This document shows positions 1 through 64,000 of a stretch of DNA of 64,000 bases, piece after piece. Position 1 is the first letter of the stretch. Each line of letters begins with the position of its first letter. The DNA comes from Candidatus Marinacidobacterales bacterium (lineage in GTDB: Bacteria; Acidobacteriota; Vicinamibacteria; Marinacidobacterales; SMYC01), in assembly GCA_965224085.1 (NCBI GenBank), contig CBDCYI010000009.1, positions 512,001 through 576,000 on the forward strand, given 5' to 3'. A program made the position numbers and the translations under genes. The notes beneath the pieces were generated by a model. It ran no database searches, had not been told where the DNA came from, and saw nothing but the letters and a program-made list of their open reading frames with translations.

Positions 1-2
1 AC

Positions 3-353
3 CATCTGATCGCCGACATGACGGGGGTGTCCCCCGGCCTCCTGTGTGATGGAGATCGGATCATGCGGGTACTGAATGAAGCGTTGGCCGAGGCAGGCTT
101 TCACTCCATCAGGAGCGTGGAACATCACTTCGTCAAGCGTGGCGCGGGATTTACGGGGATGGTCCTTTTGGAGGAATCCCATGCCGCCGTTCATACCTAT
201 CCCGAGCACGAATACCTCGCACTAGACATCTTCGCTTGCGGCAGCATCGATCCATCCACGGTCCTGGACACGTTGGTTTCAGAACTGGGTCCTACAGCAG
301 TCGACGTACGGACGCTGACACGCATTCCTCGCGCCAGCATTCCCGGCAGATAG
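3..353 (+). CDS. speD: S-adenosylmethionine decarboxylase proenzyme, 5'-truncated by window edge
   Basis: Frame is open from position 3 (HLIADM...). Contains the GFTGMVLLEESHAAVHTYPE self-cleavage (E-SH) motif and LDIFACG, typical of AdoMetDC. Confidence 0.9.
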   Translation, partial: HLIADMTGVSPGLLCDGDRIMRVLNEALAEAGFHSIRSVEHHFVKRGAGFTGMVLLEESHAAVHTYPEHEYLALDIFACGSIDPSTVLDTLVSELGPTAVDVRTLTRIPRASIPGR

Positions 354-453
354 AAATCCTCAATAGCCCGTCGAAGGAGTCCGACCAAGCTCAATGCCGC
401 AATGGCGGATGGATCCGGTGCTGCAGCAGACCTTAGACAAAAAATGGGGGCTG

Positions 454-1461
454 CTAGAAGGTCCAAACGATCAGGATCGAAGCGCCGATGTAGCCGAACG
501 CTTCGAGGAGGCCGGAACCGATATTTGGATGTTTCTGCGTTTGCTCGTTGACAAGTTTGACGCCGGGCGCCAGCAAGATGTCGGTGAATTTGTGGATGAA
601 AAACAACATTATGAAGCCAAATGTCACATCGACGGCGAACCGCATGAGGCTATTGGTCCACCCGGTGAAATCGCCGCTGACCGCCAGACCGATGATATTG
701 CCGATACCGATGAGTGCCCCTCCGAACGCCAGTCCCACCGCAGCGTTATCTCGCTCCAGCTCTTCAAGGAACCTGTACGGGGTCACGAACTCGTACAGCC
801 GTCCGGCGATCACCAGCACCACCTGGGCGAGTAGCCAGAAAGCCAACAGAACAAGCATGCCGGAACCCAGGGCGCCGGATGTACTCGCCACTGGAGAAGT
901 TCCCGCTACATCGCCCTCGGAGGCGCCGAGAATAATCAGGCCGTTGGCGATGTATACGCCGGCCTCGACGAACCCGACGCCGAGGTTGCGATCCTGGACA
1001 ACCTCTTTGGTATTATTGAATGTCGGTAGAAGGATCTTCTCGCACATGGCGCTGGCCAGCAGCATAAGCACGATGGCGGAAAGACCGTAGACACCGATCA
1101 TAACCGCGTCCGTTATCAGACCCTGTGATTCGCCTGAAATCGCCCCGCCGAAAGCGATCAAAATTCCGAAGTAAAAGCCAACCGTTGAGATTGCGAGTGC
1201 CTGGTTGTCCCGACTGAAAAGCTCGGCATTCAATTCCACACGCCGATACAGCCTAGAATAAGCGAACTTCGCGATCCACAAGAGAACAAACGCCTCAAGG
1301 ATATAAACGAAGGATTGGCCAATCAGGTAGAGACTACCTGCGAGAGAAAACTGGGCCAGCGGTGGAGTAGGAGTTTGCGCAGAGAGGGTAAATTCCGGTC
1401 CGGCGAATATTGGGGCGGCTAACAGAAGTACGACAGCGGGCAAGACCGGCTGTTTGCTCAT
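454..1461 (-). CDS. DUF350 (YjfL-like) polytopic membrane protein with tandem repeats
   Basis: Many TM segments; repeated motifs (ELFSRDNQALAI, EVVQDRNLGVG, EELERDNAAVG, QKHPNIGSG) typical of DUF350; operon context. Confidence 0.75.
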   Translation of the reverse strand: MSKQPVLPAVVLLLAAPIFAGPEFTLSAQTPTPPLAQFSLAGSLYLIGQSFVYILEAFVLLWIAKFAYSRLYRRVELNAELFSRDNQALAISTVGFYFGILIAFGGAISGESQGLITDAVMIGVYGLSAIVLMLLASAMCEKILLPTFNNTKEVVQDRNLGVGFVEAGVYIANGLIILGASEGDVAGTSPVASTSGALGSGMLVLLAFWLLAQVVLVIAGRLYEFVTPYRFLEELERDNAAVGLAFGGALIGIGNIIGLAVSGDFTGWTNSLMRFAVDVTFGFIMLFFIHKFTDILLAPGVKLVNEQTQKHPNIGSGLLEAFGYIGASILIVWTF

Positions 1462-1494
1462 AATGAAATCCTTATTGTGCCGTCGGGTCGAAGA

Positions 1495-2220
1495 TCATTT
1501 TCCCAGGCTGCTCCATCCAGAGGCCGCCCGGCTGGTTGCTCTGGCCTGGAAACGCGCCTGTTTGGCCTGATACCTCTGAGAGAAAGATGGCCGCGTTGTG
1601 GCCGTCGCAGTACCGTTCGCGCCGAAAGTGGGCCGCCCACCGGTCTGAGGGCCGTAATACGACTGTCCGCGGTTCCTCGTGCCGGTGTAGGCGTCGTAGT
1701 CCCCCCGATTGATTCGGTGACCACCTAGCGCGGCGCTCATGAACGCGTACTGCCCGTAAAAGATCCAGAATCCGCCGGGACCAAAGTACCCGTATTGGCT
1801 ACGGCCCACATGCTGATAGTAGGGAGGGTGGCTCTGGTCATAGCCGGTCAAGGTGCCATCTGCCCTCTTTGCAGCCACTACCATACCGATGGATCGTTCA
1901 TAGCGGTCTACCAGCCTGTCGGAAATCGAATACGTGTCCAGCCGTTCATCAAACTGGGCGGCTGTTCCCATGTCGGGGTTCTCTCCGATTGGCTCGGTGA
2001 CCTGGAAGCTGCTCTTGAGCGCCATGCTGTTTCGCAGAAACCCGTCCTCGACATCGTCCACGACGATCGAATACTCGGGATACTGCGCAAGCTGCTGCAC
2101 CAAATTCGGAAGCGGGTCGTCCCTCGACAGCAAGCCGACGACGAGCCAGACACCGAGCAGTATCCCGACCACAACCATGCCCACCAGGACCCAGCGTTCC
2201 TCGTTTGTCTGCCTGGGCAT
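1495..2220 (-). CDS. membrane-anchored protein with Gly/Tyr/Arg-rich C-terminus (YjfM/DUF1190-like position)
   Basis: AAGGAG RBS before the ATG at 2220; N-terminal TM helix; HVGRSQYG...FWIFYGQYAFM motif followed by a low-complexity tail. Confidence 0.6.
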   Translation of the reverse strand: MPRQTNEERWVLVGMVVVGILLGVWLVVGLLSRDDPLPNLVQQLAQYPEYSIVVDDVEDGFLRNSMALKSSFQVTEPIGENPDMGTAAQFDERLDTYSISDRLVDRYERSIGMVVAAKRADGTLTGYDQSHPPYYQHVGRSQYGYFGPGGFWIFYGQYAFMSAALGGHRINRGDYDAYTGTRNRGQSYYGPQTGGRPTFGANGTATATTRPSFSQRYQAKQARFQARATSRAASGWSSLGK

Positions 2221-2553
2221 TCTAAACTCCTTGGAACATCTTTGACCCTGGTAGTGCCTACGCATTCCCACTGGGCAGGATGTTCATGAATTGATACTCT
2301 TGCACATATTCACCCGCGACGAACTTGAAATCCCTTTCTCCGTACTGCGTCACGAACAGCACATTCTTCCCTGAACTATCACAGTAGGTCCAACTAATAA
2401 AGCTTTTTCCCGGGCCAGCGGCGCTTTCATGGAACAGGCCCGCACCACTCTCCATCAGTCGATAGCTCCGCCCATCGTGGGTCAGGGTTTTGGGTGGATC
2501 TTCATGTCGGATGGTGTGTTCAATGACCTCCTCGGCAATCTGACAGATAGCAA

Positions 2554-3894
2554 CATATCTGGACTCCTCAATCATATCTGGACTCCTCAATCAACACCTT
2601 TCTTATCTGGACTCCTCAATCAACACCTTTCTCAAAAAAGTCTTCCTCAGAGCTGCTCGTCCAAATCGGTGACGAGTGGGTCAGACTGCAAACATATCTA
2701 CGGCCTCAGTGAGGAGCGTCTTGGGTGCTCCGGGCCATGACGGAAAATCCGCGCGCGAGGAGCCAATCACTTTGAGCGACCTCAATCAGCCTTGGAAGGG
2801 AAGAAGGAAAACACGAAAGTGGAGCCTGAGCGACCTCTGAGGGCCAGTGTTGCTATCGGCTTGACCCCGCGCCGGCTCCGGCACGGTACGCCGTCCGACC
2901 GGTACGCCGTCAGTTGGATGGGTATCGTCGCAGCCTCTGTTGGAAGGGAAGAAGGAAAACACGAAAGTGGAGCCTCTATGCGGCCGCGGGCACCGACTGG
3001 AATTCACTCTCGCGGGTGGAGACGGCCCAGACTATCCGGGCGAGTTTGTTGGCGACATATCTGGACTCCTCAATCAACACCTTTCTTATCTGGACTCCTC
3101 AATCAACACCTTTCTCAAAAAAGTCTTCCTCAGAGCTGCTCGTCCAAATCGGTGACGAGTGGGTCAGACTGCAAACATATCTACGGCCTCAGTGAGGAGC
3201 GTCTTGGGTGCTCCGGGCCATGACGGAAAATCCGCGCGCGAGGAGCCAATCACTTTGAGCGACCTCTGAGGGCCAGTGTTGCTATCGGCTTGACCCCGCG
3301 CCGGTCCGACCGGTACGCCATCAGTTGGATGGGTATCGTCGCAGCCTCTGTTGGAAGGGAAGAAGGAAAACACGAAAGTGGAGCCTCTATGCGGCCGCGG
3401 GCACCGACTGGAATTCACTCTCGCGGGTGGAGACGGCCCAGACTATCCGGGCGAGTTTGTTGGCGACATATCTGGACTCCTCAATCGCGGCTTTGTTCTG
3501 ACTCCCCGCGAGCGGTGGACCTTTCTCGTCGCCTCAGGCGCGGAGCTGCTCGTCCGGGCTCTTGCGACGTGGCCGCTCGGAGCACGGCAAACGTCCGCCC
3601 TGCAGTGAGGAGCGTACGGAGGTAGGAGTCGCCACGCTTGGGATGCGCCCGAGGCGGCGAATGTCACCACTGGAGTTCTCTTTGGGAACGAGGCCGAGGT
3701 AACTCGAGAGCGGCGTCCCGATGGGAAGCGGCGCAGATCCCCAACGAAGCCGACGATGGCGGTCGCGGTCAGAAGTCCGATGCCGGGAATGGTGAGAAGT
3801 CGTTGCACCTCAGGAAGCTGCTTGGCGAGCGCCTTGAGCTCGTGCTCGATGCCAGCGCACTTGTCCTTGAGCTCTCGAATCTCGGAGCACGCAT
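2554..3894 (-). repeat. tandem partial copies of the IS110 right end and transposase 3' end
   Basis: The (CA)TATCTGGACTCCTCAATC terminus recurs at ~2554, 2574, 2605, 3056, 3087, 3467 and 3895. The ~300-bp non-coding end is present in two extra copies, plus transposase fragments. Confidence 0.85.
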
Positions 3895-3924
3895 CATATC
3901 TGGACTCCTCAATCAACACCTTTC

Positions 3925-4196
3925 TCAAAAAAGTCTTCCTCAGAGCTGCTCGTCCAAATCGGTGACGAGTGGGTCAGACTGCAAACATATCTACGGCCTC
4001 AGTGAGGAGCGTCTTGGGTGCTCCGGGCCATGACGGAAAATCCGCGCGCGAGGAGCCAATCACTTTGAGCGACCTCTGAGGGCCAGTGTTGCTATCGGCT
4101 TGACCCCGCGCCGGTCCGACCGGTACGCCATCAGTTGGATGGGTATCGTCGCAGCCTCTGTTGGAAGGGAAGAAGGAAAACACGAAAGTGGAGCCT
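3925..4196 (-). ncRNA. candidate bridge/seek RNA of the IS1111-type element
   Basis: Non-coding region downstream of the transposase carrying segments that match the target (4085-4096, 4061-4066) and the donor junction (3986-3992, 4030-4036). Boundaries are approximate. Confidence 0.7.
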
Positions 4197-5231
4197 CTAT
4201 GCGGCCGCGGGCACCGACTGGAATTCACTCTCGCGGGTGGAGACGGCCCAGACTATCCGGGCGAGTTTGTTGGCGACAGCAATCGCGGCTTTGTTGTGTC
4301 CCCGCGAGCGGTGGACCTTCCGCGCCCAGGCGCGGAGCTTGTCGGGCGGGCTCTTGCTGACGTTGGCCGCTCGGAGCACGGCGCGTCCGCCCTGCGTGAG
4401 GAGCGTACGGAGGTAGGAGTCGCCACGCTTGGTGATGCGCCCGAGGCGGCGAATGTCACCACTGGAGTTCTCTTTGGGAACGAGGCCGAGGTAACTCGAG
4501 AAGCGGCGTCCCGATGGGAAGCGGCGCAGATCCCCAACGAAGCCGACGATGGCGGTCGCGGTCAGAAGTCCGATGCCGGGAATGGTGAGAAGTCGTTGCA
4601 CCTCAGGAAGCTGCTTGGCGAGCGCCTTGAGCTCGTGCTCGATGCCAGCGCACTTGTCCTTGAGCTCTCGAATCTCGGAGCACGCATCACGCAGGTGCGG
4701 ACGGAGCACGTCGGGCAAATCAGAATCAGCGTCTTCGACGAGCTCGGAGATGGCGGGCACGACGAAGTGAGCGCCCTTGGGGATGAAGAGTCCGAGCTCG
4801 CGCAGGATCCCGCGTACGGCATTGATGCGTGCGGTCCGTGTGGAGAGCCATCCTGAGCGTAGGCGATGGAGCGCGGCGAGGGTGTGCTGGCGCACGGACT
4901 TGATGGGCACCGAAAGAATCTCCTCGTTCCGGTAAGCCTCGAGCAAAGCTTTGGTGTCCGCGCGGTCGTTCTTGCTCCCGCGTCGATACGGCCTTACGAG
5001 GTGAGGTGGGAGCAGGACGACGTCGTGTCCCAACCGTCGCAACGTCCTTGCCCAAAAGTGAGCCGAGCCGCAGGCTTCGAGAAGCACGGTGGCAGCGCTC
5101 TGTTTCGCAAAAAACGACACCAACTTGGGTCGACTCACACGGAGTTGCTTGGACACTTTCCCCGCTTCGCGCGAGATGGCAATCTCGAAGACGTTCTTTG
5201 CAAGATCCACAGCGATCGTCGTATCTTTCAT
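4197..5231 (-). CDS. IS110-family DEDD recombinase/transposase
   Basis: IAVDLAKNVF, LEACGSAHFW, KND, TIPGIG, SYLGLVPKENSSG, GRITKRGD, ANKLARI motifs; GGAGGAG RBS. Confidence 0.95.
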   Translation of the reverse strand: MKDTTIAVDLAKNVFEIAISREAGKVSKQLRVSRPKLVSFFAKQSAATVLLEACGSAHFWARTLRRLGHDVVLLPPHLVRPYRRGSKNDRADTKALLEAYRNEEILSVPIKSVRQHTLAALHRLRSGWLSTRTARINAVRGILRELGLFIPKGAHFVVPAISELVEDADSDLPDVLRPHLRDACSEIRELKDKCAGIEHELKALAKQLPEVQRLLTIPGIGLLTATAIVGFVGDLRRFPSGRRFSSYLGLVPKENSSGDIRRLGRITKRGDSYLRTLLTQGGRAVLRAANVSKSPPDKLRAWARKVHRSRGHNKAAIAVANKLARIVWAVSTRESEFQSVPAAA

Positions 5232-5599
5232 TCGGACTCCTCCTTTTTCGATGCGTTCTTTCGACTGACTTTGGCACATCGATGCCGTCTATGTCAGCGG
5301 AGGAGTCCATCCCATCACTTTCTGTCAGCGTCCAGGAAATCTCGCCGTCACTATCAGCCCGCTCCAGGTAGCCGACCTTGTCGGAGGTTTCGATTACCCA
5401 TTCCTTAGTCTCGAATCCAGAGTAGTCGTAGGTGTTATACCCTGTGACCTCCCATGTCTTCATATCGTAGTCAACGAGGTATCCCACTTTCATGGCGCCC
5501 AGTTTATAGTCCACTAGCGAGTCGGATTCCCCATCGTCGGACGCTCCGCCAAACCATTTTCCCAATACTATCATTCATTTTCCATCGGAAAGCATCGGA

Positions 5600-7177
5600 C
5601 TACCATCGAGCGAGATCCTCGCGATAATACCTCGCCAGACGCGGTCGTGCCAAGGTGTTGGGCTCGACGTCAACGCGGGACATGTCCGCATCGAAGTCCA
5701 GCTTGGACAAGAAGAGCTCCTTGTGCAGGTAACGCAGCCCGGGCAAAAACTCGATGTCACTGGGATCGATCGGTTGACCGGACCCGAGATGAAAGCCCCA
5801 TTCGCCGAAGGAAGGCACGTAGGCGTGAAAAGAGAGCACCTCGAAGCCCGCTTCCTTGATTGTTTCGCCGATCGACCAGTAGGCCCGGCGCGTGTAGTAG
5901 GGGCTCGTCGCCTGGGCAATCACCACTCCTCCGGGAGCCAGATGCCGCCGAATCAACCTGTACGCTTCGACCGAAAACAGTTTTGAGATCTCCTCTTCTC
6001 GTGGATCCGGCAGATCGATTATCACGACAGAATAGGGTTCGTGTTCCCTCTGCAGGAAAGTAAACCCATCCTCGTTCGTCACACTCACTCGCGAGTGGCT
6101 CAAGGCGTTCTGGTTCAGGTCCGTGAAATAAAGATTGCGCCTGGCAAGGGTCGTCATCGCCGGATCGAGGTCCACGAGTTCGATCTCTTCCACTTCGGCA
6201 TACCGGAGGATCTCACGAACCGCGAGACCGTCACCTCCGCCGATGACAAGAACCCGAGCTCGGTTATGCGATAACGCCATTGCGGGGTGAACCAGCGCCT
6301 CGTGATACCGGTATTCGTCGACTGACGAGAACTGCAGATGCTCGTTCAAATAGAGTTGAGTTTCGCCCTTCCAACGCGTAACCACAATCTTCTGATACTC
6401 GGTCTGCGTACTGGAAACCACCTGGCCGTCGTAGAGAGAATCTTCCCATCGCTCCATCAGGGGTTGGGCCTCAATTGCGAACCCAGCCAATACCATGGAA
6501 ATTAGGACGCCCTGAGCGACGAGTTGTCCCCGGTCCCTGACCGACAGCTGAGCCCACACAGCCATAAGAATTGCCGAACCGGAAAGAACGTTGAGGGCGC
6601 CGGCGACCAGTGATGTATGAAGCGCTCCGAGAACCGGCAAGCAAAAAAACGGAAATAGAACAGCGGCGGCTAGAGCGCCGACGTAATCGACCGAAAGCAC
6701 ATTCGACAGGATCGTCCGTAACGATCCGTGTCTTCGCAGGATTCGTGTCAGGAGGGGGATCTCCAGCCCGATGAGCGTGCCGATGATCAGGATGATGACG
6801 AGCATCAGGTACTTGTAGACGCTTGTGTAGGCATGGGCTAGGTACAGAGCTGGAACTGTCAGGCCTCCGAACAACCCGAGCCAGAGTTCCAACGCCACCA
6901 GCCGCCGGATCAATTTTCCATGAACGGCCCGCGAGATCCACGAGCCTAGGCCCATCGCGAAAAGAAAGAATCCAATTGTCAGCGAGTATTGTTTGACACT
7001 GTTTCCCAGGAAATACGAAGAGACACTTCCAACCAGTAGTTCGTAAACGATTCCGCACGCCGCGGCAACAAAAATCGATACGAGTATCAGGAACAGCCCC
7101 CCCCTCGACATCTTTTCCTCTCCGGACCCGACATCGTCGAACTCTAGATCGCCGTCAGGTGCCTTGCTGAAGCTCAT
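5600..7177 (-). CDS. speE: polyamine aminopropyltransferase (spermidine synthase) with N-terminal membrane domain
   Basis: YELL..., LYLNEHLQFSSVDEYRYHEALVHP, VLVIGGGDG, VDLDP, IIDLPDP, YVPSFGEWGF motifs; ATGA overlap with the upstream gene. Confidence 0.92.
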   Translation of the reverse strand: MSFSKAPDGDLEFDDVGSGEEKMSRGGLFLILVSIFVAAACGIVYELLVGSVSSYFLGNSVKQYSLTIGFFLFAMGLGSWISRAVHGKLIRRLVALELWLGLFGGLTVPALYLAHAYTSVYKYLMLVIILIIGTLIGLEIPLLTRILRRHGSLRTILSNVLSVDYVGALAAAVLFPFFCLPVLGALHTSLVAGALNVLSGSAILMAVWAQLSVRDRGQLVAQGVLISMVLAGFAIEAQPLMERWEDSLYDGQVVSSTQTEYQKIVVTRWKGETQLYLNEHLQFSSVDEYRYHEALVHPAMALSHNRARVLVIGGGDGLAVREILRYAEVEEIELVDLDPAMTTLARRNLYFTDLNQNALSHSRVSVTNEDGFTFLQREHEPYSVVIIDLPDPREEEISKLFSVEAYRLIRRHLAPGGVVIAQATSPYYTRRAYWSIGETIKEAGFEVLSFHAYVPSFGEWGFHLGSGQPIDPSDIEFLPGLRYLHKELFLSKLDFDADMSRVDVEPNTLARPRLARYYREDLARW

Positions 7178-8871
7178 TGAACTGGCGCCGCCTCTCCGGA
7201 TAGACCCTTGATTGACGATTCGAATGTTCTGCCGAGGCGCTTCAGGACCTGTTCGGCCGCCCGGATGCCGGAAAAACAAGCTTCTTCGAACAGCGGCAGT
7301 CCCGTCGTGTCACAAGAGGCGAAACACACGTTTCCGAAAGGCTCCCTCCGAATTAGGCTTTCGCGTCCCCATATGACTCCCGGGCTCGGTCGGATCATGG
7401 CGTGACCCCACCGGTAAACGTCGATGTGGCTGACGACACGCTCCAGATCTGGATGGGCCACCAACAAGTCCTGCATGATCACATTGACCCAATAAGGATG
7501 TTCTTCTTCCAGAAGCTTCTGACGAGCCTGATCGATGTCCTCGACGAACGGGAGATAATAAACTAGGACCGATGGGTTGTCTCTGTAGTCGCTTCGGGTC
7601 TGGTGATCAGCAACAACGTAGCCTAAGGATTGGCTATTGTAGAGTACATTGTCCCATGCGATCGAAACTTCGGTGTTTGTGGGCAACTCGCTCACGTGGA
7701 TACTGGCGGTCAGCCATGGACTGTAATCGCAGGATTCGATCGCTGCTACCTGTGGACCTGGCAATCCATCGACCAGGAAGGGCGCGGTATGGAGCTTGGA
7801 GGCATGGATCACGGTTTGGGCCAAAATACTGCGATATGTCTCACTGAGTGTATCGAAGTATCCGACCCGGACGCCGCCATCATCGTTGTCGATCCGGAGC
7901 ACCACGCATTGCAGTCGGTATTGCGAGTCTGCTAGGTCTTGGGCTAGGCGTTGTACGAGAAATCCGTTTCCCGCAGGCCACGTCAAGGTATCCGAAGGGT
8001 ACTCGTTCCGCAGCCGCTGGTCGTAGTATCGGCAGGCGAAGTAGTGAATGCCGGCCCAGGCCGACACCGTTGCCATCGTGCCCCCGTAATCATCCCGGCA
8101 AGCGTAATTGATCATCCAATCCAACCGCGGCGAATTCCATCCTTTGGCGCGGACATAGGTTTCCATCGAAATGTCATCTAGTTGGCGAACGTGGGAGTCG
8201 GTGGTGCTGTAGCTGAGAGGGATGGCAAATGCGCGCCGTCCGTCGAAACCGCGGTAAAGGGTCCAGGAAAGCATGTCGTCCTCAAAGGCGAGGATGGTTT
8301 CCTGTTCTCCTGCTGATGCTCCGCCGAGCAGATTCCATTCGATCCATCTTCCGTCCGTGAAGAGACGTTCGGTCGGCCATCGCAGGATATGTTCTTCGGG
8401 AATTCTCGGCCGGCCGGCCTCGTCGTAGCCTTCGATTATCCCGAGGTCAGACAGGACTTCTTTGATGCAGTCCGCTTCCGCTGGCGGAACATTAATATAG
8501 TGTGCGGCCCAGGCGAATTCGGTGCCTTCTGCGCTTCCGGAGGCAGCGGTGCCTCCAAGCCAGGGCTCCATTTCCAGCAGAATAAAGTTGTCCAGTCCGG
8601 CCTTCTTCAGCTTCCAAGCTGCGCACAGCCCCGAAACGCCTCCCCCAACGATGGCGACATCGAAGGTATGAGCTTCAGATTCGGGAAACCGATCGCGGGG
8701 GCGAGATTCGCGAAGAAGATGCCCCGCCCGCGGGTTTCCTCCCACGATTCGCCCCGGGATGTCGAAGGTCCTGGCAGGCACAGTGCCTGCATTCCAGCAC
8801 GAAGGGACGACTCCCAAAAGGCTACTGGTCGAGGCGAGGTGGAGGAACTGGCGGCGTGTGAAGGACGACAT
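7174..8871 (-). CDS. FAD-dependent oxidoreductase (flavin amine oxidase family) with twin-arginine-like leader
   Basis: TRRQFL leader; DVAIVGGGVSGL dinucleotide motif; RDDYG, RWGHAM, LPLFEEA motifs seen in speE-linked oxidases. Confidence 0.85.
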   Translation of the reverse strand: MSSFTRRQFLHLASTSSLLGVVPSCWNAGTVPARTFDIPGRIVGGNPRAGHLLRESRPRDRFPESEAHTFDVAIVGGGVSGLCAAWKLKKAGLDNFILLEMEPWLGGTAASGSAEGTEFAWAAHYINVPPAEADCIKEVLSDLGIIEGYDEAGRPRIPEEHILRWPTERLFTDGRWIEWNLLGGASAGEQETILAFEDDMLSWTLYRGFDGRRAFAIPLSYSTTDSHVRQLDDISMETYVRAKGWNSPRLDWMINYACRDDYGGTMATVSAWAGIHYFACRYYDQRLRNEYPSDTLTWPAGNGFLVQRLAQDLADSQYRLQCVVLRIDNDDGGVRVGYFDTLSETYRSILAQTVIHASKLHTAPFLVDGLPGPQVAAIESCDYSPWLTASIHVSELPTNTEVSIAWDNVLYNSQSLGYVVADHQTRSDYRDNPSVLVYYLPFVEDIDQARQKLLEEEHPYWVNVIMQDLLVAHPDLERVVSHIDVYRWGHAMIRPSPGVIWGRESLIRREPFGNVCFASCDTTGLPLFEEACFSGIRAAEQVLKRLGRTFESSIKGLSGEAAPVQ

Positions 8872-9076
8872 TCTGGATGATACCCGCCTTTTGAAGACTT
8901 TTTTCAAGCGATCCCCGCCCCAAGTGGGGTTCGGCGTCGGCAGCCGGGAATCGATAGTGAAGCGAGCTTCGCCGAGCAAGATTCGATGGGAACGTTCAGG
9001 GCAACAACGGTATCGATCCACCGATCTCGGTGCCGGTGCTCGGTGAGTCCGCTCTCCGACGGAGATTGCTTAAAAC

Positions 9077-9778
9077 TCAGATGCCCATTTTCTTCTTGAG
9101 CTCAGCCAGCGAATCACTAGTCTCTGCCGCGCTGGTCTCCGCAAGGGTTCTGTTGATCTCCTCCTCAAGGGTTGCGCTCGCGTCGGTCATTTCCCCGTAG
9201 GCCTCGGCAAGCGACTCCTCCTCGATTACTTTGTCCTTCATCTTTTCCAGTAGCGCAATCGTACTAGAGGAATCGACGTTCGACATCTGCTGGTTTATTT
9301 TCCGCATGGACGTGGCAGTCTTGGCACGTGCTTTCAAGGTCACTAACTCGGTCTCGTAGCGGGTGACCGTTTCCTTCAGCGTTTGCACCTTTGCCTGAAG
9401 CTGATCCCCCATGGCTTTCTGCTGCTCGTGATCCTTCTTGAGGGTGTCTGCACGTTGTAACGCTTCTTCCTTCTTGGTCAAAGCTTCGGTTGCCAGACGT
9501 TCCGCTTCAGCTTCTTGCAGATTCCCGGTCTTCATTTTCTGGAGAAGAAGCATGGCTTTTCTCTCGTAATCATTCGCAAGCTTTCTTTGGTCATCCGAGT
9601 CCTTTTTAAGACGAATTGCGATCGCTTTAACTTGAGCCAAACTCCGCATGGAACCTTGCAGGTCTTTCTTCAGGTCGCGAATTCCTTGCTCGCTCAGCTT
9701 GATCGGGTCCTCAAGCTGATCCACCACAGAATGTGCCTGGGACTGTACGTTTTTGAAAATTCTTTGGAAAAAACTCAT
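9077..9778 (-). CDS. pspA: PspA/IM30 family protein (YjfJ-like)
   Basis: MSFFQRIF amphipathic start, LEDP motif, long coiled coil, LAELKKKMG C-terminus. Confidence 0.9.
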   Translation of the reverse strand: MSFFQRIFKNVQSQAHSVVDQLEDPIKLSEQGIRDLKKDLQGSMRSLAQVKAIAIRLKKDSDDQRKLANDYERKAMLLLQKMKTGNLQEAEAERLATEALTKKEEALQRADTLKKDHEQQKAMGDQLQAKVQTLKETVTRYETELVTLKARAKTATSMRKINQQMSNVDSSSTIALLEKMKDKVIEEESLAEAYGEMTDASATLEEEINRTLAETSAAETSDSLAELKKKMGI

Positions 9779-10194
9779 TGGTCAGCTCCCATCCGGCTGT
9801 CGGTGATATATTCCAGTAATTCTGCACCGTTTTCGGCCAGGGCAAGCTCCAGTGACCGAATGGAGCCTTCCAACTCGTTACGATCCAGGTTCTCAAGTTG
9901 CAACGTATCGCGAAAAATCACACGGCGGCCGGCCTCGTCGTCAAGCACAAACGCTCCATGTACCATTGTTCGATTCATCTGGAGGAGGCGCTTGAAGAAT
10001 TCTCCAGGAACCTCGGGAGCATCCATAATGAGCTGTTCGAGGATGACGATCGGTGGCTCGCAGTCGATGATCAAGTTTCGAATTCCATTCTCCTCATCCT
10101 CCACGACGACCAACTCCTCGGCCTCATCTTCGCAGACGATGTTCAGATCGATGTCGAGCAGATAGCCCTTGACCAAATCTAGGTTCTCGGACAT
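9775..10194 (-). CDS. YbjN/CesT-like chaperone (YjfI-like)
   Basis: Acidic 139-aa protein with LLQMNRTMVHGAFVLD...FRDTLQLENLD; ATGA-coupled to pspA. Confidence 0.7.
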   Translation of the reverse strand: MSENLDLVKGYLLDIDLNIVCEDEAEELVVVEDEENGIRNLIIDCEPPIVILEQLIMDAPEVPGEFFKRLLQMNRTMVHGAFVLDDEAGRRVIFRDTLQLENLDRNELEGSIRSLELALAENGAELLEYITDSRMGADQ

Positions 10195-10196
10195 GT

Positions 10197-10581
10197 TTAC
10201 TTCTCCTGTCTGTTTGTCGCCCTCTCCAGCCGCTTTCGCAGCTGTTCGTAAGCACCGTTCAACCGTTTCGCCAGTTCATCGGCGTTCATTCCTCGGGATC
10301 CCTTGAATGCAGATCCGGGTGGTATTTCCGCAACAGTAGCTTCCATGCCTTTCGAACCGTGGCAAGATTGGAGCCAGAGTGCACCTCCAGGTTGGGATAT
10401 AGCTCGGTCAGCTGCGGATCGAAGCCCCCGTTGGTAGTCGCGGCCTGTTGGCTAGTGTCGCCCGGTCCGTGGGCACGAGTCTGCTTTTGGCGTCCACGGT
10501 GCCTGGTCGAGGCGAACCCGCCGCTCGAGTCCCGTGAATCTGGGATCCGATGAGGTGGATCACGCGGGTCACTAGTTCCAA
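10197..10581 (-). pseudogene. J-domain (DnaJ-like) protein, frameshifted
   Basis: Minus strand reads LYPNLEV...VRKAWKLLLRKYHPDLH (HPD at 10313-10321), then a stop at 10286-10288. NADELAKRLNGAYEQL follows in another frame, and the N-terminus lies across a further frameshift. Confidence 0.7.
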
Positions 10582-10704
10582 TGAATCAACTCCTTAGAAA
10601 ATAGGTTCTCAACGACGACCTTGCGTACTCATCACAATCATAACTCAAACTAGGTGAACCGCCCCGGGTTTCCCGGAGACTCCAACTCTTGAGAGGATGG
10701 AGTC

Positions 10705-11939
<1,235 letters not shown>

Positions 11940-12033
11940 AACAGTCTCCGGAAAACCCGGGGCGGTTCACTAGGTTATATTTAGCGGTATTTGCAAGTTC
12001 GGCGTTCGCCAGTGAAGGAATGACTCGATAACC

Positions 12034-13092
12034 ATGCTCAAGCTGCTCATTGAATTGTTACGGCGTTTCAGGATGGAAAGACGCGGCGGAATCCTTAAGG
12101 TGATCTTCTTGTTTTTCGCCCTGATCGCCCTGGGTGCTATCGGTTATAAACTTTTTGAGGGTGCTGTCGAACCCGAGCTTTCTTGGGGCGATGCCATTTG
12201 GTGGTCGATCGTTACGATGACTACTGTGGGATACGGAGACTATTTCCCGACGACCGCCTACGGTCGCTACTTGGTAGCCATTCCAGTGATGTTTGTCGGT
12301 ATTGGCATCCTTGGCTACCTGCTGTCGGTGATGGCAACTGCATTGATCGAATCGCGGTCAAAGGAGTTGAAAGGCATGACGAATCTCCGCGTTGAATCAC
12401 ATGTACTCGTAGTGAATTTTCAGAGCCCAGGCCGGAATCTAGAAATTGTCAAGGAGTTGCGGGAGGACTCCAAGACCAAGGACCTTGTAATAGTGTTGGT
12501 CGATGACCGCCTCGACGAACTGCCGCACGAATTGGGGAAATGGGGTGTCCGTTTTGTGAAGGGCAACCCATCGAGGGAAAGTGTTCTGCGCCGCGCATGC
12601 GTCGACAAGGCACATTATGCCATCGTTCTTGCCTCCGAGTTGGACCAAGTGCGCGCCGATGACCATACTCTTGCCGCAGTGCTTACCATCGAATCGATCA
12701 ATCCCAACATCTTCACGGTCGCCGAATGCCTCGATCCTGAGCGTGTGGCCCTGATGCGCCGGTCGGGATGCGACAGCGTGGTCTGCATGGCCGACCTTGC
12801 ATCGTCCTTTTTGGTTCAGGAGGTTTGCGATCCTGGAACGCAGGCAGTTGTCAACGAACTGATGTCAAACAGATTTGGTCAACAAGTCTACGTCATACGG
12901 ATTGAACAAATGCAAAACTGGAATTTTTCCGAACTGCAGGCACATCTTTCACAAAAAGAGTGCCTTGTATTGGGGGTACAACGCGGCGGCGAAGCACTGC
13001 TCAACCCAGGTAATGCTTACAAGATCGAAGCGCACGATCACGTCATTTGCATGGGGCCACACAGACCCGCTCCGGTTCGGATCTCAACCTAG
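12034..13092 (+). CDS. potassium channel with RCK/TrkA domains (Kch/MthK-like)
   Basis: TMTTVGYGD selectivity filter between two TM helices; C-terminal RCK domain. Confidence 0.92.
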   Translation: MLKLLIELLRRFRMERRGGILKVIFLFFALIALGAIGYKLFEGAVEPELSWGDAIWWSIVTMTTVGYGDYFPTTAYGRYLVAIPVMFVGIGILGYLLSVMATALIESRSKELKGMTNLRVESHVLVVNFQSPGRNLEIVKELREDSKTKDLVIVLVDDRLDELPHELGKWGVRFVKGNPSRESVLRRACVDKAHYAIVLASELDQVRADDHTLAAVLTIESINPNIFTVAECLDPERVALMRRSGCDSVVCMADLASSFLVQEVCDPGTQAVVNELMSNRFGQQVYVIRIEQMQNWNFSELQAHLSQKECLVLGVQRGGEALLNPGNAYKIEAHDHVICMGPHRPAPVRIST

Positions 13093-13149
13093 AGCAAGCG
13101 CCTCTAGCGAGGCTTTGTCAATATGTCTCTCAATCTCAATCCAAGTCGC

Positions 13150-13967
<818 letters not shown>

Positions 13968-14309
13968 TTAGTTGAAAATTGAAACGGCTCCCTCTCAGGT
14001 GGTTTGATGACGTTGTGAAAAGCGAAATCAAGCCGCTCAAGAAAGGAGCCGATATGGGAAGTCTGCTACGAAGGGTCAAGGAACGCAAGAAGACGCGTCG
14101 TCTAGGTGAAGTAGAGGTCATGGAGCAAGAGGGATACGGGGAGCTCGAGGTGGACTCGAAGGTCGAGATGATCCGCGCACTGGTCGTCTGGTCAATAAAC
14201 TCAAACGCGCTCCCGTAGGCCAGTTTGAGAGGGCTTGGCCTCGGCCTGTTAGACCGGTTGAATCACAGGTCGTGGTCAGGTACTTACTCTGGTTCTCCGG
14301 GGAGACACA

Positions 14310-15377
14310 ATGGACTGGAAGACCATGCTGGCGTACATCACGGGATCGGTCGACCGAGAACTGCTCCTGCGCAACGAGTACCTCGTTACCGAGAATCGTA
14401 TTCTTCGAGATCAGCTGCAAGGCCGTTTGCGCCTGACCGATGGTGAGCGGAGAACCTTGGCGGAGATCGGAAAACAGCTCGGCAAGCGCGCGCTCGAAGA
14501 GGTGGCGAGTATCGTCAGGCCCGATACGATTCTCGGGTGGCACCGCAAGCTCATCGCCAGGAAGTTCGACGGTTCCAAGAACCGGACGTATCCGGGGCGA
14601 CCACGAATCGACGAAAAGATCGAACAGCTGATTATCCGCTTCGCGAGAGAGAACCGATCGTGGGGCTATGATCGCATTGCCGGGGCCATGGCGAACCTCG
14701 GGTATCGAGCGAGCGACCAAACCGTCGGCAACATACTGAAGCGCCACAGTATACCGCCCGCGCCGGAGCGAGAAAAGACAACGACGTGGAACGAGTTCAT
14801 CCGCTCGCACATGGACGTCCTTGCGGCAACGGATTTCTTCACCGCGGAGGTGTGGACGAAGTCCGGGCTGGTCACCTACTACGTTTTATTCTTCATACAC
14901 CTGGCTACGCGACGCGTTCATATTGCCGGTATCACACCCTATCCAGACGAAAGGTGGATGACCCAAGTGGCCCGGAATGTGACCATGGCGGATGTCGGCT
15001 TTCTTTGCTCGACCCGCTACTTGATCCACGATCGCGACTCGAAATTCTGCGCGTCGTTTCAGCGGACACTCGAAGAGGTGGGTATCAAGACCGTCAAACT
15101 GCCTGCGAGAAGCCCGAATTTGAACTCCTTCGCGGAGCGCTGGGTGAAGTCTGTGAAGGAAGAATGTCTATCGAAGCTGATCTTGTTCGGCGAGCCAGCA
15201 TTCAGACGGTGTCTGGCTTCCTATCTCGCTCATTATCATGGAGAGAGGAACCATCAAGGCAAGGAAAACGTCATTCTCTTTCCGTCTGTAGAAAGCAGCG
15301 GCCCCCGCGAAGGGCCAATCCTTTGTCGGGAAAGGCTCGGTGGGCTGCTGAGATACTACCACCGAGAGGCGGCATGA
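14310..15377 (+). CDS. integrase-core (rve) DDE transposase, intact
   Basis: RENRSWGYDRI HTH; ATDFFT, HDRDSKF, PNLNSFAERW, RLGGLLRYYHREAA motifs. Preceded by the terminus CGTCTGGTCAA at ~14184. Confidence 0.9.
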   Translation: MDWKTMLAYITGSVDRELLLRNEYLVTENRILRDQLQGRLRLTDGERRTLAEIGKQLGKRALEEVASIVRPDTILGWHRKLIARKFDGSKNRTYPGRPRIDEKIEQLIIRFARENRSWGYDRIAGAMANLGYRASDQTVGNILKRHSIPPAPEREKTTTWNEFIRSHMDVLAATDFFTAEVWTKSGLVTYYVLFFIHLATRRVHIAGITPYPDERWMTQVARNVTMADVGFLCSTRYLIHDRDSKFCASFQRTLEEVGIKTVKLPARSPNLNSFAERWVKSVKEECLSKLILFGEPAFRRCLASYLAHYHGERNHQGKENVILFPSVESSGPREGPILCRERLGGLLRYYHREAA

Positions 15378-15615
15378 AAACTGGAGCCATGGCCGGCGAG
15401 AAGGAAATTCAGACCACCGGGTTCTTTGTCTTCGGCGCCCTCACTTTGATCGTGGCACTCCTTAAGCTGGCCGTTTTCAGCGACTGGTCGTGGTGGCGAG
15501 TATCACTACCCATCTTGATCTTTGTCGGCTTCAATATCGCTTACATAGTCACGGGCTTTGGCTATCTGTCCTTTGCTGAGGCCAGGGAAAGACCCTCCCG
15601 GGACGAAGTCAACCC
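15374..15615 (+). pseudogene. small membrane protein (LLKL...DWSWW type), C-terminus cut by a transposon end
   Basis: ATGA overlap with the integrase; two TM helices; ends at the TGTGCCTTC terminus at 15616. Confidence 0.45.
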
Positions 15616-16670
15616 TGTGCCTTCTATTTATTCATCCGGGCGCCCCAAACTTGATTAGTCTCCGGTCTGCCGGCACCATGCCTGTTTGATTTCGTCGTTT
15701 GTTCGCGCTCTCATCTCCGCCTTCAAGGCTCGTCGCGAGCTGGCTCTCGACAATGTCGCTCTTCGGCAGCAGCTCGCCGTCCTCCGCCGTTCGGTGAAAC
15801 GGTCGCGGCTCTCGAACGTCGACCGCGGGTTTTGGGTAACTGTAGAGCCTAAGGGCCCTTGGCCCAGTCGCAGCTTAGTGTCTATGGTGCGCTCCCGTGA
15901 ACGGCTTGGCGGGTTGCTACGTTTCTACCATCGGGAAGCCGCATGAGTATTTTGACCTCACGACTTCCGGGTGCGCAGTTTACTGCCCGTAGCTCGCCCC
16001 GCAGCCGATTTGAGCCAGCCGTGCGCACCCCCGGTGGGCCTGTCGCTCGCCACCCGCAGCCCAGGGGTCGGAAGACAGCCCGGCAGCACGAAATACCCTC
16101 GATTCTGCGCGGATTCCAAGGGCGTCTAAGCCGCTGATGTGTGGTCTATTTCAAAAGGGCTGAGTTTTGGCACAGGACGGGGTGCATTGGTACAACACGC
16201 AACGACTCTTGGAGCCGATCGGAAATGTCGCCCCCGTCGAGTACGAGATGAACTACTATCGGTCGCAGGAAGGCTCGCTGGAGATGGCGAGACTCAACTA
16301 ACCCTAATCGCAAATAAACGTCACCGTGTCTGAGGTTTTTGGCCCCGTGAATAGCACCTTTTCCAGGTTCTGCATACACCGTGCAGAATCACCTATAGTG
16401 GCGGCGAGCGGGTGCCCCAGCACGAGCTTCTCGCCTGCGCCCAGTGCGGCTGTTTCGCGTTTTCGTGCTTCGAATATTTTGCGATTAGGGCTAACAGTCT
16501 CCGGAAAACCCGGAGCGGTTCAAAACGTCCCGGCGAGCCGGTCTTGAGTTCGTTTGTATTTTTGGACACGACGGGGTTACGCGGCCGCCGCCAACACTTG
16601 ATTGCAGAAGCACCTCAACTATAATAGTTTCTGACTTAGAAGTCGTGTTTTATGCTGGGGAGGAAGACTA

Positions 16671-17363
16671 ATGGTTGGACGCCGAGCGCAAACGGACGAC
16701 CTCCGCGAGCTACCTGCCTACACGATCTCGGAGGCGGCGCACTATCTCACCGTGCCGGCGGCGACCGTCCGATATTGGTCGGTGGGCCAAGGCGACTACG
16801 AGCCACTCATTGTGGTGCCCAAGCGTTCCCCGACGCTGCTTTCATTCCTCAACCTCACAGAGCTTCATGTTCTCGCCGCCATCAGGCGCAAGCATGTCGT
16901 AGCGATGCCAAAAGTCCGAAAGGGCATCGATTACTTGGTGGAGAATATTCTAGATGTACCTGATCGGCGGCATCCGTTGATTAGTTGCCAGCTGGAAACA
17001 AATGGCTTGGATCTGTTCGTCGAGCGATATGGGCAACTGATCAATATCAGTCAAGGGGGTCAGATGGCCATGCGAGAAGTCATCAGTGCTGCCCTGCATC
17101 GGATCGCGCGTGACCCCAAAGGCGTCCCCATCAAGCTCTATCCGTTTACCCGAACAGCCATGGAAGACGCGCCAGCGATGGTCGTCATCGACCCAGGGCT
17201 ATCCGCTGGTCGACCCGTCATCGCCGGAACTGGAATCGCTACCCAGGTTATTGCCGAGCGCTGTAAAGCAGGTGAGTCGGTCAGCCAGTTAGCGGAAGAC
17301 TATGAGCGTGCAGAAGCGGAAATCGAAGAAGCGCTCCGATGTGAACTCAGACTGGCAGCGTGA
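16671..17363 (+). CDS. antitoxin, HTH plus DUF433 (VapB45-like)
   Basis: PAYTISEAAHYL...TVRYW HTH; IDPGLSAGRPVIAGTGI...GESVSQLAEDY DUF433 motif. Confidence 0.85.
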   Translation: MVGRRAQTDDLRELPAYTISEAAHYLTVPAATVRYWSVGQGDYEPLIVVPKRSPTLLSFLNLTELHVLAAIRRKHVVAMPKVRKGIDYLVENILDVPDRRHPLISCQLETNGLDLFVERYGQLINISQGGQMAMREVISAALHRIARDPKGVPIKLYPFTRTAMEDAPAMVVIDPGLSAGRPVIAGTGIATQVIAERCKAGESVSQLAEDYERAEAEIEEALRCELRLAA

Positions 17364-17766
17364 AGAGCCCATCCTCTTCTTGGATCGCAATCTTGGAAAG
17401 CACGTTATCGCAGACAGGCTTCGTTCTGCGGGGATGAAGGTTGAGATACACGACAATCACCTTCCGCTGGACGCGCCGGACGAAGATTGGATCGCGCTTG
17501 TTGGACGGAGAGGTTGGGTCGCGCTTACGAAAGACAAGAACATCCGCTATCGAACTGCTGAACTCGCATCCATCATAAGGAATGCTGCGCGTGTCATCGT
17601 GATTCGGGCGAAAAATGCGACAGGGTCGGATATCGCCGAGCTCTTGGTGAAAGGAAGACGCCGGATTGCCCGCTTCGTAGCAAAGACGCCTGCTCCATTC
17701 GTGGCAGCAATTGACCGTAGCAGCAAGGTGCGGGATTATAGGAACGTTTTCCTGCCGCCATCGTAA
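17341..17766 (+). CDS. PIN-domain toxin (VapC45-like)
   Basis: FLDRNLG, DEDWI, LTKDKNIR motifs; overlaps the antitoxin stop. Confidence 0.85.
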   Translation: MNSDWQREEPILFLDRNLGKHVIADRLRSAGMKVEIHDNHLPLDAPDEDWIALVGRRGWVALTKDKNIRYRTAELASIIRNAARVIVIRAKNATGSDIAELLVKGRRRIARFVAKTPAPFVAAIDRSSKVRDYRNVFLPPS

Positions 17767-18061
17767 AAAAGAGCTACAGATGGATAATCCGTTGCAAAGT
17801 CTACGGTTTGACACCGGCGTCCGCCGCCAACGATGCGGATGATGGAACCACGATGTTGGCGAGCTCGTATGGTGCAAATAGTACGTCGAGCTCGAAGTCG
17901 GCCTGTGGAGGGTCGATGACCGGATCTGTACGAATCGAGGCTCGCTGGTCGGGAACATAATACATTGCCCCCTGCCTTGATTCGGTTTCAAACGGCCGGA
18001 GGTGGCGGCGAAACAACCTCGGAACTTGCTGGCCTGCAGCGCGTTCGAGTATTTTGCCCAC

Positions 18062-18256
18062 ACGGACAGAACGTTCGCGGAGCACGGTGCGGCATGTGCT
18101 TTCAATGAGCGTCTTGGCGAGGTCGAAGGCAAGGCCGGAATTTCCGACGATGGCCTGTTCGATGCCCTCCACTTGTTCCTCGATATGCGCGAGGCCGCTG
18201 GCCATGGCGTCGCGTGCACCATGCATGGCGAATGGGGCGATTACGGCATCGGCCAT
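18062..18256 (-). pseudogene. abortive-infection (Abi_C-like) protein N-terminal fragment
   Basis: HIEEQVEGIEQAI...LAFDLAKTLIESTCRTVL; follows the hsdS fragment and is cut by a transposon end. Confidence 0.55.
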
Positions 18257-18497
18257 CAGCTCGCTCCCGAAAAAAACACGCCGGCGTCCTTCACTCGAAG
18301 TTCGCCGGAGATGAGCTTGGGTAGCAGCGCGTCGCGCAAGGCGGCGAGGGTACGGGATTCTCGCTCATTATTGACAATACGGTTGTAAATTGATCGTATA
18401 AATTGGTCATGGGTTTCTCTGATTGATTCATGTGGCACAATCACAGGCAACGGTCGAAAATTGGCCTTGCTGATTTCCTGAAACGTCGAGCCGTTCG
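18256..18497 (-). pseudogene. hsdS: type I R-M specificity subunit C-terminal fragment
   Basis: GSTFQEISK...[23 protein letters not shown]. Confidence 0.85.
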
Positions 18498-18775
18498 TCC
18501 GGACTGCCGGGTGTGCTCCGCAAAAAGTCTATCCGGCGTTGATTGCGCGTTTTAGACCTACTATGGTCGGCCGCTTTTAGCCGATCTTTTTTTGCGGATC
18601 ACAACAGGTCAGAAGACAGCCCTGCGGCACGAAATACCCTCGATTCTGCGCGGATTCCAAGGGCGTCTAAGCTGTTGATTTGTGGTCTATTTCAAAAGGG
18701 CCGAGTTTTGGCACAGGACGGGTTCGAGATTTCGGCTCCGTTCGCGTTTTCGGACACGGACGGGCGTCGCGCTTA

Positions 18776-19139
18776 TTATGACCAGGTGCCGATCGCCCGC
18801 TCCACGTCGCGCCCCGACGGACTCTGGAACACTCGCAGGTCGAACTCCGGCACCACCGCCAGCAGGTGGTCGAAGATGTCCGCCTGGATCGCCTCGTAGC
18901 GGCTCCAGACCTGATCGCGGCTGAAGACGTAGACCTCGATCGGGAGCCCGTGCTCGGTTGGCGCCAGCTGCCGGACTAGGAACGTCATGTCCTGGTGCAC
19001 CATCGGGTGGTGGCGGAGGTACGCCACGACATAGGCGCAAAACGTCCCGACGTTCGTCAAATGGCGGCCGTCGGCCAAGCTCGCCGGTTCGACCCCCCGC
19101 GCCGCGTTCCAGTTTGCAATCTCCTCTCGCTTGTCCTTC
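18776..19139 (-). pseudogene. MscS-family (YbdG/MscM-like) channel C-terminal fragment
   Basis: [10 protein letters not shown]...[25 protein letters not shown]...[14 protein letters not shown]. Confidence 0.8.
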
Positions 19140-20115
19140 AAGCTCGTTGCCGAGACCTTGGTGGTTCCGTTCTGTGTGATAGTGCACTACGTATTCGGCT
19201 ATCGCTGTCCGCAGGTGTCGCTCACTGAGAGGTACGAAGCGGTCGAGACACTCTCGACGTATGGAGAGAACGAATCTTTCCGCATATGCGTTCAGATTCG
19301 GACTATTAGCGGGAAGGCGAAGGGGCTTCACGCCTGAATCTCTCAACAGCCCACGTACAGCCTCGGTGAATAGTGGGTCTCGGTCGTGGATGAGGTATCG
19401 CTTGCCAAGGAGGAAACCATCCCACATGTCCGTGAGGTTTCTTGCCACCTGCTTCATCCACTCCCCGTTTGGGTCCGACGTTATCCCACCGATGCACACG
19501 CAGCGAGTGGCGATATCGATGACAAACAGGACATGGTAGCGGACGAGCCCGAACGGGTTCACAACCTCGACGGTGAACAGGTCTGTCGCAGCGATGGCGC
19601 CCCAATGAGCCTTGATGAAGGTGCTCCACGACATGCTCTTGCCCCGCTCCGGCGCAGGCGCGATACCGTGCTCGGCGAGGACCCTCTTGATGGTGTTGCG
19701 TCCGAGTTCATGTCCGAGGTTCTTGAGTGCGCCTCGCAGGCGCGTATATCCCCACGTCGGGTTCTCCCGCGCCACGCGCACAATGAGCTCACGGATGTCC
19801 TTCGCCGTCGGAGGTCGGGCCTGGGCTCCGGTTCTTGCTGCCATCGTACTTGACTGCGATGAGGCAGCGGTACCAACGCAGAAGCGTAGCGGGTGTGGCA
19901 ACGGACGCAATCTGGGCCAGCGCCTCGCGGCCCAAAGCCTGGGCCTTGACCGCGAGCCTGCGCCGATCGTCGTCCGAGAGACTGAGACGCTTGCCCCGAA
20001 GCCCGGCTCGGAGCACACGGTTCTCCTCTTGCAGGTAGTCGATCACATCCTGCTGCTGGCGGTTAACCCAGCCAGCTAGAACGAGCAGTAGGAATTGCAC
20101 GTGGTACGTCATCAT
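19140..20115 (-). pseudogene. rve-integrase transposase of repeat-A element, frameshifted and 3'-truncated
   Basis: [20 protein letters not shown] frame shifts near 19820 to [10 protein letters not shown]...HDRDPLF...[10 protein letters not shown]. Confidence 0.85.
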
Positions 20116-20245
20116 GGAGCTGAAGATAACACCCTCGGGCCAGACGATTGTAAAGCCTACGGCCCTTGGTCCGGTCGCAAACACAGACACTAAGCTGCTG
20201 ATTTATGGCCTATTTCAAAAGGGCCGAGTTTTGGCACAGGACGGG

Positions 20246-21819
20246 GTGAGCAGAAGCGTTTTTTCCACTGGTTTCTGGAGTTCCCGGAGATCATGGAACG
20301 GGGCGGATTCGACTGCATCCTGGGGAACCCGCCGTACCTAGGCGGGCAGGCGCTAAGTGGTACTTTTGGTCATGCCTTCTGTGAGTGCATGAAGTGGTGC
20401 TACGCGCCCACAGGCCTGAGCGAACTGGTAGTCTATTTCCTTCGCCGCATTTACGGATTGCTCCGGGACGGCGGCTTCACCGCGATCATCACCACCAACT
20501 CCATCGTCGACGGCGATGTGCGCAAGGACGGTCTGGATCGGGTGGTCGCAGCCGGCGCCCAGATCAATATGGCGGTTCGCGGCATGAAGTGGCCGGGCAC
20601 GGCGAACCTCGTTGTGTCGCTTCTCGCCCTGCACAAAGGGGAGTGGAATGGCCTGAGAGTACTCGACAACCAACCTGCCACCATCATCAACACATTCTTC
20701 GAGGAAAGCGACGAACTGGGGACGCCCTTAGAGTGCCGAAAGGGTAACGAGGTGATGTTTATGGGAACCATCTACCTCGGAGACGGGTTCGTCCTAGATG
20801 AAAATCAATCCGCTGAACTCTACACCCGTGGTGTATCCAATGGCGCTATTCGTTCCCTACTGAATGGAAAAGAGGTGAACTCGTCGCCTCGTCAGATGCC
20901 CGAGCGAAAGATCATTTTTCTTGAACAGTATGAAACATTGCATGAGGCTGAATCACATGAACCGGTAGCTGTTGACCACCTACGTACGCACGCCCTGCCC
21001 GATAGACTCGCCCAGAAGAACGAGAGAGCTAAGGCACGATGGTGGCGTTACTATCGATTCAATGAAGTGTGCTATCAGAATCTTCGCTCGCTCAAGGCGT
21101 GCTTCGTCGCTGCTAGGACTACAAAGTACCTGAGCTTTTCGGCAATGCCGACGGACTATATCTTTAGTGACGCCCTCTACGTCCTTACCACTGACCGCTG
21201 GGACCTCTTCACCGTGGTCCAGTCCACCCTTCACGAGGTCTGGGCCCGCAAATACAGTGGCTCACTGAAACAAGATCTCCGCTACTCTCCATCGAAGTGC
21301 TTCGACACCTTCGCCTTCCCCGCCGGGCTCTGGCAGACCGCCGACATCGGCCTCGTGAAACTCGGCGAGCGTTACCACGCGCACCGCAAGGCGCTGATGC
21401 AGTCCCTCTGGCTCGGCCTGACCAAGGTTTACAACCTCTTCCACTCCCGCGATCTGTCGCACGAGATGGTCACCCGGGTCTCGAAGCGGGACGCCGAGAC
21501 CGCCGCCGCAGGGTACGAGGCCCTGCTCGAACTGCGCCGGCTGCACGTCGCGCTTGACATCGCGGTTCGCGATGCCTACGGCTGGCAGGATCTCGACCTA
21601 CAGCACAACTTTCACGAGGTCGAGACCCTCCCTGAGAACGACCGCGTCCGCTACGCTATCAGCCCCGCCGCCCGCCGCGAGGTGCTCAAGCGCCTGCTCG
21701 CCGAAAACCACGCCCGCTCCAAATCCGAGGCCAAGAACCCCATGCCTAGGCCCACACGCAGTGGCCGCAAGCGCACCGCTGCCGCTGACGGCCCCGATCT
21801 CTTCGGTGGAGCGTCGTGA
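20246..21819 (+). pseudogene. C-terminal part of a large N6-adenine methylase/type IIG R-M protein (MmeI/DrmMI-like), N-terminus deleted
   Basis: [10 protein letters not shown]...[12 protein letters not shown] motif IV and an MmeI-like TRD ([11 protein letters not shown]). Motif I is absent and the sequence starts at repeat A. Confidence 0.8.
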
Positions 21820-22088
21820 CATGCCGTTGTGTCCAAAAACACAAACGAACTCAAGACCGGCGCACCCGGATGTTTCGGACTAGACGTGTCTACGCTGAGT
21901 TCGGGGATGTCCCGGCCGCTGTGCCTTCTATTTATTCATCCGGCGGCTGCTTGCTTCATTTACTGTTGCCCTGTGCTCCGCAATAAATCGATCCGGCGTT
22001 GATTGCACGTTCTAGACCTACTATGTTTGGCTGCTTCTGGCCAATCTTCTTTTTTTGCGGAGCACAGCCCCGTTAGAGAATAGAGTCC

Positions 22089-23569
22089 ATGCCGACGGCA
22101 AGAACCAGCGAGAGCCACCCACTGCGCATCACGGCGATGACCCTGGGCGACGGCCGGGGCCGGATCGGCTTCTCGCAGTGCCCCGGTAGGATCGATCGCT
22201 ACGCAATATCCGGGCCCTGGAAGCGGGATCTCGACACCGACCTCGACGCGATTCAGCGCTGGGGAGCGACTGCGGTGGTCAGCCTGATCACCCACGAAGA
22301 AATCGCCTATCTAAAGGTGCACGATCTCCCGAGGGCGGTTCGAGACCGGCACATGGAGTGGTGGCATGCCCCGATTCCCGACGGAGAGGCACCGGAACAG
22401 GACTTCGAGCACGCCTGGAAGGCCACCGGCGAGTCCATCAGGAACCGGCTGCGGCTCGGCTTCGACGTGCTGCTCCACTGCCGGGGTGGTCTGGGACGCG
22501 CCGGGACCATCACAGCCCGCCTGCTGGTGGAGTTGGGCGTGCAACCGGACGATGCGATCCGCCGCGTGCGCGACGCCCGCGAATGGACCATCGAGAACGA
22601 CTCCCAGCTGGCTCACGTGAGGCAGTGTTCGGCACAAGCACCATCGGTTCCATCCCGGACCGCGGACGACATCCACGACCGGGCGCTCGGGGCCTTCTCG
22701 GTCTGGCGGTGGGCGACGCGGTCGGCACGACGCTCGAATTCTGCTCCCGCGATACGCAGCCGCGTCTAGAAGACATGGTCGGTGGCGGCCCGTTCGACCT
22801 GCCGGCCGGCGCTTGGACCGACGACACGGCCATGGCGCTGGCCCTTGCCGACAGCCTGGCGGAATCCAAGACGCTCGACTGCCGGGACCTGATGGACCGT
22901 TTCGTGAAGTGGTGGCGAGACGGAGACTACTCGTGGAGCGGAGACTGCTTCGACATCGGAAACACGACCTGCCAAGCGCTCACCCGGTACCTACGGACGG
23001 GTGACCCGGTCGCGGGTTCGACCGATCCCTTGAGCGCAGGCAACGGCTCGCTGATGCGGCTCGTCCCCGTTGCGCTCCGGTTCAGGCACGACCGGCCGCG
23101 CCTGATCGCAGCAGCCGCCGACCAGTCCCGGACGACCCACGGAGCCAAGGAAGCAGTGGACGCCTGCCGGGCGTTCGGCGAGCTCCTAGCGGACGCCATC
23201 GCCGGGTCACCATTCTCGGACGTTCTGGCTCCGAGACGGTTCACGGGAGCGGCGGCAATCACTCAGGTCATAGCCGGCAGCTGGCGAGGACGGACACGGG
23301 ATACGATCCGCTCCAGCGGGTACGTCGTTCACACGCTCGAAGCCGCCATCTGGTCAGTCGCCCGCACCGGAGACTTCCGCGGCGCGGTGCTGCTCGCGGC
23401 CAACCTGGCCGACGACGCCGATACGGTAGCAGTAGTGACGGGGCAGCTCGCCGGCGCCCTCTACGGCCTGAACGCCATCCCCGACCACTGGCGGGAACGC
23501 GTTGCCTGGAAGGATCAACTCCTGGCAGCGGCGCGGCGGTTGCTGTCGGAACCCTTTGCCGACCGGTAG
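22089..23569 (+). pseudogene. CDKN3-like phosphatase fused to ADP-ribosylglycohydrolase, single frameshift at ~22697
   Basis: HCRGGLGR PTP loop. In the shifted frame GLAVGDAVG, WTDDT, AGNGSLMR, DDADT (DraG/ARH). Adding one base at GCCTTCTC restores RALGAFLGLAVGDA. Confidence 0.85.
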
Positions 23570-23959
23570 AAGTTGGGTGGGTAGCCGAAGCACGGCTCTT
23601 GACCCGGTCGCAAACACAGACACTAAGCTGCTGATATTATGGTCTGTTTCAAAAGGCCGAGTTTTGGCACAGGACGGGGTGCCACCTTCTTTCTGTTTGG
23701 TATCGAACTCAAGCAGTAATGTCCGCGTTAGCTTACCGGCCGCAGCATTGATCGCTTTTTCATATATGTCGGTCGAAAAATCCAGAGATTCAGCCGGTTG
23801 CTCCAAAACGATTTTCCAGAGACGCTCGAGCCAGCCCTCCAGATCCGCAACGCGTTGCCGTGGTGCGGATCGGATCAGGTCAGCCAGACCGGAAGCCATT
23901 GGCTTCAAGACATCGGGATCAAAACCAGCTAAATGATCCAACGCGCGGATTGCGAGATC

Positions 23960-24385
23960 GTCGCAGATCGGCTTACTTCGAAAGGATGATCGGCTCCATT
24001 CGACGTGAGTGTCTCGACCACGTGATCGTCCTTGATGAGCGGCACCTGAAGCGAATCCTACGCAAATACGTCGACTACTATCATTCGTGCCGGACTCATT
24101 TGTCGCTTGAGAAGGACGCGCCTGAGCCTCGCCGGGTAGAGTCACCGGCGATGGGCAAAGTGAGAGCCATTCCAAAGGTCGGTGGTCTCCATCATTATTA
24201 CACTCGACACGCCGCTGCTTGAGCCGATCCGCTCGGGACGGCTACGGGACTTCGCGCCAGCTTACACCTATACCCCTGAGTAGAGCCGACGCCGATCCTC
24301 GAAACGTCCTACATGAAGACGACCCAAGCATCCTGGTTGCAGGCAGCTCGCTAATCTCACGCAGCTCGAGTTTATGGAAGGGACA
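23960..24385 (+). mobile_element. rve-integrase element 3' fragment and right end
   Basis: [14 protein letters not shown]...VGGLHHYYTRHAA, then end TTTATGGAAGGGACA; a related reverse copy lies at ~63715-64000. Confidence 0.75.
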
Positions 24386-24660
24386 GGCCCTTGGCCCAGT
24401 CGCTAAGCTGCTGATTTATGGTCTATTTCGAAAGGGCCGAGTTTTGGCACAGGACGGGGATGCGAATCCTGGCTTTACGTCACGCCAAGGAAAGGCGACC
24501 CGGAAGGGCTTCGCTGCCGCTGCATGGCGCTCAATCTAAACCTGAGACCGAAGTAACATACCGGACGACTTCCGCGCCACGGTAGGCGGCGTATCAAGGG
24601 TGCGCGGCGGGAGTCTGCCGGGATGCAGCAGGCCCGCAGGTTCTGCCAGAAAGGGAGTGA

Positions 24661-27600
24661 ATGAGCGACGCAGCGGTGGCGCCAGAACTCGTGAGGGCCG
24701 CCAAGTCCTATGCGCGGGATGCCGGTACCTTGATCGCGACCGGTTCGACGACGGAGGCCACCTACTACCCTGCCATCAAGGCGCTCGTCGCTGCAGCGCT
24801 CAGCGTCGAGGACCTGCCGTTTGACGTGCGGGTCAATACGAGTGAGGAGAAACCGGACGGCGGTATCAATCTTCCGGATGTCGCCCTCTACGACGCGGGC
24901 GGCCAGTTCCTCGTGGTGTGCGGCGAAGTCAAGCTTCCCGATACGGAGCTTGAAGAGCTCGCCATGTCGACGGATCGCAACGACCAGATCGGGCGCTACC
25001 TGGCCTCTACGCGGGCCGTTCTGCTCTCAAATGTGCGTGCGTTCGGACTCTTGACCGTCAAACCCGACTGGGACGGCAGCGGACCGGTGCCGCCCAAGAC
25101 GCGGCGTATCGAGCAAGTCGTTGATCTGTGGCCTTCGCCTGCGGCGCTGAAACAGAAGAAGCCAATCGATGCAGCGTCACTCGCCGCTTTCGCTGAGCTA
25201 GTCGAAACGGCTGTCACTCGCTACGCGCCAATCGCCGAGCCGGAATCGCTCGCGCGCATCATGGCGCTGCAGGCTAGACGCGCAAAGGCCGACTTGCCGG
25301 CCAAATTCACCCATGCCGTGCAGGGCCTGCTGGATGACTTCGGCAAGGCGCTGGGCGTGACATTCGAAGGCCCAGAGGGCGAGGAGTTCCTGCGCTCTTC
25401 CCTGATCCAGACAGCCTTCTACGGCCTTTTCGCTGGCTGGGCGCTGTGGTGGCAGGGCGAGCGCAAGTGGCCGTTTCGCTGGGAGGATTTGGCAGATTAT
25501 CTGAAGATTCCGTTTTTGGGCAGTCTGTTCTACGAATTCAGGCACCCATCGCGTATCAAGGAGCTGCGGCTCGCAAAGCATCTGGACATCGGGACGGAGA
25601 CCCTGACGCGTGTCGACCCCGAAAGGTTTTTCAAACGCTTCCGGCCGCCGACGCTTGACGAGGACACGCAGGCAACGACGACGGCGATCATGTATTTCTA
25701 CGAGCCCTTCCTCGAAGCGTTCGATCCGAAGCTTCGGAAGGAGCTGGGCGTGTGGTACACGCCGACGCATGTCATCCGCTACCAAGTCGCCAAGATTGAT
25801 CGCCTGTTGCGGGATGAACTCGGCTGCAGCCGAGGCTTTGCGGATGAGCGCGTCGTGGTTCTCGATCCGGCCTGCGGCACGGGCGCCTATCTTATGGAGG
25901 TTCTGCGCCACATGGCGCGGCAGCTTGCCGACGAAGGCGTGCAGGCCACACTTCCGGCGCAGTTGCTCGATGCGATGTGCCGGCGCTTCATCGGCTTTGA
26001 GATCCTTACGGCGCCTTTCGTGGTGGCGCAGCTGCAGGTCTATCTCCTGCTCTCGCAGGCTGGCGCGGAGCCGGACCCGAACCACCGGCCTGCGATCTTC
26101 CTGACGAATGCCCTCACGGGCTGGCACGGGCCGGACCAACTGAAGCTTAACTTCCCGGAGCTTCAGGAGGAGCACGACGCGGCGCGCGGCGTGAAGCGCG
26201 ATGCCAAGGTCATCGTTGTGCTCGGCAATCCCCCTTACAACCGCTTCGCCGGGATGCCACTGGAGGAGGAAGCAGCGCTCGTCGATCACTACAAGGGGAT
26301 CAAAAGAAACAAGGACGGCAAGCAGATAGGCCAGTCCGCGCTCTTCATCCGCTGGCGCATTCGCAAGCAGCTGCTCGACGATTTGTATGTGCGCTTCCTG
26401 AGGCTTGCTGAGGTTCGCATTGGCGAGAAGGCAGAGTTTGGCGTAGTGTCATACATCTCGAATTCATCCTTCCTGAGCGGGCGGTCGCATCCCATGATGC
26501 GCGAATCCCTGCTGCACAGTTTCCATGCGATCTGGATCGACAACCTTAACGGCGACAAGTACAAGACCGGCAAGGTCATCCCGGCCGGGCTGCCGGGTGA
26601 AGGCACGGCGGATCAAAGCATTTTCACCACCGGACATGACCCGCGCGGCATTCAGGTGGGGACCTGCATCACGACCTATCTAAAGCGCAAGCCGGTCACA
26701 CAGAATACCGGCGCAATCGCCGCGGTTAGTTACCGCAACTTCTGGGGCCGCGCGGAAGGCAAACGGGAGGCTCTTGTTGCGTCGTTGACTCTGAAGTCGT
26801 GGCCAAGAGCGAAGAGCGCGGGGGCCGCCCGCACACCGGCGGGACCGCGCGGTTATGAGCAATTCGTCCCGACAGACGCGACCGGCTGGCGTCTGATGCC
26901 CGCGAGCGGCAACGGCTTCGAGGAATGGCCGGGATTTGACGACGTCTTCCCTGTGTATTTTCAGGGCGTGAATCCGAATCGAGGCCTTGAAGGCAGCGTG
27001 ATCGACACAGATCGAACGGCGCTCGAAGAAAGAATGCGCGACTACTTTTCGAAGTCCAGCTTTGGCGAATTGAAGAAGCGCCATCCGATTCTATGCACTG
27101 AACGCGCGCGGTACAAGCCACAGGTGGCGCGTGAAACAATCCTAGCTGAGGGCAACTTCGATAGAGGGAAGGTGTTGCCCTATGTCGTGTTTCCGTTCGA
27201 TGTGCGCTGGATTTACTACGAGCGCGAGGCGAAGTTCCTTAACGAAAGTCGGCCTGATCTTGGTGATCATCTAAAGGACAACGAATTCCTCGTTAGTGCC
27301 CCGAAGGCCCGGCGCGTGTCAGAGAGCCGACCGCTCGTCTTGTCCTGGCTCTTCGATCTGCACCTGCACGATTGGGGTTCGGTGGGATTCCCTGCCGAGG
27401 TTAATCCTGATGAAGGGATCGTCGACCTCTTCAAGTCCCATCCTACCGACCTCAAGCGCAGCGCCAATCTCGCCGAGGGCGTCTGGACTGTTCTAAAGGA
27501 TGCCTGGGGAAAGAAGGGGGATCTAACAGGTAGGGACGCGAAGCGCCTGTGCCGGGGGCTTTTCCGCTACTGTCTTGCAATCAGCCATGCGCCGCAGTAC

Positions 27601-28236
27601 GAGGCCGACCACAAGGAGTCGCTCGCGCAGGACTGGCCGCATATCCCGATCTGCAAGGACGCAGCGGGATTCAATGAGATAGCAACGCTCGGGGAGCGGC
27701 TCGCGCGGCTGCTCGACCCGCAGGGTGATGCCGGCTTCGTTCTCAAGGACCTGCTCGACGAGGACGCGAAGACTCTTGCAGTTGTGCGCCAGGGCGCGAG
27801 GGGCAGCGTCAAGGAATCCGATCTTGTTGTTGAGCACAGATACTTTGGCAGTGCTGCGGGCAAGTGGGAAGAGAGGGCGCCGGAGGACACTGAGTCGCAG
27901 CATCCGGAGTGGGGTGCGCTCACCGGTGATCTCTATTTGAGCGACACGGTCTTCTTGAGTCACGTCCCGAAGGCCGTGTGGCGTTACGAAATGGGCGGTT
28001 ATCCAGTTCTGAAAAAGTGGCTCGGTTACCGCGATGCGCGGCGCCGGGACGGCGCTCCCTTGACCCTTGCTGAACTCGCGGATCTGCGCGGTATGATCCA
28101 TCGTATCGCTGCGCTCCTCACGCTTCGGCCGACCCTCGACAATGCCTACGAGAAGGCAAGCGCAGACGCCTGGCTGATCGACGAATTGACCGGCGAGGCA
28201 TCTGCAAAGCTCCCGGCCAGGCGCAACGATTCTTGA
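24661..28236 (+). CDS. N6-adenine methylase / type IIG or ISP-like R-M enzyme lacking a helicase domain
   Basis: N-terminal PD...EVK nuclease-like motif; YFYEPFL, GVWYTP, VLDPACGTG, GNPPY; C-terminal GGYPVLKKWL (ISP-type TRD). Confidence 0.85.
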   Translation: MSDAAVAPELVRAAKSYARDAGTLIATGSTTEATYYPAIKALVAAALSVEDLPFDVRVNTSEEKPDGGINLPDVALYDAGGQFLVVCGEVKLPDTELEELAMSTDRNDQIGRYLASTRAVLLSNVRAFGLLTVKPDWDGSGPVPPKTRRIEQVVDLWPSPAALKQKKPIDAASLAAFAELVETAVTRYAPIAEPESLARIMALQARRAKADLPAKFTHAVQGLLDDFGKALGVTFEGPEGEEFLRSSLIQTAFYGLFAGWALWWQGERKWPFRWEDLADYLKIPFLGSLFYEFRHPSRIKELRLAKHLDIGTETLTRVDPERFFKRFRPPTLDEDTQATTTAIMYFYEPFLEAFDPKLRKELGVWYTPTHVIRYQVAKIDRLLRDELGCSRGFADERVVVLDPACGTGAYLMEVLRHMARQLADEGVQATLPAQLLDAMCRRFIGFEILTAPFVVAQLQVYLLLSQAGAEPDPNHRPAIFLTNALTGWHGPDQLKLNFPELQEEHDAARGVKRDAKVIVVLGNPPYNRFAGMPLEEEAALVDHYKGIKRNKDGKQIGQSALFIRWRIRKQLLDDLYVRFLRLAEVRIGEKAEFGVVSYISNSSFLSGRSHPMMRESLLHSFHAIWIDNLNGDKYKTGKVIPAGLPGEGTADQSIFTTGHDPRGIQVGTCITTYLKRKPVTQNTGAIAAVSYRNFWGRAEGKREALVASLTLKSWPRAKSAGAARTPAGPRGYEQFVPTDATGWRLMPASGNGFEEWPGFDDVFPVYFQGVNPNRGLEGSVIDTDRTALEERMRDYFSKSSFGELKKRHPILCTERARYKPQVARETILAEGNFDRGKVLPYVVFPFDVRWIYYEREAKFLNESRPDLGDHLKDNEFLVSAPKARRVSESRPLVLSWLFDLHLHDWGSVGFPAEVNPDEGIVDLFKSHPTDLKRSANLAEGVWTVLKDAWGKKGDLTGRDAKRLCRGLFRYCLAISHAPQYEADHKESLAQDWPHIPICKDAAGFNEIATLGERLARLLDPQGDAGFVLKDLLDEDAKTLAVVRQGARGSVKESDLVVEHRYFGSAAGKWEERAPEDTESQHPEWGALTGDLYLSDTVFLSHVPKAVWRYEMGGYPVLKKWLGYRDARRRDGAPLTLAELADLRGMIHRIAALLTLRPTLDNAYEKASADAWLIDELTGEASAKLPARRNDS

Positions 28237-28459
28237 CCGCCCATGGTGTGCCTTCTATTTATTCATCCGCGCGCACCGAACTTGCTAAGCTGCTGATTTA
28301 TGGTCTATTTCGAAAGATCCGAGTTTTGGCACAGGACGGGGAACTCGAATCGCCGACATCGCCTCCGACCCCCAGATCTGGGGCTCGCCACGGGTTGATG
28401 ACGATCGAAACGGCCTCGACGCGCCGACCTTGCGTTCGTTTGTGTTTTTGGACACGACG

Positions 28460-28800
28460 GGCGAGGTCGCCGCTTGATCTGATACCATCACGAGGACGCG
28501 GAGAAGCGCCATTCTTTTCCACGAGATCAGGTACGCATCCGAACCGCGTCGCGTTGTCGGCGTTGCACCGGATGCACCGGAGTTTGTAGGAAGTAGGAAG
28601 TAGCCGACGTGGAAGTGTCCAGACGCTCCAGACGCGCTCCGCTCGGCCGCGAAGTTAGGCGGAGGGACAGGCCCGGTCCCGACACACGCGGCCGCCGCGA
28701 GTTCGACCGACGCCCGAGAATCGCAATCGAAAATCATTGCCGCGTGAGGCGAGGACGGATTGTGGTAATCTCCGCCCTGGCTCCGCTCGTGCATGGCGTT
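28460..28800 (-). pseudogene. possible plasmid replicase fragment
   Basis: AMIFDCD...PPPNF...SGHFHVGYFL resembles the Replicase family; degraded. Confidence 0.35.
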
Positions 28801-29539
28801 ACAAACGCACGTCAGAGACCCGTTTTCGCTCCCGCCTGGCCGGTTTCGGTTCCGGTCGCAAAATCCCGCCTTTTTGGGGAGCCGTTCGGCTCCCCACCCG
28901 CCCTTCATCGACATCTTCGGGAAGTACGAGTTCATCTCCATGAGTTCATCTCCATAGCAAGCTCGATTCGCTCGGCAAAGACGGGGTACCCTAAGAAATT
29001 CGGAGCCCCACAGGAAGCGGAACTGGTCGAGGTGCGAGCCACGAGCGAAGCCGCGCATGGACTCGGTGCGTGGTGGGCTGTTCCGGTTCGACCCGCAAGG
29101 AGGTGATGGAAGTCATGAAGCACGTTATCGCGATATCTTTGGCAGCAACGATCGTCGTTCTATGGCTGGCTGTGCCTTCTATTTACTCATCCGCGCGCAC
29201 CGAACTTGATTAGTCTCCGGTCTGCCGGCACCATGCCGGCATGATTTCGTCGTTTGTTCGCGCTCTCATCTCTGCGTTCAAGGCTCGTCGTGAGCTAGCT
29301 CTCGAGAATGTCGCTCTTCGGCAGTAGCTCGCCGTCCTCAGCCGTTCGGTGAAACGGCCGCGGCTCTCGAATGTCCCTGAGCGATGAACTATTATCGGTC
29401 GCAGGAAGGCTCCGCCCCAGATAGCGAGACTCAACTCAAACAGTCTCCGGAAAGCCCGGGGCTGTCCCTTCCATTTAATTGATCCAAATGAATTTAGAGC
29501 CCCGACCGCCATCATCTAAGGGTTCGTCATGGGGTGCCG

Positions 29540-29591
29540 AGTGTGCAATTTTCGTCCGCCACAAATGTGCAATTTACAGCCGCCGCTAACA
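29540..29591. mobile_element. IS21-like terminal repeat remnant
   Basis: Tandem TGTGCAATTT..CCGCC units ending in ACA. Confidence 0.45.
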
Positions 29592-30618
29592 ATGGTGACG
29601 ATCGCTACCCCGTCCTGTGCCAAAACTCGGCCCTCTTGAAATAGGCCATAAATCAGCAACTTATCGGCGCGGTAGGCTGGCTTATTGAGGCGTTCCCGTG
29701 ATAGGCTCGCGCCGTTAAATGGGTATGCCAGCGGCAATCTCCCAACAGGCGGTTACCACCGAGGGGCAAGCGTCCCCGTCCTGTGCCAAAACTCGGCCCT
29801 ATTGAAATAGACCATAAATCAGCAGCTTAGTGTCTGTGTTTGCGACTGGGCCAAGGGTCGTAGGCCGATCCGCGGCGAGACGTCGCCTAGGTAACCCCAC
29901 TTTCTCTATCCAGGCAATCCACAACTTTCAGGAATATGCGGAGGAGCCGACAATGATAACGGCACTGGGCTGGTTCACATACCGCGAGTGAGTGCCAACT
30001 CGGCGGCAAAAACCCTTCAGTTCTTCTTCCGACGATTCCCCGCTAGGATCGTCATCGTCCTGTGCATGATGTTCGCCACGAGAGTATTCGTTGATGTCAC
30101 GCAGGTCCTCGATCCCACCCTTGTACGGGTGGGGGGCACTCAAAAATGGCCGCTGAGCAGCGCTTTCACGCTGGCTTTTCCCACTCGCTTCGTGGCACAC
30201 TGGATCGCCTTTCGTGGCGTCGCATCTGTTGTCTGCAAAAACAAAGTTTAGATGCGAAAAGCCCACAGCTCCTGGTCACTGCCAGAAGCTGTGGGCTACT
30301 CTCTCACTCGAGCCCGTCCGAGATCAAAGCGTCACACGCCCGCTCCTCTGACATTCACGCTGAAACAAAACCCTCCCTACCCGTCATTGGTACTGCAACG
30401 TAACACCCCTCAACCGCCTTGTCTCGCTGCTCGAGTTCTGCTACCCTCACCGGGACTTAATCGGGCCGCACAGCCCTATCCCTTGGGGAAAATTCGAGCG
30501 GATCGGCGACGGACACGTATGAAATCTCCTATCTTTTCCAGGGCGTTCGAGCCTACTCCGGATCCCGCTTGAACCTCTGCTCGGGGGCCGATACAATCCC
30601 CTACAGGTCCAGATCCCC

Positions 30619-31968
30619 ATGAGGATTCGGATGTCCCACAGGCTCTTCTTCGCGCTTCTGCTGCTTTCCCTCTACGGCCCTACCCTGGCCAACGGCAAGG
30701 ACATTGTCGCCTCGCCCTCGTCTGCGAAAGTGATCGTGTTCTTAGACGGCAGATGGATGCGGGTGCAGCGTTACATAGCCGTGGAACCCGTGGTCTTGAT
30801 CACCACCACCGATGGGAAACTCCGGTCGGTGCGCCGGTCCTCTGTCAACCTGGAGGCCACGGAGCGGAAGTGGGGGATAGCATTGGCCGAGAATCGTCCT
30901 CGAAGCATAACAGATCGGCCAAACGGCTCTTTGTCGACTGGCGATCGCTTTGCTCTTCGCTCGACGTCGCTGGGAACGCATACCGATCACAAATTAACGT
31001 TTCCGATAAAGCGCTCACAGCTCAAGTTCTCGTTCGCTCGACAAAGGATGGATCCAAAGAAGCTGAAAAATCTGAAGCAGCTGTCCGAATATTTGAGCGA
31101 AAGAAATACGCTTATGCAATCCTCCGGAACTGTTCCCCTTCTTGACAAGCGGCTAGATAGTGAAGTCGAACTTGGTTACAGCTATATCCCCGGTGAACCG
31201 GAGCTTGGCGGGAAGAAAGGGGCGGCGGCGGCTCGGCTCGGCCTCAAGGGAAAATGGGATCGCGTGAAGTACTGGGGCGAGTACAGCTTCTATGGCAAAG
31301 AATTTACGAATATCCGGCGTCCCACTCTTAAGGACCGTGTGGGAGGGAAGATTGGAGCGAAGTTGAAATTGGGCGTTCTCAGTTCGAAAGCGGAGCTCAC
31401 CCGGTTTCATAACGATGTCCAGCGGGATCCTACTGAATCTCAGACCATTAAGTCTCAGGGAAAGGTATCCTTCGATCTGGCGGTTCCGCAGTGGCCAAAG
31501 TTGACACTCACCTATAAGCGCAGGGACAAAGAAACATCCAGGCCAAACGGCACAGTGAGCCAAAAGTTTTCAGCCAACACGGTAAGTGGGACGTTGCGGT
31601 ACTCGCGATCGACGTGGGAGATCAAGCCCTCCCTCAAGTTCACCCGGTATATCTACCCTTCGCGCGATTACCGCAAGGAGAGACTTTATGCCTCTTTGGT
31701 TTCAGATTACTCCATCATAGAGAGGTCGATGACCCTTTCTCTCACTGGAAGATTCACCGCCGATAAGGCCACCGATGGAGATTACGATACTCAACGTTTC
31801 GACGGCTCTATAGGGTTAGTAAAGAATGTTAGCAACGTATTCGGCCTTCCTGACGATAAGGCGATCCTGTCTGTTAAGCTGAATTACAGCCGATATATCG
31901 ACCTGGTCGATCAGGGCGCCGATCTTGAAAAATACTCCGTACTTTTACTGTGTGAGATTAGCCCCTAA
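30619..31968 (+). CDS. secreted / outer-membrane beta-barrel-like hypothetical protein
   Basis: Signal peptide; alternating beta-strand pattern rich in Y, S, T and K; 449 aa. Confidence 0.55.
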   Translation: MRIRMSHRLFFALLLLSLYGPTLANGKDIVASPSSAKVIVFLDGRWMRVQRYIAVEPVVLITTTDGKLRSVRRSSVNLEATERKWGIALAENRPRSITDRPNGSLSTGDRFALRSTSLGTHTDHKLTFPIKRSQLKFSFARQRMDPKKLKNLKQLSEYLSERNTLMQSSGTVPLLDKRLDSEVELGYSYIPGEPELGGKKGAAAARLGLKGKWDRVKYWGEYSFYGKEFTNIRRPTLKDRVGGKIGAKLKLGVLSSKAELTRFHNDVQRDPTESQTIKSQGKVSFDLAVPQWPKLTLTYKRRDKETSRPNGTVSQKFSANTVSGTLRYSRSTWEIKPSLKFTRYIYPSRDYRKERLYASLVSDYSIIERSMTLSLTGRFTADKATDGDYDTQRFDGSIGLVKNVSNVFGLPDDKAILSVKLNYSRYIDLVDQGADLEKYSVLLLCEISP

Positions 31969-32761
31969 TCTCATGCCCTCTTTCAGGCGTCCAGGAGGTT
32001 GAGATTGCCGTATAGAAAAGCTGATTAAAGCCAATTAAAATTCCGGCTCGAACGACCACCCGTCGATGATGCGTGCGGGGACCAGCACGTGACAGCGGCC
32101 GTTAAATCACTGTAGAAAAATAGGATAGAACGAAATGGGCACCAAGGTTGAAACCCGAGAGCACGTAAAACAGCCTTCTCCCAGAACCAGGATCGAGGCC
32201 GAGGCTACCGCGGCGTAGCTGCCCTAGCACGTTCTGGTCCAGGTGCGCGTGAGCGTCCTTCATGTCTTTACTTGTCTCGGATTGGACCTTAACCAGGGTC
32301 CGGACCTCATGTGCTTCTTCCCCGGCGCACAGCCCGCTTCACCTCCTGCTCCTTCGGCACGAAGCCGCGCCATCCATTCGGCGCACGTCGGTGCTTGCGC
32401 TGTTTACTGTTGGTGATGTGTACGCATCCCTTGGCAAAAAAGGCGCTTACGCTCCATTTGGCGCGCAGCGAAGGTGTAGCATGTTTTCTTCAAGAAAAGG
32501 TAGGGATAGGTCAAAATCCCATGAAGATGATTTTTCAGACCGCTTTATGAAGGATAGCTGACAGATGGTCTGGAATATTTTAATCAGATGAGAGAGTTTT
32601 ACGTTCTTCATAATAGGTTTAGTTTTCGCTGAGTGTACAGTGACGGTAATAACCTGACAGCCCGTATGGTGCAAATAGTACGTCGAGTTCGATGTCGGCC
32701 CGTGGAGGGTCGATAACCGGATCTGCGCGAACGCGAGAATTCAATGGGCCGTCAGCCAAGG

Positions 32762-33060
32762 TCAATGCCACTCACGCAGATAATGGAGACGATATTGGCG
32801 GAGAGCGCGTTCCAACGCATTCCGTCCAAACAAGACCATCCTGTTCAGGCACTCCTGTTTGACCGAGCGCACGAAACGCTCCGCGTGAGGATTGCAGTTC
32901 GGAGATTTGGTCGGAATCGGGACGATGTCCACGTCGTTTTCCTTCAGGAACTTCTCGAAACTCCGTTGTGTATTTCGAATCTCGGTCGATGGTGAGGTGC
33001 GAGTAGCCTCGGAGAAAGCTGTCGTCGAACGCGGCAAGGTCGAGCGCTACTTGTTTCATG
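32762..33060 (-). pseudogene. rve-integrase fragment
   Basis: IDRDSKY, PTKSPNCNPHAERFVRSVKQECL in broken frames. Confidence 0.7.
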
Positions 33061-33436
33061 AAGACTTGCCGGGGTTTCTTTCGACGTACACACTTTGTTG
33101 TACCCGTCGCACCGTTATTGCATCTCCGTGAGGGCCTCTGGGTATGGCTCGGATACCATGAGGAATGGTACGAAGAACGTCGAACGCGGTGGCGCTCGTC
33201 CTGTGCCAAAACTCGGCCCTCTTGAAATAGGCCATAAATCAGCAGCTTAGTGTCTATACTACCTTCGAGAGGAGATTCGGTCGTCTTGATCTATAGGAAC
33301 CTCAGAACGAGCCTTGAAGGCAGAGATGAGAGCGCGAACAAACGACGAAATCATGCCGGTATGGTGCCGGCAGACCGGAGAGATTAATCAAGTTCGGTGT
33401 GCGCGGATGAATAAATAGAAGGCACAGGAAAAGAAA

Positions 33437-34288
33437 ATGCCTTGGACTGCGGCATCTGGAAAAACGTACAAGCTTTGTCTACTCGACACGAACGCGCTAA
33501 GCGAGATCGTCAAACGTCCCCGCCGGGAAGGTCGACACTTTCTGGAGCACTTCGGTCCTGAGCGGCATGTGCCGTGCTTCACCGTGTACAATCTCGTAGA
33601 ATTGCGTCGCAGGCGTGACATTTACAGACGTTTCGTCGAAACGTTCTCAAAATACCCATTCTTTCTTCTCAAACTATGGCAAGATATCCTTGCGGAAGAG
33701 CGCGATACGTATTCGACCGCGACGTCGGCGAGCCCACTGCTTCAGCCTTTCACGCCTTTAGCTTCGAATCGCACGTACAGTTTCGGCGAGTTCGTAGATC
33801 GCCTTGTTGTTCAGGAGTGGTTTGTTGACCTCGAACTCAAATGGCGTAAGGAGGAAGTGCAAATTCTCAACTCGTGGCTCGCGAATCGGAAGAACTTCCA
33901 GCCTCGACGATAAGTTCCCAACGCGCAAGATGCTGAGCGTTACGTCAATGAGGCAGCCATTCAGACGCTAATATCGTTTTTCCCTGACTGGACTCGGTCG
34001 CTTGTCGAACGGCACGAAGCTCCCGACGTCTCGAGGTTCCCCGCATTACAGGTGATGCTTTATTCGCAATACTACAGACTGTGGGATCCGAATTGGAATC
34101 CTCGATCGCAAGAAGTTACAGATGTTCGGATTATGGCAGCTGCCCCCTACGTCGATGTTGTGATAACCGAAGGTTTCCAGAACGAAATTTTCAAGAAAAT
34201 TCGCACTCGAGTGCCCAAGCTCAGAGAAGTCGAAAGCGTACCGGTTCGACAACTCGCCGATAGTTCAAGTCGGTCTCCGTCCATCTAG
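33437..34288 (+). pseudogene. PIN-like domain protein with an internal TAA at 33911
   Basis: LLDTNALSE PIN start; the frame continues past the stop to ...TDVRIMAAAPYVDVVITE. Confidence 0.6.
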
Positions 34289-34540
34289 CGTGACAACGAT
34301 AAAACTGAACTCTGCCGTCCACGTCGTTCATTTCCTTGCGATGAACCCACGGTGCCATCGGAGAACCGTATCCGGGGTGACCAGAGTTGCCACTTCCGCG
34401 AGGAATTTCCGTCCAAACTCTTTCCCGTCCTGTGCCAAAACTCGGCCCTTTTGGAATAGACAAGAAATGGTGGCAGTTAAACTAATTCTTTACAGCACGC
34501 GAGAGCGACACAATGGTAAGTTGATCGTTGGCGTTTACGA

Positions 34541-35056
34541 ATGAAAGCAAGCGTACATAGCACAAAGTCGTCGTACCGCGCGATGCTTATCGAGCATCTC
34601 TTCGTCGGTGAATTGCTCCGCTGTGCGTGGCGCCAAGGTGCGTTTATCGAAGTCTTGAAGCCACAGGTCGACGACGCGGGTTACGACCTTCTGCTTGAGT
34701 CCAATGGAATTGCTAGACATCTCCAGCTGAAGGCGTCGTTTCACGGTTCAAAGACGGCAAGGCAGAATATCCACCTTGAACTCGGGGCAAAGCCAAGCGG
34801 CTGCATCGTGTGGATATTGGTTGATGCAAAAATGCTGGCGTTGGGGCCTTTTCTATGGTTTGGTGGGACACCCGGCGAAAAACTGCCGAGCCTGTCGATG
34901 TTCAAGGTTGCGAAGCATTCCAAAGCGGATATGACGGGGAGGAAAGCAGAACGATCCATGGTCCGTGTTGTACCAAAATTGAAGTTCGAGGAACTTTCTG
35001 GCATCGAGGAGCTATTGGCTCGTTTGTTCGGCCGAGCAGACCTTGCCATTCGATGA
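34541..35056 (+). CDS. putative PD-(D/E)XK nuclease-fold protein
   Basis: E-H...VDDAGYDL...HLQLKAS motif. Confidence 0.55.
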   Translation: MKASVHSTKSSYRAMLIEHLFVGELLRCAWRQGAFIEVLKPQVDDAGYDLLLESNGIARHLQLKASFHGSKTARQNIHLELGAKPSGCIVWILVDAKMLALGPFLWFGGTPGEKLPSLSMFKVAKHSKADMTGRKAERSMVRVVPKLKFEELSGIEELLARLFGRADLAIR

Positions 35057-35323
35057 GTGTGAACGGCCGTATAGTGCAAATAGTAAGTCGAGTCTCGACG
35101 TCGCGTCTGGTGACGAAATAGCCGTTCTTGCCTTTTTCCCACGCGCGATCCAGGCCCTGTTTTTTGGGTTTCCAACCGAGACCGGATAGCTCCAAACTGC
35201 CCCATCCGCCACTCAGTCCGGCCAATTATGGCACTGCAGAGACGGTTGAGATTTTCCGCGCGGTTTGCGGGGTTTTGCAGGGGTAGGTGTCACCAGAGAC
35301 GCGCTAGAAGGGCTGAACGGGCC

Positions 35324-35785
35324 TCATTTTCGGTATTGGTCTAGCAAGACGTCCTGCGGCGTTGGCTTGCGCCCGAGCCGCTCACCGAGTTGCTTTACGC
35401 TTAGAGGGTACGGCTCCTTCCATCTCAGGAAGAACCGCTCCGGCGTGCCGACCGTTCCGTAGACGGCCCGTTCGCCACAGGTTCCGACGAGAATCTGCGC
35501 CGCCTCGAAGAGCCTCGGTGCCCCCTGGTCCTTCCACTGCGTGCCAGCCTCCTGGTACCGGTGGAGCTGCTGGATCGCCTTCGCCTTCCAGGCATCGCCG
35601 ATGGTCGGGCTCTTGCATTCGATGACGGCGAGCGGGAGGCCGTTGACGAACACCACGACATCCGGGACGATGTGCTTCTTCGACCCGAGCACCTTGTACT
35701 GACGGGTAACAATCCATTCGTTGCGGTCAGGCCCGATCGAAGTCGAAGAACCGGACTGTATGGCTTTTCCGTCCGTCGCCCCGGT
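35324..35785 (-). pseudogene. hsdR: type I R-M HsdR internal fragment
   Basis: PDVVVFVNGLPLAVIECKSP...AIQQLHRYQ nuclease motif; truncated at both ends. Confidence 0.85.
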
Positions 35786-36295
35786 CCTGACCTGGTCGAT
35801 GACCGCCTGGGTCTTCTCGATGGCATCGTCCACCGAGGAGAGGATGGCGGCAATCTCGCGCTGCTCGGTCGAAGGGGGAAACGGAATTTCCAACCCACAA
35901 AGATCAGCCTTGTTCACAGCAGCGAAGGTGCTGCCCTGGGAAACGCGGACAAGGTCAGATACCTTCCACCGAAGCGCATGCCACAAGAACGGAACTTCGA
36001 CGCCGGTCGCCGTTATTGCGGAGAGCCCTCTCCCAATGCATAGTGGTTTGTCCGCCAAGTTCAAAGCTCCAACCGGTGCTCGAACACTCAGGAGGATGTC
36101 ACTCGGCTGAGCTTGCTTTTGGGGCTTGGTACAGAACTTCACGGGCAGTGGGTTTCGAAGCCCGAACTCAGCGTTTCCCTGAATAAACGGAAGTCCATTT
36201 CCGTCTTCGTTTACAGTGCGCGACGGAGGCGATTGTCCCATTTTGATAGTGGCAACAGTTCCCAGGCTCGCTGTAGCCCATTCGACGCTACTCAT
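35786..36295 (-). pseudogene. hsdS: type I R-M HsdS N-terminal half
   Basis: MGQSPPS, SVRAPVG, IGRGL, GSTF, PPSTEQREIAAILSSVDDAIE; the second TRD is missing. Confidence 0.85.
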
Positions 36296-38117
36296 ATCCG
36301 CACTCTGCCAGATACCGATTCATCCTCGTTTCGGCCACTGTGCGCTCCTTTTCCAGTTCCCTCAGCTTCCGCACCGCCTGCGCCACGTCGATCCGCTCCT
36401 CTTCTTCTGACGTGTCCACGTAGCGGCTGATGTTAAGGTTCCTTTCGTTCTTCTCGATCTCGGCAAGCGGAACGATTTGTGCATACTTCTCCACGTCGGC
36501 GTAAGCGTGGAATGTGCCAGAGATGTGCTCGATATCCTGGTCGCGCAGGCGGTTCTGGTTGCTCCCCTCTTCGAACTCGCCGGACGCGTCGATGAACAGC
36601 ACTTTGCCCTTCCTTGCCGCCAGCTTGTTCCGATTCAACACCAGGATGGACGCCGGGATGCCAGTGCCGTAGAAGAGGTTCGGAGCCAGACCGATGACCG
36701 CCTCGAAGAGATCCTCCTCCAGCAAGCCCTGGCGGATCTTCCCCTCCGCATTGCCGCGGAACAGAGCGCCGTGCGGCATCACGACGCCGAGTCGGCCCAA
36801 AGTGTTCAGCACCGCCACCATGTGCTGGACGAACGCCAGATCGCCCTTCGTCTTCGGCGGCACGCCGAACCGGAACCGCCCGTAGCCATCGTTCTCGGCC
36901 ACGTCGCGGCCCCACTCGTCGAGGCTGAACGGCGGATTGGCGATCACCCGGTCATACAGCAGAAGCTCTCCTTCATCCACGAGCTTCGGGTCCCGAATCG
37001 TGTCGCCCTTCTCGATTCGGGCGTCCGGCAGCCCGTGTAGCAGCATGTTCATCTTGCAAATGGCCCAGGTGCTCAGATTCTTCTCCTGGCCGTGCAGCGT
37101 TAGGTTGCGCGGGTTGCCACCTTTGCGCTCAATGTAATGGGCGCACTCGATCAACATGCCGCCGGAACCGGCCGTCGGGTCGCAGATACGCATCCGTTCG
37201 GTGGGGGCCAGCAGCTCGACGATGAGTTTAACCACCATCCGCGGCGTGTAGAACTCGCCGCCTTTCTTGCCCGCGTCGTCGGCGAACTTCTCGATCAGAT
37301 ACTCGTAGGCGCGACCAAGAAGATCGGGCTCGGCCATGCGGTCGTTGCGGAGGGAAACCTGGGAGAAGTGCTGCACCAGGCGCGCCAGCACGGTGTCGCG
37401 GTTTCGGGCGTCGCCGAGCTTGTGCTCATCGTTGTAGTCGATACCGGCAAGCACCCCTTCCAGTGCACTGTTTTGTTCCTCTAGCGCGACATACGCCTTG
37501 TTCAGCGTCTCCCCGATGTTGGTCGCCCGTTTTTGGATCGTGCCCCACCGCGCCCGGTCCGGTACGAAGAACTCGTGCTCGTCCGGGTCTCTCCATGCCA
37601 CCGTCTCGGAGAAACCCTTAGCGATGAGCTTTTCCGCTTCCTCCTCGAAGCGGTCCGATAGCCGTTTCAGAAAGAGCAGACCGAAGATGTAGGTCTTGTA
37701 GTCGCTGCTGTCGATGGAGCCGCGCAGGATGTCTGCGGCGGACCAGAGATACTGCTCGAGCTGCGCGACGCTCAGCTCTTCACTCCGCGGTTCTGGCGCC
37801 TCTGCCACGAAACGGGTTGGCGCGGGCACGTTCCCGGTGTTGTTCTTCGACGCAGCGGCCGGTCGGATAAGACGGGCTACGAGATCCTCCTTTTTCCTGC
37901 CGGAATCATCGAGGTCGAACGTTCGACACAGCTCCTTCAGGCGCTCTCTAGAGAGGTCTTGCAGAATCTCATAGAGCCGCGCCTTCCGCGAGCGGGCAAG
38001 CGTATCAACGAGTTGCGGCTTGACGCGGCGATCCGCAACCGCCAGCTCATAGAAGTCGATGCTGGCGCGCAGCTCGTTCGCTGTCAGCTCGGCGAGAATT
38101 GCGTGTTTTGTTGGCAT
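36288..38117 (-). CDS. hsdM: type I R-M methyltransferase with N-terminal helical extension
   Basis: LWSAADILRG, GEFYTP, DPTAGSGG, ANPPF motifs; GGAG before the ATG at 38117. Confidence 0.93.
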   Translation of the reverse strand: MPTKHAILAELTANELRASIDFYELAVADRRVKPQLVDTLARSRKARLYEILQDLSRERLKELCRTFDLDDSGRKKEDLVARLIRPAAASKNNTGNVPAPTRFVAEAPEPRSEELSVAQLEQYLWSAADILRGSIDSSDYKTYIFGLLFLKRLSDRFEEEAEKLIAKGFSETVAWRDPDEHEFFVPDRARWGTIQKRATNIGETLNKAYVALEEQNSALEGVLAGIDYNDEHKLGDARNRDTVLARLVQHFSQVSLRNDRMAEPDLLGRAYEYLIEKFADDAGKKGGEFYTPRMVVKLIVELLAPTERMRICDPTAGSGGMLIECAHYIERKGGNPRNLTLHGQEKNLSTWAICKMNMLLHGLPDARIEKGDTIRDPKLVDEGELLLYDRVIANPPFSLDEWGRDVAENDGYGRFRFGVPPKTKGDLAFVQHMVAVLNTLGRLGVVMPHGALFRGNAEGKIRQGLLEEDLFEAVIGLAPNLFYGTGIPASILVLNRNKLAARKGKVLFIDASGEFEEGSNQNRLRDQDIEHISGTFHAYADVEKYAQIVPLAEIEKNERNLNISRYVDTSEEEERIDVAQAVRKLRELEKERTVAETRMNRYLAECGYE

Positions 38118-39561
38118 CTCCGTATCACTCGTGGATCCACTTGCCGTGGTGGCAGCCGGAGTGGCCTTAGCCAGCGTGATCCTCGTCAGTGCTCGTGGGA
38201 GGCTACCACGAGGGCGCGCTGTGGTTTTCGGAAATTCTAGCCACCTGAGTTTTTGTCTCAGAATCGAGGACTTCGTCAAGTCTGCACTGGTAATTGTGAT
38301 GAGTAGCCGCCGCCACACTCGTCTGCCCGGCCCCCCGTGACGACGAGATCGGCTACGGCAAACCTCTGGTCTGCCATAGTTCTCTGAACAGAGCGCGGCA
38401 CATTCTCAACCGAAGCCCGTCGTGTCCGAAAATGCGAACGGAGTCGAAATTTCGAATCCTGGAGGCGTTGTGAAGCAGGATCGTGTGCATGCCACCAACG
38501 CTATCGGGCATCACCCTGAAAGACCAGGTTTTCTGCACCGGACGGAATTTATAGGAGGGACAGCGCTGCGCGAGCGGCATAGGTTGCGAGCGAACGCGAT
38601 GGCGTCCAGAACAATAGACCGGATATTCGAAAACAGTCGCACGAGCGAGCCTCTCCACGTTCCTAAGACGCCGGTGGCGTCGTCGGGTCGACCGGCACGA
38701 AGCAGCCGAGCATGGCAGGTCTAAACCGCGCAGTCAACGCCGGATCGACTTTTTGCGGAGCACAGGCATCGTCGGGTCGACCGGTACAGAGAAACCGATC
38801 GTGGCAGGTCTAAACCGCGTAATCAACGCTGGATCGACTTTTTGCGGAGCACAACACCGACGACCACGGCGGCTACGTCGGGCTACCGAACCACGAGACG
38901 GTCCGCCTGTGCCTTCTATTTATTCATCCGCGCGCACCAAACTTGATTAATCTCGGGTCTGCCAGCACCATGCCGGCATGATTTCGTCGTTGGTGTGCTG
39001 GTGGCTTTTGCCGCCATTTCTGGCAGCTGCGTTACGAGTAAGCTAGTCCCGGCCTCCGAGGAACAGACGCGGCACGTACCAGAACATCAGCGCGATGGAG
39101 GCAAAGAGCTGCATCGCCGCGCCAACGTACCGGTTGTCCCTTCTATAAATTCCGTCCGGTGCAGAAATCCTGGTCTTTCAGGGTGATGCCCGATAGCGTT
39201 GGTGGCATGCACACGATCCTGCTTCACGGCGTTGTTTCGGCGAGCCAGTTGCGTCTGTCCGCGCCCGCCTCTCTCGTCGGCGCAAACGCTCCCCGTCGTG
39301 TCAAAAAATACAAACGAACTCAAGAGCGGCACGCCGGGACGTTTGGTGCTTGCGCTGCTTACTGTTGGTGATATGTACGCATCCCTTTGCAAAAGAGACG
39401 CTTACGCTCCATTTAGCGCGCAGCGAAGGTCACGAGCGCTATTTTGGCTGTAACTTAATGCACCGTAAAGTCTTAGCGTCATCTCACCAACACTTAATGG
39501 CGGAAGCACCGGACACGACGAGTTTGCCAATCTCGTACAGATCAAGTTTATGGAAGGGACA

Positions 39562-40146
39562 GGCGGTGAGCGAAGCCTCGACGCATTGGGGCTCCGTGCT
39601 GGAGGGACTCCAGGCTCGAGGACTCCGGGCTCCCAAGCTAGTGATCAGCGACGGCCACAAGGGGCTGACGAAAGCGCTGGAGAAGTGGCCGGGGTGCCGG
39701 TTGCAGCGATGTACCGAGCACAAGCGCGCCAACTTGCTCGAACATTGCCCGGCGCACGCACGCCGTGAGCTCCGGCGTGACTACAACCGGATCGTCTACG
39801 CCAAGAACGGGATCGATGCTCGCAAAGCCTATGACGAGCTCGTCGCCAAGTGGACGCCTCTCGCGCCGGCCGTCGTCCGAAGCCTAGAGGAGGCCGGTAA
39901 TCAGCTGCTGACCTTCTACGAATTCCCTCGTGCCATGTGGAAATCGATTCGAACGACCAATGCTCTGGAGAATCTCAACCGCGAGTTTCGAACGCCGGAC
40001 GAAAACCCAAGCGTCGTTCTCCAGCGAGGAGTCTGCGGTCGCTTTGCTGTTTGGGCTTATCGCCTCTGGCCAGATTCAACTACGACGCATCGACGGCTAC
40101 CAACGTCTGAGCGAGGTTCTCGAACACGCGGAGGTTGCCGCCTGAT
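39562..40146 (+). pseudogene. IS256-family transposase C-terminal fragment, frameshifted
   Basis: LVISDGHKGL, QRCTEHK, IRTTNALENLNREF. Confidence 0.85.
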
Positions 40147-40409
40147 ATGATACTCTGATGACGGAGTGGAGGGCGCCGTTCTTTTTCCACGGACCTCGGG
40201 ACACATCCTCATAGCGTTTGGGATCTGAGACTAAGCACCTTGGGGACGAACTCTCTCTTGGCAGTTCCGGGCTACCCAGGTCTGTCGAGTCTTCAGGAGG
40301 AAGCTGTCTTGGGAGCCGAGTTGAATCGAGTATTTCAACAACGGTCATCGCCTTAGATTTTTCACATTCAAACCGGTTAACGGGTCGTTCACATGCTCTG
40401 GAGGGAATT

Positions 40410-41069
40410 ATGACGCTCAGAATCAATGACGAAGCGCCGAACTTTAACGCAGAAACGACAGAAGGGACGGTCAACTTTCATGATTGGATTGGCGAAGGTT
40501 GGGCCATCTTGTTCTCGCATCCAAAGGACTTCACGCCGGTCTGCACGACGGAACTCGGCTATATGGCGGGGCTCAAGCCTGAGTTCGAAAAGCGCAACTG
40601 CAAGGTTCTCGGCATCAGCGTCGATGGGGTCAGCGACCACAAGAGGTGGTCGAAGGAAATCGAGGCATCCCAGGGACACGCGATCAACTATCCGCTGATC
40701 GGGGATCCAGAACTGAAGGTCGTCAAGCTCTACGACATGCTGCCGGCGGACGAGGGCGACACCTCCACCGGAAGGACGGCGGCGGACAACGCGACGGCCC
40801 GGTCCGTGTTTATCATCGGTCCCGATAAGAAGATCAAGGCGACCTTGACTTACCCGATGAGCACGGGCCGCAACTTCGATGAGATCCTCCGCCTCCTAGA
40901 CTCCTGCCAACTCACAGCGACCCACAAGGTGGCAACACCGGTCAACTGGAAACAGGGCAACGACGTGATCATTGTTCCAGCCGTGTCCGACGACGAGGCC
41001 AAGAAGAAGTATCCTGCCGGTTGGCAGTCGCCGCTACCCTACATCCGGATCGTTCCCCAACCGAAGTAG
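40410..41069 (+). CDS. 1-Cys peroxiredoxin (Prx6)
   Basis: FSHPKDFTPVCTTE, YPMSTGRNFDE, ATPVNW; GGAGG RBS. Confidence 0.95.
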   Translation: MTLRINDEAPNFNAETTEGTVNFHDWIGEGWAILFSHPKDFTPVCTTELGYMAGLKPEFEKRNCKVLGISVDGVSDHKRWSKEIEASQGHAINYPLIGDPELKVVKLYDMLPADEGDTSTGRTAADNATARSVFIIGPDKKIKATLTYPMSTGRNFDEILRLLDSCQLTATHKVATPVNWKQGNDVIIVPAVSDDEAKKKYPAGWQSPLPYIRIVPQPK

Positions 41070-41509
41070 CGGAAGCATTGTATTCGTCCCGTTCCGGGGT
41101 TGTCCCAGTGGACGCCCCCGGGTAGGGGTGGAGCCGCGGCCCGGGGCTTTCCCAGACCACTGAGTAATGCGGGTTGTGCCTTCTATTTATTCATCCGCGC
41201 GCACCGAACTTGATTAGTCTCCGGTCTGCCGGCCGAGGCCATTTACTCGACGATCGCCTTTGCACTCGTTTCCTTAGGCCTGGGCGCGGAAGGTCCACCG
41301 CTCGCGGGGACACAACAAAGCCGCGATTGCTGTCGCCAACAAACTCGCCCGGATAGTCTGGGCCGTCTCCCGTCCTGTGCCAAAACTCGGTTCTTTTGAA
41401 ATAGGCTGCAAATCAGCAACTTAGTGTCTGTGTTTGCGACATCCCCAAGGGCCGTAGGCCGGCGCTTGGCCATGTCGTGGCTGTCCGAGTTTTGGCACAG
41501 GACGGGGTC

Positions 41510-42355
41510 GGTCAACCCGATTCTGCTTAACTAGTACCTGTCCAGAAACACCATAACTTGTGGTGTACGAGAGGCCTATCGAAGATGTGGGTATTATACG
41601 TTTTCAGTCGGCACCTCGTAGGCTCGGAAGCGAATGAAAATCTTGGACGAAACGAGAGGCGAATCGTCAGCAATCCATGGCTATAAACGCAGTAAGAGCA
41701 ATCATTATTATCGTAATAGGTGCCTTGACAGGTTGCAGGTGATGATGGAACTCCATACGTAGGATTTGAAAGAAGGCAATGAGCGCCATGTGCATCGGTC
41801 GAGACCAAAGACTCGTTTCAAGAACGAAATGACGCCTTCGATTCCGCAGCGAAATCGCCGTAGGCGTTGATAGACCCAGGAACTCTTGACCATATGGGCG
41901 CCGGAAGGTCCACCGCTCGCCGGGCCATCGAGGCACAACAAATGGCCGCGAGTTTGCTGTCGCCAACAAACTCGCCCGGATAGTCTGTTCTTCGGATCGA
42001 AACGACCTTTTCCTCCGCAGGCACACGCTCTTCATCAATCACTCTACGCCGAGTTTGGTTGTGACTTTTTCGGTGAGGACGAGAAAGTGCTTAAAATCCG
42101 TGGCGATCTTCTCCGCACTCGCTCGCTTCACCGGCTCGGTGTCGTCCAAAACGTTGAGCGGAGCGATAGGTTTCTTCCGACACCTTGTAAATAGACGCGA
42201 GGCTTCGCGTTTAGAACTCCCAGCAACTTAGTGTCAGTTGTGTTTGCGACATCCCCAAGGGCCGTAGGCCGGCGCTTGGCCATGTCGTGGCTGTCCGAGT
42301 TTTGGCACAGGACGGGGTCGATAGGTGAACTGATTCAGGTCAACCCGATTCTGCT
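41510..42355 (-). repeat. garbled, internally deleted copy of the adjacent ISNCY and IS110 pieces
   Basis: Blocks identical to 42340-43300 and 41285-41360, joined through deletions. Confidence 0.7.
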
Positions 42356-42361
42356 TAACTA

Positions 42362-44046
42362 GTACCTGTCCAGAAACACCATAACTTGTTGGTGTACGAG
42401 AGGCCTATCGAAGATGTGGGTATTATACGTTTTCAGTCGGCACCTCGTAGGCTCGGAAGCGAATGAAAATCTTGGACGAAACGAGAGGCGAATCGTCAGC
42501 AATCCATGGCTATAAACGCAGTAAGAGCAATCATTATTATCGTAATAGGTGCCTTGCCATTACCAACAGGTTGCAGGTGATGATGGAACTCCATACGTAG
42601 GATTTGAAAGAAGGCAATGAGCGCCATGTGCATCGGTCGAGACCAAAGACTCGTTTCAAGAACGAAATGACGCCTTCGATTCCGCAGCGAAATCGCCGTA
42701 GGCGTTGATAGACCCAGGAACTCTTGACCATATCGGTCACCGCGAAGTGAGCCTTGGTAAAGGCAACATCTTCAACTCCCTTGCCTTTGATGGCTTCCAA
42801 GTTTGCCTTTGAAGAAAACGCGCCATCGTAGGCAACCTGGCGCGGGGCCCGTTCGTAGAGTTCGACTTGACGGTCGATCATGGTTTCCGCGAGAGTTGAA
42901 TCGGACGGATTCCCATCCAAGATCACGCAATCCAAAATCATCGAGGACGAGCCACCAGTCAAACACACCTTGTGACCGTAGAGAGTCTCGCGCCGGTCTT
43001 TGCGAATAATGTCGGTGTGTTCTTCGAAGATCGAAACGACCTTTTCCTCCGCAGGCACACGCTCTTCATCAATCACTCTACGCCGAGTTTGGTTGATGAC
43101 TTTTTCGGTGAGGACGAGAAAGTGCTTAAAATCCGTGGCGATCTTCTCCGCACTCGCTCGCTTCACCGGCTCGGTCAAGCCGGACTCGTCCAACTGGTCT
43201 GCAACGCGTTGAGCGGAGCGATAGGTTTCTTCCGACACCTTCAGTAGATCTCGATAGACGCGACGCCTTTGTTCCTTATCCTTCGCGTTTAGAACTCCCA
43301 GTCGACGTCTCTTCGCTCGACGCGTTCGATTGCCGAAGACCACTACTGTACCCAGCAGTTCGCGAGTTCGGCACATGAGGCGAGTGAGAACTCGGACGCA
43401 GTCATAAAGAAGCTCGGAGTCCGTAGGAGAATGAATATTCGACTCCACTACCGTGCAGTCCACTCGTACTTTTCTTCCTTTTTCGATCGCGGTCTTCTCG
43501 GCAACACTCACCAACTCTCGGTTGATTTTCTCCAGCGTTTCGAACTTCACGGCTTTGATGTTTGCTGCTAGGGTCGACTTCGACGGGCTCGGCTCTATGA
43601 TGCCGAGCTGGCAAAACGTCCGATAGCTTCGAGAGTCTGCCAAGTGAAACGCCAGCTCCCGATAGGTGAACTGATTCAGCTGCTTGACCAACAACGCCCG
43701 GAGAACCTGCTCCGCGCTCATTCCCCCACGACCAACATCGCTCCCTGCCGATGGGGTGACCGACCTCAGGTCTTGCAGTACCAGCTCATTGAGCTTAGGA
43801 TGGGCATCGAGCAGCGATGATATCGTTTCGAGTTCGCGTGCGTGCTCCAGCTCCAGCCAGGGCTCGCGAAGGCTTGGTTGTGGGTTGATCGTTTTTCGCA
43901 TTTAGGGCTGGTCTCCTTTGGAGTTAAGTCGTTTAGAATCTGCGTTTTTGTCGACTCGATACTAAACGACACTCCCTCAGAAGGCTAGCCCTAAATTTGC
44001 GATTACCCCTTTTTTCTCAACCTCTTACACCTGTCAGGACGGGTAC
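42362..44046 (-). mobile_element. ISNCY/IS5-like element, copy 1
   Basis: TIRs GTACCTGTCC / GGACGGGTAC; 6-bp TSD TAACTA at 42356-42361 and 44047-44052. Confidence 0.9.
42537..43901 (-). CDS. ISNCY-family DDE transposase
   Basis: RVDCTVVESNIHSPTDS, YGHKV, YDGAF, FRCGIEGVISFLKR motifs. Confidence 0.9.
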   Translation of the reverse strand: MRKTINPQPSLREPWLELEHARELETISSLLDAHPKLNELVLQDLRSVTPSAGSDVGRGGMSAEQVLRALLVKQLNQFTYRELAFHLADSRSYRTFCQLGIIEPSPSKSTLAANIKAVKFETLEKINRELVSVAEKTAIEKGRKVRVDCTVVESNIHSPTDSELLYDCVRVLTRLMCRTRELLGTVVVFGNRTRRAKRRRLGVLNAKDKEQRRRVYRDLLKVSEETYRSAQRVADQLDESGLTEPVKRASAEKIATDFKHFLVLTEKVINQTRRRVIDEERVPAEEKVVSIFEEHTDIIRKDRRETLYGHKVCLTGGSSSMILDCVILDGNPSDSTLAETMIDRQVELYERAPRQVAYDGAFSSKANLEAIKGKGVEDVAFTKAHFAVTDMVKSSWVYQRLRRFRCGIEGVISFLKRVFGLDRCTWRSLPSFKSYVWSSIITCNLLVMARHLLR

Positions 44047-44061
44047 TAACTAATAAGAAAC

Positions 44062-45300
44062 TCAGGGTGTAGCGTTGGCAAGAGGTGTGAGAGTGACGTC
44101 AAAACCGAGCTCCCTTAGGCGTCGTGTCATTCGTATTGTGAGCTGTTCCTTGTCGCGTTGATGGAAGTAATCGGCACCCAGTTCCCGGTATGGAATCTCA
44201 TTGTGGAGCATGTAGTAGACGGCGGTGATGATGGAGGCGGCGACGGCGACGACAGCTTTCTTGGGGCCCCGACGAGATTTGAGCCGGAAGAACTGGGCAC
44301 GCAGATAGCTGTCGCGCTTGCGGCTTGCCGCCCAAGCGGCTTGGACAAGAGCGGTCTTGAGCCATGGAGCCCCTTTGCGGGTTTTCTGAGAAAAGCGTTT
44401 ACCGGCACTCTCATGAAGCCGTGGGCATAGACCGGCCCAAGAGCGAAGGTGTCCGGCCGTTGGGAATGCCGAGACATCGGGTCCGATCTCGGCGACGAGA
44501 ATGGCCGCCGTGGTTTCACTGATGCCCGGGATCGTCACCAGAAGCTCGACGGCCGATCGAAAAGGGCGCAGGCTCTCTGTGATACGGGATTCGAGCGCGC
44601 TCACTGAGGCTTCAAGCTGCTCGATATGATTGAGATGAAAACCCAACAGGAAACGATGATGGTCGGTAACGTAGCCCTCGAGCGCTGCGCTCAATTCCTG
44701 TTCAGTGGCTTTGAGTCGGCTTGAGCCCAGCTCACTCAGCTTGTGAGGGTCGCTTTCTCCCGCAATGATCGCTCGGAGAATCGCCCGCCCGCTTACTCCC
44801 AAAATCGTGCTAATCACGCTCGTCAATTTGATGTTCGCGTCTTCCAACGTCTTTTGAATTCGCTGGGTCTCCCGAGCGATTTCTCGAACGAACTGCTTTC
44901 GCGTTCGGGTCAGCTCTCGCAGTTCCTGGATCGGCGTTGGCGGAACGAAGCTAGCTCGAATGAGACCATGGGCAAGCAAATCCGCTATCCACAAGGCATC
45001 ACTGATATCGCTCTTACGACCCGGCATGTTCTTGACGTGGGCCGGTTGTGCCAACACCAACTCAAAATGACCTTCGAGCACATGCCACACCGGCTTCCAA
45101 TACACTCCGGTCGCTTCCATCGCTACAATCGTGCAACCGCACTGCCCCAGCCAATCCAACATTTCCAGCAATTCGCTCGTGGCCGTGCCGAACACACGCG
45201 TCTCGCGCACCACCTTCCGCTTCGTCGCTACCCGCACGCAAGCCGTAATCGATTTCTGGTGGACGTCCAATCCGGCGCATCGCTTATGAACCACTCTCAT
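44062..45300 (-). CDS. IS110-family DEDD recombinase (IS110 group)
   Basis: CAGLDVHQ, MEATGVYWKP, GRKSDISDA, TIPGI, SWAGLCP..HESAG motifs. Confidence 0.95.
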   Translation of the reverse strand: MRVVHKRCAGLDVHQKSITACVRVATKRKVVRETRVFGTATSELLEMLDWLGQCGCTIVAMEATGVYWKPVWHVLEGHFELVLAQPAHVKNMPGRKSDISDALWIADLLAHGLIRASFVPPTPIQELRELTRTRKQFVREIARETQRIQKTLEDANIKLTSVISTILGVSGRAILRAIIAGESDPHKLSELGSSRLKATEQELSAALEGYVTDHHRFLLGFHLNHIEQLEASVSALESRITESLRPFRSAVELLVTIPGISETTAAILVAEIGPDVSAFPTAGHLRSWAGLCPRLHESAGKRFSQKTRKGAPWLKTALVQAAWAASRKRDSYLRAQFFRLKSRRGPKKAVVAVAASIITAVYYMLHNEIPYRELGADYFHQRDKEQLTIRMTRRLRELGFDVTLTPLANATP

Positions 45301-45315
45301 CGCAGCCTCCTTCAC

Positions 45316-45528
45316 GTCGCACCGGCGTGGAGCCCACGAACTTGTAATCTAATAGACGCGCTCAACTATCCCAGCTGGAATAGAAAACGCAATTTGGGGT
45401 ACGCGCAGGACTCCCAGCCAAACTTGACAACGGGCTCAGTCGCACCAACGTTAAGCCGACCTCTGAGCCGGTGCCACCTTCACAGACTACCGCGTTTCAT
45501 TCATTCGGGGTGGCCGTCAGGCCGTGGA
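45316..45528 (-). ncRNA. candidate bridge RNA in the IS110 left end
   Basis: ~210-nt non-coding leader; 45420-45430 is identical to the flank at 45529-45539. Confidence 0.6.
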
Positions 45529-45696
45529 AAACTTGACAATACTCCACCCTTTGTCATCCTCTACTCAAAACGCCATGCCAACTCCTCGGCCGTGATGATC
45601 GGCATTTTGCCAACAGCGCCCAATTTTTTCGCCAGATCAAGGATCTTCTTGGTGACGTCTTCTTCAAGCTCTTTCTCTTTGTAGAAATTAACGTAG

Positions 45697-48171
45697 GATC
45701 TGTTCTACAAGCTGACTCAACGAGAAAAATCTCACGAATACCTGCGCGGGCCCCAGCAGGACGTTCTTAGGGCGTATGCTGATCTCGCTGTGGAAACACC
45801 CGACGTAGCTCTTGAGCTACCAACGGGAACAGGGAAGACTACAGTCGGTCTGCTTATTGCGGAATGGCACCGTAGGCGGACCGGAAATCGGGTCGCGTAC
45901 TTGACGCTCACGAACCAACTCGCTCGTCAAGTCCTCGTTGAAGCGGGCCGAGTGGCGGTGCCCTTCTCGGACCTGATCGGAACGAAGCGAGATCGCGATG
46001 CGGCCCAAGAAGGACATTATCTCGCTGGAGAGGCCGTCGGTGTTACTAGTTATTCAAATCTGTTCAACGTGAATCCGGTGATTCGTGAGTCACAAGTTCT
46101 CGTTTTGGATGACGCTCACGGTGGTGAACAGTACGTCGCCGCCCACTGGACCCTGATAATTTCCAAGCGGGATGATACCGAGCTTTACTCGTCGGCCATC
46201 GCGGCTTTGCGTCCAGCACTAACTGACAGTCAGCTGCGAACCATTTTGAGCCCGCAGGGAATCTCAGTCGTCGAAATTGCCGACGTTTTCAATCACCCTG
46301 CATGCATCGTGACGATGACAGACTTGATCGATCAGGCGGACTCCCAAAAAATCAAATTTAGATGGCAACAAATTAGAGAGCATATCGACGCATGCCTGTT
46401 TCTGCTTTCGTCTGACGCTATCGCGATTCGACCACTGATCCCACCCACGCACACACATGATCCATTCAGCGGTAGCTCACAGCGAGTTCTGATGTCGGCG
46501 ACGCTCGGTGGGAAGGGTGACTTACTGCGCGGTTATGGACTCCAGGACGTGGAAATCCTCCGGGCCGAGCGCCCTCAATGGGGACGTCGATACGTCTTTG
46601 TTCCCGGAATGTACTTGGACGCTGACAAGACCCATGAAGTCGTCTCTGGTGTGTGGGACAAAACAGAACCTAGGCGTGCCGTAGTTCTCGCTCCATCGAA
46701 CCGGATCGCGGACGCCACGTACGAGAAGATAAAGGAGCATGTAAGTTCGGAGCTGACAAGGATGTCAGCGACAGAGATTTCTGACGGTCTCGACTCGTTT
46801 ACGGTGGCTCAAGATACGATCCTGGTCCTCTCGGGCCGCTACGATGGTCTGGATCTTCCCGGTGACGATTGTCGATTGCTCATCATGTCCGAGAGCCCAG
46901 CGGCCGTGAACGAACTTGAGAGACATCTGCGCGATAAATGGAAGCTTGGACCTGCACTTCGACGACGAGAGAGAACGCGCTTGATTCAAGGAATGGGGCG
47001 ATGTACCAGGAGCGCGACTGATTTCTCGGTCATTCTTTGGTTAGGTCAATCGCTCGTTAACGCGGCGTCGTCAGAGTTGATGGACTCGCTCCCGGCCGAA
47101 CTTCACGGAGAGCTCAAGTGGGGCCACGAACAATCGAAGGCTACGCCCGACGAACTAGTCGAAATGATTCACGGCCTATTGGACGACAAAGATTATCGTG
47201 AGGAGGCCGACGCCTCAATCGATCAGCTTCGGTCGCAGCTGGAAGCCCAGCAACAAGAAGAAAGCGATCTCACCGCTAGCGATGAGGTGAAATTTGCGCG
47301 ATCGTTGTGGTCTGAGAATTACTCACTGGCGTACACGTTGGCGCGATCTATCGCAGATGTCCTTTCAGAGCCTGGATTCGCAGGGTGGCGAGCTTGGTGG
47401 TGGTTCCTGGCAAACATGGTTGCCGTTAAGCTGGGAAACAACGAAAGTGAACGAGACTGCCTCCGGCGGGCAAAAGCGTGTGGCATCAACTCAGGTTGGC
47501 TCGATGCCGTGATTCTAAAGCGAGCATCCGAACTATTAAACGATTCCGCCGAAGATGACGTTCCCTCCAATCTTGAACATCTCTGGGACACCCTGGAGGA
47601 ACTTGGCTGGGCTGGCCCAAAGTTTGAAAGCCAAGTAGCCGAGATGCGGTCGAACCTGGCGGACACCGATCACACTGCGTTTCACATGGGTTTGGAGAAA
47701 CTCGGTCGTTGTTTGGGGCTCGACCCAATTCGCTCAACAGAAGATGGTGCGCCTGATGTTATTTGGTCTCGTGACCCTCGGATATACGTGGCGTTCGAGG
47801 CGAAGACAGAGAAGGACTCTGAGCACGCCCTTTCGAAAAATGACCTCCGAGAAGCGAAAGGCCATGCGGATTGGATCTCGGCAAAGCTATGCGGAGGTGC
47901 TCAGGATGTGGACACATCTATCGTAGTCGTTTCACCGACGTCGAAACTTCATTTTGCCGCGGAGCCTCATGCGGAGAGCGTTTTCTATTTGTCGCCAGAA
48001 ACTGTACTGGATCTTATGGCCCAGGTTATAGATTCATTGCGCGAGATTCGCATAAAATTTGCTGGGCGCGATTTTGCGGCAGCCCGTAACGAGTTGGCTG
48101 TGGAAGTAAATAACGCTGAACTAGATGCGGAACACATCTGGGAACAGCTTACCTCTCATCCACTTAAATGA
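45697..48171 (+). CDS. SF2 (DinG-like) helicase with C-terminal PD-(D/E)XK-like domain; native start apparently lost
   Basis: YLRGPQQDVL, LPTGTGKT, LDDAH, MSAT, YDGLD, QGMGRCTR; C-terminal APDVIW...FEAKT. The frame is open from 45697 with no start codon until the GTG at 45790. Confidence 0.8.
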   Translation, partial: DLFYKLTQREKSHEYLRGPQQDVLRAYADLAVETPDVALELPTGTGKTTVGLLIAEWHRRRTGNRVAYLTLTNQLARQVLVEAGRVAVPFSDLIGTKRDRDAAQEGHYLAGEAVGVTSYSNLFNVNPVIRESQVLVLDDAHGGEQYVAAHWTLIISKRDDTELYSSAIAALRPALTDSQLRTILSPQGISVVEIADVFNHPACIVTMTDLIDQADSQKIKFRWQQIREHIDACLFLLSSDAIAIRPLIPPTHTHDPFSGSSQRVLMSATLGGKGDLLRGYGLQDVEILRAERPQWGRRYVFVPGMYLDADKTHEVVSGVWDKTEPRRAVVLAPSNRIADATYEKIKEHVSSELTRMSATEISDGLDSFTVAQDTILVLSGRYDGLDLPGDDCRLLIMSESPAAVNELERHLRDKWKLGPALRRRERTRLIQGMGRCTRSATDFSVILWLGQSLVNAASSELMDSLPAELHGELKWGHEQSKATPDELVEMIHGLLDDKDYREEADASIDQLRSQLEAQQQEESDLTASDEVKFARSLWSENYSLAYTLARSIADVLSEPGFAGWRAWWWFLANMVAVKLGNNESERDCLRRAKACGINSGWLDAVILKRASELLNDSAEDDVPSNLEHLWDTLEELGWAGPKFESQVAEMRSNLADTDHTAFHMGLEKLGRCLGLDPIRSTEDGAPDVIWSRDPRIYVAFEAKTEKDSEHALSKNDLREAKGHADWISAKLCGGAQDVDTSIVVVSPTSKLHFAAEPHAESVFYLSPETVLDLMAQVIDSLREIRIKFAGRDFAAARNELAVEVNNAELDAEHIWEQLTSHPLK

Positions 48172-48774
48172 CGGCTGCGCGCTGTGCCTTCTATTTATTC
48201 ATCCGCGCGCCCCGAACTTGATTAGTCTCCCGCGCGACCCAATTGTCGAGTGTCTTCATTCTGGCAGAAAACGGTCGCAGGTTCCGACCTGTGTTTCGGG
48301 GTATCCCGTCCTGTGCCAAAACTCGGCCCTTTTGAAATAGACCATCAGTGTCATGAATTGACGGACACGAGCTACCCGTCTGGTCAAAATATTCGAACGC
48401 CCTAGCGGGTCAGCAGTTTGCACCTTTCCAAAGGCCGCTTGAATCCGCCATCGCGGTCGGATAAGTATTCCAGTTCAGCGGAAGGAGTCGCGATGGATTG
48501 GAAGACCATGCTGACCTACATCTCAGGATTCGTGGATGAGGAGTTGCTCTTGAGGCGAGCATCCTCTACGCCCGCGAAATTACCGAGGAAGACGCGGAAG
48601 CGCTCGACCACGTGATCGAAGATTCCGACTTGTAAGAGCTCACGCCAAAGGGCCCTGCCAACTATTGCGGTTTTTCCGACGGTTCCTCGTTAGTACTTGG
48701 CGACGCCCGCGCGAGGCTGTCGAGAAAATGCGATCGAATTTGCTACGATGGAAGCTTCGACGCGGAGGACCCGA

Positions 48775-49248
48775 ATGATTTCGATCACCGTCAATGGAAA
48801 GCGTCATGAGGTGGAGGTACCACCTTCGACACCCCTTCTCTGGGTCCTGCGGGACACGCTGGCCCTCACCGGCACGAAATATGGCTGCGGCATCGCGCAA
48901 TGCGGCGCCTGTACCGTGCATATTGGCGGCGTGGCGACGCGAACCTGCATCACACCCGTCTCCACCGTGGAAGGCTCGGAGATCACGACGATCGAGGGCC
49001 TCGCGACCGACGGACTCCACCCGATTCAGCAGGTATGGCTCGACGAAGACGTCGTGCAATGCGGCTACTGCCAGTCCGGGCAGATCATGTCCGCCGCGAG
49101 CCTTCTGGCCGAGAACAAGAACCCGACTGATGACGACATCGACGACGCGATGAGCGGCAACCTATGCCGCTGCGGCACCTATGGCCGCATTCGTTGCGCG
49201 ATCAAGAACGCAGGTGCTCTGATGCGCGGTGAGGAGGTGTCCAAATGA
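48775..49248 (+). CDS. (2Fe-2S)-binding small subunit (IorA/CoxS family)
   Basis: [32 protein letters not shown]. Confidence 0.92.
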
Positions 49249-49370
49249 GCCTAACGAGACGGCGCTTCCTGAAAACCTCCGGTGCTGTGGCCTCCGGGCT
49301 TCTGCTCGGCTTCTACGTGCCACCGAAAGGACCTCGCGGCTACTTGCAGGCCGCCGAGCCTTTCGCCCCC
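49245..49370 (+). pseudogene. molybdopterin large subunit (IorB-like) Tat-signal fragment
   Basis: [10 protein letters not shown]...GLLLGFYVP coupled to the small subunit, then unrelated sequence. Confidence 0.6.
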
Positions 49371-49986
49371 CAATGGTCGGGTCAGCACGCGGCCAAGCAC
49401 TCCGCCTCCCGGAACCGAGACCCGTGGGACGGCGACGTTCGGCTTTCGTTACAAGAAGGGCGCCATCCGATTCGACGTCGGCTTCTATCGCGCTCTGACT
49501 AGAGATGACAATCGAACCGGACTCACTGGCGGACTCACCTGGACGTTCAAGAGCTTTCTACATCCGTCGGAACTTAAGAACTAGCGAGCACGAATCGAGA
49601 GCGAGTACGACATGGAGCTCTAACCTCGCGGCACTCGAACGCCATGAGCGCTTAGCCCCGTGTGCTCTGCAAGAAGTCGATCCAGCGTTGATTGTGCGGT
49701 TTAGACCTGCCATGCTCGGCTGCTTCGTGTCGGTTGACCCGACGACACCACCGGCGTCTTAGGAACGTGGAGAGAGTTGGCCATCGTCGACATGCCAGAG
49801 GGCTCGGCGGGCGGGCTCATCGTAGAGCCGAGGGTTGTGCCTTCTATTTATTCATCCGGGCGCACCGAACGGTGCTTCCGCCATTAAGTGTTGGTGAAAT
49901 GACGCTAAGACTTTACGCTGCATTAAATTGCTGCCTTGGTGCACAACTCCGATAGAGGCCGATAGCTCGCTTGGCCCCGACTCCCA

Positions 49987-50602
49987 TCATCCGATCATCT
50001 CGCTATCAGGCATCCCGAGCGCCGTCATGGTGTTGAGAATCTTGCACCCGATCCTTGCCTCGACTCTCTGTGCCGCCAACCCTCTCGCTCGCATTGCTGA
50101 GCCCACGATAGCCTTGTAGCGATGGAACGTTGTCTCGACTTTGCTCCGTTTGCTGTAGCCCGATTCTGTGTGCCACTTTCGTTTGCCGAGCCGAGCTTGT
50201 GCTGCAATGTTGCGATTGCGCTGTCGGCTGCTCGCCGGCCCCGATGCGAGCTGGGCGCCCTTGCGCGGCGGTATCAGCACCCTCGGCGAGCGATGAGCGC
50301 TGTGATTCTCGATTGCCTCATAGACGCCGCCGGCGTCGTATGCGGTGCCAGCTCTGGCCGATGAGATGGGACTGTCGATCTGTCCGACAAGCGATGCAAC
50401 CCGCGATGAATCGCGGGCTCTTTTGCTCGTCAGCTCGCCGGCAACGACTTCGCCAGTCTGCTCGTCGACACACAGATGGAGCTTGCGATAGTCCCTGCTA
50501 TTTGGTGCTCTGCGCAGCTGGCCGGCGTGGACAGCGAGACCGCTGCTGTCGATCAAGATGTGCAACGGCGTCTTCTGCTTGTCTTGGTAGAAGGGGACCT
50601 TA
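49987..50602 (-). pseudogene. IS5-family transposase C-terminal part
   Basis: IDSSGL, RKLHL, AYD, SGYSKRSKVET...RYK. Confidence 0.8.
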
Positions 50603-50716
50603 CCCCGTCCTGTGCCAAAACTCGGCCCTTTTGAAATAGACCATAAATCAGCAGCTTCGTGTCTGTGTTTGCGACCGAGCCAAGGGCCGTAGGCTTTACA
50701 ATCGTCTGGCCCGAGG

Positions 50717-51000
50717 GTGCGGAAGCGAGTTTCGAGCAGGAGTTCAACTCCCTCGATGCGCAGCGAGAGGCCTGCGCCGCGTATGTCGCGAGCCACAAGG
50801 CAGAAGGCTGAGTGCTGCTGCCAACCGTCTACGAGGACGGAGGGATCTCGGGAGGAACCCTGGAGCGCCCGGGCCTGCAGCGCTTGCTCGCCGACATCGA
50901 TGCTGGTCTCGCCGAGCAGGTGGTGATCTACAAGGTCGACCGGCTGACCCGCTGTCTTGCCGACTTTGCGAAGCTCGTCGAACGGCTCGAGATGCTCGGC
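50717..51000 (+). pseudogene. serine recombinase N-terminal fragment with a nonsense codon
   Basis: EQEFNSLDAQREAC...G*...YEDGGISGGTLERPGLQRLL...YKVDRLTR. Confidence 0.8.
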
Positions 51001-51733
51001 CCAACCGCGCAGATCTGCTCGCAAAATTCTCAAGATCCGTGATTTCTAAGAAGGATCGGTCAATTGACCCCATATATTTTCGTGGGCTTACGGCTCGGGC
51101 GAATCGATCCTGGCACAAAAGGCACAAAACCCCCGTATGGGGCAGGACGCGGGTTCCGACCTGTGTTTCGAGGTTTCCAGCCGAGACCGGATAGCACCAG
51201 ACTGCGCCATCCGCCATCCAGTCCGGCCAATTGTGGCACTGCAGAGACGGATGAGATTTTCCGCGCGGTTGGTGGGGTTTTGCAGGGGTAGGTGGCACCA
51301 GAGACGCGCTAGAAGGGCTGAAGAGGCCTCATTTTCGGCATTCGTCTCTAATCGCGATTTTCGAGTGCCACGTTTGCGCCAAATAGGGGGGCGGGCGCTG
51401 AACGGGCCGTGCGGCAGCGGAAAAGAGGCCACCCGAGAGGCCCAGAATCGAGGCCGGGACTACCGCAGCGTAGCTGCCCTAGCACGTTCTGGTCCAGGTG
51501 CGGCCCGGGCCTCCTTTATGTCCATCTTTGCCCAGGACCTGGATCCAGGTCTTCGCCCAGGCAGCGTGACATCCCGTTTCTGGACGGTGTTTCCCTGCGC
51601 ATACGGGGAACCCGAATCGCCGGCCGTAACGTCACCCTCCCAGGCACGTGATCTGAAAAAATCGGCCAGAAGCAACCGATCATGGCAGGTCCAAAACACG
51701 CAATCAACGCTGGATCGACTTTTTGCGGAGCAC

Positions 51734-52000
51734 AGCGCGGCGTGCTGCCACGGCTGGCGAGAATCGCCTGTGCATGCGCTACCGCCGCGCACTCGCCATT
51801 CCTACTGTACGGCGCGTCGCTACCGAGAACGACAAGGCGCCCGTTCGGGTCGTCAGGAATGTCGGCGCTGGAGCGAGGCAGTGCATGGACGGCAGCGAAA
51901 TCGCCCGGGGACGACACGTTCGCCAACAGACGTCGCTCTAGTTCCTGCGCAACCTGATCCGTCTCGCGCTTTAGCTGCTCCGCGCGGTCCTCGGCCAAGA
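51734..52000 (-). pseudogene. DUF499 AAA+ ATPase internal fragment
   Basis: LAEDRAEQL...GDFAAVH...SADIPDD...RLVVL...ILASRGSTPR. Confidence 0.6.
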
Positions 52001-52147
52001 TGTCCCGGAACGTCAAGCATCGCATGGTCAGCCCAGCCTGTATCGCCGAAAGAACTGCGTCTCTCGAAATCAGGCTCAAACTTCAGCGCGCGGGCGGGTT
52101 ACGCGGCAGCCACTAACTAACTCTTGATTGCGGAACCACGTCACCCT

Positions 52148-52369
52148 TCAGAACCATCGTTTCACGAGATTCGCGATAAGCGTCAAGACGACCGACGCAA
52201 GGACCATCGACGTGATAGGGATGAACACGCGCGTGCTTTCTCCATGGTAGCGAATATCGCCCGGAAGTCGGCCGAACCAAGAAAACCCGCCGTAGTAGAG
52301 GGCGACACCGACGGCGGCGAGCAGCACGCCAGCGCCAATGATCAGAAGGCCGAGTGATCGTGGCTCCAT
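52148..52369 (-). CDS. DUF2905 small membrane protein
   Basis: WFGRLPGDIR...FIPITSM motif. Confidence 0.85.
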   Translation of the reverse strand: MEPRSLGLLIIGAGVLLAAVGVALYYGGFSWFGRLPGDIRYHGESTRVFIPITSMVLASVVLTLIANLVKRWF

Positions 52370-52371
52370 CG

Positions 52372-52615
52372 TCTACCCGAACTCGGAGAGTCTCTCTGTC
52401 AGCAAATCGTAGAATCCGTCCGCCTCAGCAGTGTGAATCCATTCCACGTTCGGCGCGCGCGCGGTCACGCCCCAGAAGTCGACGACGGGTTCGCCTATCG
52501 TGAACTCGGATTCCGTCTCCACTTCGACATTCACTCGCTTTCCTTGAAACAACGACGGTTTCAGTAGGTACGCGATCGTGCACGGGTCGTGGAGCGATCC
52601 GCCTCCGACGCCGGC
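52372..52615 (-). pseudogene. nucleoside hydrolase C-terminal fragment
   Basis: GGSLHDPCTIAYLLKPSLF...NVEVET...VVDFWGVT...DGFYDLL; cut by repeat B. Confidence 0.75.
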
Positions 52616-52822
52616 TGTGCCTTCTATTTATTCATCCGCGCGCACGAACTCGATTAATCTCCGGTCTGCCGGCACCATGTCGGCATGATTTCGTCGTTGG
52701 TTCGCGCCTTCATCTTTGCCTTCAAGGCTCGTCGTGAGCTGGCTCTCAATAAAGTCGCTCTTCGGCAGCAACTCGCCGTCCTCCGCCGTTCTGTGAAACG
52801 GCCGCGGCTCTCGAAGGTCAAC

Positions 52823-53056
52823 TCAGTTCAGTGAGCAAGAGCCCGGGCCTCGAGGGTCACCGCAAGATCCGCAGGCCCCGGGAGCCTCAGTTGCAGAAGC
52901 AGCTCCGTTTCCACTACTGACTGCAAAGACTGAAAGCTGCTTTTCCAGCTTGTCGCTCTCGCAGGAAGGACAGCGCGGCGCGTCCTCGCTTGAACTCAGG
53001 ACAAGCCACTCAAAACGCTTGTCGCATTCCGAGCAGGCGTATTCGAAGATCGGCAT
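52823..53056 (-). CDS. FmdB-family zinc-ribbon protein
   Basis: MPIFEYACSEC...FE...CPSC...KQLS. Confidence 0.85.
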   Translation of the reverse strand: MPIFEYACSECDKRFEWLVLSSSEDAPRCPSCESDKLEKQLSVFAVSSGNGAASATEAPGACGSCGDPRGPGSCSLN

Positions 53057-53603
53057 ATCGAGATTATAGCTCGATTGGACCGTCCAGTTAATCGGAGCAC
53101 CACAGGCTTCCGCGATTCACCGGACCCGCTGTCGAAGCGCGTCCATGGTGGTTAGCCCGGTCTACGTCTGGATGTCGGCATCACGCCGCGCCCAAAGTTC
53201 GAACTGACCTAACCCGTCCTGTGCCAAACTCGAACCTTTTGAAATAGACCACAAATCAGCAGCTTAGACGCCCTTGGAATCCGCGCAGAATCCAGGGTAT
53301 TTCGTGCCGCAGGGCTGACTTCCGACCCATGGGCTGGCGGATGAATAAATAGAAGGCACACCGGCTCGGAGCACACGGTTCTCCTCTTGCAGGTAGTCGA
53401 TCACATCCTGCTGCTGGCGGTTGACCCAGCCAGCTAGAACGAGCAGTAGGAATTGCACGTGGTACGTTATCATGGACCTGAAGATAACACCCTCGGGCCA
53501 GACGATTGTAAAGCCTACGGCCCTTGGCCCCGGCGCAAACACAGACACTAAGCTGCTGATTTATGGCCTATTTCAAAAAGGGCCGAGTTTTGGCACAGGA
53601 CGC

Positions 53604-53745
53604 GGTCATGGGCAAAATAACATCGCGATATTTGCCTCGGACGTAGAGGTCGCGCAGCACGTCATCCGCGATATCCCAGATGAAGTTGGCGATCCAGTTG
53701 AGTCGGCTTCCCTCCAAGCTCAGACCCTCCCGATATGCTTGGCCT
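53604..53745 (-). pseudogene. hsdM: type I HsdM N-terminal fragment
   Basis: LNWIANFIWDIADDVLRDLYVRGKYRDVILPMT, between two outward-facing repeat-A ends. Confidence 0.75.
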
Positions 53746-54176
53746 TCAACATAGGGCCTCCTCGCTTCCACTCCCGTCCTGTGCCAAAACTCGGCCCCGT
53801 CCTGTCCAAAAACACAAACGAACTCAAGACTGGCGCGCCGGGCCGTCGCCGAGTTTCATCTATCATTATGATGGAGAGCGCAACCATCAAGGGCTTGGCA
53901 ACGCGTTTGTGTTTTTGGACACGACGGGGTTCACTTGTGTTACGGCCCGGTGACTCGCTCACCATCCTCAAGATGGCTTTGTCAGTCAGCTTCATCCGTC
54001 TCGTTTCCTCCACGAACGTGACTCAAGCTACGGGGCGCTAACTTTTTCCCCGGTGGGACTCTCTCCCACTGAACATGCCAGCCTTCGCTGGACGCACTCC
54101 TGTCCCAAAATACAAACGAACCCTCGAAGACTCTATCCACCAAGGGCAGAGTTTTGGCACAGGACGCGTGGCAGGG

Positions 54177-55736
54177 TTAACTGGCCCTGCCCACTGTGCT
54201 TGCGCGCAGCCCCTTCCAGGTGCTGTAGCACATGGCGACCAGCACCAGCGCGAAGGGGAGGCCGGTGGCGAGGGTGGCTGCCTGTGCAGCCACGAGGCCG
54301 CCGCCGAGCAGCAGCGCGATGGCGATGATCCCCTCGAGAACGCACCAGAACACTCGCTGGGCGACTGGCGCATCCAGCTTGCCGCCGGCGGTGATGGTGT
54401 CGATGACCAGGGATCCAGAGTCGGAGGATGTGACGAAGAACACCACAATCAGCACGATGCCGAGGAACGACGTGATGTTCGCAAGCGGCAGCGTCTCCAG
54501 CATCGTAAACAGGGCTATCTCCGGCTGCTGCGCCTGCACCGCCGCGATCACCTCGGGATGACCGTGGTCAACGTACTGCGATACCGCAGTCCCGCCGAAG
54601 GCGTTCATCCAGATCGCGGCAACCAGCGTCGGGATGATCAGCATGCATGCAGTCAGCTCGCGCACCGTCCGGCCGCGCGAGACCCGCGCGATAAACAAAC
54701 CGACGAACGGGGACCATGAAATCCACCAGGCCCAGAAAAAGACAGTCCAGCCGTGCATGAAGTCGAGATCCTCTCGGCCCACCCAGTTGCTGAGGGGGCC
54801 GATCGCCGCGAGATACTGGCCGAGGCTGGTCACGGTGCCGGTGACAATGTCGAGCGTCGGTCCGACCGTCAGCATGAACGCCAGCAGTAGCAGGGCGAGC
54901 AGCAGGTTGGCCTCGCTCAGCCGCTTGACCCCCTTCTCCATCCCGCTAACAACCGACGCCAGCGCCATGCTGGTAATGCCGACGATCAGCAGCACCTGGG
55001 TGGTGGTGGTGTTGGTCGCCGGCGCGCCAAACAGGTGGGCCAGCCCCGCCGCCGCCTGTTGGGCACCCAGGCCGAGCGACGTGGCCAGCCCAAAGAGCGT
55101 GGCGAAGACGGCGAGGGTGTCGATGCCGTGGCCGAACCGGCCCCACACCGCATCCCCCATGAGCGGATAGAACGCCGACCGTAGTGTCATCGGCAGGCCG
55201 AGGTTGTACGATGCGAAGGCAATCCCCAGCGCCACCACTGCGTACATGGCCCACCCATGGATTCCCCAGTGGTAGATGGCGCTGGCCAAGCCGAGGTGGG
55301 CTGCCGCCGTGTCGGTCGCCTTGAGACCGAGCGGCGGTTGCAGGAAGTGCTCCACCGGCTCCGACACCCCGAAGAACATCAGGCCGATGCCTATCCCGGC
55401 AGCGAACAGCATGGCGAACCAAGCAGAGCGGGAGTAGTCCGGCCGGGCATCCGCGCCGCCCAGGCGCACGCGGCCGAGCGGCGTTACCACCAACATCAGG
55501 CAGAAGAGCACGAAGAGGTTGCCCGCGCTCATGAACACCCAGTCGAAGGTCGACATGAGCCATGCGCGCAGCGCCCCGAAGGCGGCCGCCGCACCGGCCT
55601 GGAACACTAGCACGCCTGAAACGAACGCGATGATGGTCAGACTGGAGACGACGAAGACCGGATTGTGGATGTCGAGGCCGAGGAGTTGGACGTTGTCCTG
55701 ACCCAGCTTGTAGTCGATCTTCGAGACCTCAGCCAT
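54177..55736 (-). CDS. BCCT family (betaine/choline/carnitine/DMSP) transporter
   Basis: WFAMLFAAGIG, HWGIHGW, WTVFFWAWWISWSPFVG.FIARVSRGRT, VTSSDSG. Confidence 0.95.
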   Translation of the reverse strand: MAEVSKIDYKLGQDNVQLLGLDIHNPVFVVSSLTIIAFVSGVLVFQAGAAAAFGALRAWLMSTFDWVFMSAGNLFVLFCLMLVVTPLGRVRLGGADARPDYSRSAWFAMLFAAGIGIGLMFFGVSEPVEHFLQPPLGLKATDTAAAHLGLASAIYHWGIHGWAMYAVVALGIAFASYNLGLPMTLRSAFYPLMGDAVWGRFGHGIDTLAVFATLFGLATSLGLGAQQAAAGLAHLFGAPATNTTTTQVLLIVGITSMALASVVSGMEKGVKRLSEANLLLALLLLAFMLTVGPTLDIVTGTVTSLGQYLAAIGPLSNWVGREDLDFMHGWTVFFWAWWISWSPFVGLFIARVSRGRTVRELTACMLIIPTLVAAIWMNAFGGTAVSQYVDHGHPEVIAAVQAQQPEIALFTMLETLPLANITSFLGIVLIVVFFVTSSDSGSLVIDTITAGGKLDAPVAQRVFWCVLEGIIAIALLLGGGLVAAQAATLATGLPFALVLVAMCYSTWKGLRASTVGRAS

Positions 55737-57413
55737 ATGGTGTTGCAATAGCGTTTTACCATGCGGAGGCTTTTGTTTCTACCCTCGACCGGGCCTTTCG
55801 TGAATAGTCCGGGCTAGCCGGCGCGGAACCGCAGGTGCTTGCTCCGTTTACTGTTGCCGGCTCGTCCACGTCGTCGTGCGAGGACAGCTGTGCTCCGCAA
55901 TAAGTCTATCCAGTGTCGATTGCTCGGTTTAGACCTGCCAAGTTCGGACGCTTCTGGCCGGTTTTCTTTTTTGCGGATCACAACCCCGGTGGTGCGGACA
56001 TCGAGCCACATTTCCGCAGTCGGATGAGAGCGCGAACAAATGACGAAATCATGCGGGCATGGTGCCGGCAGACCGGAGACTAATCAAGTTCGCGCGCGCG
56101 GATGAATAAATAGAAGGCACAACATCCGTGATGAGCTCATTGTACGCGTGGCGCGAGAGAACCCGACGTGGGGATATACGCGCCTGCGGGGCGCACCCAA
56201 GAACCTCAAACACAGACACTAAGCTGCTGATTTATGGGGCTATTTCAAAAGGGCCGAGTTTTGGCACAGGACGGGAACGATTTCGTCCCACGCCGCCGCC
56301 CGGGCTTCCCTCGACCGCACCGCCATCAGCACCATGAACTCGAAGGCCAGCTTTGTCCCGTTCTACGCCTGCGGGGCACGCACGGCTGCGAGTGCGCCAG
56401 CTACTTCGCCAGCGGGAGAACTCGCATGTGTCAAACCAGAACGGGGCGTTTCGGTAGCGCGGCGGTGCTGGCCTCGCCGGCCGGGTTGTCAACGCGACAG
56501 CTCTGCATCGACACCACTGGACTCAAGCCCGCCGGCCAAAGATCTTGCGGTACAGGTATCGGTTTGTCAGTTGGCAGGTATGCGGACGGCCAGCGACCTG
56601 GTGGTACAATCGTTATTGGTTCCTGTCGTCGGGAAGAGGAAGCTGGCTAGCACGGATTGATGATAGGTGTGATGAAGAACGCTCGGTATCGGATGCCAGT
56701 CATTTCACCGCTGCACGATGTCGAGGTTCCCAAGCATCTGGATCTCTACAAGGAGCACGGAGTGGGCGTTATTACCATTACGCGCGCAAACAGCAGGGTG
56801 CTATATATGGCCAAGCTGAAGGCCAAGTCTCCACCAACCGCTGCTCAACTGCGCAAGCGGCGTGATCTCATGGAGCCCTTTGCGGCAGAGCAAGAATGCC
56901 CTGACTGCCAGGTACAAGTTATTTTGAACAAAGATGACGAACCTAGTTGCACCAACTGCCAGACGATCTTCTACCCGCCGCCGAGTGCGTATCTAACACA
57001 CCTTGCCGGCAGTTATTTAGATGCCAAGCGCGATGTCCGGCACAGGTCCGTTTGGTCGTACAATGTCGCTCTTTGGCAGCAGCTCTCTGGACCCGATTTC
57101 GAAGAACTCGATTCTCGGCCACAAGATACTCGTTGTGCAGGAGCAACTCCTCATCCACAGATCCTGAGATCTAGCTCAGCATGGTCTTCCAGTCCATCGC
57201 GGCTCCTTCCGCTGAACTGGAATACGTATCCGACCGCGATGGCGGATTCAAGTGGTCCTTGGAAAGGTGCAAACTGCTGACCTGCTGAGCCTTCGAGTAT
57301 TTTGACCGGACGGGCATCAGATCGCCGACCAGTTCGTCATCCCGGCGGTGCCGCTCCGCCGGCAACCGGACGACGAGGAGAGTACAAGCGCGCTCAGCGA
57401 CGCTACAGCGGTG

Positions 57414-58328
57414 CTACCGCAGCCGGTCGAAGAACGCGAGGCACCTGCGCGCGAGCGGCTTACGGCGGCCCTTCTCGGTGAGCACGCCGACATAGTGGTT
57501 GTCGAACTCGACAAACCCGTCGCCGAGTGCGACCAGTGCGCCGCTCTCCAGCGACCGCTCGATCAAGTACCGCCAGCCCAGCGCGATGCCCTGCCCGGCG
57601 GCGGCAGCTTCCAGCACGTAGGTATAGCAGTCGAAGCCGACGCGGCGCGGCACCCGCTCCGGGCGTCCGGCGCGCGCGAACCAGTCCTCCCATGTCGCCC
57701 AGCCCTCATTGGGCCGCAGCAGGTCGAGAAACGTCAGCCCGCTCCAGCCGGCGACAGGTCCGGCGAGGGTTTGCGCGTGGGCGGCGGCGTACGCGGGCGA
57801 GCAGACAGGCCGGACCGCCTCCCTGTGGACCAACACCCGGTCTTCCGGGGCGACATCCGGCAGATTCCACGCCATCAGGAGGTCGGCTGACGGGTGGGGC
57901 GGCAGGTCCTGGATGTAGTGGTGGTAGGTAAGGATGCGGATCCTGACGCCGTCGCCGAGCACCTTCCGAAGGGCGTCGTAGCACGGCATGATGAGGAAGT
58001 GAGACGCCTCGTGGGAGCAGGCGATGACGACCTGCTCGGCTTGGGACAGCTCGGCGGCCTCGGCGGCGCCGCGGTGAATGGCCGCGAGCCCGGCCGCGAC
58101 GCCGTCGCGCAAGCGTCTGCCGGCCTCGGTCAAGGTCACGCCGGTGCGGGAGCGTTCGAACAGGCGCGCCGACAGCCACGTCTCGAGCTTGGCGATCTGG
58201 CGGCTTACGGCCGCCTGCGAGGTACGCAGCTCGCGCGCCGCCCGGGTGAAGTTAGCGTGGCGTGCTGCGCTCTCGAAGGTGATCAGGGCGTTGGCGGGAG
58301 GAATCCGGTAGGGGTTACGGGCAGACAT
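57414..58328 (-). CDS. LysR-family regulator (GcvA-like)
   Basis: FESAARHANFTRAARELRTSQAAVSRQI HTH; AAAAGQGIALGW. Confidence 0.93.
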   Translation of the reverse strand: MSARNPYRIPPANALITFESAARHANFTRAARELRTSQAAVSRQIAKLETWLSARLFERSRTGVTLTEAGRRLRDGVAAGLAAIHRGAAEAAELSQAEQVVIACSHEASHFLIMPCYDALRKVLGDGVRIRILTYHHYIQDLPPHPSADLLMAWNLPDVAPEDRVLVHREAVRPVCSPAYAAAHAQTLAGPVAGWSGLTFLDLLRPNEGWATWEDWFARAGRPERVPRRVGFDCYTYVLEAAAAGQGIALGWRYLIERSLESGALVALGDGFVEFDNHYVGVLTEKGRRKPLARRCLAFFDRLR

Positions 58329-58631
58329 TACTAATTAGGCATCATACCATATCTTTATGAAATGTAAAACGCGCGGGAGGTACGGCGCAACCGCCCCGAA
58401 TAATCGGGGACTTATAACGATTGATTGACAAATGGACACAAGAGGTTGAGGACTATGATAAATGGCCTGCGCTGAAAATGTGGGAAGCTCCTGTGAGGGA
58501 TATACTCATCGGAGAGGCGGAAGGCCTTGAATTTTATAAAGTGTTGGCGCGACTGGCGGTAACACCCCTATCTGGCCCTACAGGGCGAGGCGAAGAGGTT
58601 TCAACTGTTGCAGATGTTGAGAAGCTAATTA

Positions 58632-60315
58632 GTACCCGTCCTGGCGGACGTAAGAGGTTGAGAAAAAGGGAGTAATCGCAAATTTAGGGCTAGTCTTCTG
58701 AGGGGTTGTCGCTTAGAATCGAAGTCGTCAAAAACAAGAGTCTAAACGACTTAACTCCAAAGGAGACCAGCCCTAAATGCGAAAAACAATCATTCCACAA
58801 CCAAGCCTATGCGAGCCCTGGCTGGAGGTGGAGCACGCGCGCGAGCTCGAAGCGATCTCGTCGGTGCTCGATGCCCATCCTAAGCTCAATGAGTTGGTAC
58901 TGCAAGACCTGAGGTCGGTCACCCCATCGGCAGGGAGCGATGTTGGTCGTGGGGGAATGAGCGCGGAGCAGGTTCTCCGGGCGTTGTTGGTCAAGCAGCT
59001 GAATCAGTTCACCTATCGGGAGCTGGCGTTTCACTTGGCAGACTCTCGAAGCTATCGGACGTTTTGCCAGCTCGGCATCATAGAGCCGAGCCCGTCGAAG
59101 TCGACCCTAGCAGCAAACATCAAAGCCGTGAAGTTCGAAACGCTGGAGAAAATCAACCGAGAGTTGGTGAGTGTTGCCGAGAAGACCGCGATCGAAAAAG
59201 GAAGAAAAGTACGAGTGGACTGCACGGTAGTGGAGTCGAATATTCATTCTCCTACGGACTCCGAGCTTCTTTATGACTGCGTCCGAGTTCTCACTCGCCT
59301 CATGTGCCGAACTCGCGAACTGCTGGGTACAGTAGTGGTCTTCGGCAATCGAACGCGTCGAGCGAAGAGACGTCGACTGGGAGTTCTAAACGCGAAGGAT
59401 AAGGAACAAAGGCGTCGCGTCTATCGAGATCTACTGAAGGTGTCGGAAGAAACCTATCGCTCCGCTCAACGCGTTGCAGACCAGTTGGACGAGTCCGGCT
59501 TGACCGAGCCGGTGAAGCGAGCGAGTGCGGAGAAGATCGCCGCGGATTTTAAGCACTTTCTCGTCCTCACCGAAAAAGTCATCAACCAAACTCGGCGTAG
59601 AGTGATTGATGAAGAGCGTGTGCCTGCGGAGGAAAAGGTCGTTTCGATCTTCGAAGAACACACCGACATTATTCGCAAAGACCGGCGCGAGACTCTCTAC
59701 GGTCACAAGGTGTGTTTGACTGGTGGCTCGTCCTCGATGATTTTGGATTGCGTGATCTTGGATGGGAATCCGTCCGATTCAACTCTCGCGGAAACCATGA
59801 TCGACCGTCAAGTCGAACTCTACGAACGGGCCCCGCGCCAGGTTGCCTACGATGGCGCGTTTTCTTCAAAGGCAAACTTGGAAGCCATCAAAGGCAAGGG
59901 AGTTGAAGATGTTGCCTTTACCAAGGCTCACTTCGCGGTGACCGATATGGTCAAGAGTTCCTGGGTCTATCAACGCCTACGGCGATTTCGCTGCGGAATC
60001 GAAGGCGTCATTTCGTTCTTGAAACGAGTCTTTGGTCTCGACCGATGCACATGGCGCTCATTGCCTTCTTTCAAATCCTACGTATGGAGTTCCATCATCA
60101 CCTGCAACCTGTTGGTAATGGCAAGGCACCTATTACGATAATAATGATTGCTCTTACTGCGTTTATAGCCATGGATTGCTGACGATTCGCCTCTCGTTTC
60201 GTCCAAGATTTTCATTCGCTTCCGAGCCTACGAGGTGCCGACTGAAAACGTATAATACCCACACCTTCGATAGGCCTCTCGTACACCACAAGTTATGGTG
60301 TTTCTGGACAGGAAC
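58632..60315 (+). mobile_element. ISNCY/IS5-like element, copy 2
   Basis: TIRs GTACCCGTCC / GGACAGGAAC; TSD TAATTA at 58626-58631 and 60316-60321. Confidence 0.9.
58777..60141 (+). CDS. ISNCY-family DDE transposase
   Basis: Near-identical to 42537-43901. Confidence 0.9.
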   Translation: MRKTIIPQPSLCEPWLEVEHARELEAISSVLDAHPKLNELVLQDLRSVTPSAGSDVGRGGMSAEQVLRALLVKQLNQFTYRELAFHLADSRSYRTFCQLGIIEPSPSKSTLAANIKAVKFETLEKINRELVSVAEKTAIEKGRKVRVDCTVVESNIHSPTDSELLYDCVRVLTRLMCRTRELLGTVVVFGNRTRRAKRRRLGVLNAKDKEQRRRVYRDLLKVSEETYRSAQRVADQLDESGLTEPVKRASAEKIAADFKHFLVLTEKVINQTRRRVIDEERVPAEEKVVSIFEEHTDIIRKDRRETLYGHKVCLTGGSSSMILDCVILDGNPSDSTLAETMIDRQVELYERAPRQVAYDGAFSSKANLEAIKGKGVEDVAFTKAHFAVTDMVKSSWVYQRLRRFRCGIEGVISFLKRVFGLDRCTWRSLPSFKSYVWSSIITCNLLVMARHLLR

Positions 60316-60811
60316 TAATTAAGAAAGGCAATGTCCTTTTCGATCTGCTTCCAGACCCTTCATTTGTCAATCAATCGTTATAAGTCCCAATAATCGCCGC
60401 TATAAGAGGCTGTTTGCGTGCGCTTTCTTGGTTACGGGTGCTGCAGATAATCCCAGTATATGCCATTTGACTTTGATATGATGATATGACCGCTTAGAGG
60501 TATTCATACCTACCCGGCCATTGCTATAATGATTTCTCCGAGCGTCCCGGTACTTCCTCCGCGCGGTCGGACTGCACCCCCGGATCTCACACGACGCAGT
60601 GTTGGCGAAGGATCGATGCGGACTGGAAAGGCGGAATTCGATGCTGAGAAACGCGAGAACGAAGATCATGATCGGATGCAAGCGCGCACGGAGACGAGAC
60701 CACAGCACCACGCGCGGAACTGGCTGTTCATCGCGCGTAGCGGTCGCTCCGTCCACCGCTTGCAGCGAACACACTCGGGCGGCCTTACCCCAATGCGCTC
60801 GCATGAAGGCA

Positions 60812-63421
60812 ATGACACCGAACGCATGCCATCCTGTTCGAGTCGTCATCGCTGCCGCGCTGTTGTCGTTGTCGGCCACGGCGACGCCAGCCGCCCAAGC
60901 GACTGGAGCAATCGAAGGCGCCGTCGTCGACGCGAACGGAAATCCGCTGCCCGGCGTGATGGTGACGGTGACCGGTCCCGGCGTGCGCGCGCAAATTGTG
61001 ACGGAAGCCGACGGCGCCTACGCGGCCGCCGACCTGGCGACTGGCGACTACGTTGTCACGGCGGTATTGCCGGGGTTCGAGACCGCGGAGATCCCGGTCT
61101 TCGTCCGGGCGCGCGCCACCGAGACGGTCCCGGTCGTTCTGCAGATCACCCGGCTGCTTGAATCGGTCACCGTCGTGGCGGAGGAACCGCGCATCTTCGC
61201 CACCAACGTCGTGGCCGAGCCGATGATGCTGCAGCAGTCGAACATCACCGCCGTGACGTCGGTGGTAGACAACCTCCCCGGCGTGTCGGTCCAGGAGGGC
61301 GACGCGTACGGCTTCGACGACTGGTCCAGCAACGTCGCCATGCGCGGCTTCCAGGTGACCATCAACGAGGCGCAGATCGGCACCACCATCGACGGCTTTC
61401 CCAACGGCACCTCCGACTACTGGAGCGGTTCGAAGGCGAACCGGTTCATCGACCCGATGAACCTCGGCGGCGTCGAGGTGTCGCAGGGAACGGCCGACAT
61501 TGCCTCGCGGTCGGTCGAGGCGCTGGGCGGCACGTTCAACTACCTCACCGACGATCCGGCCGCGGAGCGGACCTACACCGCGTCTGCCACGATTGGCGAG
61601 AACGAAGGTGAGCGGTTCTCCATGCGGTTTGATACCGGACCGATGTTCGGCCCCGAGACGCGCGCGTGGATCGCCGCGGTCCGCCAGGAGGCGACCGACT
61701 GGGTCGAGGGCTCCGCGCGGAACGAGCGGGAGCATGTCGCCGCCAAGCTCGTCTCGTCGCACGGGCGCCTTGACCTCACCAGCTACTTCTCGTACGACAG
61801 CATCCACGAGGACGTTTACCAGCGGCTTTACAGCGCGGGCGACTTCGAGGCCAACCCGCGCTGGGACCGCTTGCTCGGCGAATGGCCCGGCGTGCCATAC
61901 CTGAACCAGTTCTACCGCCCCGGCTGGCAGACCCGCCGCAATAACACGTTCGCCTACCTCAAGGCGGACTGGTCTTTCAGCGATGCCACCTCGCTGAGCC
62001 TGGGAACGTACTACCATGGCCTTAGAGGCCGCGGCGACTGGTTGCCCCCCTACATCGTCGACATTACCGACGACGGCGGCGGACCGGAATCGGAGCTGAT
62101 GGGCGGGATGCCGGTACGGGGCGGGTCGCAGCCCGGGCTGATCCGCTTCGTCGACCGGGACGGGGTCGCCGTCGGACCGGCGCCGGGGTGCACGTCGTCC
62201 TACATCTTCAATTACTACGGCTCGGGCGGCCCGGCGGTCGACCCGGCCTGCCACCCGGGCGCCACCGCTGTGCAGTCGTACCGCCACAGCCACTACGGCA
62301 AGGACCGCTTCGGCGTGACGCTCGACGAGGAGTGGTTCACCACCATCGGCGCGGCCGGCAGCGCGCTGCGCGCCGGTATCTGGTACGAGGACTCGCGCCG
62401 CGACCTGGGCCGCGACTGGCATCAAATACTGGATCCGACGATCAGTTTCAACTGGAACGAGCAGGCCTACTGGCACCAGTACGAGTGGGACTTTCCGCAA
62501 CAAGTCTTCAAGTGGTACGTGGAGGAGACAATCTTCGCCGGCCCGTTCGCCCTCAGCGGCGGTGTCAAGCAGTACTTGGTCGGCGTCTCGCGCGAGGACC
62601 TGTTCAACGTCGATCCGGAACTGTCGGTCAATTCCGATTCGAATCTGCTCTTCTCCGGCGGCATCACGTACAAGACGCCGCTCGAAGGCCTCGACCTCTT
62701 TGCGGGCTATTCTCAGAACTTCAAGGCGATCAGCAGCTTGCTGCTCGAGGTGCCGGGCCGGAGCCTGGACCTGCTCGAGCCCGAGACCGCCTCGAACGTC
62801 GACGTCGGGCTGCAGTACGCGGGGGAACGGCTGGCGCTGAGCGCCACCTGGTACACCATCGACTTTCAGAACCGGATCTTCTACCTCGGCGCGCAGACGC
62901 CCACCGGTCCCAATTACCTCATCCCGGGCGGCGGCGCCTACTTCAACGCGGGCGGCATCGACACGAGCGGCATCGAGCTCTCCGCGACGGTGGAGCTGCC
63001 GCGCCAGGCGTCGTTCTACACCGCTTTCACGTTCAACGACTCGGAGTACCTGGGGACCGGCGATCCGCTGGTCGACGCGAGCCAGGGCATCATGGCGGGG
63101 ACCGACGTCACCGGCGTACCGGAGCGGCTCTGGGTCGTCTCGCTCGACCGCAGCGGTCCCATCGGCGGGGGGCTGACCGCCAAGTACACATCGTCGCGGC
63201 GCGTAAGCCTGACGTCGGACTGGTACGCGGACGCCTACTGGCTGGTGGACGCCTATGTCAGCTTTTCCGGCGAGGCGCTGAGCGATCTGCTGCGCTCGAC
63301 GGAGTTCTCGATCGTGGCCAACAACCTGCTCGACAAGGCGTATCTCTCCGCCATCACCGAGAACGCCGCTTGGCTCGGGGCGCCGCGGACGGTCTCGATG
63401 ACCGCAACCGTCTCGTTCTGA
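60812..63421 (+). CDS. TonB-dependent receptor with carboxypeptidase-regulatory-like N-domain
   Basis: Signal peptide; GAIEGAVVDANGNPLPGV N-domain; plug (NLPGV...MRGF); NNLLDKAY...GAPRT, ending in F. Start codon uncertain. Confidence 0.9.
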   Translation: MTPNACHPVRVVIAAALLSLSATATPAAQATGAIEGAVVDANGNPLPGVMVTVTGPGVRAQIVTEADGAYAAADLATGDYVVTAVLPGFETAEIPVFVRARATETVPVVLQITRLLESVTVVAEEPRIFATNVVAEPMMLQQSNITAVTSVVDNLPGVSVQEGDAYGFDDWSSNVAMRGFQVTINEAQIGTTIDGFPNGTSDYWSGSKANRFIDPMNLGGVEVSQGTADIASRSVEALGGTFNYLTDDPAAERTYTASATIGENEGERFSMRFDTGPMFGPETRAWIAAVRQEATDWVEGSARNEREHVAAKLVSSHGRLDLTSYFSYDSIHEDVYQRLYSAGDFEANPRWDRLLGEWPGVPYLNQFYRPGWQTRRNNTFAYLKADWSFSDATSLSLGTYYHGLRGRGDWLPPYIVDITDDGGGPESELMGGMPVRGGSQPGLIRFVDRDGVAVGPAPGCTSSYIFNYYGSGGPAVDPACHPGATAVQSYRHSHYGKDRFGVTLDEEWFTTIGAAGSALRAGIWYEDSRRDLGRDWHQILDPTISFNWNEQAYWHQYEWDFPQQVFKWYVEETIFAGPFALSGGVKQYLVGVSREDLFNVDPELSVNSDSNLLFSGGITYKTPLEGLDLFAGYSQNFKAISSLLLEVPGRSLDLLEPETASNVDVGLQYAGERLALSATWYTIDFQNRIFYLGAQTPTGPNYLIPGGGAYFNAGGIDTSGIELSATVELPRQASFYTAFTFNDSEYLGTGDPLVDASQGIMAGTDVTGVPERLWVVSLDRSGPIGGGLTAKYTSSRRVSLTSDWYADAYWLVDAYVSFSGEALSDLLRSTEFSIVANNLLDKAYLSAITENAAWLGAPRTVSMTATVSF

Positions 63422-64000
63422 CTTGGCGGCTCTGGAGTGGCTCGCTAAGACGGTAAACGATCCGGTCCAGGCACGGCCTTGATAGTCCCGTAGATTCCCG
63501 TTGAAAAAGTGGGAATCGACGAGGGAACCACGACTGGAGGACTCAAGACAAGCCATTTATTTTTAAAGGTTTACGGAAACTCAGCAACTCACGCTGCCAG
63601 AGCACCGAGTGCAGACCAATGCCGAGTGAGAACACCGGCGAACAGCAATGCCTGTGCTCCGCAAAAAGTCTATCCAGCGTTGATTGCGCGTTTTAGACTT
63701 GCCATGGTCCGCTTGTCCCTTCCATAAACTCGAGCTTGCATGAAATTGGCGAACTGCCCGCAACCAGGATGCTTTGGTCGTCTTCATGTAGGACGTTTTG
63801 AGAGCCGGCATCGGCTCTACTCAGGGGTAGAGGTGTAAGCTGGTGCGAAGCTCCGCAGCCGTCCCGAGCAGATCGGACTCAAGCAGCGCGTCGAGTGTAA
63901 TAATGATGGAGACCACCGACCTTTGGAATGGCACTCACTTTGCCCATTGCTGGCGACTCTACGCGGCGAGGCTCGGGCGCGTCTTTCTCAAGCGACAAAT

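What the first reader, a model, noticed from the sequence alone, without database searches (positions are those of the whole stretch)
2540..5328. IS1111-type element whose non-coding end carries visible guides for its own target and donor
Seen: the reconstructed empty site (minus strand) is GAAAG-TG-TTGCTATC. The element's 3' non-coding region contains AGTGTTGCTATC (4085-4096), a 12-nt exact match spanning the core and one flank. CACTTT (4061-4066) matches the other flank in the opposite orientation. A second pair, CATATCT (3986-3992) and ATGACGG (4030-4036), matches the predicted circle junction CCAGATA-TG-ATGGG with one G:T wobble. Established: IS110/IS1111 recombinases use bridge/seek RNAs with target- and donor-binding loops. 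Inference: this is a complete recombinase plus guide RNA with a TG core whose four guide segments can be read from sequence, so it is a candidate new programmable recombinase.
Basis: partly seen in the sequence, partly recalled or inferred. Interest (0 to 1): 0.82.

Follow-up and report, generated by a model that had tools for sequence, protein, structure and literature searches.

The report
IS1111-type insertion sequence with seekRNA

Summary
Public contigs contain the predicted empty site. The unit is a 1421-bp IS1111-family element on the minus strand (5317->3897, TGATGGG...CCAGATA). It has an intact 344-aa DEDD/Ser transposase, a 10-bp subterminal inverted repeat and a roughly 155-180-nt RNA gene in the 3' non-coding region.

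That RNA is homologous to the non-coding regions of ISPa25, IS5075 and ISEc11. Comparison with about 90 orthologues supports seven helices.

- Segment complementary to the top strand (4085-4093): tracks the right flank.
- Segment matching the left flank (4061-4066): tracks the left flank.
- AGAUAUG (3986-3992): tracks the last 5 nt of the right end, identical in 62 of 70 loci across five sequence states.
- Fourth segment (4030-4036): it is the 3' strand of a covarying helix. Its supposed core-pairing base follows its RNA partner, not the donor DNA.

The interval 2540-5328 is not one element. It holds one full copy plus two partial right-end modules, so it carries three RNA genes. The internal joints start with TG in 8 of 11 joint types.

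Verdict: a new member of a known kind. It is a plausible programmable recombinase but not a new class.

The parts
5318..5574 (-). 5' part of the interrupted DUF4178 gene. It is the left flank and ends ...CTGACAGAAAG.
   Evidence: Pfam PF13785 profile positions 1-53. Contigs join it to 2553 in 4 of 4 runs.
5299..5317 (-). Left end TGATGGGATGGACTCCTCC. The subterminal inverted-repeat arm lies at 5300-5309.
   Evidence: 11 exact copies in the genome, every one preceded by (A/G)AGTG. Inverted repeat I1, 10 nt, 100% complementary.
4197..5231 (-). Transposase/recombinase, 344 aa plus stop codon.
   Evidence: PF01548 and PF02371. NF033542 at 306.8 bits against a cut-off of 140. D9, E52, D89, D92 and the S-G of GLVPKENSSG align with the IS621 DEDD and Ser-Gly residues.
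3976..4157 (-). Long seekRNA / bridge RNA gene, copy 1. The covariance model matches 3979-4135. A candidate outer helix pairs 4149-4157 with 3976-3984.
   Evidence: R1 143.2 bits. Seven helices supported on 90 distinct sequences. Outer helix found at a constant distance in many orthologues.
4085..4093 (-). Target segment T. RNA AGCAACACU is complementary to top strand AGTGTTGCT.
   Evidence: Cognate site match of at least 7 of 8 in 17 of 25 loci, against 37 of 560 non-cognate pairings. Lies on the 5' side of the internal loop.
4061..4066 (-). Target segment B. RNA AAAGUG is identical to the left flank plus TG.
   Evidence: The three strongest signals in an unbiased mutual-information scan link left-flank positions -3 to -1 to these RNA columns. 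Identity is 0.83-0.89.
4030..4036 (-). It is the 3' strand of helix 1 and pairs with 4128-4134.
   Evidence: Helix 1 is 93.1% paired and 4 of 7 pairs show compensatory change. Copy 3 in this same locus carries the compensating UGACGG.
3986..3992 (-). Donor segment AGAUAUG, identical to the right-end terminus AGATA plus TG.
   Evidence: The 5 nt equal the last 5 nt of the right end in 62 of 70 loci, across five states.
3897..3910 (-). Right end of the full copy, GAGGAGTCCAGATA. The inverted-repeat arm lies at 3901-3910.
3087..3896 (-). Partial module 2, covering element positions 629-1421. It carries the 3' 40% of the transposase gene, RNA copy 2 (3169-3325) and a right end. It joins the first right end at TGATGCG. 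An 18-nt right-end fragment is inserted at 3469-3486.
   Evidence: 95.7% identity over 814 nt. RNA copy scores 143.2 bits.
3058..3086 (-). 29-nt duplicate of the right-end terminus.
2604..3057 (-). Partial module 3, covering element positions 1040-1421 with 72 extra nt. It holds RNA copy 3 (2686-2914), which has 18-nt and 56-nt insertions in two hairpin loops.
   Evidence: RNA copy scores 110.5 bits.
2556..2603 (-). Two further right-end pieces, 29 nt and 19 nt. The last one joins at TGATTGAGG.
2258..2555 (-). 3' part of the DUF4178 gene. It is the right flank and starts TG-TTGCTATCTGTCAG.
   Evidence: Pfam PF13785 profile positions 59-135. Joints seen.

Best explanation
The locus holds a recently active IS1111-family insertion sequence from a sponge-associated Acidobacteriota genome. 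Its relatives are named Candidatus Marinacidobacterales. The DEDD/Ser recombinase is followed by a gene for a structured RNA, the 'long seekRNA' or bridge RNA.

How the RNA reads DNA.
- One arm of the RNA is an internal loop. Its 5' strand pairs with the top strand of core plus right target. Its 3' strand pairs with the bottom strand of left target plus core.
- A single-stranded stretch just 3' of a second hairpin arm repeats the right-end terminus plus core. It most likely pairs with the bottom strand of the donor.
- I found no clear RNA reader for the left end. The left end may be read by protein through the subterminal inverted repeat.

Target choice.
- The element normally inserts at AAG|TG TTGCTA inside a repeated motif.
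- Here it hit a DUF4178 gene allele that happens to match both target segments perfectly.

Origin of the extra modules.
- They arose when the recombinase joined a right end to TG-containing pseudo-sites inside the element.

Shown versus inferred.
- Shown: the anatomy, homology, covariation, the empty site and the bias in joint sequences.
- Inferred: transcription, RNA-protein binding, RNA-DNA pairing and current activity.
For: Protein.
- Pfam and NCBIfam assign the IS110 family of RNA-guided transposases.
- Catalytic residues are conserved.
- The closest named relatives are ISPa25 (47%), ISEc11 (39%) and IS5075 (35%), each over 97-99% of the protein's length.

Copies.
- Nine full or nearly full copies share 98.4-100% identity.
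- The genome holds 17 RNA gene copies.

RNA.
- Model R1 gave 94 matches over the 100 loci searched.
- It also finds ISPa25 (84.4 bits), IS5075 (48.3 bits) and ISEc11 (32.6 bits).
- 92.1% of cells are paired, against 81.0% in shuffles. 26 pairs change on both sides. No shuffle out of 500 reached any of the observed values.

Guide segments.
- T lies 5' of B and their matches overlap in the target, as published for IS1111 seekRNAs.

Empty site.
- Both the TG and the CA allele are seen.

Internal joints.
- 8 of 11 joint types start with TG, where TG makes up 5.2% of dinucleotide positions (p about 8e-9).
- 6 of those 8 read TGA (p about 0.005).
Against: - Thermodynamic folding alone is weak. The z-scores are -1.78 and -2.05, and 5 of 100 and 8 of 200 shuffles fold at least as well.
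- The alignment used for pair counts was fitted to my own structure.
- Covariation of the donor segment could in principle be a DNA-level repeat rather than RNA pairing.
- Contigs from RNA libraries cover parts of the element, but DNA carry-over is not excluded, so they do not show transcription.
- No consensus promoter or terminator was found.
- No Rfam family matched.
- In most orthologues the guides specify CG at the core while the left junction reads TG. I did not resolve this.
- One search reports no depth over 2744-3076 and 3410-3853, which hold most of the composite-specific joints.
Confidence: 0.88

Rival explanations
1. On this view CCGUCAU (4030-4036) is a real right-donor guide that pairs with A|TGATGG of the circle junction, perhaps after helix 1 opens.
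For: - Geometry: the segment sits directly 5' of the second hairpin arm and AGAUAUG sits directly 3' of it. This mirrors T-hairpin-B in the target arm.
- Its first base tends to complement left-end position 6. With A at that position it is U in 10 and C in 7 combinations. With G it is U in 1 and C in 28. Fisher p = 4e-5, with no correction for phylogeny.
- 6 of 8 TG pseudo-sites read TGA.
- Durrant et al. state that many IS1111 RNAs carry potential donor-binding bases in a multi-loop (passage read).
Against: - Helix 1 covaries internally. Column pair 4/147 is GC in 49 and CG in 29 sequences. Pair 6/145 is UA 67, CG 8, GC 3 and AU 2.
- The base that should pair with the invariant G of the donor TG is G in about a third of the family.
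- Five lineages differ in nt 3-6 of the left end: TGTTGAA-type, TGGTGAG, TGATTGG, TGATCGA and TGATGTA. None shows a complementary change in this strand. Four give non-pairs and one a G-U pair.
- No RNA column scores above MI 0.55 with left-end position 7.
Confidence: 0.25
2. The extra right-end modules come from full circles inserting into pseudo-targets inside a resident copy. Homologous deletion between the duplicated left parts then followed. On this view they do not come from recombination at pseudo-left-ends.
For: - The final structure would be identical.
- Some pseudo-sites resemble the right target half. TGTCGCCA matches 4 of 6 and TGATGCGT 3 of 6, against a mean of 1.33 of 6 over all TG sites.
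Against: - No joint of the form internal sequence|left end was seen. There are 0 among the 11 left ends in this genome.
- There are also none among the left-end junctions listed for the two related genomes.
- That model predicts such joints for mid-element sites.
- The third base is A, as in the left end, in 6 of 8. It is T, as in the right target half, in only 1.
Confidence: 0.3
3. The composite at 2556-3896 is an assembly artefact of a repeated element.
For: - Repeats commonly break or scramble assemblies.
- The third RNA copy is scrambled by two insertions.
Against: - Comparable right-end arrays occur at three other loci of this genome.
- They also occur in two related genomes deposited as single-chromosome records, for example L003 with four RNA copies.
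- The TG bias of the joints is not what mis-assembly would produce.
Confidence: 0.1
4. The sequence matches are coincidental and target choice is determined by protein alone.
For: None beyond the short length of the individual matches.
Against: - The 12-mer is expected 0 times by chance.
- Guide and flank covary across dozens of loci.
- Experiments on relatives are published. I read sections 9 and 10 of PMC11187229.
Confidence: 0.02

Closest known systems
ISEc11 and its seekRNA (IS1111 family; Siddiquee et al. 2024, PMC11187229)
   Same: - The layout is transposase followed by a 3' non-coding RNA.
- The top-strand match lies 5' of the bottom-strand match, and the two overlap in the target.
- The published long form is 154 nt; my model has 155 positions.
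- Model R1 hits the ISEc11 non-coding region at 32.6 bits, E 3e-7.
   Different: - The protein is only 39% identical.
- The target differs.
- Nothing here has been tested at the bench.
- In ISEc11 the short 82-nt RNA sufficed. The donor-matching segment that I support by covariation lies outside the stretch equivalent to that short RNA.
ISPa25 (IS1111 family)
   Same: - It is the closest named relative, at 47.4% identity over 99% of the protein.
- It gives the strongest RNA model hit among named elements, 84.4 bits.
- It shares the same GCCGAU...AUUGGC frame around the guides.
   Different: - ISPa25 sits between qacEdelta1 and an OXA-10-family cassette on a Pseudomonas plasmid.
- It is reported to target the same site as ISKpn4.
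- The present element targets AAG|TGTTGCTA in a different repeat.
- Many of the orthologues have right flanks ending GTTAGGC or GTTAGCC. These resemble the integron cassette core site, a consensus I recall rather than tested.
IS621 bridge RNA (IS110 group; Durrant 2024, Hiraizumi 2024)
   Same: - DEDD plus Ser recombinase.
- Dinucleotide core.
- An RNA that reads both strands of the target through an internal loop.
- An RNA segment that matches the donor.
   Different: - In IS621 the RNA is at the left end. Here it is at the right end.
- The order of the strand matches is reversed.
- The subterminal inverted repeat is long.
- The donor-matching bases lie in a multi-branch junction, and I found no clear left-end partner.
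- Protein similarity is detectable only in the C-terminal domain, E about 7e-8.
ISPpu9 / MITEPpu9 (Pares-Guillen et al. 2025, PMC12288879)
   Same: - Separate RNA-bearing right-end modules, including one linked to a 3' transposase fragment.
- Tandem duplications of the module.
- Recombination keyed to the core dinucleotide at unexpected sites.
   Different: - In ISPpu9 the modules have their own copies of both end boxes, and the small RNA is not needed for transposition.
- Here the modules start at unrelated TG pseudo-sites, and the RNA is the guide RNA itself.
IS4321 / IS5075
   Same: - IS1111-family members that insert at a fixed position and orientation in a repeated sequence belonging to other mobile DNA. 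I take this from a reference title seen.
- The RNA model hits IS5075 at 48.3 bits.
   Different: - Identity is 34.5%.
- The repeat targeted here is not a Tn3-family end. No Tn3 transposase is present in this genome.

Membership tests
IS110 family (DEDD RNA-guided transposases) | N-terminal DEDD/RuvC-like domain plus C-terminal Tnp domain | tested here: met
   PF01548 (E 3.7e-11) and PF02371 (E 9.7e-26). NF033542 scores 306.8 bits against a cut-off of 140.
IS110 family (DEDD RNA-guided transposases) | Catalytic D, E, D, D and the Ser-Gly of the Tnp domain | tested here: met
   D9, E52, D89, D92, S256 and G258 are invariant in 7 orthologues. They align with the IS621 motif residues, whose roles are described in passages read. 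The N-terminal alignment is low-scoring.
IS1111 group | Subterminal inverted repeats of 7-17 bp | tested here: met
   10 nt, 100% complementary, at 3901-3910 and 5300-5309. They lie 4 nt and 8 nt inside the termini.
IS1111 group | The longer non-coding region lies downstream of the transposase gene | tested here: met
   About 300 nt lie 3' of the stop codon (4196-3897). About 86 nt lie 5' of the start codon (5317-5232).
IS1111 group | Transposase of 330-350 aa with a GL-P----S(T)G motif | tested here: met
   344 aa, with GLVPKENSSG in the translation.
IS1111 seekRNA | The RNA from the non-coding region carries a top-strand match 5' of a bottom-strand match, and the two overlap in the target | tested here: met
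IS1111 seekRNA | The RNA is homologous to experimentally defined seekRNAs | tested here: met
IS1111 seekRNA | The RNA is transcribed, binds the transposase and is required for transposition | not testable with these tools
   Only contigs from RNA libraries are available. They do not show transcription.
Bridge RNA with two programmable loops (IS621 type) | Target-binding internal loop whose two strands read opposite DNA strands | tested here: met
   The loop lies between helix 4 and helix 5. Both strands covary with the flanks.
Bridge RNA with two programmable loops (IS621 type) | Donor-binding loop with both a left-donor and a right-donor guide | tested here: inconclusive
   The left-donor (right-end) segment is supported, 62 of 70. 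The right-donor candidate is a helix strand and tracks the left end only weakly.

The most novel reading that the evidence does not exclude
Helix 1 could be a built-in mimic of the donor's left end. Its 5' strand (UGAUGG) copies the first six bases of the left end, and its 3' strand is complementary to them. The RNA could then switch between a closed RNA-RNA state and an open state in which the same strand reads the left end. In addition, the recombinase's use of TG(A) pseudo-left-ends would spin off and amplify guide-RNA-only modules that act in trans.
Probability: 0.12. Interest if true: 0.6.

Novelty: new member of a known kind. Interest (0 to 1): 0.38.

Why it matters
The element adds a well-documented natural example to the RNA-guided recombinases.
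- It has an intact enzyme, a 155-nt RNA scaffold with covariation-backed structure, and about 90 naturally reprogrammed relatives. These could guide the choice of scaffold positions for engineering.
- Two details are of modest specialist interest. The right end is read by a covarying RNA segment while the left end has no clear RNA reader. The recombinase also leaves right-end arrays, joined at the core dinucleotide, that multiply the guide RNA gene.
- The two alleles at the DUF4178 site differ only at the core. The occupied copy carries TG at both junctions, so the pair suggests a ready-made specificity test.

None of this changes the known picture of the family.

Tried and rejected
Ideas tested and dropped.
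- Tn3-type target. The repeated target motif GGTGCTTCCGCCATYAAGTGTTG (47 hits at up to 4 mismatches) looked like a Tn3-family terminal repeat. The genome has no Tn3 transposase. Similarity downstream of the motif usually ends after 55-130 nt. The nature of the motif is unresolved.
- Integron array. The motif occurs in both orientations, so I did not pursue this. No integrase search was run.
- Other left-end guides. A CCCAUC upstream of helix 1 complements GATGGG of the left end, but it is absent from the other clades. Two alternative pairing registers for the helix 1 strand fail whenever left-end position 7 is A.
- Outer helix by a blind test. The best cognate helix averages 6.39 bp against 6.22 bp for non-cognate pairs. 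Support therefore rests only on its constant position and a few compensatory changes.

Searches that gave nothing.
- Rfam: no relevant family.
- Promoter and terminator scan: nothing useful.

Limits of the read data.
- No depth is reported over 2744-3076 or 3410-3853 in any of the four runs. Repeats break short-read contigs, so this says nothing either way about the composite.
- RNA-library contigs cover 4176-4394 and 4701-4922 (X15) and 3905-4023 and other parts (X16). They do not show transcription.

An early scoring mistake.
- My first T-guide scoring ignored matches that begin left of the junction, so it understated the signal. It was replaced.

What I could not see or did not look for.
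- Supplementary files and figures of the papers were not seen. Siddiquee Supplementary Figs 6-9 and Durrant Extended Data Fig. 10c may already show donor-binding bases for IS1111 RNAs.
- I ran one literature search and none aimed at right-end arrays. I make no claim that they are unpublished.
Full report
WHAT IS THERE

The window is contig C9, 512001-576000, of a 6.87-Mb genome in 12 contigs. The element lies on the minus strand.

The ORF at 4197-5231 encodes a 344-aa protein.
- It carries PF01548 and PF02371.
- It matches NCBIfam NF033542, 'IS110 family RNA-guided transposase', at 306.8 bits against a cut-off of 140.
- D9, E52, D89, D92 and the S-G of GLVPKENSSG are invariant in seven orthologues.
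- They align with the IS621 DEDD and Ser-Gly residues. The roles of those residues are described in passages I read.

The element interrupts a DUF4178 gene. Its two halves are 5319-5574 and 2258-2554.

The unit element is 1421 bp, from 5317 down to 3897, and reads TGATGGG...CCAGATA. It has a perfect 10-bp subterminal inverted repeat at 5300-5309 and 3901-3910.

The genome holds nine full or nearly full copies at 98.4-100% identity. It has 11 exact left-end motifs and 21 exact right-end motifs.

THE OBSERVATION

All quoted strings are present at the stated coordinates. The 12-mer AGTGTTGCTATC occurs three times against 0 expected.

The empty site was recovered from public contigs of sponge metagenome runs.
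- One contig in X1 joins 2553 to 5316.
- All four runs laid contain a contig that joins 2553 to 5318 with TG between them on the + strand. That is the allele GAAAG-CA-TTGCTATC.
- The occupied site in the window has TG at both junctions.
- The CA allele mismatches both target segments at two positions.
- The TG empty form could be the pre-insertion allele or a product of precise excision. I cannot tell which.

FLANKS OF OTHER COPIES

- All 11 left ends in the genome are preceded by (A/G)AGTG: AAGTG in 8 and GAGTG in 3.
- External right flanks mostly begin TGTTGCT.
- The usual target is therefore cAAG|TG TTGCTAc.
- This site lies inside a motif, GGTGCTTCCGCCATCAAGTG..., that recurs 47 times at up to 4 mismatches. 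I could not establish what the motif is.
In the RNA those bases pair with GAU, which belongs to an invariant helix. The effective guide is about 9-10 nt.

THE RNA

Single-sequence folding places the first pair of segments opposite each other across an internal loop. The energy signal is weak, with z-scores of -1.78 and -2.05.

I collected 60 related genome loci and 80 metagenome loci. Transposase identity to the query ranges from 45% to 99%.

I built a covariance model from 14 sequences using my own structure.
- It gave 94 matches over the 100 loci searched.
- On 90 distinct sequences, 92.1% of cells pair, against 81.0% in shuffles.
- 26 of 39 pairs change on both sides, and all seven helices are supported.
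- One caveat applies to all of these counts: the alignment was fitted to the model.
- A candidate outer helix, 4149-4157 with 3976-3984, recurs at a constant distance in many orthologues. It is not distinguished by a blind test.

The overall shape agrees with the remark in Durrant et al. that IS1111 RNAs carry donor-binding bases in a multi-loop (passage read).

THE FOUR SEGMENTS

1. T (AGCAACACU, 4093-4085). It lies in the 5' strand of the loop between helices 4 and 5. On reconstructed sites the cognate match is at least 7 of 8 in 17 of 25 loci, against 37 of 560 non-cognate pairings. Examples are listed.

2. B (AAAGUG, 4066-4061). It lies in the 3' strand of the same loop.
- An unbiased scan of left-end and flank positions against all RNA columns put the three flank bases before the element at the top. 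Mutual information is 1.41, 1.05 and 0.71, with identity 0.83-0.89.
- The simpler match count is weaker: at least 6 of 7 in 5 of 25 cognate loci against 27 of 552 non-cognate pairings.
- T lies 5' of B and the two overlap. This is the published IS1111 arrangement (section 9 of PMC11187229).

3. AGAUAUG (3992-3986). It follows the second hairpin arm. Its five non-core bases equal the last five bases of the right end in 62 of 70 loci. The states are AGATA 38, ATATA 15, ATACC 5, ATACA 3 and AGACA 1. Of the other eight loci, five match at 2 of 5 or fewer and are probably false right-end calls.

4. CCGUCAU (4036-4030). This is the 3' strand of helix 1.
- Column pair 4/147 is GC in 49 and CG in 29 sequences. 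Pair 6/145 is UA 67, CG 8, GC 3 and AU 2. Pair 8/143 is GC 66 and AU 12. Overall the helix is 93.1% paired.
- The third RNA copy in this same locus carries UGACGG. This turns the U-G pair of copies 1 and 2 into C-G.
- The base that would pair with the invariant G of the donor TG follows its RNA partner instead.
- Five lineages with altered left-end positions 3-6 show no complementary change in this strand. Four give non-pairs and one a G-U pair.
- In its favour, its first base correlates with left-end position 6 (Fisher p = 4e-5, uncorrected for phylogeny). Its position also mirrors T in the other arm.
- I give a real guide role about one chance in four.

AN UNRESOLVED DETAIL

In most orthologues B, T and the donor segment specify CG at the core. 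The left junction nevertheless reads TG and the right junction CG. In the present element all of them read TG or UG.

THE COMPOSITE

In transposase orientation the interval reads as follows:
- left flank;
- element positions 1-1421;
- positions 629-1421, at 3896-3087;
- a 29-nt right-end piece;
- positions 1040-1421 with 72 extra nt, at 3057-2604;
- right-end pieces of 29 nt and 19 nt;
- right flank.

It holds three RNA genes. Two are identical and the third carries insertions in two hairpin loops.

Across this genome and two relatives I found 11 kinds of joint between a right end and internal element sequence.
- Eight start with TG, two with CG and one with AG.
- TG makes up 5.2% of dinucleotide positions in the element, so p is about 8e-9.
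- Six of the eight read TGA, like the left end.
- No joint between internal sequence and a left end was seen.

I infer that the recombinase joins a right end to TG pseudo-sites that act as substitute left ends. This could happen between sister copies or through minicircles. ISPpu9 offers precedents: RNA-bearing modules, tandem duplicates and recombination at unexpected core dinucleotides (sections 15 and 18 of PMC12288879).

Other rearrangements at these loci use plain microhomology. One search reports no depth over most of the composite-specific joints. The composite therefore rests on the assembly and on parallels elsewhere.

COMPARISON AND NOVELTY

[quoted passage not shown] The second donor guide of an IS621-style loop is the only inconclusive one. 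The closest named element is ISPa25.

This is a new member of a known kind. Activity and programmability are plausible but untested.

PAPERS: WHAT I SAW

- The search listing.
- PMC11187229: outline and sections 6, 9 and 10.
- PMC11208160: passages.
- PMC11208158: passages.
- PMC12288879: outline, section 15 and part 1 of section 18.
- PMC13626964: reference-list passages only.
- No figures or supplements.

Noticed in passing
window 53935-54071 (-): Group II intron domains D1-D4 (RF02003, 120 bits against a gathering score of 49).
   Followed up: no
window 10983-11099 (+): ALIL pseudoknot (RF01497, 96.4 bits). As I recall, this is the frameshift element of IS3-family insertion sequences.
   Followed up: no
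window 16614, 39510 and 49871, and 47 sites genome-wide: The motif GGTGCTTCCGCCATYAAGTGTTG recurs in both orientations. Upstream sequence is unique. Downstream sequence falls into a few families that are alike for only 55-130 nt. Two contigs end in it. It is the usual landing site of this element. Its nature is unknown, and no Tn3 transposase is present in the genome.
   Followed up: partly
window 41278-41370 and 41895-41987: Two short fragments of this element's transposase 3' end, one 100% and one 84% identical. The first abuts another repeat ending ...CCGAGTTTTGGCACAGGAC. The same repeat truncates an RNA copy at C5:1892510.
   Followed up: partly
window 5234-5243 with 5299-5308: The left-end repeat arm GGACTCCTCC is perfectly complementary to GGAGGAGTCC, which overlaps the ribosome-binding site just before the transposase start codon. 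A hairpin between them could hide the site in read-through transcripts.
   Followed up: no
window 2553/5318 joint, runs X1, X7, X15 and X16: The DUF4178 gene has two alleles at the insertion point, AGC ATT (Ser-Ile) and AGT GTT (Ser-Val). The occupied copy in the window carries TG at both junctions.
   Followed up: yes
loci L023-L170, right flanks: Most orthologues sit next to ...TGTTAGGC, TGTTAGCC or TGTTCGGC. Their left flanks read GTCGGCTGCAG or GTCAGCTTCAT. These resemble integron attC core sites (GTTRRRY), a consensus I recall rather than tested. ISPa25 lies between cassettes on a Pseudomonas plasmid.
   Followed up: partly
window 36288-38318 (-), 39350-40150 (+), 49987-51033 (-): A type I restriction-modification methylase (HsdM), a truncated Mutator-family (IS256-like) transposase and a DDE_Tnp_1 transposase. 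The window is rich in mobile DNA.
   Followed up: no
G000 C4:1232181-1232960, C5:1163360-1163743, C9:653201-653860: Three other copies of the element carry right-end arrays or scrambled duplications. One is a threefold 46-nt repeat of the right end.
   Followed up: partly
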